In this document: positions 1 through 64,000 of the stretch, piece by piece | Layout: every line of letters starts with the position of its first letter | How positions within the stretch are numbered: position 1 is the stretch's first letter | Assembly (NCBI RefSeq): GCF_964213995.1 | Contig: NC_135830.1 | Coordinates: 9,734,001-9,798,000, forward strand | Origin: Mustelus asterias | Lineage: Eukaryota | Length of the DNA stretch: 64,000 nt | Reading direction: 5' to 3' | Notes under the pieces: model-generated | Databases searched by the model: none | Told to the model about the DNA's origin: nothing | The model's input: the letters and a program-made list of their open reading frames with translations, nothing else | Translations under genes and position numbers: made by a program

Positions 1-1182
1 AAACATTTCAAGATAAAAGTCCACCACCAGAGGAAATAAGACCTCAAATAGTGAATGACAATTGACACTGAGTAGCTGCTATTGCTGAGACAGAACAAGA
101 AATAACAACAACAGGAGTTCAGAGAAATGGACAAATTATTTTAAAAAAAATATTTAAACCCCCCCCAATGATTGGAATGAGTAGTTTGTGAGTGATGAGG
201 AAGATTCAAAATGTTAGAAAACAAAATGAAAGTCCAGAATGAAGAAGCTTCGACATCGCTGGAAAGAAATTAAATAAAACTCAATCTGAATTAGATCAGG
301 AGAAACTCCAGGATTATGAAATGTTCAAAGAACAAACAGGAGCAGCAAACCATTTTGCTTAAACATCAGAAGTATTTGAATGACATTCTGGAAATGGTGA
401 AGAAAATTTGGACCAATGACCTACAGCAGATTAGCGTGTGGAATGAGAACAAAAGTCTGACCATTTATAGACAGGGGCTGGTAAATGAAAGTTTTACCTT
501 GGAGAATAACTGGAGCTGAGGAGAATTCTCCCAAGGGACAGTGGTATGTTTATTGTGGTCTAGACAGAAATAAATAACTTCCAGATTGTGCCTTGTGAGA
601 GAATCTGGGCATGTAAAAAGTAAACCTGAACACATCACACACAGTTATAAATAATAGTGTTAAATTAAAAGAATTAAAACAAAATAGTATTATGTACAAT
701 AAAGTTCATTTTGGTAAAAAGAATTGTGTAGCTTTGTTGGTTTAAAGAAGGTATTCAGCTTTCTTTAATGAGGAAGTGACAATGCCAAGGCCGGACCTTG
801 TTTCCTCCTTGGTCGAAATGTAACCCCTGTCCACATCTCCACTTCATTCTTCCACTGGTCTTATGGTTCAGACTCCGAGAACATCGGTGGGAAATCAGAC
901 CCTGACAATTCCCACTCACTTTCAGCCATCCTCACAAAAGCTGCTGGGATTGTAATCTTCTGCCTGAAATTTTATTTTTCTTGAGTTTCCAACATTCAGC
1001 AAGAATTCTGTGACCATCTATTATTCCTGACAGTCTTATGGTGAAGGAAGAAACTGGAGCCAATCTTTACTTGGAATAGATTTATTCAGAGTGAAACATG
1101 ACAGGTGTATACCTCCTAAAGTAACTCGTTGTTAGTCTCCCTTTCTATGTAGTCGCTCAATTGATGCGATTAACAGCCACAG

Positions 1183-2268
1183 TCAGAGCATCGAATCACT
1201 GTAACTGCCTTGGTGTCTCAGCAGTTTGGATGAACAAGTGAATCCCTGCCCACACACAGCAGGTGAATGAATCTCTGCGTTATGAAATCGTTGGTGTCTC
1301 AGTAAATTGGATAAATCATTGAATCCTTTCTCACACACGGAGCAGGTGAACGATCTCTCCCCATTGTGAACTCGCTGGTGTGTCTGCAGGTGGGATGACT
1401 GAGTGAATCCTTTCCCACACTGAGAGCAGGTGAATGGCTTCTCCCCAGTGTGAACTCGTTGGTGTCTCTGCAGGTTGGATGAATCACTGAACCCCTTCCC
1501 ACAGTCAGAACAGGTGAATGGCTTCTCCCCGGTGTGAACTCTCTGATGTCTCAGCAGATCGTATGACATTCTAAAGCTCTTTGTGCAGTGAGAGCAGCTG
1601 AACGGTCTCTCCTCAGTGTCCAGCAGCACAGATTGTATGAAGCAACTCCCACAGTCAGAGCATTTAAAATGTGTCTCATTGGTGTGGGTGCCTCGTTGTC
1701 CCAGCAGACTGTCAGACTGACTGAATCCCTTCCCACGCACGGAGCAGGTGAATGGCGTCTCCCTGGTGTGAATGCGTCGATGTCTCACCAGATTTGATGA
1801 CTGAGTGAATCCCCTCCCACAGTCAGAGCAGCTGAACGGCCTCTCCCCGGTGTGAATGCGCTGGTGTGTCAGCAGGAGGGATGAGTGAGCGAATCCCTTC
1901 CCACAGTCAGAACAGGTGAACAGCCCCTCACCGGTGTGAAAGCTCTCGTGATTCCTCAAAGCAGATGCCCGTGTGAATCCTTTCCCACACTGAGAGCAGG
2001 TGAATGGTCTCTCCCCAGTGTGAACTCGCTGGTGTATCAGCAGGTTGGATGAATCACTGAAGCCTTTCCCACATTCAGAGCAGGTGAACGGCCTCTCCCC
2101 GGTGTGAACTCTCTGGTGTCTGTGCAGGGTGGATGAATCAATGAATCCTTTCCCACACATCGAGCAGGTGAATGGCCTTTCTCCGCTGTGACTGCGTTGA
2201 TGAGTTTCCAGTTCACAGGGAGCACGGAATCCTTTCCCACAAACCTCACATTTCCAGGGTTTCTCCAT
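1183..2268 (-). CDS. Tandem C2H2 zinc-finger protein (~10 intact + 3 degenerate fingers), no effector domain seen
   Basis: ORF 1183..2331 with repeated CxxCGKGF..H...HTGE(R/K)PF; likely start MEKPWKC at 2268 in ACCATGG Kozak context; splice acceptor at ~2543. Confidence 0.88.
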   Translation of the reverse strand: MEKPWKCEVCGKGFRAPCELETHQRSHSGERPFTCSMCGKGFIDSSTLHRHQRVHTGERPFTCSECGKGFSDSSNLLIHQRVHTGERPFTCSQCGKGFTRASALRNHESFHTGEGLFTCSDCGKGFAHSSLLLTHQRIHTGERPFSCSDCGRGFTQSSNLVRHRRIHTRETPFTCSVRGKGFSQSDSLLGQRGTHTNETHFKCSDCGSCFIQSVLLDTEERPFSCSHCTKSFRMSYDLLRHQRVHTGEKPFTCSDCGKGFSDSSNLQRHQRVHTGEKPFTCSQCGKGFTQSSHLQTHQRVHNGERSFTCSVCEKGFNDLSNLLRHQRFHNAEIHSPAVCGQGFTCSSKLLRHQGSYSDSML

Positions 2269-2904
2269 GGTGCTGGTGTCCTTGTTGTTTCTCCTGGTTT
2301 GATGATCAGTTGAAGCCTCGTCCACACACACAGAACACGTGTACAGCTTCTCTCCACTCTGAACGGTATGATGTTTTTACATGTGATGCAACTCAGTGCT
2401 TTTCCAGTCACACTGACGATTGACATCTTTTCCACAGACAAACATTTCTACTTCCACATTCAAAGGTTGAAGAATAATCGAGTGACTCAAGTCAAGATGT
2501 TTGTCCTGAGTTTTGCATCTGCAAACTTTTCCCTTGTAATACCTGTAAAGAGAGTTTACAAAATTAAGCAGTCAGTCCGGGATAGAAATTCTGAACAGAC
2601 AATTCTAGTTTCTAAGGAATATTCTTTCCTCCCTCAATCCTCAAAATCTGCTAATCTCCACACCACACAGCCTCCCTCTATCCCCACTCTGCTGTACGTA
2701 ATTCTACACCTTTGCAATTCTGCTGATGGACAGATCTCTGTTAACGGCTTCCTGTCTTGGACTCAGAGATAGTAAGAAATAGGAACAGAAGCAGGCCATT
2801 CACCCCATCAAGCCTACTCTGTCACTCAATATGATTAAGGTGAAAGGTGTCCCCCCCCCACCCCTTGTCTTGCCTTTTCACAACACCAGCGGCCACAATC
2901 AAAG

Positions 2905-3225
2905 GATAGATTCCCTGCAGTCAGAAGAAGGCCATTTGGCCGATCGAGCCTGCACCAACAACAATCCCACTCAGGTCCTATCCCCGAAACCCCACATATT
3001 TACCCTGCTAATCCCTCTAACATACACATCCCGGGACACTAAGGGGCATTTTGACATGGCTAATCCAACTAATCTGCACATCTTTGGACCATGGGAGGAA
3101 ACCAGAGCACCTGGAGGAAACCCACACAGACAAGGGGAGAATGTGCAAACTCTGCACAGCCAGTGACCAAGCTGGGAATTGAACACAGGTCCCTGGAGCT
3201 GTGAGGCAGTCGTGCTAACCATGTG
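2905..3225 (-). mobile_element. HE1-like tRNA-derived SINE
   Basis: Minus strand reads TGGTTAGCAC..GCCTCACAGC..GTTCAATTCC (A/B box) and GGGTTTCCTCC..GGTTTCCTCCCA core with CR1-like tail. Confidence 0.8.
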
Positions 3226-3239
3226 ATCATTTCTGCCAA

Positions 3240-3485
3240 TTCTAGCATGCTACCACCATGAAACACATCCGCTCACCACCCCAATCAGCATTCTGCAGAG
3301 ACCGTTTCCTCCATGATACCCGGTCCACTCCTCCATCACCCTCAACCCCTCATCCCACTTTACATGCCCACGCATTCGCAAAAGGTGCAATAGTACATCC
3401 CCCTTGTCCAACACTCCTAACACTCCCTTCAGGTGAAGCAGCATTTCATTTGTATCTCCTTCAATTTAATCCACTGCATTACTTA
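3240..3485 (+). mobile_element. Penelope-like element fragment (region up to the GIY motif of the GIY-YIG endonuclease)
   Basis: Translations HIRSPPQSAFCRDRFLHDT and QVKQHFICISFNLIHCI resemble the PLE linker/GIY region; continues at 4787 after a CR1 insertion. Confidence 0.65.
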
Positions 3486-4786
3486 TTAGGACTTATTAGG
3501 GAGAGTCAACATGGCTTTGTGCGTGGTAGGTCATGTTTGACCAATCTATTAGAGTTTTTCGAGGAGGTTACCAGGAAGGTGGATGAAGGGAAGGCGGTGG
3601 ATGTTGTCTACCTGGATTTCAGCAAGGCCTTTGACAAGGTCCCTCATGGGAGGTTAGTTAGGAAGGTTCAGTCGCTAGGTATACATGGGGAGGTAGTAAA
3701 TTGGATAAGACACTGGCTCAATGGAAGAAGCCAGAGAGTGGTTGTGGAGGATTGCTTCTCTGAGTGGAGGCCTGTGACTAGTGGTGTGCCGCAGGGATCG
3801 GTGTTGGGTCCATTGTTGTTTGTCATCTATATCAATGATCTGGATGATAATGTGGTAAATTGGATCAGCAAGTTTGCTGATGATACAAAGATTGGAGGTG
3901 TAGTGGACAGTGAGGAAGGTTTTCAAAGCTTGCAGAGGGATTTGGACCAACTAGAAAAATGGGCTGAAAAATGGCAAATGGAATTTAACGCAGACAAGTG
4001 TGAGATATTGCACTTTGGAAGGACAAACCAAAGAAGAAAGTACAGGGTAAATGGTAGGACTCTGAAGAGTGCAGTTGGACAGAGGGATCTGGGAATACAG
4101 GTACAGAATTCCCTAAAAGTGACGTCACAGGTGGATAGGGTCGTAAAGAGTGCCTTTGGTACATTGGCCTTTATAAATCGGAGTATCGAGTATAAAAGTT
4201 GGAGTGTTATGGTAAGTTTATATAAGGCATTGGTGAGGCAGAATTTAGAGTATTGTGTGCAGTTTTGGTCACCTAGTTACAGGAAGGATGTAAATAAGAT
4301 TGAAAGAGTGCAGAGAAGGTTCACAAGGATGTTGTCGGGACTTGAGAAGCTGAGTTACAGAGAGAGATTGAATAGGTTGGGACTTTATTCCCTGGAGCGT
4401 AGAAGATTGAGGGGAGATTTGGTAGAGGTGTATAAGATTTTGATGGGTATAGATAGAGTGAATGCAAGCAGGCTTTTTCCGCTGAGGCTAGGGGAGAAAA
4501 AAACCAGAGGGCATGGGTTAAGGTGAAAGGAGAAAAGTTTAAAGGGAATATTAGGGGGGGCTTCTTCACGCAGAGAGTGGTGGGAGTGTGGAATGAGCTG
4601 CCGGATAAAGTGGTAAATGCGGGGTCACTTTTAACATTTAAGAAAAACTTGGACGGGTTGATGGATGAGAGGGGTGTGGAGGGATATGGTCCAAGTGCAG
4701 GTCAGTGGGACTAGGCATAAAATGGTTCGGCACAGACAAGAAGGGCCAAAAGGCCTGTTTCTGAGCTGTATTTTTCTATGGTTCTA
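3486..4786 (+). mobile_element. 5'-truncated CR1 LINE (RT domain + 3' UTR)
   Basis: SQHGFVRGRSCLTNL, YLDFSKAFDKVPH, GVPQGSVLGP, FADD motifs; ends in TTCTATGGTTCTAT tail. Confidence 0.93.
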
Positions 4787-5062
4787 TTACAATACCGTCT
4801 CCTCTATGCTGGGGAGATTAAACACAGACTGAGTTACTGCTTTGCAGAACACCTTTGCTCAGTCCACAAGCATGACATTCGCTTTCCAGTCACTTGCCAT
4901 TTCAACTCAGCATCTTGCTCTCATGCCCACATCTCTGTCCTTGGCCTGTTGCAATGTCCCAGTGTCGCCCAATGCAATCTGGAGGAACAACACCCCATCT
5001 TCCGATTGGGCACATTACAGCCTTTTGGACTCAACATTAAGTTCAGCATCTTTAGACTGTGA
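4787..5062 (+). mobile_element. Penelope-like element GIY-YIG endonuclease C-terminal fragment
   Basis: ORF 4778..5062 LLYAGEIKHRL..FAEHL..PVTCHFNS..LEEQHPIFRLGTLQPFGLN matches the PLE GIY-YIG pattern (YIG, R..EH, E, GLN). Confidence 0.8.
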
Positions 5063-5149
5063 ATATTCCCCTGCATGCAATAAACACAACTGAGGCCCAC
5101 GCCCTGTGAAATAATAAATAAATAACAAATTCCTGCAATTGGAGATAAA

Positions 5150-6063
5150 CATGATACAAAGATAGGTGGAGGGGCAGGTAGTATTGAGGAGGTGGGGAGG
5201 CTGCAGAAAGATTTAGACAGTTTAGGAGAGTGGTCCAAGAAGTGGCTGATGAAATTCAACGTGGGCAAGTGCGAGGTCGTACACTTTGGAAAAAAGAATA
5301 GAGGCATGGACTATTTTCTAAACGGTGACAAAATTCATAATGCTAAAGTGCAAAGGGACTTGGGAGTCCTAGTCCAGGATTCTCTAAAGGTAAACTTGCA
5401 GGTTGAGTCCGTAATTAAGAAAGCAAATGTAATGTTGTCATTTATCTCAAGAGGCTTGGAATACAAAAGCAGGGATGTACTTCTGAGGCTTTATAAAGCA
5501 CTGGTTAGGCCCCATTTGGAGTACTGTGAGCAATTTTGGGCCCCACACCTCAGGAAGGACATACTGGCACTGGAGCGGGTCCAGCGGAGATTCACACGGA
5601 TGATCCCAGGAATGGTAGGCCTGACATACGATGAACGTCTGAGGATCGTGGGATTATATTCATTGGAGTTTAGGAGGTTGAGGGGAGATCTGATAGAAAC
5701 TTACAAGATAATGAACGGCTTAGATAGGATGGACGTAGGGAAGTTGTTTCCATTAACAGGGGAGACTAGGACGCGGGGGCACAGCCTTAGAATAAAAGGG
5801 AGTCACTTTAGAACAGAGATGAGGAGAAATTTCTTCAGCCAGAGAGTGGTGGGTCTGTGGAATTCATTGCCACAGAGGGCTGTGGAGGCCGAGACGTTGA
5901 GCGTCTTCAAGACAGAAATTGATAAATTCTTGATTTCTCGAGGAATTAAGGGCTATGGGGAGAGAGCGGGTAAATGGAGTTGAAATCAACCATGATTGAA
6001 TGGTGGAGTGGACTCGATGGGCCGAATGGCCTTACTTCCGCTCCTATGTCTTATGGTCTTATG
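5150..6063 (+). mobile_element. 5'-truncated CR1-type LINE 3' end
   Basis: ORF 5192..5983 is CR1 RT C-terminus (RPHLEYCEQFW, RNFFSQRVVGLWNSLP); tail TCTTATGGTCTTATG. Confidence 0.9.
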
Positions 6064-6064
6064 T

Positions 6065-6560
6065 CCCTGGGAGGGGGCGGGGCTGACCTGGAATTCCAGG
6101 CTCACGCTGCGCATGCGCACTACTTCTCATTGCCCATAATAAAGATGGCGGCCGCGCATGCGCTATGTTGTATCCCCTCCGTTTCAAGATGGCGGCCGTT
6201 ACCCTTGAACCGCGAACGCGGCCCGCTGCCTGCAAACGCGGGACCGGGAGCTTTCTATTCGGGATTCGGAGCCTCTATCATATACTTCTGAAGCTTCCAA
6301 CCCACACACCGGCTCTATCGCACCCCGCTTACCCGGCGATTTCTAAATTTGAGTTGCTCCGAATTGCAACGCAACAACCACTTCCTGTATCCGGACTGCG
6401 CATGCTCCACATCACAATGCCCAGGCAGTGATTGATGGCAGCTCCGGCCCAATAGGAAGAGGGGGCGGGGCTGGAGGACCGAGCGGGAGCGGCTGGTCCT
6501 CCAACCAATCGGAGTGAACGAGGGGCGGGGCTGAGCCCGGATCTCCCTCATTGGCTGAAA
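6065..6560 (-). promoter_or_regulatory. CpG-rich promoter/first exon, probably of the ZNF at 1183-2268
   Basis: NRF1 TGCGCATGCGCA (~6108), two YY1 AAGATGGCGG (~6142, ~6186), GC boxes GGGGCGGGGC, CCAAT boxes; candidate donor GTAAG at ~6332. Confidence 0.7.
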
Positions 6561-6849
6561 CTCTGCATCATTGTGAAAGTTACCGGCATCTCCACATCAT
6601 GTCCCCCTTCTCCAATCAGCTTGGCTCATGTAGATCAGGCCCAGGACAGGGTGGTTTGGTCGCTCGCCCTGTCCTGTCAGCCTGGATCTGAAGTGTCTCA
6701 ACTTGTTGAGACTCTGAATTGGATTTGATTTGATTGAATTGGAAAAGTATAAAAAAAAAGTCCAGGAGAAAACTGGACCTTTCTGTTTGTGGTTTCAAAC
6801 AGATGGAGCCCTGTGGGTGTAGGGACAAACACATCAACATTTGTCACTG

Positions 6850-6941
6850 AAACAAAAACAGAAAATGCTGGAAAATCTCAGGTGGTCTGTGGAGAGAGAA
6901 TAGAGCCAACGTTTCGAGTCTGGATGACCCTTTGTCAGAGC
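6850..6941 (-). mobile_element. Penelope-like terminal repeat (family 2) with degenerate minimal hammerhead
   Basis: Minus strand GCT CTGACAA A GGGTC-ATCCA-GACTC GAA ACGT T GGC at 6905-6941; same repeat at ~32.2, 53.2 and 56.6 kb. Confidence 0.65.
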
Positions 6942-7024
6942 GAAGAACAAAACATTTTGTTACTGAAATGTGGGAACATGAGGGAAAAAAACACAACTAA
7001 TTCAAGGGCTGATTTAAAGTAACA

Positions 7025-7222
7025 ACGTACCTTTAAGACTTGATTACCTGTAAAGCCTCGCATTCCAACCATCATTTTGTAAATTGAGTTTGTGTCTTTA
7101 TATGCCCTGTTTGTGAACACAACTCCCACTCACCTGACGAAGGAGCAGACCTCCGAAAGCTTGTGTGGCTTTTGCTACCAAATAAACCTGTTGGACTTTA
7201 ACCTGGTGTTGTGAGACTTCCT
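7025..7222 (+). mobile_element. Penelope-like terminal repeat (family 1)
   Basis: Near-identical to 41230-41425 and to the repeat following the GIY-YIG fragment at 57.7 kb. Confidence 0.75.
7131..7165 (+). ncRNA. Minimal type I hammerhead ribozyme motif
   Basis: CAC CTGACGA A GGAG-CAGAC-CTCC GAA AGCT T GTG: conserved core, stem II, palindromic stem III, stem I CAC/GTG. Confidence 0.7.
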
Positions 7223-7302
7223 AAAGTAACAGCAGACAGGGAATCTCATCATTAGAACAAGGACTGATTTCAGCAATTGAACTGCAAGAAGGGTTAAGAA
7301 AA

Positions 7303-7600
7303 GTTAAAGTTTATTTATTAGTCACAAGTAAGGCTTACATTAACACTGCAATGAAGTTACTGTGAAATTCCCCTAATCGCCACACTCTGGTGCCTGTTTG
7401 GGTACACTGAGGGAGAATTTAGCATTGCCAATGCACCAAACCAGCATGTCTTTCAGACTGTGGGAGGAAACTGGAGCACTCGGAGGAAACCCACAAAGAA
7501 CGTGCAAACTCCATAGAGACAGTGACCCAAGCTGGGGATTGAACCTGGGTTCCTGGTGCTGTGAAGTAGCATCGCTAACCGCTGTGCCACCATGCCGCCC
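7303..7600 (-). mobile_element. HE1-like SINE with alternative 3' tail
   Basis: tRNA-like head GGGCGGCATGGTGGCACAG; tail ..GTAAGCCTTACTTGTGACTAATAAATAAACT shared with the 30.1 and 35.9 kb copies. Confidence 0.8.
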
Positions 7601-8774
7601 ATAAAGACAGGTTAGACAGAAGGTTAATACTGTCATCGTTCAGAACAACAGACTATAAAGGAACAAGTGAGCTTAAAGCCAATCTTTCTCATTCTGTGTG
7701 GAGGGGGTGTGCTGAACCAGTTTTAATGGGGTTTTATATTTGTTTATACAATGTGGGCATTGCTGGCTCGACCAGCATCGATTATCCAATCCAAATTATT
7801 CTTGAGAAGGTGGTTGAGGCTGCCTTCTTGAACTGCAGAGTTGAAGTTACCGTCAGATCAGCCGTGATCTAATTAAATGGGCCATGGGCTGAATGATCTA
7901 CTCCTGCTCCTATGTTTATAAGTTTGCTGTTAGTCCATGTAGTGTAGGTACATCCAAAGTGCTGTGAGGAAGGGATTTCCAGGATTTTTGATCAGCAACA
8001 GTGAAAGGACAGCAACATGATTCCAAGTCAGGATCGTTTAAGTCTTGGGTGCCATTGTTTTTCGGTGAAGGGTCTGTTCCTCTGCTGTACTGTTCTTTGT
8101 TCTTTAGATAACTTGCAGTTGTCCATGTTACCAATTATCTGCTGCCCTTGTTCTCTAGGTGGGACAGTTTGTAGGATTGGAAGGTAAAGGTCGCAGTGTT
8201 GGAAGGTGCTGTTGAAAGTTAAATTATATTAGTTTCCTCATATTAAAAAATGGAACTCAGGTGAGGATATGGTGGGGAGATCGAGATCAGAGAGGCAGTA
8301 TTTCAGAATTTATCACTGTGATAGCAGCAATCCCATTGCTATCTGTTGGCAAGACTGATGGAAATATTTAAAGTGAAGACCATTGGAGGATGAGGTACAA
8401 TGGAATTTGTGAACTATCTGAGGATAATGGCGAGGGGAAAGGAAGGGATCAGGAAAGCAGCAGACACGTTGTTCCAGGAGAAGTGGGGTCTGGTTGTGTA
8501 TATGTCAGGTTTTACACAGCACACAGTGGTTTCACTCTGGATGGAGAATCTCTGAATCACTCAAATCACTCAATTGGAAACTCAGAGACCTATCATTGTC
8601 TGCTTGGATGAAGGTTTGTGTTGCAACTGATGAGAAGCAGCCTCACTCAGACACCCACACACAGAGACACATACTCTCTCTCTCACACACGCGCACACAC
8701 ACACATATACACACATCCTCATGCACAGAAACTAACACATGCAGCCATCCTCCCACCCACCCACCCACCCACCC

Positions 8775-9010
8775 ACACGCTGTACCAACTGAATTAAGAA
8801 CTGCTTCTTCCCTGCTATCAGACTTTTGAATGGACCAACATTGATCTTATTCTACACCCTAGCTATGACTGTAACACTATATTCTGCACCCTCTTCTTCT
8901 CCCCGATGTACTTTATGGATGGTATGTTTTGTCTGTATAGCGCACAAGAAACAATAATATTCACTGTATCCCAATACATGTGACAATCGTAAATCAAATC
9001 AAATCAAATC
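8775..9010 (+). mobile_element. Rex1-like LINE 3' UTR fragment
   Basis: Same tail ending (AAATC)n as at 33.5, 43.1 and 46.1 kb, the 43.1 kb copy being adjacent to Rex1 RT. Confidence 0.6.
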
Positions 9011-9281
9011 CTCTCACATGAAACAGGGCCTGTGCCATTGGGTGGACAACACCAGCTAACCTGACTAAAAGTGAGGATAAAGTATTGTTGTCTGTAAGGG
9101 CTAAAGAAATACACTTGGCTCCCTTGGAGATCTGTGCCATGAAGTTCAAGACTCCTTCATGAATCATCCTCTTGACCTCTCGCCTGTCAACCCCCCATGA
9201 GAATCTTATACGTTTCAGAAAGTTCACCGCTTATTCTTCTAAACTTAATGAGTATAGGTGCAACCCTTCCCCAAAAGACAA

Positions 9282-9410
9282 CGAGTTGGATTCTCCGGCC
9301 ACGCTGGCCCCAAAACCGGAGAATCCCCCCCGAGGTCAAAGGACCTTTGTGTGGTCCACCCCCCGGCCTGCTACGATTCCTGTGGTGGGCGGGATGGGAG
9401 AATTCTCCCC
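9282..9410. mobile_element. Putative MITE inserted in a degraded CR1/L2 fragment
   Basis: Imperfect inverted termini GGATTCTCC / GGAGAATTC; flanked by imperfect direct repeat CAACC(C/T)TTCC(C/T)CAAAAGACAAC (~9261 and ~9415). Confidence 0.45.
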
Positions 9411-10951
9411 TACACAACCTTTCCTCAAAAGACAACACCTTCATCTTAGGAATGGGCCTGGTGAACTTTCTCTGAACTTTCCAATGAAAGCATGTCATTC
9501 CATAAGTAGGGAGACCAGAACCGTACACAGTATTCCAGCTGCTATCTCAGCAATGTCCTGTGTAGGTGCAGCAAGTTCCCTTTTTCAAACTCCACCCCCT
9601 TGCAGTAAAGTCCAACACTCCATTTGCTGCCTTCTTTACTTGCTCTACCTTCATCCTATTTTTTCACGATTCATGTACAAGGTCACCCAGATTCCTCTCT
9701 ACGGCAGTATTCTTCAGTTTCTGTACATTTATAAATTGTTTGCTTCTCTATTCTTCCTGCCAAAGTGGAAAAGCTCCCACTTTCCCGCACTATACTCCAT
9801 CTGCCATTTTTCTGTCCATTCAGGTAACTTATCTGTGTCCCTTACAGATTTTTTGTAATAACCTCACAACTTGCTTTTTTACCTATCTTTGTATCATCAA
9901 TTCTGGCTTCATCCAAGTCATTGATCAAGGTGGCTGTTTTTCTCTCTCTCAGTTGTGGGTGATATTTGTCTCTATTCTCCTGGAAACTGAATGAATCTTG
10001 TTCCAAACTGGGTTCAATCTCAGACATTTCAGGGAGTCAGGAATCATTCACCCCTGAACCTACACTGGTAAAACCCCAGGCAGTTCCTCAGTAAGGATTT
10101 TTCTGGTTCCTCACCGTATATTAGTCAGGATACTGAAACCCAGCTTTTCTTACAGTCCACTCCTGGAGGTCCCACTCCCTGAGCCGACAAAATTCAGCAG
10201 TGTCAGTGCTGAAGTTTCACCGTGGAGTGATTCCCAGAGTAACTGTCAATCATATCACCATTGATGTCCAGGTTTGTGCAGTTTTAGTTATCCTGATGTC
10301 TAACACACACACATCAATAAAACAGGGAATTCCTGCAAACAAACTGCAGCTTCTTCTCTATCTGGAAATCCAATGTTTGTTGAATAATTGTCCCAGTGGT
10401 TAACAGGCTCCTGTGAACTCATCCAACTCGTATTTTAATACTGACTTTAACAAATATATTTTAAATAGGTTTATTTTAAATGAGTTAAAACCAGCCGTAA
10501 AATGGTATATATAGTATAACAACCATGGTACTTTTCAGACTGGAAACTTTAACCTGCTGTTTCACTTTCATTTAGGAGCAGATCCCAGTTTTACACCAAT
10601 CTCTGATTCATGTATCCAGCATTCACCGTCATTCTAAAAGCAGAAGTTGCTGCAAAATCTCAATAAGTCTGACAGAATCTGTAAAGACAGGAACAGTTAA
10701 TGTTTCCAGTTGAATGTGACTCTTCTTCAGTGTCAAAACATTAGCTCTGTTTCTCTCTCCAGAGATGCTGTCAGACCTGCTGAGTTTTTACAGCACTTCT
10801 TGTTTTTATTTACGAGTTCAGGACTCAGACAAGACAATCCACAATACAAATCTTACAACTGGGCCAGGGTTTATTAACATCAGCAGAAACAGACACCAAT
10901 GAAAATGGTTGGGACCTCGATGAGATTAACAGCAAAATTCAGTCCTTGCAG

Positions 10952-11356
10952 TCACTCGTGAACATGATGGTGTTTCAGCAGGTGAGGTGACTGAGTGAAT
11001 CCCTTCCCACACACGGAGCAGGTGAATGGCCTGTCCCCAGTGTGAATTCGCTGGTGCTTTATCAGGTTGGATGATTGACTGAATCCCTTGCCACAATCAG
11101 AGCAGGTGAATGGCCTGTCCCCAGTGTGAATTCGCTGGTGCTTTACCAGGTTGGATGAATCAATAAATCCCTTCCCACAACTGGAGCAAGTGAATGGCCT
11201 CTCTCCAGTGTGACTTGGCTGGTGTTTTAGCAGGTTGAATGACTGAGTAAATCCCTTCCCACACTCGGAGCAGATAAATGGCCTCTCCCTATTATGAATT
11301 CTCTGGTGTTTCAACAGGTCGGATGAATCAGTGAATCCCTTCCCACAATCAGAGCA
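10952..11356 (-). pseudogene. Remnant 3' end of a ZNF gene (~5 fingers) fused to the 3' UTR of the upstream ZNF
   Basis: Fingers start abruptly after 3'UTR-derived sequence (..VGQWGG|CSDCGKGF); no ATG leader of its own. Confidence 0.7.
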
Positions 11357-11450
11357 TCCTCCCCATTGACCAACTGTGAGAATGAACAAAATGCAGTCCT
11401 GGATGTAACTGAGAGCAGAAACAATAACAGCAGAATCCAACCCCCTGGAA

Positions 11451-12461
11451 TCACTCGTGAACTCGTTGGTGTCTCAGCAGCTGGGATGAAAGACTGAATC
11501 CCTTCCCACACTGAGAGCAGGTGAATGGCCTCTCCCCAGTGTGAACTCGCTGGTGTATCCGCAGGCTGGATAATCGAGTGAATCCCTTCTCACACTGAGA
11601 GCAGGTGAACGGCCTCTCCCCAGTGTGAATTCGCTGGTGTCTCAGCAGGTGGGATGACTGAGTGAATCCCTCCCCACACTGAGAGCAGGTGAATGGCCTC
11701 TCTCCAGTGTGAACTTCATGGTGTCTCTGCAGCTGGGATGACCGAGTGAATTCCTTCCCACACTGAGAGCAGGTGAATGGCCTCTCCCCAGTGTGAACTC
11801 GCTGGTGTCTCTGCAGCTGGTTTGACCAAGTGAATCCCTTCCCACACTGAGAGCAGGTGAATGGCCTCTCCCCAGTGTGAACCCGCTGGTGTATCCGCAG
11901 GCTGGATGAATCATAGAATCCCATCCCACACTGAGAGCAGGTGAACGGCCTCTCCCCAGTGTGAACTCGCTGGTGTCTCAGCAGGCTGGATGGATTACAG
12001 AATCCCTTCTCACACTGAGAGCAGGTGAATGGCCTCTCCCCAGTGTGAACCCGCTGGTGTATCCGCAGGCTGGATGGATCACAGAGTCCCTTCCCACACT
12101 GAGAGCAGGTGAACGGCCTCTCCCCAGTGTGAACTCGCTGGTGTGACTGCAGGATGGATAACCGAGTGAATCCCTTCCCACACTGAGAGCAGGTGAATGG
12201 CCTCTCCCCAGTGTGAACTCGCTGGTGTTTCTGCAGGGTGGATAACCGAGTGAATCCCTTCCCACACTGAGAGCAGGTGAACGGTCTCTCCCCAGTGTGA
12301 ACTTGCTGGTGTGACTGCAGGATGGATAACCGAGTGAATCCCTTCCCACACTGAGAGCAGGTGAATGGCCTCTCCCCAATGTGGTTGCGCCGATGAGCTT
12401 CCAGCTCATTTGGGTATCTGTATCTCTTCGCACAGTCCGCACATTTCCATGGTTTCTCCAT
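11451..12461 (-). CDS. Tandem C2H2 zinc-finger protein, 12 fingers (ZNF-A)
   Basis: Intact ORF of 84-bp CSQC finger repeats; MEKPWKC start at 12461 with ACCATGG; acceptor at ~12812. Confidence 0.92.
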
Positions 12462-13569
12462 GGTGCAGGTGTCCTTGCCTCTCCCTTGGGTGGACAATCA
12501 GTTGAAGCCTTGTCCACACACAGAACACGGGTACAGTCTCTCCCCGCTGTGAATGGTGTGATAGTTATTCAGGCTGTGTAACTGGTTAAAGCTCTTTAGT
12601 CAGTGCACTGGAAGACTCTCACTCCAGTGTGGCCGTGTGTTGGTGCTTTTCCAGTCACACTGATGTTTGAAATCTTTTCAAATCAACAGACTGGACAACC
12701 ATTTCTCCTTCTAGATTCAAAGGCCGATGATATTCAGCTCCCATGGAATATGACTCTGTCAGATCTGACGTGACGTTTGAGATTTCGGCCTGTGATTCCT
12801 CTTTCAAGATCCTGTAAAACAAGTTTACAAAAGTCATCAGTATCAGTACAGGATAGAAATTCAGAACAGACAATTCTAGTTTCTGTGGAACATTCTTTCC
12901 TATTTCAGTCCCAAAAAGCTGTAAATCGCCATCCCACACACTCTCCCTCCATTCTCACTCTGCTGTATCTAATATTCACCCTCCCAATTCTCCTGAAGGT
13001 GCTGATTGAGGCTGATTGACAGATCCATGCTCACTGCTTCCTGTCCTGGACACAGAGACCATAACAAATAGGAGCTGCAGTCGGCCATTTGGCCCATCGA
13101 GCCTTTTAAACTATTCAATGAGATAATTCGTTCATCTACCTCAGCATCATTCTCCCCACACTAAACCCATATCCCTTGATATCCTCAATATCTAGAAACC
13201 AATCAATCGCTCTCTTGCAAGTAGTTGATGACTGAGGTTTCACTGTCCTCAGGGATTGAGAATTCCAAAGCTTTACCACATCCTTGAGTGAAGAAATCCC
13301 CCCACATCTTAGCTTTTGCTCCATCTTCTTGTCTGTTCCCCATAACCCTTGACACCCTTGTCAGTCAAAGATCTGTCTAACTGGAATATATTCAATGATC
13401 CTCAGCCTCCACTGGTCCCTGTAGAAGAGAAATCCAAAAGACTAACAGCCCTCTGAGGGAAGAGACGTCTGGAAATATATATATATACAGGGGGATCTTC
13501 ATCAGTTGATCGGTTAAGGAAGTGAGCCGATGATTGGCAAATGGATTTCAGTACAAATAATACAGAGCA

Positions 13570-14660
13570 CAGAGGCACAACCTCAGGCTAAAGGGACGAT
13601 CCTTTAAAACAGAGATAAGGAGGAATTTCTTCAGCCAGAGAGTGGGGAATTTGTGGAACTCTTTGCCGCAGAAGGCTGTGGAGGCCAGGTCATTGACTGT
13701 CTTTAAGACAGAGATAGATAGGTTCTTGATTAATAAGGGGATCAGGGGTGATGGCAAAAAGGCAGGAGAATGGGGATGAGAAAAATATCAGCCATGATTG
13801 AATGGCGGAGCAGACTCGATGGGCCGAGTGGCCTAATTCTGCTCCTATGTCTTATGGTCTTAAGTGTGAGTGTTGCATTTTGGAAAGTCAAACCAGGGTA
13901 GGACTTATACAGTGAATGGTAAGGCCCTGGGGAGTGTTGAGGAACAGAGGAACCCAGGAGTACAAGTATATCGTTCGTTGAAAGTGATGTCACAGGTAGA
14001 CAGAGTGGTGAAGAAGGCATTTAGCACACTGGCCTTCATCAGTCAGGGCACTGAGTATAGGAGTTGGGACATTATGTTATAGTTGTATAAGTCATTGGTG
14101 AGGCCGCACTTGGAGTATTGTGTACAGTTTTTGTAACCCTGTTATAGGAAAAACATTGATAAACTGTAAAGAGTGCAAAGAAGATTTATGAGGATGTTGC
14201 CGGGACTAATGGGTCTGAATGATCATGAGAGGTTGGACAGGCTCGGGTTTATTCCTTCGAATGTAGGAGAATGTGGGGTGACTATATTGAGGTGTATTAA
14301 ATAATGAGGGGCATAGATAGGATGAACCCACATTGTCTTTTTGCCAGGGTCGGGGAATTGAAAACTAGAGGACATAGATTTAATATGAGAGGGGAAAGAT
14401 TAAAAGGGACCTGAGGGGCAACTTCTTCATGCAGAGGGTGATGTGTACATGGATTGAGCTGCCAGAGAAAGTGGTTGAATGTTCAAACAGCAGGTTTAAA
14501 CATTTAAAAAGCATTTGGATAAGTACATATCCCTCTAATCCTTTCCAATTCATGAGCCAAACACGGGCATTTGGGACTAGCTGGGAGGGCACCATGGTTG
14601 GCATGGATCAGTTGGGCCTAAGGGCCTGTTTCCGTGCTGTATTGCTCTGTGACTCTGTGC
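13570..14660 (+). mobile_element. Two adjacent degraded CR1 3' fragments
   Basis: 13570-13862 ends in TCTTATGGTCTT tail; 13864-14660 has RT C-terminal remnants (HFGKSNQGRTYTVNG, RPHLEYC) with stops. Confidence 0.8.
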
Positions 14661-14669
14661 GCTGGCTGC

Positions 14670-14930
14670 ATCAGCATCTACTGCCCATAACTCATTGCCC
14701 TTGAACTGAGTGGCTTGCATTGCTGGGGGATGTGGTAGATTTCCTTCTATAAAGGACATTATTAAATCAGATGGATTTTTACAATTGTCATCAATGGACT
14801 TCCAATTCTAGATTTTTACTGAATTCAAATTTCAACATCTGCCACTGTGGGATTCGAACCCAGGGTTCACAGTGCATTGCCCTGGATCCCTGTATTACTA
14901 ATCCAATAACACTATCACTGCACCATTGCC
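14670..14930 (-). mobile_element. Degraded tRNA-derived SINE (family of 37545-37895)
   Basis: Minus strand GGTTCGAATCCCAC..GGCAGATG..AAATTTGAATTCA matches the 37.6 kb element. Confidence 0.55.
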
Positions 14931-15489
14931 TGCCCATCCGTGGTAAAGGAGTCACAGTAGCCCGAGATCCATGGAATCAGAGCATGCTCTGAATTTAACT
15001 TAATGCTCAGTAGCACTCACCCCAAAACCATTTCACTGTTTTCAACATTTTAAATCCGCTGGAGTCTACATCTGCAAAGATCTCAGAGAGATTGGTGTCC
15101 GGGAAAAATGTTGCAATCTTCAAATCTTGTCCCTGTAAATGAGGAAAGTTATAGGTGTAATTCAAGGTTAGAAATTCAAGACAGACAAACATTTCTTTTC
15201 GTCTGAGTTTGCTGTGTGTAAATCTTTCCCTTCTAACCCCCTGTAAAAGGAGTTTCCAAAATCCATCAGCATCTGTCCAGAACAGAAATTCCAAACATTC
15301 ACTCCTCCTTTAACCTGGCACAGAATTACTTCAGCTGGGACAAAATTGCAGTGGAGGCAGTTCAGGGAAGATCCAGTTGGTTGATTCCTGAAATGAGGGG
15401 TTTTATCTTTCAGGTTGAGCAGCTTGGGCCTGTACTCTTTGGAGTTTAGAAGACTGAGAAGTAATCCTATTGAAATATCTGGGAATTTA

Positions 15490-15790
15490 AGGGCGGCATG
15501 GTGGCTAGCACTGCTGCCTCACAGCGCCAGGGTCCCAGGTTCAATTCCGGCCTTGGGTCACTGTCTGTGTGGAGTTTGCACATTTTCTGTGCACTGTCTG
15601 TGTGGGTTTCCTCCAGGTGCTCTGGTTTCCTCCCACAGTCCAAAGACTGTGGTTCGGTGGATTGGCTATGCTAAATTGACCCTCGTGTCAAATGCATGGG
15701 GTTGTGGGGATGGGGCTTGGGTGGGATTGTGGTCGGCACAGACTCGATGGGCCAAATGGCCTGCTTCTGCACTGTAGGGATTCTGTGATT
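15490..15790 (+). mobile_element. HE1-like SINE inserted in an old CR1 fragment
   Basis: GGGCGGCATGGTGG..GCACTGCTGCCTCACAGCGCCAGG..GTTCAATTCC head; tail CTGTAGGGATTCT. Confidence 0.82.
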
Positions 15791-16124
15791 CATATGATAT
15801 AAGGTGCTTGACAAGGTAGATGCTGAGAGGATGTTTCCTCAGGTGTGGGAATCAAGTAAAAATAAAGGATCTCAAATTTAAGATTAAGATGAAGAGAGAT
15901 CTTTTCTCTCAGCGGGTTGTTGATCTTTGGAACTCTGTCTTCACCAGTGAGGATTGGAGGCAGGTCATTGAATATATTCAAAGCTGAGGTTTTGATCCAC
16001 AGGAGAGTTAAGGGTATGGACGGGCTGGGGGTAGCAAAGTAGACATGATCTTATTGAATGATGCAGCAGGCTCAATGGGCCGAATGACGGGCTCCTGTTT
16101 CGAATTCTTATTCCGATGTTCTTG

Positions 16125-16520
16125 GATAGCTGCGCATGCGCCCTGCTACCTATTGTCCCTCTGAAGATAGAGGTTCTGAACCAGCCCCCGAAACCACGCC
16201 CATTGTGACCCGTCACAGACAGCAGCGCATGTGCCCTCCTTCCCCGCTGAAACAAGATGGCGGCCGATAACCGGGGCCTGTTCCCGAGATAAAAGCCTGG
16301 GAGCTGTAAACCCGGGACCTGCAGGGTCTGATTCGGGCCGTGCAGCCTACAGCGGATGTTTGTGAAGCCTCCGCTCGCTCCCTCCCTACCCCAACTCCCG
16401 GCTCCACTTCTCCCGCAGCCCAACCGACTCACCCGCTGAAAAAAGCGTCTCCCGCATTCAGGACTCTGAGCAGTGACACTGCGCATGCCCCAGATACAGC
16501 ACTGCGCCTGCGCAATAGGC
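16125..16520 (-). promoter_or_regulatory. Promoter and non-coding first exon of ZNF-A
   Basis: NRF1-like GCGCATGC sites, YY1 AAGATGGCGG (~16254), donor GTGAGT at 16427-16432; inverted paralog at 51620-51930. Confidence 0.72.
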
Positions 16521-16535
16521 TCCTGTGGAATGACT

Positions 16536-19500
16536 ATAGAACATAGAACATTACAGCGCAGTACAGGCCCTTCGGCCCTCAATGTTGCACCGACCTGTGA
16601 AACGAATCTAAACCCATCCAACCTACACTATTCCAATCTCATCCATATGTTTATCCAATGACCCTTTAAATGCCCTTCATGTTGACGAGTCCACTACTGT
16701 TGCAGGCAGGGCATTCCACACCCTTACTACTCTCTGAGTAAAGAACCTACCTCTGACATCTGATCTATATCTATCACCCCTCAATTTAAAGCTATGCCCC
16801 CTCGTGCTAGCCATCATCATCCGAGGAAAAAGGCTTACACTGTCCAACTTATCTAATCCTCTGATCATCTTGAATGCCTCTATTAAGTCACCTCTTAAAC
16901 TTCTTCTCTCCAACGAAAAAAGCCTCAAGTCACTCAGCCTTTCCTCATAAGACCTTCCCACCATACCAGGCAACATCCTGGTAAATCTCCTCTGCACCCT
17001 TTCCAATGCTTCCACATCCTTCCTATAATGCGGCGACCAGAACTGTACACAATAGTCCAAGTGCGGCCGCACCAGAGTTTTGTACAGCTGCAACATGACA
17101 GCATGGCTCCGAAACTCAATCCCTCTTCTAATAAAAGCTAACACACTGTACGCCTTCTTAGCAACCCTATCAATCTGGGTGCCAACTTTCAGGGATCTAT
17201 GCACATGGACACCGAGATCTCTCTGCTCATTCACACTACCAAGTATCTTACCATTAGCCCAGTACTCTGTATTCCTGTTACTCCTTCCAAAGTGAATCAC
17301 CTCACACTTTTCCACATCAAACTCCATTTGCCACCTCTCAGCCCAGCACTGCAGCTTATCTATGTCCCTCTGTAACCTGCAACATCCTTCCACACTGTCC
17401 TCAACTCCACCGACTTTAGTGTCATCCGCAAATTTACTAACCCATCCTTCTACGCCCTCATCCAGACCATTTATAAAAATGACAAACAAAAGTGGCCCCA
17501 AAACAGATCCTTGCGGTACACTAGTAACTGAACTCCAGGATGAACATTTCCCATCAACCACCACCCTCTGTCTTCTTACAGCTCGCCAATTTCTGATCCA
17601 AATCTCAAAATCACCCTCAATCCCATGCCTCCGTATTTTCTGCAATAGCCTACCGTGGGGAACTTTATCAAATGCTTTACTTAAATCCATAAACACCACA
17701 TCAACTGCTTTACCCTCATCCACCTCTTTGGTCACCTTCTCAAAGAACTCAATAAGGTTTGTGAAGCACGACCTTCCCTTCACAAAACCGTGCTGACTAT
17801 CCCTAATCAAATTATTAATTTCTAGATGATTATAAATCCTATCTCTTCTAATCCTTTCCAAAACTTTGCCCACAACAGAAGTAAGGCTCACTGGTCTATA
17901 ATTACCAGGGTTGTCTCTACTCCCCTTCTTGAACAAGGGGACAACATTTGCTATTCTCCAGTCTTCTGGCACTATTCCTGTAGACAATGACATAAAAATC
18001 AAAGCCAAAGGCTCTGCAATCTCCTCCCTAGCTTCCCAGCGAATGCTAGGATAAATCCCATCCGGCCCAGGGGACTTATCTATTTTCACACTTTCCAGAA
18101 TTGCTAACACCTCCTCCTTATGAACCTCAATCCCGTCTAGTCCAATAGCCTGTATCTCAGTATTCTCTTCGACAACATTGTCTTTTTCCTGTGTGAATAC
18201 TGACGAAAAATATTCATTTAGCGCCTCTCCTATCTCTTCAGACTCCACGCACAACTTCCCACTACTGTCCTTGACTGGCCCTAATCTTACCCTAGTCATT
18301 CTTTTATTCCTGACATACCTGTAGAAAGCGTTAGGATTTTCCTTGATCCTACCTGCCAAAGACTTCTCATGTCCCCTCCTGGCTCTTCTTAGCTCTCTCT
18401 TCAGCTCCTTCCTGGCGAACTTGTAACTCTCAAGCGCCCTTACTGAGCCTTCACGTCTCATCTTTACATAAGTCTCCTTCTTCCTCTTCACAAGAGATTC
18501 AACTTCTTTAGTAAACCACGGTTCCCCCGCTCGACCACTACCTCCTTGCCTGACAGGTACATACTTATCAAGGACACGCAGTAGCTGTTCATTGAACAAG
18601 CTCCACATTTCAATTGCGCCCATCCCCTACAGATTTCTTCCCCATCCTGTGCATCCTAAATCTCGCCTAATCGCATCATAATTTCCTTTCCCCCAGCTAT
18701 AATACTTGCCCTGCGGTGTATACCTATCCCTTTCCATTGCTGAAGTAAACGTAACCGAATTGTGGTCACTATCACCAAAGTGCTCACCTACCTCCAAATC
18801 TAACACCTGGCCTGGTTCATTACCCAGTACCAAATCCAATGTGACCTCGCCTCTTGTTGGCCTATCTACATACTGTGTCAGCAAACCCTCCTGCACACAT
18901 TGGACAAAAACTGACCCATCTAAAGTACTCGAACTATAGCTTTTCCAGTCAATATTTGTAAAGTTAAAGTCCCCCATAACAACTGCCCTGTTACTTTCGC
19001 TCCTATCCAGAATCATCTCTGCAATCCTTTCCTCTACATCTCTGGAACTTTTCGGAGACCTATAGAAAACTCCCATCAGGGTGACCTCTCCTTTCCTGTT
19101 TCTAACCTCAGCCCATACTACCTCAGGAGACGAGTCCTCATCAAACGTCCTTTCTGCCACCGTAATACTATCCTTGACTAACAATGCCGCACCTCCTCCT
19201 CTTTTACCACCTTCCCTGATCTTACTGAAACATCTAAACCCCGGAACCTGCAACAACCATTCCTGTCCCTGCTCTATCCATGTCCCCGAAATGGCCACAA
19301 CATCGAAGTCCCAGGTACCAGCCCATGCTGCAAGTTCACCCACGTTATTCCGGATGCTCCTGGCATTGAAGTAGACACACTTCAAAGCACCTTCCTGCCT
19401 GCCGGTACACTCCTGCGACCTTGAAATCTTATTCATCACCTCACCACTCACATCCTCCTGTACACTGGAGCAGAAATCCAGGTTCCCACCCCCCTGCCGA

Positions 19501-20753
19501 ATTAGTTTAAACCCTCCCGAAGAGCATTAGCAAATTTCCCCCCCAGGATATTAGTACCCCTCTGGTCCAGGTGAAGACCATCCCATTTGTAGAGGTCCCA
19601 CCTACCTCAGAATGAGCGCCAATTATCCAGGTATCTAAATCCTTCCCTCCTGCACCATTCCTGTAGCCACGTGTTCAACTGCTCTCTCTCCCTATTCCTC
19701 TCCTCACTAGCACGTGGCACGGGTAACAAACCAGAGATAACAACTCTATTTGTTCTCGCTCTAAGCTTCCACCCTAACTCCCTGAATTTCTGCCTTACAT
19801 CCCCATCTCTTTTCCTACCTATGTCATTGGTGCCTGTGTGGACCACAACTTGGGGCTGGTCCCCTTCCCCCTTAAGGATCTTGAAAACACGATCTGAGAC
19901 ATCAAAGACCCTGGCACCTGGGAGGCAACACACCAGCCGCGAGTCCCTCACGCTCACAGAATCTCCGATCTGTCCCCCTAACTATGCAGTTCCCAATGAC
20001 TAATGCTCTACTCCTCCCCCCCTTTCCCTTCTGAGCAACAGGGACAGACTCTGTGCCAGAGACCTGTACCCCATGGCTTACCCCTGGTAAGTCGCCCTCC
20101 CCAACAGGATCCAAAATGGTATACTTGTTATACAGAGGAACGGCCACAGGGGATCGCTGCACTGTCTGCTTCTTACCCTTTCTAACAGTCACCCAAGTAT
20201 CCTCATTCCTAGGAGTATGAACCTCCCTGTAGCTTTTATCTATAACTGTCTCTGCCTCCCGAATGATCCTGAGTTCATCCAGTTCCAACTCCAGATCCCT
20301 AACACGGTCTTCAAGGAGCTGGAATTGGGTGCACTTCCTGCAGGTGTACTCAGCTGGGACACTAATGGTGTCCCTCACCTCACACATCCCACAGGAGGAA
20401 CATTGCACTGCCTGCACTGACATCCCTGCTAACTTCCCGAACTAATAAATGAAAGAGAAAAGAAGAAAAAGAAAAAGAAAGCTCACCTGCTCTCACACCG
20501 AGTCTTTTTTTTTAGGTTAGAGGAGGAGGGAGGGTGGGAGACTCTACACGTGTAGAGTCTCGGGTTACCTCCCCGTTCAAATTTAGTGGGCAAAAAAAAA
20601 AAAACGTCCCAGGTCTCCCTACGGCTGACTTCCAGTTTCCTGTTTCTCAGGAAAAAAACAAGTCCGAAAAAAGTAAGTAAAAATAAATTCAGCTTATCTT
20701 ATCTTCCAGTTCTGCCCTCCAAAAATCACTCCCCTCTCTGCCCACTTCACCGG
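16536..20753 (-). mobile_element. Near full-length CR1 LINE (ORF1 zinc finger + esterase; ORF2 APE + RT), with frameshifts
   Basis: ORF1 CSSCGMCE..YTCRKC and VIGNCIVRGTD/GTND esterase; APE YFNARSI, MGDFN, GDSDHN; RT 16677..18623; (CTATGTT)n tail at 16536. Confidence 0.95.
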
Positions 20754-21751
20754 AACAATAGGGCACGTTCACAACCGCAGGGGCACCTGGGAATTAACAG
20801 CGCCATTGTCAATCAAAGACATAATAGAAAATTATCTTGTGCAATTGAGATCAATTAATTTTTTAAAATACATTCCTCTGAATTTGTGCACTGCCATTCT
20901 CTATTTCTAAAATTGATTTAAACCAGTGCTCTCCTGTGGGAACACCCCGAGTTTTTAAAACATTTCTCACTGGTTTCCCCCCTCCCCCCGCTCTCCTGAA
21001 GGTGCTCATACTGATTGGGTAAATCCCCCAGAAACTGGTTTATTTCACTTTCTTTCTCCTGAGACTGAATATTCTGTTTTATGCAATGATACATCACAGA
21101 TGGAAACCATTTGGCTCACGTTTCCATGCTGTAAACCTCTGTGACTCTATCCTGCCCAGCCGGGCTCTCTTTAAGATCGATCCAATTAATTCCACAGCCC
21201 TGCTGGCAGAGTCAGAACAATGTATATTTACTGCAGCAATGCAGGAGGTAAATAGAGAATGTTTTTCGTTGTATACTTCTCAGACACACTCACCCCTGGA
21301 AAGATCAATCGGCCGGTGTACCAAGCAAATATTAAGGTTCCACTTAAAATTAAAACAGAAGGTGCAGAAAAAAAGCAGCAGTTACCAGGGCCGAGTTTAT
21401 GGCCAAAATGATGGTGCTGAGCTGCCTTTAGAAAATAACCAGCAATCCAACAAGTCACTCACAATATTGAATCAAACAAAATTGATCAAAGATTCAGATA
21501 AAGTATTCTGTTTTCCAACATGATGCTGTGATATTTTGTGATGGTTTCAATGTTCTCAAAACTACTTGGTGTAGTCCTGGTTTATTTTATACTCACTCCC
21601 ACCCATCGCTGTCCATGAAGCACATTACCCCCACTCTGATTCTCCATCCCATCAGAGACAACTCAGTCACTGACTGGAAATTAGGGCTTTTAATGAGAGC
21701 TCTGACAACTGAGAATGCACCGTAGGCAGAATCAACCCGAGCTAACAAACC

Positions 21752-24700
21752 CCAGACAGTGAACATTATCTCCCAGACCCGAATATAAAACAGTGAACAT
21801 TATCCCCCCCAGACCCAAATATAAAACAGTGAACATTATCCTCCCCAGACCCGAATATAAAACAGTGAACATTATCCCCCCCAGACCTGAATATAAAACA
21901 GTGAACATTATCCCCCCGAGACCCAAATATAAAACAGTGAACATTATCCCCCCGAGACCCAAATATAAAACAGTGAACATTCTCCCCCGCAAACCCGAAT
22001 ATAAAACAGTGAACATTATCCCCCCCAGACCCGAATATAAAACAGTGAACATTATCCCCCCCAGACCTGAATATAAAACAGTGAACATTATCCCCCCGAG
22101 ACCCAAATATAAAACAGTGAACATTATCCCCCCCAGACCTGAATATAAAACAGTGAACATTCTCCCCCCAGACCTGAATATAAAACAGTGAACATTATCC
22201 CCCCCCAGACCCGAATATAAAAGTGAACATTATCCCCCCCCCAGACCCGAATATAAAACAGTGAACATTATCCCCCCCCAGACCCGAATATAAAAGTGAA
22301 CATTATCCCCCCCCCAGACCCGAATATAAAACAGTGAACATTATCCCCCCCAGACCCGAATATAAAACAGTGAATCTTATCCCCCCAGACCCGAATATAA
22401 AACAGCGAACATTATCCCCCAGACCCGAATATAAAACAGTGAACATTATCCCCCAGACCTGAATATAAAACAGTGAACATTATCCCCCCCCAGACCCGAA
22501 TATAAAACAGTGAACATTATCCCCCCCAGACCCGAATATAAAACAGTGAACATTATCCCCCAGACCCGAATATAAAACAGTGAACATTATCCCCCAGACC
22601 CGAATATAAAACAGTGAACATTATCCCCCCCAGACCCGAATATAAAACAGTGAACATTATCCCCCAGACCCAAATATAAAACAGTGAACATTATCCCCCC
22701 CAGACCCGAATATAAAACAGTGAACATTATCCCCCCCAGACCTGAATATAAAACAGTGAACATTCTCCCCCCAGACCTGAATATAAAACAGTGAACATTA
22801 TCCCCCCCCAGACCCGAATATAAAAGTGAACATTATCCCCCCCCCAGACCCGAATATAAAACAGTGAACATTATCCCCCCCAGACCCGAATATAAAACAG
22901 TGAACATTATCCCCCAGACCCAAATATAAAACAGTGAACATTATCCCCCCCAGACCCGAATATAAAACAGTGAACATTATCCCCCCCCCAGACCCGAATA
23001 TAAAACAGTGAACATTATCCCCCAGACCCAAATATAAAACAGTGAACATTATCCCCCAGACCCGAATATAAAACAGTGAACATTCTCCCCCCCGGTCCCG
23101 AATATAAAACAGTGAACATTATCCCCCCCAGACCCGAATATAAAACAGTGAACATTATCCCCCCCAGACCCGAATATAAAACAGTGAACATTATCCCCCC
23201 CCAGACCCAAATATAAAACAGAAAACATTATCCCCCAGACCCGAATATAAAACAGTGAAGATTATCCCCCCCAGACCCGAATATAAAACAGTGAACATTA
23301 TCCCCCCAGACCCGAATATAAAACAGCGAACATTATCCCCCAGACCCGAATATAAAACAGTGAACATTATCCCCCAGACCCGAATATAAAACAGTGAACA
23401 TTATCCCCCCCCAGACCCGAATATAAAACAGTGAACATTATCCCCCCCAGACCCGAATATAAAACAGTGAACATTCTCCCCCCAGACCTGAATATAAAAC
23501 AGTGAACATTATCCCCCCCCAGACCCGAATATAAAAGTGAACATTATCCCACCCCCAGACCCGAATATAAAACAGTGAACATTATCCCCCAGACCCAAAT
23601 ATAAAACAGTGAACATTATCCCCCCCCAGACCCGAATATAAAACAGTGAACATTATCCCCCCAGACCCGAATATAAAACAGTGAACATTATCCCCCCCCA
23701 GACCCGAATATAAAACAGTGAACATTATCCCCCCAGACCCGAATATAAAACAGTGAACATTATCCCCCAGACCTGAATATAAAACAGTGAACATTATCCC
23801 CCCCAGACCCGAATATAAAACAGTGAACATTATCCCCCCCCAGACCCAAATATAAAACAGTGAACATTATCCCCCCCCAGACCCAAATATAAAACAGTGA
23901 ACATTATCCCCCCCCAGACCCAAATATAAAACAGTGAACATTATCCCCCAGACCCGAATATAAAACAGTGAACATTATCCCCCAGACCCAAATATAAAAC
24001 AGTGAACATTATCCCCCAGACCCGAATATAAAACAGTGAACATTCTCCCCCCCAGACCCGAATATAAAACAGTGAACATTATCCCCCCCAGACCCGAATA
24101 TAAAACAGTGAACATTATCCCCCCCAGACCCAAATATAAAACAGTAAACATTATCCCCCAGACCCGAATATTAAACAGTGAAGATTATTGACCCAGACCC
24201 GAATATAAAACAGTGAACATTATCCCCCCCAGACCCGAATATAAAACAGTGAAGATTATTGACCCAGACCTGAAGAGAAAAGAGTGAACATTATCCCCCA
24301 GACCCGAATATAAAACAGTGAACATTATCCCCCAGACCCGAATATAAAACAGTGAAGATTATTGACCCAGACCCGAATATAAAACAGTGAACATTATCCC
24401 CCCCCCCAGACCCGAATATAAAACAGTGAACATTATCCCCCCCAGACCCAAATATAAAACAGTGAACATTATCCCCCAGACCCGAATATAAAACAGTGAA
24501 GATTATCCCCCCCAGACCCGAATATAAAACAGTGAACATTATCCCCCCAGACCCGAATATAAAACAGCGAACATTATCCCCCAGACCCGAATATAAAACA
24601 GTGAACATTATCCCCCAGACCCGAATATAAAACAGTGAACATTATCCCCCCCCAGACCCGAATATAAAACAGTGAACATTATCCCCCCCAGACCCGAATA

Positions 24701-25957
24701 TAAAACAGTGAACATTCTCCCCCCAGACCTGAATATAAAACAGTGAACATTATCCCCCCCCAGACCCGAATATAAAACAGTGAACATTATCCCACCCCCA
24801 GACCCGAATATAAAACAGTGAACATTATCCCCCAGACCCAAATATAAAACAGTGAACATTATCCCCCCCCAGACCCGAATATAAAACAGTGAACATTATC
24901 CCCCCAGACCCGAATATAAAACAGTGAACATTATCCCCCCCCAGACCCGAATATAAAACAGTGAACATTATCCCCCAGACCCGAATATAAAACAGTGAAC
25001 ATTATCCCCCCAGACCCGAATATAAAACAGTGAACATTATCCCCCCCAGACCCGAATATAAAACAGTGAACATTATCCCCCCCAGACCCGAATATAAAAC
25101 AGTGAACATTATCCCCCAGACCCAAATATAAAACAGTAAACATTATCCCCCAGACCCGAATATAAAACAGTGAACATTATCCCCCAGACCCAAATATAAA
25201 ACAGTGAACATTATCCCCCAGACCCGAATATAAAACAGTGAACTTTCTCCCCCCCAGACCCGAATATAAAACAGTGAACATTATCCCCCCCAGACCCGAA
25301 TATAAAACAGTGAACATTATCCCCCCCAGACCCAAATATAAAACAGTAAACATTATCCCCCAGACCCGAATATAAAACAGTGAAGATTATTGACCCAGAC
25401 CCGAATATAAAACAGTGAACATTATCCCCCCCAGACCCGAATATAAAACAGTGAAGATTATTGACCCAGACCTGAAGAGAAAAGAGTGAACATTATCCCC
25501 CAGACCCGAATATAAAACAGTGAACATTATCCCCCAGACCCGAATATAAAACAGTGAAGATTATTGACCCAGACCCGAATATAAAACAGTGAACATTATC
25601 CCCCCCCCCCAGACCCGAATATAAAACAGTGAACATTATCCCCCCCCAGACCCGAATATAAAACAGTGAACATTATCCCCCAGACCCAAATATAAAACAG
25701 TGAACATTATCCCCAAGACCCGAGTATAAAACAGTGAACATTATCCCCCCCAGACCCGAATATAAAACAGTGAACATTATCCACCCCAGACCCGAATATG
25801 AAACAGTGAACATTATCCCCCAGACCCGAATATAAAACAGTGAACATTATCCCCCCCCAGATTTGAATATAAAATGGTGAACATTATCCCCCAGACCCGA
25901 ATATAAAACAGTGAACATTATCCCCCCCAGATTTGAATATAAAATGGTGAACATTAC
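21752..25957. repeat. ~4.2-kb minisatellite, unit ~34-40 bp (ACAGTGAACATTAT-Cn-AGACCCGAATATAAA)
   Basis: Over 100 head-to-tail units differing mostly in poly-C length; no unique spacers. Confidence 0.97.
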
Positions 25958-26876
25958 AGTGCCGGCTAGCCCAGTAAATGGCTGACAGAATAAAACAGCA
26001 TGTTCCTCGATTTGTTCATAATGGGTCGTGATTTTCTTTTCAGCAGCCCACACTCACAAAACCAAAAATACAATGTTTACTGTGATTACAGATTGGGCAG
26101 CACTTGCTGAACAATCCTGAGTGTGCTAATAGCTACACTCAATCAATTGAAGATAATCAGTCGAGTTCATAATACGGCTCAGTTATATTTGCGAGAAGTG
26201 ACATACATACATACGCAGCGATCCTTTCCCTGCAAACAAAAGCCTTGTACCTTTTTTGAATTTCCCAGAAGCTTGAGAAACCTACAGTCTCCTATTGGTT
26301 TCTCCATGGCAAAGCTTCAAGTCAATGAGAGTCCACCAATTAGCACCCTTTTCTCCTGTAGTATAAATTGCAATCATTTAAAATTTGGCATTCTTCCGTT
26401 TGTCCTGATGAGTGCATGCTGAAAAGATTCAGCAACATGTCTCTCTTGTCAGCAATATTCAAGTTCAGTACCAACAAGTATCTGTGCATTGTTTTATGTT
26501 CCTTGATAATTAAATGTGATCGTGGAAGTGTCACTGTGAAGAATGTGTAAGTCAGTAAGAATTGTCAGCATTTTCTCATTGGAAATCTTAATCAGTGGAA
26601 TCTTTCAGACACTGAATTGTAGTTTGTACCAAATGTCAATTTCAGACTGAAGGAAAATGTATTATAAACAAGTTCCTGAATAAAACAAAAAAAAAAATCA
26701 CAGATAGTACGTTTAAAAGGGGACACAACAGCCCTGAAAATCAGTGACATCTCAGAATATTAAAGCAGAATTCCAGTTGTAGGGATTGTTAATGTCAGCA
26801 GAAACAAACCAATATTGTCAGAATATCAATCCTGAATGTGATTAACAGCAGCAGTAACTGCAAAATCTAACTCCTG

Positions 26877-27720
26877 CTGACAATTGTGAACTTGCAGAGG
26901 TGTCAGCAAGTGGGATGACCGAGTGTATCCCTTCCCACACACAGAGCAGGTGAATGGCCTCTCCCCAGTGTGGGTGAGCTCGTGTAAATGCAGGCTGCCC
27001 GACTGAGTGAATCCCTTCCCACACATGGAGCAAGTGAATGGTCTCTCCCCAGTGTGTGTGTGTTGATGTGCAGTGAGGATTGATAACTGCCTGAAACTCT
27101 TTCCACAGTATGTGCAAATAAATGGCTTCTCCTCAGTGTGAATTCACTGATGTGACAGGAGGCCGGATGAATTGGTGAATTCCCTCCCACACGTGGAACA
27201 GGTGAACGACCTTTCCCCAGTGTGAACTTGCTTGTGTGCACTGAGGTTGGATGAAGACCTGAACCTCTTTCCACAGGAAAGCTGAACGGTCTCTCCTCTG
27301 TGTGAACTCGCTGGTGTGACAGCAGGTTAGATGACAGAGTGAATTTCTACCACACACAGAATAGGTGAATGTCTTCTCCCCTGTATGAATTCGCTGGTGT
27401 GACCAAAGACCGGATGGCCCAGCAATTCCTTCCCACACAAGGAGCAGGTGAACGATCTCTCCCCAGTGTGAACTCGCTGATGTACACCGAGGTTGGATGA
27501 ATATGAGAACCCCTTTCCACAGGTGGAGCAGCTGTACGGCCTCTCCTCAGTGTGAATTTGCTGGTGTAAGAGCAGGTGGGATGAGGTAGTGAATCCTTTC
27601 CCACACACGGAGCAGGTGAATGGCCTCTCTCCAGTGTGACTGTGTCTATGGTTTTCCAGCAAGTATGGATAATTGAATTCTTTACCACAATCCTCACATT
27701 TCCACGGTGCAGGTGACCTT
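26877..27720 (-). pseudogene. C2H2 ZNF pseudogene (ZNF-B)
   Basis: Finger motifs scattered over several frames; ATGGAGAAACC start deleted relative to paralogs (ACC|GTGGAAATGT). Confidence 0.85.
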
Positions 27721-28959
27721 GTGTCTCTCCAGGTTGGATGATCAGTTGAAGCCTTATCCACACACGGACCACGTTTATGGTTTCTTCTCACTGTGAATGG
27801 TGTGATTTTTTTCAGGCTGTGTAACCGGTTAAAGCTCTTTTCAGTCAGTTCACTGGAACACTCTCACTCGGGGGTGTGTGTCTCGGGTCTTTTTCTGCCA
27901 CATTGAATTTTTAAAATTTTCTTCCACTGACAAAACAGGCAATGATTTCTCCCTCCACTGTAAAAAGCAATCATACTGAGGTCATGATGAATCAAATGGT
28001 TCTGTAGACCTTGACCTGAAGTTTAGTTTGAGTTTCCTGTCTGTGAATCCTCCTCTTCTAGTTCCCTGCAAAAAGAGCTTAAAAAACTAATTCATAACAG
28101 ACAATTCGAGTTTCCATGGAACACTTCTTCATCTCATTTATCTTGAGCTGTAATCTCCATCCCACACACTCTCTCTTGTCCCTGGTCTAAATCAAACTCC
28201 TTGCCCCATCTCCACCATTTCATGTCTCCACTCTGAGACCAGCTCCCTCTGCCTTGTCACTCTGGCTGGATTCAGTTCTCCAGATCATGTGCAGATTGAC
28301 TGTACAACCAAGGAGTCAATTATTTTCTTTTAAGGTCAGGGGACATGAAGTTCCACCGACTCTGTTGTTACCACAATGGCCACACGTCCCCTGCTCACCA
28401 CCGAAACAACACGGTGACCGTTAACACGGACCTGTTCCGAGGAAAGGCTCCATTTTATTTGTGCCACAGCACCAGGGGAATTACCTCCTGCACAGGCACA
28501 AAGGTATCATCAGTCACAGGAAGTAATGGCAGCTGGTGTCTCAAACCTCATTTTAACATTTGCTCCCAGACATTCTAAATTACATTTGAAATACAAACTG
28601 ACTTCTGGCATTATGGAGTAAATTAAAACATAATCATTTTCAGAATGACCATTCCCGAGAATCAATTCCCAAATCAGTAATATTAAAATTCTCATCAGAA
28701 ATACATTGGAAAAACGGCTATTTTAATGGACATTTTCACAAACGCTATAAAAATGATTTTTCAAAAAAAATTAATATTTTCTTCAACAGATGAATAATAA
28801 TAATTTAATAAAACAACCACCCAATGAGGATCCTGACTCAGGGTTTCTGAGCTTCATTGACCACTAACTGAACCAGCCGGGAATTGTCTCCACAAAACTT
28901 CCCCAACTCTCTCCCGGGAAAAAGCTGCAAACCCGGGAGCTGCAGCTTTTTACTGGGGG

Positions 28960-29860
28960 TGTTGGTGCCTCCAGCGGGTGTTTGTGAATCCTCCCCGCCC
29001 ACCTCCCAGGGTTTCCTTCCTTCCCAGAGATCAGAGTCCTCATTGATTTGAGGCCAAAGTGTAACCTCTTATTTATTGTCCCCCTCCCCCATCCTCTGAT
29101 GTGAACCATCCTCCAGTGGCTGAGCCAGGATGGGGCCGTTAACCTCGGTCTGTTCCCGGGAGGGAGGGAGGGAGAAGCCCCGCAGCTGCAAACCAGGGAG
29201 CTGACAATGATTCTGAAGGGTTTGCGGATCCACAAAGTGTTTCCAAATCCTCCCAGCCACCGCCTAACGCTGACTCCGCTTCTCCGGGACAAACAAGCGC
29301 CAAGGACAGCACTGACACTGCGCATGCTCCACGTCACAATGCCCGGGAACTGATTGACAGCAGCTCCGGACCAATAGGAGGAGGGGGCGGGGCTGGAGGA
29401 CCGTCCAGAAGCGGTTGGTCCTCCAACCAATCAGACTGAATGGGGGGGGAGGGGGCTGAGCATGGAGCTCCCTCTGTCTGCGCGTGCGCTCGGCCGCACA
29501 CTGTCAAGATTGCGATCGTTCACCCGGGCCTGAATCGGGGGAAAAGCCCGAACAACCTTTCAACGGTTCAAATATCGAATCCGAGCTTCCTATTGGGGGC
29601 TTGCGGCCTACACGGGACTTTTATGAAGCCTCGAAGTCCGCCCACCCACCGGCTCCATCACTCATTCCTGATTTACCCGGTGTTATCGCCCGGACTGAAT
29701 ATTTCCGCAACCGTCTCAATCCTCAGTGATCGGCACTGCGCATGCTCCAGATCCCCACAGTGCAACTCGCCCTTAGCCCCGCCCCTCATTCACTCCGATT
29801 GGTTGGAGGACCAGCCGCTCTCGCTCGGTCCTCCAGCCCCGCCCCCTCATTCATTCTGAA
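28960..29860 (-). promoter_or_regulatory. Two tandem CpG-rich promoter modules upstream of ZNF-B
   Basis: NRF1 sites (~29320, ~29737), CCAAT and GC boxes; homologous to 41480-41960 and (inverted) 45300-45930. Confidence 0.7.
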
Positions 29861-29864
29861 TGTT

Positions 29865-30570
29865 TTGCCTTCTCCCAAAAGCCAAGGCCATCTTTCCCAG
29901 AACTCCATATTTGAATTCTTCAATCAGGTTTCTGCCTTGTCACATTACTGAAACAGCTCTTATCAAAGTCCGCACTGACATCCTATGTGACTGCAACAAA
30001 AATGAACTTTCCCTTTTTATCCTCGACCTATTTGCAGCCTTTGGCAAGGTCGCCCACATCATTCTGCTCCATCCCTCTCCACTGTCGTCCAGCTGGGTGG
30101 GGCTACTCTCTTCTGGTTCTACATGGGCGGCACGGTGGCACAGTGGTTAGCACTGCCGTCTCAAGCACCAGGGACTCGGGTTCGATTCTGGGTCACTGTC
30201 TGTGTGGGTTTCCTCCGGATGTTCTGGTTTCCTCCACAGTTCAAAAGATGTACTGGTTCGCATTGACCATGCCAAATTCTCCCTCAGTGTACCCAAACAG
30301 GCGCAGGAATGTGGCGACTAGGGGATTTTCATAGTAACTTCATCGCAATGTTAATGTAAGCCTACTTGTGAAACTAATAAATAAACATTAAACTTTAAAC
30401 CTATTCTTCTCTCTTCAATCAGAGTCAGAGAATCACTTATAATATCTTCCCTTCCCATTCCCACACTTACCTCTGGTGTCTCCAGAGGCTTGGCCTCTTA
30501 TTTCTTATCAACATATTCCCATCAGTGACAACATCTGAAAACAGTGTCAGTTTTCACATTTACTCTGTTA
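29865..30570 (+). mobile_element. Degraded L2-type LINE RT fragment interrupted by a SINE
   Basis: ETALIKVRTDIL..LDLFAAFGKVAH (cf. L2 LDLSAAFDTVDH); resumes after ~30400. Confidence 0.7.
30125..30400 (+). mobile_element. HE1-like SINE (alternative tail)
   Basis: GGGCGGCACGGTGGCACAGTGGTTAGCACTGC head; AATAAATAAAC tail. Confidence 0.82.
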
Positions 30571-30919
30571 AAGAGACAATATAAATGTAGAGTGTTGTTA
30601 TTGTCTGACAATGATAGATCAGGAATATCACAAACATTTTAAATGTTCATTCCACATTTCTATTTCTTCTCAAAGTCTCAGTTAGGAACAGATCCCAATT
30701 TAACACCAATCTCTGACTTGACATCACATTTCCAATATTCACCGTTGTTCTTCCTGACTCTAAACCCAGTTGTAAAGGAGTTTCTGTTCTCCCTCCAGGA
30801 CCACTGAATCATGGAAGAGCGTGGCTGGGACACATTCCTTACACACCTCAGCTTACACAGCCACATGTTCAGTCCGGGATGTCACTAAAAGCAGCAATGA
30901 CAAACTCCAAATTCTACAA

Positions 30920-31590
30920 TCATTTGTGAACTCGCTGGTGTCTCAGAAGGTCGGATAACTGAATGAATCCCTTCTCACACTCAGAGCAGGTGAATGGCCT
31001 CTCTCCAGTATGAACTCGTTGGTGTGTCTGAAGAGTAGATGACTGAGCAAAGCTGTTCCGACACACAGAGCAGGTGAATGGCCTCTCCCCAGTGTGAACT
31101 CGCTGGTGTACCAGAAGGTCGGACAACTGACTGAATCCCTTCCCACACTCAGAGCAGGTAAATGGCCTCTCCCCAGTGTGAACTCGCTGATGTCTCAGAA
31201 GTTGGGATGACTGAATGAATCCTTACCACACACAGAGCAGAGGAATGGTCTCTCCCCAGTGTGAACTTGCTGATGTGTCAGAAGGTGGGATGACCGATTG
31301 AATCTCTTCCCACACACAGAGCAGAGGAACGGCCTCTCCCCAGTGTGGACAAGCTGATGTGCTACCAGATGCTTCTTGCTTTTAAACCTCTTCTCACAAT
31401 CAGAGCATTTAAAAGGTCTCTGATCACTGTGTACAAGTTGATGGTCAGTGAGATGGGATGACTGAGTGAATCGCTTCCCACATACAGAGCAGGTGAATGG
31501 TGTCTCCCCAGTGTGACAATGATAACGTTTTCTCAGCTTTGGGTAATTGAAGCTCTTCCCACAGTCCCCACATTTCCACAGTTTCTCCAT
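30920..31590 (-). pseudogene. C2H2 ZNF with frameshift (probable pseudogene or truncated gene)
   Basis: MEKLWKC start at 31590; frameshift near 31222 separates ORF 31195..31626 from the distal fingers ending at 30920; first finger degenerate. Confidence 0.75.
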
Positions 31591-32139
31591 GATGCCAGTG
31601 TCCTTGTGACTCTCCAGATTGGACAATCAGTTGAAACCTTGCCCAAACTGTATGGTTTCTCCTTGCTGTGAATAATGTGATGTTTTATCAGGCTGTATAA
31701 CTGGTTAAAGCTCTTTCCACAGTCAGTTCACTGGAACACTCTCACTCGGTGCTTTTCCAGTCAATTGTTTCAAAACTTTCAGTTTGAAATCCTCAGACAG
31801 AAACAGAGAAACATTTCTCATTCCACATTCAAAGGTTCACAATATTCAAGCGCTGATGAATCAAGTGAGTAGATGTTGGATGTCATGTTTGGTTTGATGT
31901 TCTTGTTTGGAATTCCTCCCTTTCTCATAGCCTGTAAAAGGAGTTTATAAAATGAATCCTCGTAAGTACAGGACAGAAATTCTAAATAGACAATTCTGAT
32001 GCTGTGGAACATCTTTTCCTCGCTTGTTCACTTATGGGCTGAAGGACCTCTTTCTGTGCTGTGTGACTCTATGACAGCAAGTCCAGTTAGCCCCAAGACC
32101 TCAGTGCCTGCTCACCCACATTGATTCCCAGTCACAACA

Positions 32140-32236
32140 AAAGCAGAAACTGCTGGAAACTCTCAGCAGGTCTGACAGCATCTGTGGACAGAGAATAGAG
32201 CCAACTTTTCGAGTCAGGATGACCCTTCATCAGATT
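32140..32236 (-). mobile_element. Penelope-like family 2 repeat with hammerhead core
   Basis: Minus strand CTGATGA A GGGTC-ATCCT-GACTC GAA AAGT T. Confidence 0.6.
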
Positions 32237-32574
32237 TCAGCATCTGCAGTACTTTGTCATGATTTCCAGTCAAGCGGAATCTTGATTTTGAAATTATCAG
32301 TCTTATATCCAAATACCAGACACATTGATAGCTGAAATAATTTCCCACAGACAGAACAGCTTCTTTACACATTCAAAGGTCAATGATCTTGATGAATCGA
32401 CTGAATCTAGATACAATGTTTTGAATTGTGAATTCTCTCCTCCGAGTATCCTGTAAATACATTATTGTCAGTCCAGGTTAGCAATCCACCATTTTCGGTT
32501 TTTATTTCAGATTTCTAGAACTCACAGAATTTTGCTTTTAACATAGAAATGCATAAAGCTCTGTCCTGCTGCTG

Positions 32575-32940
32575 GTATTGCCCCCTATAAAGATGGCAGC
32601 GTCCTAGCTGGAACATTGCCCCTTATAAAGATGGCAGCGCCCTTGCCGGAACATTGCCCCTTATAAAGATGGCGGCCGGCGAGCCCGGCCCGACACCGAG
32701 AGAACAACCGTCTCGGTCCAAATGGGGGACCGTTAGATTTTTACTCGAACTTTGCGAGCCGAGTCTGGTGGTAATGAAATCTCTCCACCCACCGGCTCCG
32801 TTCCCCATCCACACTCGGTGTTTTATTTCACCCGTTGCGAAAGCCACACGACCGCCTCGCCCTTCCATCAAGCTGCAGCACCCGCACCGCGCATGCTCCA
32901 ATCACAACCTAACAGTGCGCCTGCGCAGCAGCTCCCGCAG
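32575..32940 (-). promoter_or_regulatory. Promoter/first-intron module of the 31-kb ZNF with triplicated YY1 site
   Basis: Three ~38-bp units each with AAGATGGC; GCGCATGC and TGCGCCTGCGCA NRF1-like sites; CCAAT. Confidence 0.68.
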
Positions 32941-33069
32941 TGAATGCTGGGCAATGGCTCTGCCATTGGATTGTACCTTTGTGGACACAGATTGGAACAA
33001 CAGGGACAAGACCATTCATCAGCAATTCACACACTGGTCATGTCTGCCATGTCCTTGGTTATTGGTCAC

Positions 33070-33340
33070 ATGTGGTCAGCACTGCTGCCTCACAGCGCCA
33101 GGGACCTGGGTTCAATTCCAGCCTCAGGTTACTGTGTGGAGTTTGCACATTCTCCCCGTGTCTGCGTGGGTTTCCTCCCACAGTCCAAAGATGTGCAGGT
33201 TAGGTGGATTAGCCATGATAAATTGCCCCTTTCATGTTGGGGCATGAGATTACAGGAATAGGGCCTGGATGGGATCGTTGTCAGTGCAGGCTTGATGGGC
33301 CGAATGGCCTCCTTCTGCACTATAGGGATTCTATGATTCT
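33070..33340 (+). mobile_element. HE1-like SINE
   Basis: GCACTGCTGCCTCACAGCGCCAGGGACC..GTTCAATTCC; tail GGGATTCTATGATTCT. Confidence 0.82.
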
Positions 33341-33479
33341 GTGTGTCAAATTTAGTGCTCTGAACATTGTATAATTAAAAAGTAAGCATGCAACCTATTT
33401 TGCCAACAGAAATCGAGTACAATGTTGGTAAATGTGAGGTCATCCATTTTGGTAGGAATAACAGCAAAATGGACTATTT

Positions 33480-35050
33480 TTTTTTATTGTCACATGTTTT
33501 AGCATACAATGAAAAGTATTGTTTCTTCTGCGCTATAAAGACAAAACATACCGTTCATAGAGAAGGAAATGAGAGAGCGCAGAATGCAGTGCCACAGCCA
33601 CAGCTAGGGTGCAGAGAAAGACCAACCCAATGCAAGATAGGCCCACCCAAAAGTCCGACAGCAGCACGGGAAGAAGCTGCTCTCCAGTCGGTCGGCACGC
33701 GACCCCAAGACCTCTGCATCCCCCTCCCGATGGAAGAAGGTGGAAGAGAGAATGTCGGGGGTGCGCGGGGTCCCCAACCATGCATTTAAATGGTAATAAA
33801 TTGCAGCATGCTGCTGCGCAAAGGGACCTGGGTGTCCTTGTGCATGAATCACAAAAAGATGGTTTGTCAGAGCCACCGGATGATAGTCATTAAGGCACGC
33901 TGCCCTGGCTTTTCTTTGGTATCGGGATGATGGTCCTCTTCTTGAAGCAGGTAGGGACCTTAGATTGTTGTAATGAGAGGTTGAACATGTCTGTGAATAC
34001 CCTTGCCAGCTGTTCCACGCAGGACCTCAGTGCTCATTGGGGTACCCCGTCTGGGCCAGTTGCTTTCCATGGGTTGACTTTTGAGAAGGCTACTCTGATG
34101 TCTGCACTGGTGACCTAACATACAGAATCATTCGAGGCTTCTGGGATGGAGGGTGTGCTCTCGCTGACCTCTTGCTCACAACGGGCATAGAATGTGTTGA
34201 GCTCAGTGGGGAGGGGTGCATTGGAGCCGGTGATTTTACCTGCCTTAATCTCGTAGCCTTTTATGTCTTGCAGACCTTGCCATAGTCGACGGGAATCCAT
34301 GTGGATAGCCTAGGATTCTAGCTTGATCCGGTACTGTCTTTTGGCATCTTTGATCGATCTTCATAGATCATATCTGGCTGTCTTGTATAGGTCAGTGTCG
34401 CCTGACATGAACGTCTCAGATCTAAACTTCAGCAGACAGTGGATATCCCTGTTCATCCATGGTTTCTGGTTGGGAAACACATGGATTTGCTTCTTTGGCA
34501 CGCAGTCTTCTACACGCTTACTAATGAGTCAGTTACTGTGGTGGAGGACTCATTCAGGCTGGTCACAGAGTTTTTAAATACTGACCAATCTACTGACTCT
34601 AAGCAGTCTAGTAGGAGATCATCCGATTCCTCAGACCAATATTGCACGACTTTCTTTGGCAGATTCTCCCATTTCAGTTTTTGCTTTTAAGCTGGGAGCA
34701 GGAGCACAGACGTGATTTTCCAAGGTGTGGACTGGTGATAGAGCAGTAGGCATTTTTGATATTTGTATAGCAGTGGTCTAGGATGTTTGGGCCTCTGATG
34801 GAACAGGAGATGTGTTGCAGGTACCTTGGTAGAACACCCTTGAGCTTGGCCTGATTGAAGTTTCGGCTACGATGAACAAGGCCTCAGGACAAGGCCTCGT
34901 CTCAAGGCTATTTGTGGTGGTGTATATTTCATCCAATGCCGTCTTCACGCCTGCGTGGGGTGGGATGTAAACTGCTGTCAGGCTAACAGAGGTGAACTCC
35001 CATGGAAGGTAGTCAGGGTGGCATTTTAGCGTCGGGTATTCTAGGCCCGG
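33480..35050 (-). mobile_element. Rex1/Babar-like LINE fragments (3' tail 33480-33785; APE-linker 33870-35050)
   Basis: DSRRLWQGLQDIKGY..LPTELNTFYAR; HSLFHLLPSG 3' end; EFTSVSLTAVYIPP-like APE motif near 34980. Confidence 0.75.
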
Positions 35051-35859
35051 GGATCCAATGTAATGATAATACAGTCAATATCGCGTGCACCATAACCAAA
35101 GTTTGGGTCTCATTTGATAGCGTGAGTCATGGTCTATTGATATAATATATTCCAATTCTGTTATTTGTCACTCTGCCACTTACTATTTGACAATAACCTG
35201 CCTGATATTAAAATGTTACTGCATTTTACAACTGCAGGTCCTGGGGCTGATTGGAATCTGGTGTAACAATAATAATCACAAAGATCGGTTCCAGTGTCTC
35301 TGAGGTCATTTTGCCTGCAGGTAACCTGACATTAAGGGAGACAAGAGGCCCAACAAATATTTGCTTGTAAGAGGAGGACAAGATGTAAGGGGGCAATGAT
35401 AGTTTGAGGTTTGTGTGTTATGCTGAGTGTCACTGGGAGGTGAGTGGGAAAATAGGAATGCAAACATCATGGCAGAGACATGTGTTACTGACTCTACTTG
35501 ACTGAGAGCTGTTATGCTCAAGGGGAGAATAATGAGGACATGGGGAACTCCAGAGATTTCTGATATTGAGGTGTACCTGTGAGAGGAACTGAAAATAATC
35601 AGTTCCTTCTCATGGTTATCTGCAATTCTTGAGTTACAGTCACATGGGAAACAGATCTGACAGCTCATCAAACCCAATATTTTGATCTTCTGTTTGAGAC
35701 ACATTGTGACTGAAAAGATCAAATGTTAAAACCTCAGGAGAGAAACATTCAGAATGTCACAAAGACGAGTGAACTGTCAATTAATCCCATTTACCATCGT
35801 TCTGCCAAATTCCCTCTGCAAGTATTTATCCAATTCTCTTTGAAATTTACTATTAAATT

Positions 35860-36140
35860 GGGCAGCACGGTGGCTGGGCAGCACGGCGGCAGAGTGGTTA
35901 GCACTGCTGCTTCACAGCGCCGGGTTCAATTCCCGGCTTGAGTCACTGTGTGGAGTTTGCACGTTCTCCCCATGTCTGCGTGGGTTTTTCCGGGTGCTCC
36001 GGTTTCCTCCCACATTCTGAAAGACGTGCTAGTTAGATGCATTGACCCAAACAGGCGCCGGACTGTGGCGACACGGGGAATTTCACATAACTTCATTGCA
36101 GTGTTAATGTAAGCCTTACTTGTGACTAATAAACTTTACT
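35860..36140 (+). mobile_element. HE1-like SINE (alternative tail)
   Basis: GGGCAGCACGG head (locally duplicated), TGGTTAGCACTGC, tail CTTGTGACTAATAAAC. Confidence 0.8.
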
Positions 36141-36269
36141 TGAAATCTGCTTCTAGCACCTGTCAGTTTGTACATTCCAGATTGCATCAAATTATTGTGT
36201 AAAAAATCATCCTCATCACCCTCTCCAGTTAAGTTGTCAATTATGTTAAATCTCTGTATCCCCTCTGTG

Positions 36270-36548
36270 TACAGACTCTCCTGCACCTGGGAAACAGTTT
36301 CTTCCTATCGACAGACCCTCCAATACCTGAGAAATAGATTCTCTCCATCGACAGACCCTTCTGCACCTGGGAAAGTTTCTCCCCATCGACAGACCCTTCT
36401 GCACCTGGGAAAGTTTCTCTCCATCGACAGACCCTTCTGCACCTGGGAAAGTTTCTCTCCATCGACAGACCCTCCTGCACCTGAGAAATAGATTCTCCCC
36501 ATCGACAGACCCTCCTGCTTCTGGGAAACAGTTCCTCTCCATTGACAC
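36270..36548. repeat. Minisatellite, ~38-40-bp unit x ~7
   Basis: CCATCGACAGACCCTTCTGCACCTGGGAAAGTTTCTCT repeated in tandem. Confidence 0.9.
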
Positions 36549-37542
36549 TATCATAAATCGTTTGTCATTTTAAACGTCTCTATTAAACCTCCCCATCACG
36601 TACCCTGATCTAAGACAGAAAAACCCATGTTTTTCCTGCCCTGAAGAATCATATGGACTCAAAATGTTAACTGTTTCTCTCTGACTTGCTGAGTTTTTCT
36701 GCTTTTTTCCCTGTTTTTCCTTCTATAATCAATCAGAAACCCTTCATGATGTTGAACATCTCGATTAAATAGGAACACAGAGACTGAGAGAGATCCAGAG
36801 GAGAGACAGAAAGACAGAAACATTGAGAGAGATTTAAAAAAACAGAAAGATGAGGTGGTCAGGGATAAAAGCTGAGAAACAGAGGAAACAAGCAATACAG
36901 AGAGAATGATATACAATATAAGGGAGCGGGCAATCAGTTCCTGGCTATGGGGAGCAGAGGGAACTCAGTGACTGATCCACAAATACAGCTCGTTATATCC
37001 GGGAATGGAGACTCTGAACAGAAATAACAGACTCATTTGTAAATGTCACTGCAATGTGATCCTGTGTGACTCTGCCCTGTCTCTGTGGACGGATATAGGC
37101 CGCACTGATACATGTTCTCACCAGATTGTGGCCCCTGGATTTATTTTTTGCCCAGAAGTGAGATGTGCGGTTTGCAACCGGCAGCAGAGAAACAGGAAGT
37201 TGTATTTCCTGAGAGTGAAACAGGCGACATCAGTTTGAGATGTTATCACCGTGAATATTCTTCCTGCCTGTGAGGGTGAACTCACTCTGACAGCATCAAG
37301 AACAACCACACAGATTGCTGCCGCTCTCAGCATTACATTCACCTCCATTCCCATTTTAAACAATAAACAAAGATTATTTGGGTTTTTAACAGTCAATGAA
37401 TTGGGAGATGGACTGAGGGTCATCACTGGGAGAGATGAGGGGAAATTATAGAAAGGAATGAGTTTCCCCCAAAGAGGGTGATCAGAAAATGAGAGTGAGT
37501 CAGGGCCTGTCAGAGGAAGTGGGAGAGAGAAGTGGGGAGACA

Positions 37543-37895
37543 ATGGCCTCGTGGTATTATCGCTAGGTGTTAATGCAGAAACTCAGCAAATTTTCTGGGG
37601 ACCCAGATTCGAATACCGCCATGGCAGATGGTGGAATTTGAATTCAATTCAAAACATCTGGAATTAAGAATCGAGTGATGACCATGAAACCATTGTCAGA
37701 AAAACCCATCTGGTTCGCTAATGTCCTTTAGGGAAGGAAATCTGCTGTCTTTACCCGGTCTGGTCTACATGTGACTCCAGGGCCACAGCAATGTGGTTGA
37801 CTCTCAGCTGCCCTCTAAACAAGGGCAACTAGGGATGGGTAATAAATGCTGGCCAGTCAGCGGCACCTGTGTCCCACATATGAATAAAAAAAACA
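37543..37895 (+). mobile_element. tRNA-derived SINE, second family
   Basis: TGGCCTCGTGGTA (A box) ..GATTCGAATACC (B box); 3' end AAGGGCAACTAGGGATGGG.AATAAATGCTGGCC and A-rich tail. Confidence 0.7.
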
Positions 37896-38189
37896 GAGAG
37901 AGAAGATTGAGTCTCTGTAAATTCGATGTTGTCTCAGACAGAGAAGAGAGATTGAAGGTGTTTGGTGCTTTTTTAGAGAGAGATAACCTGAGAATAAAAA
38001 AATTAAGTGAGTTTCAGCACTATCTGACATAAAAAAGTTAAATGAATGAGTGTCTGAGAGAAAGATAGAGGTTAAGTGACTGAGACAGTATTTGAGAGAG
38101 AGGTTAAGGGAGTGAAAGGAGCGTGTTTAATTGAGTGGTGAGGTGGAAGGTAAGTGAAATGAGTGTCTGAGAGGAGAGCGATGTTAAGT

Positions 38190-38570
38190 GAGTCAGTATC
38201 TGACAGAGGAGAGATATTAAGTGAGTACCTGACAGAGAGGAGAGATATTGAGTATCTGACAGAGAGGAGAGATATTGAGTATCTGACAGAGAGGAGAGAT
38301 ATTAAGTGAGTATCTGACAGAGAGGAGAGATATTGAGTATCTGACAGAGAGGAGAGATATTGAGTATCTGACAGAGAGGAGAGATATTAAGTGAGTACCT
38401 GACAGAGAGGAGAGATATTGAGTATCTGACAGAGAGGAGAGATATTGAGTATCTGACAGAGAGGAGAGATATTGAGTATCTGACAGAGAGGAGAGATATT
38501 AAGTGAGTACCTGACGGAGGGGAGAGATATTAAGTGAGTATCTGACAGAGAGGAGAGATATTAAGTGAGT
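38190..38570. repeat. Minisatellite, 27/31-bp units x ~13
   Basis: GAGTATCTGACAGAGAGGAGAGATATT(AAGT) repeated in tandem. Confidence 0.92.
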
Positions 38571-39491
38571 GAGAAGAGGTTCACACAACTGAGGATCACT
38601 GAGAATAATCCAAAATAAGGAGATCACCCAGAAAACTACCAATAGGAATCTTCAGCTGAACACATCATTCATTCTTAAAGGGACAGTTGGGGCTTGATGC
38701 TGTTCAGTTTCCAGTTAAAGGGACAGGCACAGCTTCACTCTTCTCTCTATTCTGTTTATAATGGTTAAAGGTTGATAGCAGTGAGGTTTATTTAAAAGGA
38801 CAGTGTGTGGGAAGCCACATCAATAAAACTGGGAATTCTTGGACACGCTGTAGCTCCTTTTTATCTGGGAATCAAATTGTTGTCTAATTGTCCCAGCAGA
38901 TAACAGGTTCCTTTGAACTCTCCAGCTGCTACTTTAATGCAGACTTTAACCAATTTATTTTAAGCTGGTTTCTGTTCAATAAACTGTCACTGACAAACAA
39001 ACACATTGAAATATTTTTGACTTTTCTGCTTTTTCAGTCTGGAAATCTAATCCTGCCGTTTCACTCTCAGTCAGGAACAGATCCCAGTTTTGCACCAATC
39101 TCTGATTTAGCAGCATGCTTCCAGCATTCACTGTTGTTCTTCCTGACTCTAAACACAGTTGTAAAGGAACTTCTGTCTAGGAGCGCTGAAACATGGAAGG
39201 GAGCGACTGAGGTTCTTGCACATCTCAGGATTAAACCACACGGGTACTTTGCTGTCGTGAAGAGAGATGAGGAAGAGCAAAGTGCTGTTTGTCCCTCTCT
39301 GTGACCCTGAAGGACTGCGTCCTGTTTGCCATATGATCCTCCCCTTGTCCTTTCTGAGCTCCAGCCTGGTGATGTGGGGTCAGGCGGGAAAGACAAAAAT
39401 CTACAACAATTTTAAAAACAAAGCTGGTATATTTCATATTTATTCAGAACATTAAACCTCAACGGATGAAGACTGTCAGAGTGAACACGAT

Positions 39492-40640
39492 TCAGTCCTG
39501 GATATGATTACCAGCATCAATAAGAGTAGAATCCAAACCTTGCAGTCCCTTGTGAACTCGCCGGTGTGTTAGCAGGTGGGAGGACTGAATAAATCCCTTT
39601 CCACAGACATTACAGGTGAACGGCCTCTCCCCAGTGTGAACTCGCTGGTGTTTCAGAAGATCAGATAAATGAGAAAATCCCTTCCCACAAACAGAGCAGG
39701 TAAACGGCCTCTCCGCACTGTGAACTTTCTGGTGTGTCAGCAGGTTGGATGACTGACTGAATCCCTTCCCACACACAGAGCAGGTGAACGGCCTCTCTCC
39801 AGTGTGAACTCGCTGGTGATTCAATAGATTGGATGAACGAGTGAATCCCTTCCCACACACGGAGCAAGTGAATGGCCTCTCCTCACTGTGAACCTGCTGG
39901 TGTGTCAGAAGGTTGTATGAACGGGTGAATCCCTTCCCACATTCAGAGCAGGTGAACGGTCGATCCCCTGTGTGGAGCTGCTGGTGAATCAGAAGGTTGG
40001 ATGAATTAATGAATCCCTTCCCACAGTCTGAGCAGGTGAAGGGCCTCTCCCCAGTGTGAATTATCTGATGGTTCAATAGGGCAGATGGGCGGCTGAATCC
40101 CTTCCCACACACACAGCAGGTGAATGGCCTCTCCCCAGTGCGAGTATATTGGTGCGTCAGCAGATCCTTTTTATTTTTAAAGCTCTTCTCACAGTGAGAA
40201 CAATTAAAAAGTTTGTTATCAGAGTGAACAAGTTGATGTGTCTGCAGGTGGGGTGACTGAATGAATCCTTTCCCACACACAGAGCAGGTGAACGGTCTCT
40301 CCCCAGTGTGAATACGTTGGTGTGTCAGCAGATCCTTTTTGCATTTAAAACTCTTCTCACAGTCAGAACATGTAAACAGTCTCTCATCAGTGTGAACAAG
40401 TTGGTGTGTCACAATGTGGGATGAGCGAGTGAATCCCTTCCCACACACAGGGCAGGTGAACGGCCTCTCCCCAGTGTGAACCCGTTGGTGAGTCAGAAGA
40501 TTGTATGAATGGGTGAATCCCTTCCCACAGACGGAGCAGGTGAACGGTCTCTCCCCAGTGTGACTGCGCCGATGAACTTCCAATTGTGATGGGAAACCGA
40601 ATCCCTTCCCACAATCCACACATTCCCACGGTTTCTCCAT
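39492..40640 (-). CDS. Tandem C2H2 zinc-finger protein, 13 fingers (one degenerate)
   Basis: Intact ORF; MEKPWEC start at 40640 (ACCATGG); acceptor at ~41001. Confidence 0.92.
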
Positions 40641-41229
40641 GGTGCTGGTGTCCTTGTGCTTCTCCAAGTTGGATGATCAGTTAAAGCCTGGTCCACACAC
40701 ACAACATACATATAGTTTCACCCTGCTGTGAAAAGTGTTATGTTTCTTCAGGCTGTGTAACTGGTTAAAGATCTTTCCACAGTCAGTTCGCTGGAACACT
40801 CTCACTTGGGTGTGTGTTTGTCCCGATGCTTTTCCAGTCACACTGATGTTAAATTTCTTTGCCCACAGGCAGAACAGACAAATATTTCTCCTTCCACATT
40901 CAAAGGCCGATGATATTCAGCTCCTAAGGAACTGAATGACTTTGTCAGATGTGATGTCCGGTTTGAGTTTTCCGACTGCCGTTCCTTCACTTCGAATATC
41001 CTGTAAAAAAGTTTAGAAAAGTCATCACTGTCAGAACTGGATAAAAATTCTGAACAATTCCAGTTTCTCTGGAACATTTTTTCCTCTCTTGTTCCCCCAA
41101 ATCTGTAAATCCCCGTCCCACACACTCTCCCTCCTCCCTGGGCTGAAATCCAAACCCATCTCCACCATTTCTTTCCTCCACTCCCAGTTTTCTCCCACCC
41201 TCTCCTCTGTCTGGGTTCAGTTCATGATG

Positions 41230-41425
41230 TGGTTTTAAGACTTGATGAGCTGTAAGTATTCGCATTCCAACCATTATTCTGTAAATTGAGTTTGTGTCTT
41301 TATATGCCCTGTTTGTGAACAGAATTCCCACTCACCTGATGAAGGAGCAGCGCTCCGAAAGCTTGTGGCTTTTGCGACCAAATAAACCTGTTGTACTTTA
41401 ACCTGGTGTTGTTAAACTTCTTACT
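41230..41425 (+). mobile_element. Penelope-like terminal repeat (family 1) in ZNF intron
   Basis: Matches 7025-7222; flanked by GGGTTCAGTTC on both sides (possible target duplication). Confidence 0.75.
41333..41367 (+). ncRNA. Minimal hammerhead ribozyme motif
   Basis: CAC CTGATGA A GGAGC-AGC-GCTCC GAA AGCT T GTG. Confidence 0.75.
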
Positions 41426-41479
41426 GGGTTCAGTTCTCCAGCTCCTGTCTGCAGACTGACAATAAAACCAATGGGTCTT

Positions 41480-42030
41480 ATTGGGGGTGTTGGGGCCTCC
41501 AGCGGGTGTTTGTGAATCCTTCCCGCCCTCCTCCCAGGGTTTCCTTCCTTCCCAGAGATCAGAGTCCTCATTGATTTGAGGCCAAAGTGTAACCTCTTAT
41601 TTATTGTCCCCCTCCCCCATCCTCTGATGTGAACCATCCTCCAGTGGCTGAGCCAGGATGGGGCCGTTAACCTGGGCCTGTTCCCGGGAGGGAGGGAGGG
41701 AGGGAGAAGCCCCGCAGCTGCAAACCAGGGAGCTGACAATGATTCTGAAGGGTTTGCGGATCCACAAAGTGTTTCCAAATCCTCCCAGCCACCGCCTAAC
41801 GCTGACTCCGCTTCTCCGGGACAAACAAGCGCCAAGGCCAGCAATGACACTGCGCATGCTCCACATCACAATGCCCGGGCACTGATTGACGGCAGCTCCG
41901 GACCAATAGGAAGAGGGGGCGGGGCTGGGGGACCGAGCGGGAGCGGCTGGTCCTCCAACCAATCAGAGTGAATGAGAGGCGGGGCTGAGCCCGGATCTCC
42001 CTCATTGGCTGAAACTCTGCATCATTGTGA
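41480..42030 (-). promoter_or_regulatory. Promoter/first exon region of the 40-kb ZNF
   Basis: NRF1 TGCGCATGC (~41851), CCAAT x3, GC boxes; near-identical to 28965-29400 and 6395-6580. Confidence 0.72.
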
Positions 42031-43087
42031 AAGCTGCTTTGTGTCAAACTCCAGGAGAAAACTGGACCTTTCTGTTTGTGGCTTCAAACAGATGAGCGGA
42101 AAGGAAGAGATCTGGAAAGCAGCAGACACCAGGTTATTCTGGGAGAAATAGGACCTCTGCAATGTCAAGTTTTACACAGCACACGGGCAGCCTGTGGTTT
42201 CACCCTGGATGGAGAATCTCCGAATTGCATCATTCAAATCACTCCATGGAATTCTCAGGAACCACATTGTTTGTTTGGAGAGGAAGGCTTGTAGTACAGT
42301 TAATGAAAAGCAGCACACAGCTAAACACAGAGGCCCACACATTCTCTCCCGCAGTCACACACAAACGGACATCTTCTCAACGCACAGAAACCCACGTATA
42401 TCAACAGGTACATGCACAGAGGATATACGCAGATTTACTCCATGATACACACATGGATACACTTACTCACACACAAATATACACACGGGACACTTACTGT
42501 CCTTTGGGGCGGACAACGCTCTCCCACCTGTCTAATATTCGGGATAAAGCCACAAAGTTCAAGAAATTTCGGGAAAAATGACCCTCCAAGGACAACGAGC
42601 AGTCTTGACCATCCAATATTCGACCTTCTTCTCTGAAACAGAATCTTACATTCAGCACAGAAACAACAACAAACACTAACATTAAACATTCCGTTCCCAC
42701 CCTATGTTATCAGGCCCATTTGGAGATAGTAGACAATGCAGAATATCTCAGGATAATTGCAGCCACTAATTTTCCTTTTGTAATTACAGAAATGCTCATC
42801 CTCTCATATTGATCATCTAGTTGTTGAAGGAAATATTGATCGTCTCGTTATTGAAGGAAATTCTAAGACAGGTTAGAAGGAGAAAAAAAATCTAATGTTA
42901 TTGTAACTCTGCAGTCCAATATTCCCTTGGCCCTAATCCTTGCTGCTCTAATCTGATAGGATTAGATGTATTGCACAATACCTAGCAGGTGCCATTGACA
43001 TTGTACATCTTCGTTATCAATAATACTCCTAACTTAGTATCATCCACAAACTTACTAACCATGCATTGTACATTCACATCCAAATTT

Positions 43088-44310
43088 GTTTTGATTTGAT
43101 TGGATTTATTATTGTCAAATATATACAGTGAAAAGTATTGTTTCTTGCGTGCTATACAGACAAAGCATAACATTCATGGAGAAGGAAAGGAGAGAGTGCA
43201 GAATGTAGTGTTACAGTCATAGCTAGGGTGTAGAGAAAGATCAACTTAGTGCGACGTAAGTCCATTCAAAAATCTGATGGCAGCAGAGAAGAAGATGTTC
43301 TTGAGTTGGTTGGTATGTGACTTCAAGATTTTATATCTTTTTCCCGACAGAAGAAGGTGGAAGGTGGACATTGACCTACACAAGAAAGCCAGATACAATC
43401 GAAAGATGCCAAAAGACAATACCAGACCAAGCTAGAGTCCCAGGCAAGCCACACCGACCCCAATTATGGCAAGGTCTGCAAGACATAACAGGCTACAAGA
43501 TGAAGGCATATAAAATTGCCAGCTCCAACGCACCCCTCCCTGATGAGCTCAATGCATTCTACGCCCGTTTTGAGAAAGTGGTCAGCAAGAGCATGCCCTC
43601 CACCCTGGAAGCCCTGGATGAACCTGTATCTGGGGTCACCACTTCAGATGTCAGAGCAGCTTTGTTGAAGGTCAACCCACGGAAAGCAACTGACCCAGAT
43701 GGGGTACCTGGAAATGCACTCAGATCCTGCGCGGATTAGCTGGCAGAGGTATTCACAGACATCTTCAACCTCTCTTTACAAGAATCTGAGGTCCCTATCT
43801 GCTTCAAGAAGATGACCATCATCCCGGTACCTAAGAAAAATCAAGCAGCATGCCTTAATGACTATCGGCGGTGGCTCTGACATCCATCATTATGAAGTGC
43901 TTCGAAAGGTTAGTCATGGCACAAGTCAATTCCAGCCTCCCGGACTACCTGGATCCACTACAGTTTGCCTACCACTGCAACAGGTCCACAGCAGACGCCA
44001 TTTCCCTGGCCCTGCACTCAACCCTGGAACACCTAGATAACAAGGACACCTATGTCAGGCTCCTATTTATTGACTACAGCTCAGCTTTCAACACTATTAT
44101 TCCCAAGAAACTCCTCTCCAAACTCCATGGCCTGGGCCTTGGCACCTCCTTCTCTGACTGGATCCTGAACTTCCTAATTCATAGACCACAATCAGCAAGG
44201 ATAGGCAACAACACCTACTCCATGATCATCCTCAACATTAGTGCCCCACAAGGCTGTGTTCTCAGCCCCCTACTATACTCCTGATACACCTATGACTGTG
44301 CGGAAAAATT
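43088..44310. mobile_element. Rex1/Babar-like LINE with inverted structure (3' tail on -, RT piece on +)
   Basis: ORFs 43317..43739 and 43871..44284 ([43 protein letters not shown]); tail at 43088-43365 on the opposite strand. Confidence 0.85.
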
Positions 44311-44364
44311 TGACACATGACAGGTAGACATCAACACGCATGCTATAATTGACCTCAGAATCCT

Positions 44365-44670
44365 CGGGTGGCACAGTGGTTAGCACGGCTGCCTCAGCGC
44401 CAGGGACCTGGATTCAATTCCCAGCTTGGGTAACTGTCTATGTGTCATTTGCACATTCTCTCCGTGTGGGTTTCCTCTGGGCGCTCCGGTTTCCTCCCAC
44501 ACTACAAAGATGTGTGGGTTAGGTGGATTGGCCATGCTAAATTGCCCCTTAGTATCAGGGGACTACTAGGGTAAATGCATGGGGTTATGGGGATAGGACC
44601 TAGGTGGGAATGTGGTCAGTGAAGACTCGATGGGCCGAATGGCCTCCTTCTGTACGTAGGATTCTATGAT
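44365..44670 (+). mobile_element. HE1-like SINE
   Basis: GTGGCACAGTGGTTAGCAC head; GGATTCTATGATT tail. Confidence 0.82.
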
Positions 44671-44992
44671 TAAGACAAAAAGAAATAAGAACAGGAGAAG
44701 GCAGATCGGCCCCTCAGGCCTGCTCCAGCATTCAATAGGATCATGGCTGACCCAACATTCCTCACATCCACTTTCCTGCCCTTTCCCCATAACCCCTGAT
44801 TCCCTTATTGATCAAAAATCTAACTCAGCCTTAAATATACCACAAGGATTTTGCTCCCATAGCTCTCTCTGGCAAGGAATTCCAAAGACTCACAACGCCC
44901 TGAGAGAAGAAATTCCTCTTCATCTCAGACTTGAATTGGCTTCAGGAGGTTAAAATCCTGTTTTGTTTCCCCTGCTGATTTATCTCCAGTGA

Positions 44993-45327
44993 CCAGACAA
45001 TCGGAGTGAATGAGGGGCGGGGCTGGAGGACTGAGCGGGACAGCCTGGTCCTCCAGCCAATCGGAGTGAATAAGGGGCGGGGCGGGAGGACCAAGCGGGA
45101 CAGCCTGGTCCTCCAGCCAATAGGAGTGAATGAAGGGCGGGACTGGAGGACCGAGGGGGACAGTCTGGTCCTCCAGCCAATGGGAGTGAATGAGGGGCGG
45201 GGCTGGTGGACGGGGCGGGACAGCCTGGTCCTCCAGCCAATCGGAGTGAATGAGGGGAGGGGCTGCAGGACCGTACGGGAGAGCCTGGTCCTCCAGCCAA
45301 TGGGAGTGAATGAGGGGCGGGGCTGAG
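44993..45327 (+). repeat. 60-bp tandem array of CCAAT + GC-box units (~5.5 copies)
   Basis: Unit CCAATCGGAGTGAATGAGGGGCGGGGCTGGAGGACnnnGCGGGACAGCCTGGTCCTCCAG with exact 60-bp period. Confidence 0.93.
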
Positions 45328-45930
45328 TGCGGACCCCCATTGTGATCTGGAGCATGCGCATTGCCGCTCACAGTTGAGGATTGAGGCGGTTGTGGGAATT
45401 ATCAGCCCGGGAGATACCGCCGGATAAATCAGGAACGAGAGACGGAGCCGGTGGGTGGGTTGGTTTGGAGGCTTCATAAGACATGCTGTATAGGCCCCAA
45501 GTCCTCATACGAAGCTCGGATTCGGTATTTAAACGGATGACAGCTGCTCGGGCTTTACCCTCAGACAGGCCCGGGTGAACGGCCGCCATCTTGAGACGGG
45601 CACAGCTTGCGGCGGAGCGCGTGCGCAGACAGAGGGAGTTCCAGGCTCAGTCCAGATCCCGATTGAATCTGATTGGTTGGAGGACCAGCGTCTCCCGCTC
45701 GGTCATCCGGCCCCGCCTCCTCTTCCTATTGGTCCGGAGCCGCCGTCAATCAGTCCCCGGGCATTGTGAGCGAAACAAACCCTTCAGAATCATTGTCAGC
45801 TCCCTGGTTTGCAGCTGCGGGGCTTCTCCCTCCCTCCCTCCCGGGAACAGGCCCAGGTTAACGGCCCCATCCTGGCTCAGCCACTGGAGGATGGTTCACA
45901 TCAGAGGATGGGGGAGGGGGACAATAAATC
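45328..45930 (+). promoter_or_regulatory. Tandem promoter modules upstream of the 47-kb ZNF
   Basis: GCATGCGCA NRF1 (~45352), YY1 CCGCCATCTT (~45583), ATTGG boxes, GC box; inverted homolog of 29070-29780. Confidence 0.68.
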
Positions 45931-46084
45931 ATCGAATCCCTACAGTGCAGAAGGAGGCCATTCGGCCCAGTGAGTCTGCACCGATCACAACCCCATCCCT
46001 CACTGTTTGTATGTTCCCACAACTCTGGGAGATGCCAGCCTCACACAGCCTGACCTCAGTTCTGGCAAGACCCATTCACCATTC

Positions 46085-46605
46085 TTTGATTTGATTTATT
46101 ATTGTCACGTGTATTATCATACAGTGAAAAGTATTGTTTCTTGCGCACTATACAGACAAAACATACCGTTCATAGAGAAGGAAATGAGAGGGTGCAGAAT
46201 GTAGTGTTACAGTTACAGCTAGGGTGTAGAGAAAAATCAACTTAATGCAAGGTAAGTCCATTCAAAAGTCCGACAACAGCAGGGAAGAAGTTGTTCTTGA
46301 GTCGGTTGGTACGTGACCTCAGACTTTTGTATCTTTTTCCCGACCGATAAAGATGGAAGAGAGAATGTCCGGGATGCATGAGGTCCTTAATTATGCTGGC
46401 TGCTTTGCCGAGGCAGCAGGAAGTGTAGCAGAGTCAATGGATTGGAGGCACATCTTTGGACTGTGGGAGGAAACTGGAGCACCCGGAGGAAACCCACGCA
46501 GACATGGGGAGAATGTGCAGACTCCATACAGAGAGTGACCCAAGCCAGGAATCAAACCTGGGTCCCTGGCGCTGTGAGGCAGCAGTGCTAAACACTGTGC
46601 CACCC
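46085..46605 (-). mobile_element. Rex1-like 3' tail (46085-46445) plus HE1-like SINE head (46445-46605)
   Basis: Tail matches 43088-43365; SINE head GGTGGCACAGTG..GCACTGCTGCCTCACAGC on minus strand. Confidence 0.75.
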
Positions 46606-47359
46606 CAGAGGGAGGGGGTGGAATCTGCAAGTAAGGAAAGGAATTGTGAAGATGGTGTGATGGATTTAGCAGGCTGATCAACTCTCATGGTGAAAATTAT
46701 GGTACAGCCTGCCCTGGAGTCCAAATGAATGGTGGATGGGTCTTGCCAGAACTGAGGTCAGGCTGTGTGGAAGTGGCGTCTGCCAGAGTTGTGGGAACAT
46801 GCAAACAGTGAGGGATGGGGTTGTATGCAATGAGAAAGCCTGGGACAGTGGACTCAAATACAGATCAATCCTGTTAAATATGGGACATAGTTAGCCTGGG
46901 AAGAGTGTGTGGGATGAGGAGTCACTGTTTTCAAGGCACAAGTAAAGACAGATGTATCATGAAAAATGTAATTCTGTTCAGAATTTCTCCATTTATAAAT
47001 TTTGTAAACTCCTTTTTCCAGGAAATTAGAGTGTGTGGATTTATGGACAGTAAGCTCAAACTGAACATCACAGAATGATCTGACAGAATCACTCAGTTCA
47101 CCACAGCCAATATCATCAGTGTTTGAATTTGGAAGGAGCAATGTTTGTCTGTGAGACCATTTCAAACATCAGTGTGACGGGAAAAGCATCAAAACACATC
47201 CTGGAATGAGAGTGCTGCAGAGCACTAACCGTGAAAGATCTTTAACTAGTTAAACAGCCTGTAAAAACATCAGACCGCTCGCAGCGGGGAGTAACTACAC
47301 GTACTCTGTGTGTGTTCAACTGATTCTGCAACCTGGAGAGTGACAAGGAAACTGGCACC

Positions 47360-47950
47360 ATGGAGAAACTGTGGAAATGTGAGGACTGTGGTAAAGGATA
47401 CAATTCTTCGTCCCGGCTGGAAATCCATCGACGTGTTCACACTGGGGAGAAGCCAGTCAGCTGTTCCGTGTGTGAGAGGAGATTCACTCAGTCATCTGCC
47501 CTTCGGTTACACCAGCGGCTTCACGCTGTGAAGAAGCCATTCAGCTGCACAACCTGTGGAGAGAAATTCCAGACTTCATCCCTTCTCACTGAACACCAGC
47601 GGATTCACACAGGTGCCAAACCATTCATTTGCTTTGTGTGTGGGATGGGATTCACTCAGATATTCGCTATCCAGTCACACCACAGAATGCACACGAAGGA
47701 GGATCCATTCAGGTGCACCACCTGTGGAGACAGTTTCAGGCAGTCAACCGACCTCAATAAACACCAACACACTCACACTGGGGAGAAGCCGTTCACCTGC
47801 TCCGTGTGTGGGAAGGGATTCCCTTGGTCATCCCAACTGCTGTCACATCGGCGAGTTCACACCGGGGGGAGACCGTTCACCTGCTCATTGTGTGGGGAGG
47901 GGTTCACTCAGTCACAACGTCTGTTGAGACACCAGCAAATTCACAAGTGA
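47360..47950 (+). CDS. Tandem C2H2 zinc-finger protein, 7 fingers (ZNF-B')
   Basis: Intact ORF MEKLWKC..HQQIHK; ACCATGG start; acceptor TTTTTCCAG at ~47021. Confidence 0.88.
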   Translation: MEKLWKCEDCGKGYNSSSRLEIHRRVHTGEKPVSCSVCERRFTQSSALRLHQRLHAVKKPFSCTTCGEKFQTSSLLTEHQRIHTGAKPFICFVCGMGFTQIFAIQSHHRMHTKEDPFRCTTCGDSFRQSTDLNKHQHTHTGEKPFTCSVCGKGFPWSSQLLSHRRVHTGGRPFTCSLCGEGFTQSQRLLRHQQIHK

Positions 47951-48275
47951 CTGTTTGCTGCTGTTAAAAACATTCAGGATCGATAGTCTGACAATATCTG
48001 GTTTGATTCTGCTGATGTTAACAATCCGATAACTAGCTAGAATCTGGAGATGTCACGATTTTTGGGCTGTTTTGTCCCTTTTTAAAATCGCCATCTGTGA
48101 TCTTTCTCCTCAATTCAAGAACCCTCAGCAGAAGTTTAGTTGCAAGAAAAGTTATGAAGTTTTCAAATTCAGTCCTAAATTGATCTTTGATACAAAATGT
48201 ACAATTCAGTGTCTGAAATGTTCCACTGATTAACATCTCCAATTAAAAAGTGCTGATTAATCCTTGCTGACAATT

Positions 48276-49404
48276 AGAACATAGAACATAGAAAGCCACA
48301 GCACAAACAGGCCCTTCGGCCCACAAGTTGCGCCGATCACATCCCCACCTCTAGGCCTATCTATAGCCCTCAATCCCATTAAATCCCATGTACTCATCCA
48401 GAAGTCTCTTAAAAGACCCCAACGAGTTTGCCTCCACCACCACCGACGTCAGCCGATTCCACTCACCCACCACCCTCTGAGTGAAAAACTTACCCCTGAC
48501 ATCCCCCCTGTACCTACCCCCCAGCACCTTAAACCTGTGTCCTCTCGTAGCAACCATTTCAGCCCTTGGAAATAGCCTCTGAGAGTCCACCCTATCCAGA
48601 CCCCTCAACATCTTGTAAACCTCTATCAGGTCACCTCTCATCCTTCGTCTCTCCAGGGAGAAGAGACCAAGCTCCCTCAACCTATCCTCATAAGGCATGC
48701 CCCCCAATCCAGGCAACATCCTTGTAAATCTCCTCTGCACCCTTTCAATGGCTTCAACATCTTTCCTGTAATGAGGTGACCAGAACTGCGCGCAGTACTC
48801 CAAGTGGGGTCTAACCAGGGTCCTATAAAGCTGCAGCATTATCTCCCGACTCCTAAACTCAATCCCTCGATTAATGAAGGCTAGTACGCCATACGCCTTC
48901 TTGACCGCATCCTCCACCTGCGAGGCCGATTTAAGAGTCCTATGGACCCGGACCCCAAGGTCCTTCTGATCCTCTACACTGCTAAGAATGGTACCCTTCA
49001 TTTTATACTGCTGCTCCATCCCATTGGATCTGCCAAAATGGATCACTACACACTTATCCGGGTTGAAGTCCATCTGCCACTTCTCCGCCCAGTCTTGCAT
49101 TCTATCTATGTCTCGCTGCAACTTCTGACATCCCTCCAAACTATCCACAACACCACCTACCTTGGTGTCGTCAGCAAACTTACCAACCCATCCCTCCACT
49201 TCCTCATCCAGGTCATTTATGAAAATGACAAACAGCAAGGGTCCCAGAACAGATCCCTGGGGCACTCCACTGGTCACTGACCTCCATGCAGAGAAAGACC
49301 CCTCCACAGCCACTCTCTGCCTTCTGCAGGCAAGCCAGTTCTGGATCCACAAGGCAACAGCCCCTTGGATCCCATGCCCTCTCACTTTCTCAAGAAGTCT
49401 TGCA
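48276..49404 (-). mobile_element. 5'-truncated CR1 LINE (uninterrupted RT C-terminus)
   Basis: ORF 48357..~49404 GVPQGSVLGP, FADD; (TTCTATG)n tail at 48276. Confidence 0.93.
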
Positions 49405-49405
49405 T

Positions 49406-50843
49406 TAGAACATAGAACATAGAACATTACAGCGCAGAACAGGCCCTTCGGCCCACGATGTTGCACCGACCAGTTAAAAAAAAACTGTGACCCTCCAACC
49501 TAAACCAATTTCTTTTCGTCCATGAACCTATCTACGGATCTCTTAAACGCCCCCAAACTAGGCGCATTTACTACTGATGCTGGCAGGGCATTCCAATCCC
49601 TCACCACCCTCTGGGTAAAGAACCTACCCCTGACATCGGTTCTATAACTACCCCCCCTCAATTTAAAGCCATGCCCCCTCGTGCTGGATTTCTCCATCAG
49701 AGGAAAAAGGCTATCACTATCCACCCTATCTAAACCTCTAATCATCTTATATGTTTCAATAAGATCCCCTCTTAGCCGCCGCCTTTCCAGCGAAAACAAT
49801 CCCAAATCCCTCAGCCTCTCCTCATAGGATCTCCCCTCCATACCAGGCAACATCCTGGTAAACCTCCTCTGCACCCTCTCCAAAGCCTCCACATCCTTCC
49901 TGTAATGTGGGGACCAGAACTGCACACAGTACTCCAAGTGCGGCCGCACCAGAGTTGTGTACAGTTGCAACATAACGCTACGACTCCTAAATTCAATCCC
50001 CCTACCAATAAACGCCAAGACACCATATGCCTTCTTAACAACCTTATCTACTTGATTCCCAACTTTCAGGGATCTATGCACACATACACCTAGATCCCTC
50101 TGCTCCTCCACACTATTCAAAGTCCTCCCGTTAGCCCTATACTCAACACATCTGTTATTCCTACCAAAGTGAATTACCTCACACTTCTCCGCATTAAACT
50201 CCATCCGCCACCTCTCGGCCCAACTTTGCAACCTGTCTAAGTCTTCCTGCAAACTACGACACCCTTCCTCACTGTCTACCACACCACCGACTTTGGTGTC
50301 ATCAGCAAATTTGCTAATCCACCCAACTATACCCTCATCCAGATCATTAATAAATATTACAAACAGCAGTGGCCCCAAAACAGATCCCTGAGGTACACCA
50401 CTTGTAACCGCACTCCATGATGAATATTTACTATCAACCACCACCCTCTGTTTCCTATCCGCTAGCCAATTCCTGATCCAATTTCCTAGATCACCCCCAA
50501 TCCCATACATCTGCATTTTCTGCAGAAGCCTACCATGGTGAACCTTATCAAACGCCTTACTAAAATCCATATATACCACGTCCACTGCCTTGCCCCCATC
50601 CACCTCCTTGGTCACTTTCTCAAAAAACTCAATAAGGTTAGTAAGGCACGACCTACCTGCCACAAAACCATGCTGACTATCACCTATCAATTCATTACTC
50701 TCCAAATAACTATAAATCCTATCCCTTATAATTTTTTCCAACATCTTGCCGACAACAGAAGTGAGACTCACCGGTCTATAATTCCCGGGGAAGTCTCTGT
50801 TCCCCTTCTTAAACAATGGGACAACATTCGCTAACCTCCAATC
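49406..50843 (-). mobile_element. 5'-truncated CR1 LINE, different subfamily (uninterrupted RT)
   Basis: ORF 49500..50816 NYRPVSLTS..DFSKAFDKV..FADD; (TTCTATG)n tail at 49406. Confidence 0.93.
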
Positions 50844-51619
50844 TTACTGACTTCTTCACAGTGCCGTGTCCATTATGAAATTAAATGATGAAAGGAAGCG
50901 AAACAAAGAAGTGAAATATTGCACAGTCACATCAGTCTTCTGTGGCAAAGAGTTCCAACAGATTCACCACTCTCTGGCTGAAGAAATTCCTCCTAATCTC
51001 TGTTTTAAAGGATCGTCCCTTTAGCCTGAGGTTGTGCCCTGGAGTATTCCGGTTAACACACTGGAATACTCCCTTGGCCCTTTAGGATAATGTCACTGCA
51101 GTATATGGGATCTGCAGAAACATTCAATTAAATTCTACCAGCCACCTGGTATGCTTAACTGTGGAAACCCTTTTCCATTAAGGTCTCAGATTACTACAGC
51201 AGATATGCATTGTTCTGACTCGACCAGCCGGGCTGTGGAATTAATTGGATAGATCTTCCAGAGAGCCAGCAGAGACATAATGGGCCAAATGGTTTCTATT
51301 TATGCTGTATCATTCTCTAAAACAGTGAATATTCAGTATCAGGGAGAGAGAGAAGAACCAGTGACTGTGCGATTGAACCCAGCCAGAATCAGCACCATAA
51401 AAGGAGTGAGAGGGGAAACGGTATAAAAGCTTTGAAACCATTGCATGGTCCTGCAGCAGAACTTTGAGAAATGGAGCACAGCAATGTACCAATTCTCAAT
51501 ATTTCATTAATTTACCTCAAATGCTTACAACGTTATTATGAATTAATTGCATGAGGTTTCAATGGCGGTTATTACCCAGCATTCGCTGCGGGTGTGACAG
51601 TGCCCTATTCACTGCACAG

Positions 51620-51930
51620 GAGCCCGGTGCGCAAGCGCGGTGCTGTATCTAGCGCATGCGCAGTGTCACTTTGCTCGGAGCCCTGCGAGTGCGGGAGACG
51701 CTTGTTTCAAGGGGTGAGAATCGGTGGGGCGGAGGGAGGAATGGAACCGGGAGTCGGGGTGGGGAGGGAGTAGAGGCTTCACAAACATCTGCTGTAGGGC
51801 GCCAGGCCTGAATAAGAGCCTTCCGGTCCCGGGTTTGCAGCTCCGGGGAATTTATCCGGGATCAGACCCAGTGCCGCGGCCGCCATCTTTGTTTAGCGGG
51901 GAGCAGAGCGCATGCGCGGCCAGTGGGCGG
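51620..51930 (+). promoter_or_regulatory. Promoter and non-coding first exon of ZNF-A'
   Basis: GCGCATGCGCA NRF1 (~51652, ~51907), donor GTGAGA at 51714, YY1 CCGCCATCTT (~51880); inverted paralog of 16125-16520. Confidence 0.72.
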
Positions 51931-52627
51931 AGCTTCAGGATTTGGGTGACCAGGAGAGACAATGTTTGAGTCATTGACTGACAGGCCGGGTTAATGGATG
52001 CTGCCTTTCACCTTCTCAATTTGCAGCGGCTGCTCGCCGTCTTTTATACATTTTAATCATACAGACATTAGCGGTTACTTCGTTGTTAGCTTTGGGTGGT
52101 TACCTGTATTGAGACAATTGTCCTCCCCGAGCAACAATTGACCTCCAATCACATTCCTTCAAAAACAACCGTTAACAAAAACCCACAAGTTTCGGTTCCG
52201 CTTTATCTTAAGCTCAGCGGACCATCTGGACCTCGCGGTCTGGTTTTTTTTGGCTATTCCGTTTTTTTAATACAAGAACAGGATGTAGCTCCAAGGTTAG
52301 TTTGTTATTTAGTCAGCAACAGGATGATCTTTGTTAACCACAGGATAAGTGCTGGGCGCAGCCGGTCCCGTACGCATTAACTTTCAAAGGTCGCAGTCTT
52401 AGTTTCACTCCAACACTCATCTCATTTATCTAAAATCCAATGAGCATAGATGCACCCTGCCTAACCTTTCCTCATAAAACAGACCCCTTCATGCCCGAAA
52501 TCAGCGAGTGAACCTTGTCTGAATTGCTTCCAATGTAAGTATATTCCATCTTAAGTAATCTTATGCTAGAAAACAGGAGGGGAGAATGTTATGGATTTAT
52601 ATTCAGGTCTGACAAATGATTGTTGGA

Positions 52628-52957
52628 GGTGACACAGTGGTTCGCACTTCTGTCTCATAGCGCCAGAGACCCGGTTCAATTCCAGCCTCGGGTGATTGTA
52701 TGGAGTTTGCACATTCCCCCTCTGTCCGTGTGGGTTTCCTCTGGGTGCTCTGGTTTCCTCCCACACTCCAAAAAGTGGGTTGATCGACCATGCTAAATTG
52801 TCCCTTTGTGTCCCAAGATGAGGGGGAAGGAAAGGATTAGTGATGTACGTACATCAGGTTACAGGGATAGGGCCTGAGTAAAGGTGCTCTGTTAGAAACT
52901 TGGTGCAGACTCAATGGGCTAAAAGACCTCCTTCTGCACTGCAGAGATTCTGTGATT
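52628..52957 (+). mobile_element. HE1-like SINE (diverged)
   Basis: GGTGACACAGTGGTT..GGTTCAATTCC head; GGGTTTCCTCTGGGTGCTCTGGTTTCCTCCCAC core. Confidence 0.75.
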
Positions 52958-53130
52958 TTGGAATCTCCTTTTACAGATGGTTAGAAAAAGAGGATTTTTA
53001 CAGCAATCTCAAGCCCCCAAAAAATGTGTATTTCTTAATTTCAAACCACAATTGACACATGACTCTTGTAATCTCCTTTTGCAGGGAGTTAGAGTGGGCC
53101 AAGCCTGAGGCAGCTGTCGTATGTATATTT

Positions 53131-53305
53131 ACAGAGAGAGAATAGACTAACATTTCGAGTCTGGATGACCCTTTGTCAAAACAAGGGTCATCCAGACTTT
53201 AAATGTTGGCTCTACTCTCTCTCCACAGATGCTGTCAGACCTGCTGACATTTTCCAGCATTTTCTGTTTTTGTTTCAGTTTCCAGCATCCGCAATACTTT
53301 GCCTT
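53131..53305. mobile_element. Penelope-like family 2 repeat in inverted (hairpin) arrangement
   Basis: AGTCTGGATGACCCTT..AAGGGTCATCCAGACT inverted halves; similar structure at 56578-56735. Confidence 0.6.
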
Positions 53306-54365
53306 TATATGTATTTATATATCCAAATGTGCAATGTTAACAAAATGGACAGTTACTAACCGAAATATAAAGCATCATGTGATTTAGCTGACTTGACCAT
53401 ATTCCTATAGTTATTCAGTCATTAAAGACACAGTCATGGAGCATTAAACTTGCCGAGCAGGGCCCCTTGTATCAACACACAGGCAGCTGCTTTGTGAGAC
53501 TGCCAGCAGTACAGACAAGTCAGAGATAAGAATGTCCTGAGAAGAGAGATTCATTGTGAAAGCTCAGGGACGGTTGATAAGATGTAGGAATTCTATGATT
53601 CTAATGAACATTCTTTCCTCTCTCGTTCCCCAAAAGCTGTAAATCTCCATCCCACACACTCTCCCTCCATTCTCACTCTGCTGTATCTAATATTCACCCT
53701 CCCAATTCTCCTGAAGGTGCTGATTGAGGCTGATTGACAGATCCATGCTCACTGCTTCCTGTCCACCACACACAAATCATAAGAAACAGGAGCTGCAGTT
53801 GGCCATTCAGCCCATCGAACTGCTTCAACCATTCATTGAGAATTGGCTGATCTACCGCAGCATCATTTCCCACGCTATCCCCCAGATAGAGAGAGAATAG
53901 AGCCAATGTTTCGAGTCTGGAGAGAGGAAAGAATGTTCCATAGAAACTAGAATTGTGTGTTCTGAATTTCTATCCTGTACTGACACTGATGACTTTTGTA
54001 AACTTGTTTTACAGGATATTGGAAGAGGAATCACAGGCCGAAATCTCAACCGTCACGTCTAGATCTGACAGAGTCATATTCCTTGGGACCTGAATATCAT
54101 CGGCCTTTGAATCCAGAAGGAGAAATGGTTGTTTGGTCTGTCAGTTTGAAAAGATTTCAAACATCAGTGTGACTGGAAAAGCACCAACACACTGCCACAC
54201 TCGAGTGAGAGTGTTCCAATGCACTGACTAAAGAGCTTTAACCAGTTACACAGCCTGAATAAATATCACAACATTCACAGCAGGGAGGGACTGTACTCGT
54301 GTTCTGTGTGTGGACAAGGCTTCAACTGATTGTCCACCCAAGAGAGAGGCGAGGACACCTGTGCC

Positions 54366-55208
54366 ATGGAGAAACCATGGAAATGTGCGGACTGTTGGAA
54401 GAGATACAAAGCCCCATCAGAGCTGGAAGTTCATCGGCGCAGCCACACTGGGGAGAGGCCGTTCATCTGCTCTCAGTGTGAGAAGGGATTCACTCATTTA
54501 TCCAGCCTGCGGACACACCAGCGAGTTCACACGAGGGAGAGACTGTTCACCTGCTCTCAGTGTGAGAAGGGATTCAGTCAGTTATCCGCCCTGCAGAAAC
54601 ACCAGCGAATTCACACTGGGGAGAGGCCGTTCACCTGCTCTCAGTGTGGGAAGGAATTCACTGATTTATCCACCCTGCAGAAACACCAGCGAGTTCACCC
54701 TGGGGAGAGGCCATTCACCTGCCCTCAGTGTGGGAAAGGGTTCAGTCGATTATTTAACCTGCAGATGCACCTGCGTGTTCACACTGGGGAGAGACCATTC
54801 ACCTGCTCTCAGTGTGGGAAGGGATTCAGTCAGTTATCCGGCCTGCAGACGCACCAGCGACTTCACACTGGGGAGACACCGTTCACCTGCTCTCAGTGTG
54901 GGAAGGGATTCACTCGGTTATCTAGCCTGCAGACACACCAGCGACTTCACACTGGGGAGAGACCATTCACCTGCTCTCAGTGTGAGAAGGGGTTCAGTCA
55001 ATTATCTAACCTGCAGATACACCAGCGAGTTCACACTGGGGAGAGGCCGTTCACCTGCTCTCAGTGTGGGAAGGGATTCACTCAGTTATCCAGCCTGAGG
55101 AGACACCAGCGCATTCACACTGGGGAGAGGCCGTTCACCTGCTCTCAGTGTGGGAAGGGATTCAGAGTTTCATCAACCCTGCTGAGACACCAACAAGTTC
55201 ACGAGTGA
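54366..55208 (+). CDS. Tandem C2H2 zinc-finger protein, 10 fingers (ZNF-A')
   Basis: Intact ORF, MEKPWKC start (GCCATGG); acceptor TTTTACAG at 54014; UTRs closely match ZNF-A. Confidence 0.92.
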   Translation: MEKPWKCADCWKRYKAPSELEVHRRSHTGERPFICSQCEKGFTHLSSLRTHQRVHTRERLFTCSQCEKGFSQLSALQKHQRIHTGERPFTCSQCGKEFTDLSTLQKHQRVHPGERPFTCPQCGKGFSRLFNLQMHLRVHTGERPFTCSQCGKGFSQLSGLQTHQRLHTGETPFTCSQCGKGFTRLSSLQTHQRLHTGERPFTCSQCEKGFSQLSNLQIHQRVHTGERPFTCSQCGKGFTQLSSLRRHQRIHTGERPFTCSQCGKGFRVSSTLLRHQQVHE

Positions 55209-56577
55209 TTCCAGGGGTTGGATTCTGCTGTTATTGTTTCTGCTCTCAATTACATCCAGGACTGCATTTTGTTCATTCTCACAGTTGGTCAATGGGGAGG
55301 GTCGGAGGGTTTCTTTCTGCTGGACTGGCCGGTCTCATGACTTTGCCTCCAGTGGGCTGATGCTCTTTGCGTCTTGTTGCGAATACCTGGTTTCAGATTT
55401 CACAAGGATCACAGAGTGACAGGGTGTGAGGAAGTTCAGAGATATTTAGTCAGCATTTCTGTTTGAAACGCCCCAAATGCCCATCCAATTTCCTTTGTAA
55501 TTGTTTATTGTCTCCACTTCCTCCACCCTCATAGGCAGCGAGTTCCAGGTCATTACCATTCGCTGCATCAAAATATTCTTCCTCACATCCCCCCTTCCTC
55601 TCTGACCCAAAACCTTAAATCTGTGCCCCCCTCGTCCTTGTCCCAACAGCTAATGGGAACAGCTTTTTTTTGTCCACCTTATCTAAACCTGTCAGAATCT
55701 TGTCCACCTCTATCAAATCTCCCCTCAACCTCCTTTGCTCCAAGAGGAACAACCCCAGCCTGACATTGACAATAAAGAACAAACTAACAGAATATGTTAC
55801 TGTCTGAAATCAAATGGGAATGTTTAATTTCTGTTTTAAAGATATTGTGAATATATTGTCCTGGACAATAAGGGAATTGGAATAACTCACCTTGGGTGTG
55901 GTTGAATGGAATATATCAATCTGGTATCCACTTACAATCTCCCTCCCTAACAGCACTGTGGATGTACTTACACCTCAGGCATTGTAACAGTTCAGGAAGG
56001 CAGTGTTGGGGTTGACCACGGCCGAGGCAGCTACATACAGCCACATATTCTGTTATAATTGAAGGACTGCAGATTGAATGTGAGGCATTCTGGGACTGGA
56101 CTATCTTGACCACATTTCTGTGACTGCTCAGTTTCTGCAATCACGGACCATTAAAGCTGCTTAGCAGGGCCCCGACAGAGGACCTGGTGAGAATATTTAC
56201 TCAGAATGAGTTAGAATTAAATTTATTCCAGGATCGGCAGGTGTTCAGCAGCTGAGATTCCTGAATCTGTAAAAAGGGGGTCCGACCAAACAGTACTAGG
56301 TAGTTGGTTAAGAAGTTAAAAAGCATTCTGAACCATTGCTTAACCTATCGTCAATTTGTGATAAGAACTGTGAGGGATTTGTGACCCGATATTTGGTGAA
56401 GTGATGGTATACTCCAAGTAGCACTGGACTCAAAACCAGATCTCTGAGAGTAGATTCTAACAGTTATAATCCTACCCAAGCATGGTCAGTGAAAAATCAG
56501 AGCTCGAGTGGGGACTGGACAGGTCTCTTACCTGCCATTTGGAAACTAAGAACAAGAAGCTTATAGATAAAATGATT

Positions 56578-56735
56578 AGAGAATAGAGCCAACGTTTCGA
56601 TTCTGGATGACACTTTGTCAGACTCATCCAGACTCAAAACATTGGCACTATTCTCTCTCCAAAGATGCTGCCAGACCTGCTGAGATCTTCCAGCATTTTC
56701 TGTTTTTGTTTCAGATTCCAGCATCCGCAGTAGTT
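56578..56735. mobile_element. Penelope-like family 2 repeat, inverted arrangement
   Basis: GAATAGAGCCAACGTTTCG..TCTGGATGA / TCATCCAGA..AACATTGGC.CTATTC. Confidence 0.6.
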
Positions 56736-57659
56736 TACTTATATGATAAAATGATTAGTTCTGATTGGAATCCCCACGACCCTCCCGCAAAACAGAGGGA
56801 GTGGTGGCAAAAGGAGAAAAAGGATAAGGATGATAAAGTCTGGGTTCTGATTCTCCGAGCCCATGTAGACTTAACAAAATGAGTGAACCAGTTTATAAAG
56901 AATGGAAGTTACCAATCCCAACAATAACTGATCAAATTAAAATAATTAGGTTGATGAATATAACAAAAAACATGGGTGAAGTTTAAAATCAAGTTTGTTT
57001 TGTTGTTTGGGAAGTTTTTAAAACTTGTGTAAAGTGTCAAGTTTATTTCTGCTCACTCGCCACCCCTTTCGGTTCTGTAGAAAAGTTAACCCTTTCAGCA
57101 GACAGTTGATTTGTTTTTAAATTGCCAGGAAACTCGTGTCTATTTTAGTTTATAATTGAAGATTTATGGGAATTGGCTAAGATGGTCTTTTGACATTTTT
57201 AAAGTATAAAAAAGTGGTCTTGAGAAGGCAATTTGGTAGAGAGAGGTGGAGGGAGAGATGTTTACAGAGAGGTGTGGAGAGCTGTTGGTTTTACAAGTTA
57301 TCCATGTTTTTGGAGCGGTCACTTCATGTCCTGGTCTGAGAGGGATGGAGAGAAGTCTGTTCAATTGTTAATGTTAAGCTTTCTCTATTAACTGTTAATC
57401 GACACTTTGCTTTTTATCTTTCTGACTTGTTACATTTTTAATGGTTAATAAACTTTCTAATTTCACCATTTGAAGCTTTCTTTCTTGCCATATGGTTAAG
57501 TCGCTGGAACCTGGTGTGATTTACGATTAGGGAGGTTATTGCAAACAAGAGAACCCCCATAAATCTTCATTCAAATAAATCAAAGTTCTTACAAATGGAA
57601 TGTTATCCTTTATTATGAGAGAAATTGAACATGGAAGTAAAGATATTATGCTTCAGTTT

Positions 57660-58050
57660 CAGCAAGAAGTCTCACAACACCAGGTTAAAGTCCAACAGGT
57701 TTATTTGGTAGCACAAGCCACAAGCTTTCGGAACAGGCTGTTCCTTCATCAGGTGAGTGGGAGTTCGGTTCACAAACAGGGCAAAAGAAAACACAAACTC
57801 AATTTACAAAATAATGGTTGGAATGCGAGACCAGGCAAGTCGTGGGGGTTACAGATAGTGTGATATGAACCCAAGATCCCAGTTGAGGCTGTCCTCATGT
57901 GTGCGGAACTTGGCTATCAGTCTCTGCTCAGCGACTCTGCGCTGTCGTGTGTCGCGAAGGCCGCCTTGGAGAACGCTTACCCGAAGATCAGAGGCCGAAC
58001 GCCCGTGACTGCCTAAGTGTTCCCCAACAGGAAGAGAACACTCTTGCCTG
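57660..58050 (-). mobile_element. 5'-truncated Penelope-like element: GIY-YIG C-terminus followed by terminal repeat with hammerhead
   Basis: PVGEHLGSHGRSASDLRVSVLQG..RRVAEQRLIAKFRTHEDSLN then family 1 repeat. Confidence 0.85.
57719..57755 (-). ncRNA. Minimal hammerhead ribozyme motif
   Basis: CAC CTGATGA A GGAACA-GCC-TGTTCC GAA AGCT T GTG on minus strand. Confidence 0.78.
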
Positions 58051-58199
58051 GTGAGGCACAGGAATCCCAGCGAGAGCAGCATTCAACAAGCCCCAGCCGA
58101 GACAAAAAGTTCTTACACAAGTCACGAACCCAAGCACTTGAAACAGAAACTTCACGCCGACCAAGGCGTTCCTCCCAGCGGCCACATTTCCAAAAGCTC

Positions 58200-58640
58200 A
58201 CCGCAAGGCGCGCATAACTCCCAGTCAGGAGGAAGCTTGAGTCTGTCTGATGCCCCATCTTCATTCACGCAAAAAGCCACGCTCTCATTGGCTGGAAGAC
58301 CTGAGGCCTTCCGGTCCTCCAATTCTTTTCATTGGCCAGAGCTGGTGAGGGGCGGTGAATCAAACGTACGCCTGTGCGGGTGTTGGGGGGAATGTGCGGG
58401 TGTGGGGCGGGGCCCGGGACAAAGCCGGCGCACTGACCATTGTCTGTCCGGGTCTTCCAGCCTTTCCCATTGGACAACAGCTCAGCGTGGCTGGAGGGCA
58501 AAGTCCCGCCCACCCCCACGTGGGGCTCCGCCCCTCATTTTCCATCTACGGGGGATTGACCAATGGGAACTCTGGAGGACCGGAAGGACTCTGCTCCTCC
58601 AGCCAATCAGAGCTCCCCATTGTCTGAATGCGGAAGTGGA
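58200..58640. promoter_or_regulatory. CCAAT/GC-box-rich promoter-like region (target gene not identified)
   Basis: About six CCAAT/ATTGG boxes, several GGGCGG, CGGAAGT ETS site; candidate minus-strand donor GTGAG at ~58201. Confidence 0.55.
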
Positions 58641-58819
58641 CAATGAGCTTGTTCAGCTGCTCATTCCTGCCCTGCAAAGCTGCTGCTGCTCGCTCTCTGA
58701 ATGAAGATTGCGTACAGACAGCCTGAAACGTGCCTCCTCTCGACAACACCTACATTCTGTTTCTGAGGTGAAGTGGATTCACGTTCGCCCGTGTAGCGGA
58801 AGGCCCCGCGTCAGAACCA

Positions 58820-60130
58820 GGCGGAAACTTTGGGTTTGTTTTCTTTTTTTTTGTGAGTAACTTTATTTTGCAGTTTTTGCTCACAGAGACGCCCGGTTTT
58901 TGTGTTGTTTTTGTTTGTTTGTTTTTCGTTCCCTGCGGGGAGGAAGGAGGGAGGTGAGCTGCTGCCTGCCTGTCGCCTGGCCTGCCTGTCGCCTGGCCTG
59001 CCTGTCGCCCGGCCTGCCGGCCTGCCTGCCGGTCCAACGTCCCGCCCTTCCTACCAAGTGAGCTCCTCCTCCCCCACCTCCATCTACTGGGGGAGGTCAG
59101 GTCCGGGGTGCAGCCGATCCCGCTCGGCCTTCGGGACCCCTCCCTCCGCCACATATACTCCTTCCGGCGCCAGGTTTTTGTCCGCCTGGCCCGGGAGGAG
59201 GAACTGGAGGGAGGGTTCAATGTCCCCCACGAGGGGACCACGTACCGGGTCTTTTGGTCCGTGGACGGTGTGCGGTGCCATGCCTGTAAGGAGGCGGGGC
59301 ACGTGAGAAAAACTGCCCCGTCTCCAAGGCCGCCGACCGCCAACCCAAGGCGGCCGCAGCTGGCACCGCAGCCCCCTCTCCCCCCAAACGAGTACCATCT
59401 GCCCCCCCGCGAGGGGAGGCCACGCCGGCAGCAGCTGTCACCTCAGCTGCCGGCAGGGGGGGGAGCGGAGCCTCCGCGTGGCCAAAAGGCCCAGAAGGGC
59501 ACAACAAAAAAGGGGGGGACCGGAACCCCAGCCCCCAAGAAAGACACCCCAACCACCCCGGCAGCCAGCTCGGGGACCACCTCAGTCTCCACCTGCGCCC
59601 GCCCCCCCCCCCCCCCCCCCACCATCTGCCGGGCCCGTGGGCTCTCCGGGGCCTAGTGCTGGGTCTGGCGCCCGGGATCATGGGCCCGAGCATGGGGGGG
59701 TAAGCGACCCCGAGCCGGCAAAACTGGCGACACCGCCACCTCGGGGGGACGTGACGGGAGAGCAGGGGGGGCGCGGCAAGGTGAAGAGGGGCGGAGGGTG
59801 AGGGGCCTCACCTGCCGAGGGCAGGTTAACAAAAAGAGGCGGGGCCCCTCGGGCACCATTGAGTTTGAGGTCTGCGTGCCCCTCCCGCCTTGTGAATCAT
59901 TTCCTGCCGTGCCCCCACCTGTCTTTGTGCCTTGTCCCCAGAAAAAAGGGGGCAAGGCACAGCACAAAACTAAACGCGTGCTGCCTCAGTCCCCCGGCGA
60001 GGAGTCCCCGGGGCCGGGTGGCAGCAGGGCCCCCACGGCTCTGTTCCACCCGGTCGATTACAACCTGGACTTCTTCTTTAGCATGTCGGGGGACTGGGGC
60101 AACACCCCAATGTTCGTGTCCCTATCATCA
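58820..60130 (+). mobile_element. Tx1/L1-clade non-LTR retrotransposon ORF1 fragment (CCHC zinc knuckle)
   Basis: PIPLGLRDPSLRHIYSFRRQVFV..YRVFWS.DGVRCHACKEAGHVRK then frameshift before the last Cys; Pro-rich tail; boundaries uncertain. Confidence 0.7.
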
Positions 60131-62309
60131 GGTGGTCCACGGGAGGAGGCCAAGTGGCTGACGGCCAGGAAAGGTAAAGCTCGGGTGATTGAGAGCACCC
60201 CGGTGGATGTGCCCCTACACAACAAGTACTCCTGCCTGAGTACTGTTGGGGGGGACAGCCCACCTGGGGGAAGCAGCAGTGGCCGGGCCTCCGGAGTGGA
60301 GTCCGGCCTTGTAACTCAGAGGGCTAAGGAAAAGAGGGGAAGGCAGTATTAATCGGGGACTCGGCAGTCAGGGGGACGGACAGGCGATTTTGGGGAGGCA
60401 GGCGGGAGTCTCAGATGGTGGTCTGCCTCCCTGGGGCTGGGATTCAGGATGTCATTGGGCAAGTCCCAGAAATCCTGAGGGGGGAGGGAGAGGAGCCGGA
60501 GGTAGCGGTACATATTGGTACCGCTGATGTGGGTAGGAAGGGGGAAGGGGTCATGAAAAGAGAGTATAGGGAATTAGGGAGACAGCTGAGGAGGAGGAAA
60601 GCAAAAGTAGTAATCTCAGGATTGCTGCCTGTGCCATGGGAAGGCGAGGACAGGAATGGAGTGAGGTGGAGGATGAATGTGTGGCTGAGGGGCTGGTGCA
60701 GGGGGCAGGGAGTCAGGTTCCTGGACCATTGGGACCTCTTCAGGGGCAGGTGTGACCTGTACACAAAAAACGGGTGGCACTTGAATCCCAGGGGGACCAA
60801 TATCCTGGCAGGAAGGTTGGCTAAGGCTACTGGGGAGAGTTTAAACTAGATAGGTTGGGGGAGGGGATCAGAGTGAGGAAGTTAGCTCGCAAACAGAGAA
60901 GGGTTATAGGCAGTGCAAGAGGGCGGATGGACGGGGGATAGAGAAGGGGAGAGCTCAGACCAAAGGATTGAGATGTGTTTACTTTAATGCCAGGAGTATA
61001 GTGAATAAAGGGGATGAGCTCAGAGCGTGGATCGATGCCTGGAAGTATGATGTGGTGGCCATTACGGAGACTTGGATGTCTCAGGGACAGGACTGGATAC
61101 TCCAGGTGCCGGGATTCAGATGTTTCAGGAAGGACAGGGAGGGAGGCAAGAGAGGGGGTGGAGTGGCACTGCTGATCAGGGATAGTGTCACAGCTGTAGA
61201 GAAGGTGTATGCTGTGGAGGGATTGTCCACCGAGTCTCTGTGGGTGGAGGTACAGAGTGCAAAGGGGCCGGTCACTTTGCTGCGAGTTTTCTATAGGCCG
61301 CCCAATAGTAACAGGGAGGTGGAGGAGCAGATAGGGAAACAGATCCTGGAGAGATGCAGTAATAGCAGAGCTGTTGTGATGGGAGACTTTAATTTCCCAA
61401 ACATAGATTGGAATATCCCGAGGGTAAGGGGATTGGATGGGGAAGAGTTCGTTAGGTGTGTTCAGGAGGGTTTCCTGACACAGGATGTGGACAAGCCTAC
61501 AAGAGGAGAGGCTGTACTTGATCTGATACTGACCAATGAACCTGGACAGGTGTCAGATCTCAGTGGGAGAGCATCTTGGGGATAGCGATCATAACTCTAT
61601 CTCCTTTAGGCTTGCATTGGAAAAAGAGAGGATCAGGCAAGCTAGGAAAGTGTTTATATGGAGTAAGGGGAAATATGAAGACATTAGACAGCAAATTAGA
61701 GGAGTAAATTGGAAGGAGGTATTCTCAGGGAAATGTACTGAAGAGAGGTGGCAGTTTTTCAAGGAATGTCTGTCTAGAGTTCGACAGAACAACGTTCCGA
61801 GCAGACAGGGAGGTGTTGGTCGGTTAAAGGAACTGTGGTGCACGAAAGCTGTGCGGGACCTAGTCGAGAAGAAAAGGAAAGCGTACAAAAGACTCAGAGC
61901 TTGGCGAAGATAGGGATTTAGAAGAGTTTACGACTTGTAGGAAGGGACTAAAGAAGGAAATTAGGAGAGCCAGAAGGGGTCACGAGAAGGCCCTGGCAGG
62001 TAGGATTAAGGAGAACCCCAAGGTGTTCTATAAATATGTGAAGAGTAAAAGGATGAGACGTGACGGAATAGGGCCTATAAAAGGTGAAGGCGGGAAAATC
62101 TGTACGGAACCAGTAGAAATGGCAGAGGTGCTCAATGAGTATTTTGCCTCGGTTTTCACAGAGGAGAAGGACCTGGGTGGATGTACTGCGGGCTTGTGGT
62201 GGACTGAAAAGATTGAGTAGGTGGACTTTAAGAGGTTGTGCTGGAATCTTTGAATGGCATCAAGATAGATAAGTCACCGGGTCCGGATGGGATGGACCCC
62301 AGGTTACTC
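60131..62309 (+). mobile_element. CR1 LINE (ORF1 esterase, APE, linker), interrupted by a second CR1
   Basis: VVCLPGA..VHIGTAD..FLDHW..HLN esterase; YFNARSI, ITETW, MGDFN APE; ends at KSPGPDGMDPRLL. Confidence 0.9.
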
Positions 62310-64000
62310 GGTCTGGGGAGGTTTGTTGCTGGCTTTAAAAAGGGATTGCCTTGGAGGTTTCAGCCTCACTATTCCACAGAGAGAGCTGAGGGTAAGAGAG
62401 AGTGTTTTTTAGTGGAGATTTATTTATTTATTTTTCAGTTAATTTTGTGCGTAAAATCGGAGGTTTTTTTTTTCAAAACCGGAAGTAGGCCTGGGGAGGT
62501 TTGTTGCTGGCTTTAAAAGGCAGGCAGCACTTACGAGCGGGCAGTGGAGCGAGTGAAGCAGAGTGGGAGCTGTCAGGGCTTTGGCTCACAGGGCTTGTGG
62601 GAAGCAGAGTGAGAGCTGTCAGGGCTTTGGCTCAGAGGGCTTAGGCGGTAAGGGCGAGGCAGGGCAAGTTATTTTTATCCAAACCTATATAGGAAAAGGG
62701 TAACTATGAACGATAGGCCAGTTTGGTGCTTCCGGTGTGGGATGTGGGAGTTCCTGGAAACACCGAGCCTCCCGGGAGGACCACATTTGCACCAGGTGCG
62801 TGGAACTGCAGCTCCTGAGGGACCGCGTCACGGAACTGGAGCTGCAGATTGCTGACCTTGGTCTAGTCAGGGAGAATGAGAATAATGGACAAGAGTTATA
62901 GGGAACTAGTTACACCGGGGCATCGGGAGGAAGACACGTGGGCCACAGTTAGGAGGAGTAAAGGTCAGAAGGGTAACGTACCAGAGAGTACTCCAGTGGC
63001 TGTCTCTCATAATAGGAAGGGCTCGGCGACAGGTGTGAGAGGGGAGGGGAGTGAGCAATTAGAGGAGGGGTCACCTGTGGTTGTCCCACTCCAAAACAAG
63101 TATATTGTTTTGGATAGTGTGGAGGAGGATGACTCTCCAGGGGTAAGCCACAGTGACCAGGTCACTGGCACAGAGTCAGGCTCTGTGGCCCAGAAAGGAA
63201 AGAGAGGGGTTAGGAGAGCAATAGTGGTGGGGGATGCGTCGGTTAGAGGCACGGACAGGCGATTCTGTGGGGGCGAACGGGACTCCAGGATGGTAGTCTG
63301 CCTACCTAGTGCTGGGGTAATGGATGTCTCCAAGCGGATAGGAGGCATATTAAAAGGGGAAGATAAAGAAACGGATGTCATTGCACACATTGGTGCAAAT
63401 GACGTAGATAGGAAGAGCAGGGGGATCCTACGAGAGCAATTCAGGGAGTTGGGAAATAGACTAAAAAGTAGGGCCTCCAGGGTGGCCATCTCCGGGCTGC
63501 TCCCAATGCCTCGTGCCAGTGAGGCTAAGAATAGGGAGTTAGTACAATTGAATGCTTGGCTAAAGGACTGGTCCAGGAGGGAGGGCTTCATCTTCCTAGA
63601 TCAATGGGAAGTTTTCAGGAAAGGATGGCACCTGTACAAGAAGGACGGGTCACAATTAAGTTGGAAGGGCATGAATATCCTGGCTGGGAGTTTTGCTAGT
63701 GCAGTTCGGGGGGGGTTTAAACTAGTATGGCAGGGGGGTGGGGATCAAAATATTAGGTCTACAAGTGTAGAGGCTGGGGACGAGCTTGGGGCTGGGACAA
63801 GGCTGGCAAAGAAGAAGAGCACTCTGGGGGAGGACGACCTCACTGGGCCTGGAGGTCTGGAGTGCTAATACTTCAATGCAAGGAGCGTGGCAGGTAAGAC
63901 AGACGAACTTAGGGCCTAAATGCTCATGAGGAATTTGGATGTGGTTGCAGTGACAGAGACTTGGTTGAAAGAGGGACAGGACTGGCAGCTGAATATTCCG
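62310..64000 (+). mobile_element. CR1 LINE 5' part (5' UTR, ORF1 from ATG ~62706, start of ORF2), running off the window
   Basis: MNDRPVWCFRCGMWE..HICTRC zinc finger, VVGDASVRGTD/HIGAND esterase, YFNARSV..VTETW APE start with stops. Confidence 0.9.

Follow-up and report, generated by a model that had tools for sequence, protein, structure and literature searches.

The window, a stretch of 64,000 nucleotides of the Mustelus asterias genome (contig NC_135830.1), contains ZNF genes and three copies of a small hammerhead motif, which sit in the 5′-truncated pseudo-LTR ends of a Penelope-like element (PLE) of the Neptune/Nematis type. The structure of the ZNF genes was inferred from ZNF frames, shared acceptors, and paralogous promoter blocks. 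Copy 1 lies approximately 450 bp upstream of a promoter-like block (6395-6579), from which it faces away, at a minus-strand ZNF gene (1.2-6.5 kb). Copy 2 is antisense in an inferred intron of a minus-strand ZNF gene (39.5-42 kb, acceptor at approximately 41000), and copy 3 is antisense, 2.5 kb downstream of a plus-strand ZNF exon. The features of the three copies are as follows.

7027..7222, plus strand: pseudo-LTR stub of copy 1, with 10-bp target-site duplications at 7015-7024 and 7222-7231
7131..7165, plus strand: minimal hammerhead of copy 1, stem II decayed to 4 bp
Between 7162 and 7163, plus strand: predicted cut of copy 1
41224..41426, plus strand: pseudo-LTR stub of copy 2, with 9 nt of inverted tail at its 5′ end
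41333..41367, plus strand: minimal hammerhead of copy 2, with the 5-bp stem II GGAGC/GCTCC
Between 41364 and 41365, plus strand: predicted cut of copy 2
57660..58054, minus strand: 5′-truncated Penelope-like insertion of copy 3, consisting of an ORF end and the pseudo-LTR
57849..58049, minus strand: final 66 codons and stop of the RT + GIY-YIG ORF, 52/65 identical to the C-terminus of L192:1569-2846
57719..57755, minus strand: minimal type-I hammerhead of copy 3, with stem I CAC/GTG, core CTGATGA and an extra A, 6-bp stem II (57744-57730), GAA, the palindrome AGCT, and U as H17 (57722)
Between 57722 and 57721, minus strand: predicted cut of copy 3

A sequence-only reading of this DNA had placed three minimal PLE hammerheads at 7131-7165 (+), 41333-41367 (+), and 57755-57719 (−), and both positions and identity held. 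The order CAC-CTGAYGA-A-stem II-GAA-AGCT-T-GTG is common to all copies. The core CUGANGA ... GAAA ... UH in type-I order and the palindromic AGCT without a stable helix III were each present in three of three, and the anatomy fits all four traits given for metazoan minimal hammerheads in PMC4209133. A type-I hammerhead descriptor matched exactly these three sites in the 64-kb window and no other, while 200 dinucleotide shuffles of the window averaged 0.19 loose matches and 0 strict ones. The heptamer CTGANGA by itself was not enriched in the window (57 vs. 50.8 expected). Approximately 170 bp are common to the three copies at 90% identity, and the letters are consistent with the predicted cut after CUU. 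An Rfam scan of the window found no hammerhead family at E ≤ 1, which is no evidence against hammerheads because these are minimal motifs without helix III.

The three copies differ in stem II. In copy 1 it has only four pairs, with a C.C mismatch, and a pair probability of 0.27 by folding, and in copy 3 its pair probability is 0.98 (stem I, 0.06). The change described earlier at 57.7 kb, from G-C to A-U, is indeed a paired exchange, but more than one pair differs: the stem-loop is 15 nt long and has also a 2-nt insertion and a sixth pair, giving GGAACA/TGTTCC with the loop GCC.

The ORF end next to copy 3 proved to be real (80% identity), but the motif does not follow it directly, as had been stated: the stop lies 93 nt ahead, and is as near as this only because 116 nt of the pseudo-LTR have been deleted. 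This internal deletion, at approximately 57830, has 4-nt microhomology at its ends. A spliced intron was considered for it and rejected on account of the microhomology and the lack of GT..AG. A Pfam search with the 66-aa ORF remnant matched no family, and the remnant was identified through the family loci.

The stub of copy 2 is flanked by 13-bp target-site duplications (41211-41223 and 41424-41436), and the empty site of this insertion is present in a paralogous ZNF unit at 28.1-28.3 kb of the window. Read on the minus strand, positions 41418-41426, the 3′ end of the element inside the inferred ZNF intron, give GTAAGAAGT, which we take to be close to the splice-donor consensus; antisense copies might supply splice donors. 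At 6584-6602, 18-19 nt match the end of the element tail, at the edge of a stretch of approximately 200 bp that is absent from the paralogous 42 kb promoter block.

In the window and in the family loci the motif is located 3′ of the stop of the RT + GIY-YIG ORF. The family ORF comprises RT, a C-x4-C-x2-C linker (found in L008, L012, L013, L017, L048, L058, and L059), and GIY-YIG, whose GIY and YIG boxes have two cysteines between them. In Pfam searches the frame of L192 matched RVT_1 (E 1.5e-6) and GIY-YIG (E 3.9e-4), both just below the curated cut-off, and the frame of L193 matched RVT_1 with 41.1 bits. A C-terminal GIY-YIG with CCHH and a CX2-5CxxC linker are marks of Neptune/Nematis EN+ PLEs (PMC8557442). 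The element shares these with them, and its copies show the same 5′ truncation, inverted 5′ copy, tail, and target-site duplication (PMC8557442, PMC3846280). Judged by its motifs, the element appears to be of the Neptune/Nematis type. A full-length element was sought in four stretches and not found; the longest open frames were of 426 and 502 aa, and two of the four stretches carried a nested Gypsy-type element. L194 and L195 (G000:C1:39.04 and 39.48 Mb) are near-identical inverted pairs of the A-U branch described below, enclosing a Gypsy-type LTR retrotransposon, and are probably one duplicated locus.

The window holds other repeats. A weak Rfam match to mascRNA-menRNA at 35892-35944 (31.7 bits, below the cut-off of 42.5) is likely the tRNA-derived head of a SINE, and a long tandem minisatellite array at 21700-25500 gives rise to repetitive open frames. 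CR1-like LINE copies with long open frames are found at 49500-50843 and at L196:4108-6975. In the latter, an EN-RT frame of 956 aa runs unbroken and is almost identical to the window copy, which suggests, from the letters, recent activity of this LINE.

In the 3.68-Gb genome the motif pattern gave 113,711 matches, and the reversed control gave 0. Many matches form divergent pairs, which correspond to the known inverted 5′ copy of PLEs (PMC8557442, PMC3846280). Covariation was assessed in 287 distinct copies anchored on the 3′ flank, a sample in which the A-U branch and truncations are overrepresented owing to the search design. The motif could be parsed in 181 of them, the other 106 being truncated or too diverged. 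Among the parsed copies, 132 had an intact core and 179 the extra A between positions 9 and 10.1. The pair G10.1-C11.1 was GC in 166 and GT in 13, the stem I pair 2.1:1.1 was CG in 143 and TA in 25, and in stem II pair 4 was GC in 101 and AT in 73, and pair 6 AT in 86 and TA in 15. N7 was C, T, or A, and H17 was A in 128 copies, T in 39, C in 12, and G in 2.

In 16 hand-picked copies, 97.8% of the cells were paired, as compared to 31-48% in slid controls, and three of nine pairs showed a two-sided change. None of 500 shuffles reached this pairing score and 153 of 500 reached the count of two-sided pairs, in a test in which kinship alone can beat the shuffles. The three compensatory pairs correspond to about three events in related lineages. 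The claim that structure is conserved across subfamilies was borne out, with C-G/U-A in stem I and both G-C/A-U and U-A/A-U in stem II covarying; source elements have maintained the structure (about three events), and inserted copies have not. The A-U stem form occurs in approximately 1,586 copies genome-wide, mostly as one 15-nt haplotype with its own flanking marks. The A.C half-change is found in 1,096 copies (about 1%), scattered over backgrounds, a frequency that neutral decay would be expected to give. The A-U haplotype is a single event (a perfect 7-bp inverted repeat) and alone no sign of selection. A further subfamily at L197:1711-1760, 8 kb to the left of the window, has a longer, different stem I (up to 6-7 pairs), a different loop II, and a mismatch at 2.1:1.1.

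The history of the 57.7-kb stem could be followed, since the insertion of copy 3 has been duplicated together with its flank. At least 14 places share the insertion site and the 116-nt deletion, a lower bound, as 40 of 3,414 candidates were scored. The A-U stem is present in three of the 14 duplicates, which are 99% alike and include the window copy, and the remaining 11 of 11 have a 13-nt stem with GGAGC as its 5′ arm and no A-U stem. The difference amounts to one short feature.

57733..57741, minus strand: minimal A-U patch, with A at 57741, inserted CT at 57736-57735, and T at 57733

Outside the patch the window copy matches the duplicates at 57756, 57769, 57809, 57817, and 57826, at the ORF end, and at 57714 and 57673. 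The nearest unswapped marks, 57756 and 57714, set the patch tract at 9-41 nt. A tree of the flanks nests the window copy among the duplicates (supports of 0.53 and 0.74 inside, and 1.0 for the split from L070-L074); it was rooted on the side of L070-L074 because these loci keep the ancestral letters of the family. Given the duplicates without an A-U stem and the nested window copy, we therefore conclude that the A-U stem was gained after insertion. The sequence-only reading needs correction here, as the 57.7-kb copy did not inherit the change from its subfamily.

By hand estimate, the patch is very unlikely to have arisen by three separate point events, given a branch length of 0.02 changes per site. 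It probably reached the 57.7-kb copy by short ectopic gene conversion from the A-U lineage. Among 30 loci examined of 43 with the same 5′ letter, most were regular members of the A-U branch. A second mosaic confined to the stem was found in L121; L144 and L150 are similar on fewer marks, and L131, L136, and L145 show a subfamily switch on one side only. No report of such a stem patch exchange was found in a literature search. A possible though doubtful alternative is that the stem arose in place by hairpin (template-switch) correction, with no conversion from the A-U subfamily involved. That subfamily could then have been founded by the same one-step process, so that the pair needed no selection. 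In favor of this, the new stem forms a perfect inverted repeat of 7 bp centered on a single base, the change is limited to the stem, and the 1,096 copies with the A.C half-change would be the substrate. However, the product is letter-identical to the commonest haplotype of 1,586 possible donors, the one-sided mosaics L131, L136, and L145 show exchange between subfamilies, and a simple switch of strands at the central GC, worked out by hand, yields a palindrome of 14 or 16 nt, not 15 nt. Copy 2 (41233-41426) carries, on either side of a GGAGC stem, flanking marks of the GGGGCT-stem branch (GAATTCCC, GTTAAAC), and may be another mosaic or an intermediate branch.

When the monomers were folded, the hammerhead fold was minor, with a stem I probability of 0.01-0.11 in the three copies, and the AGCU/AGCU helix was worth only −2.5 kcal/mol. 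In the main branches a competing hairpin, AAAGC/GCUUU, can form across the cut site (41352-41375 in the window) and hides A13-A15.1 and H17, with a probability of 0.67 in copy 2 and 0.01 in copy 3. According to the folding model, this hairpin could be an off state.

In one branch, of which 42,808 copies are exact and intact, a copy was counted as starting at the predicted cut (+1) if six upstream bases mismatched. There were 428 such copies vs. 77 at −4, one of the two control offsets (−4 and +7); the filters pass 0.17 (+1) and 0.18 (−4) of random flanks. By hand count, the first 100 starts at +1 consist of 41 with one and the same fold-back junction with a shared G and 59 with varied junctions. 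The 77 matches at −4 were likewise divided by hand into 54 that end in GTG, where a short part of the sequence following the cut has been duplicated, 6 deletions, and 17 true starts. Varied-junction starts thus number approximately 250 of 428 at +1 vs. 17 at −4 (hand counts). The +7 control, for which a stricter filter (0.08) was used and two branches were pooled, gave 96 matches, of which 56 (33 + 23) are mirror arms with a partner starting at the predicted +1. In one young branch, a few percent of the copies have their first base exactly at the predicted cut.

We lean slightly towards reading the +1 excess as a fossil record of PLE hammerhead cutting in living germ-line cells, with stems patch-exchanged after insertion. 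A literature search for a published genomic footprint at a PLE hammerhead cut found none. In the anole element, which is the only in vitro system published, the hammerhead cleaved only with protein and was dispensable for insertion in vitro, and PMC11167929 reports no RNA-seq reads ending at the cut; dimers of minimal hammerheads cleaved weakly in PMC4209133. It is also conceivable, though in our view unlikely, that the motif has a conserved structural or promoter-linked role without cutting in cells and that the +1 excess marks a transcription start or a favored fold-back point. The single fold-back junction seen in 41 of the first 100 starts at +1, also in the loci, the location of PLE promoters in the pseudo-LTR (PMC6765202), and the dispensability of cleavage in vitro (PMC11167929) would agree with such a role. 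On the other hand, the varied junctions (59 of 100, or approximately 250 of 428, vs. 17 at −4) and the 56 of 96 mirror arms with a partner at the predicted +1 argue against it. Other positions would be expected from stalling at stem I, stem II, or the competing hairpin, there is no clear excess of a cap-like extra G at −1 (18 of 59), and N7 and H17 vary as the catalytic core allows.

Highly improbable is a co-option by the host, in which copies within ZNF introns or beside promoters would cut and regulate host transcripts, as the sequence-only reading had suggested: none of the three copies is in sense within the inferred ZNF pre-mRNA. In favor of co-option, the copies are located in or near ZNF units, all three have an intact core, and stem II of the 57.7-kb copy became stronger in place (pair probability 0.98). 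A CCAAT/GC-box-rich stretch at 58.2-58.65 kb, 150-600 bp from copy 3, might, judged by its letters, start a minus-strand transcript reading copy 3 in sense. However, such motifs need a partner or a protein to cleave (PMC4209133, PMC11167929), and a single minimal hammerhead did not cleave in PMC4209133. Copies 1 and 2 are 34 kb apart, the next plus-strand copy is 15 kb away and outside the window, and no minus-strand partner was found in the window or within 10 kb on either side. Furthermore, the core is broken in 8 of the 14 duplicates of the copy 3 insertion (three of five clades), by U16.1-to-G or G12-to-A. Under the inferred gene models, neither the sense orientation nor the core conserved across duplicates that would mark a domesticated host ribozyme was seen. 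Over 55.3-58.8 kb, four contig sets showed only repeat-driven depth.

As an overall explanation, which we consider very probable, the window holds three minimal type-I hammerheads in truncated pseudo-LTR ends of a highly abundant PLE with a Neptune/Nematis-type linker; they likely serve the RNA of the element itself and are likely idle in these copies. In active tandem elements, two motifs would pair via AGCU/AGCU, or the protein of the element would help folding, and the element RNA would then be cut after CUH (both steps drawn from PMC4209133 and PMC11167929). Some of the cut 3′ fragments may be reverse-transcribed to the new 5′ end and inserted, which would give the copies starting at +1. 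Once inserted, copies decay, losing core bases as observed here. The A-U stem was fixed in one source lineage, where it is seen as a subfamily trait, and the 57.7-kb copy took it up after its insertion, likely by short ectopic gene conversion.

An unexpected excess of the core-breaking change U16.1-to-G counts against this explanation. At this core base G is the commonest substitution: by hand count, the first 100 of 525 non-T copies had G in 67, C in 23, and A in 10. The change was seen among copies ending in ...AGTGGCTTTTG (G000) and also in L064, L065, and L069. The cause could be quasi-palindrome correction against the upstream CCACTC, an RT error next to a cut that was joined again, conversion, or a benefit to templates unable to cleave.

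The motif itself is already well described in PLEs; the host is new, and the copy number in it is very high. The copies agree with the minimal hammerheads of metazoan PLE pseudo-LTRs in PMC4209133 in being of type I, with an extra base at 9/10.1, G10.1-C11.1, a palindromic 15.2-16.2 without a loop, a short stem I, families with compensatory changes, and an arrangement mostly as single truncated copies with opposite-strand pairs 100-700 bp apart. They differ in number, with 113,711 pattern matches here vs. approximately 9,000 in Xenopus and 4,000 in coelacanth, and the consulted sections of PMC4209133 describe neither in-place patch exchange nor copies starting at the cut. No shark entry was found in the text and two supplement files of that paper, and a literature search for a shark PLE hammerhead found none; figures and bioRxiv supplements may list shark motifs.

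With Poseidon_Ac of the green anole (PMC11167929) the element shares a hammerhead in the pseudo-LTR, an optional tail of 30-40 nt, and possibly a need for the element's protein in cleavage. Poseidon_Ac belongs, however, to the Poseidon clade and lacks the Cys linker, and its ORF starts inside the hammerhead, which is impossible for most copies here (CTGACGA/CTGAAGA). In the data reported there, no reads began at the cut, whereas here genomic copies do. Non-LTR retrozymes (bioRxiv 10.64898/2026.07.22.740005) are likewise type-I hammerhead repeats derived from PLE pseudo-LTRs, and their survey includes one cartilaginous fish genome. They are defined there as tandem units with at least two hammerheads and have no ORF, whereas the window copies are single truncated ends of an autonomous element, 16-34 kb apart, and copy 3 is still joined to an ORF end.

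These results bear on whether PLE hammerheads cut in cells, a question raised by PMC4209133, PMC8557442, and PMC11167929, and a family of more than 100,000 copies offers both a trace at the cut that can be counted and natural variants on which to test it. The 57.7-kb copy calls for caution in reading covariation in repeats, as its perfect compensatory change came from a post-insertion patch and not from selection on that copy. If this holds, compensatory haplotypes can appear in dead copies without selection, via stem patches acquired after insertion.
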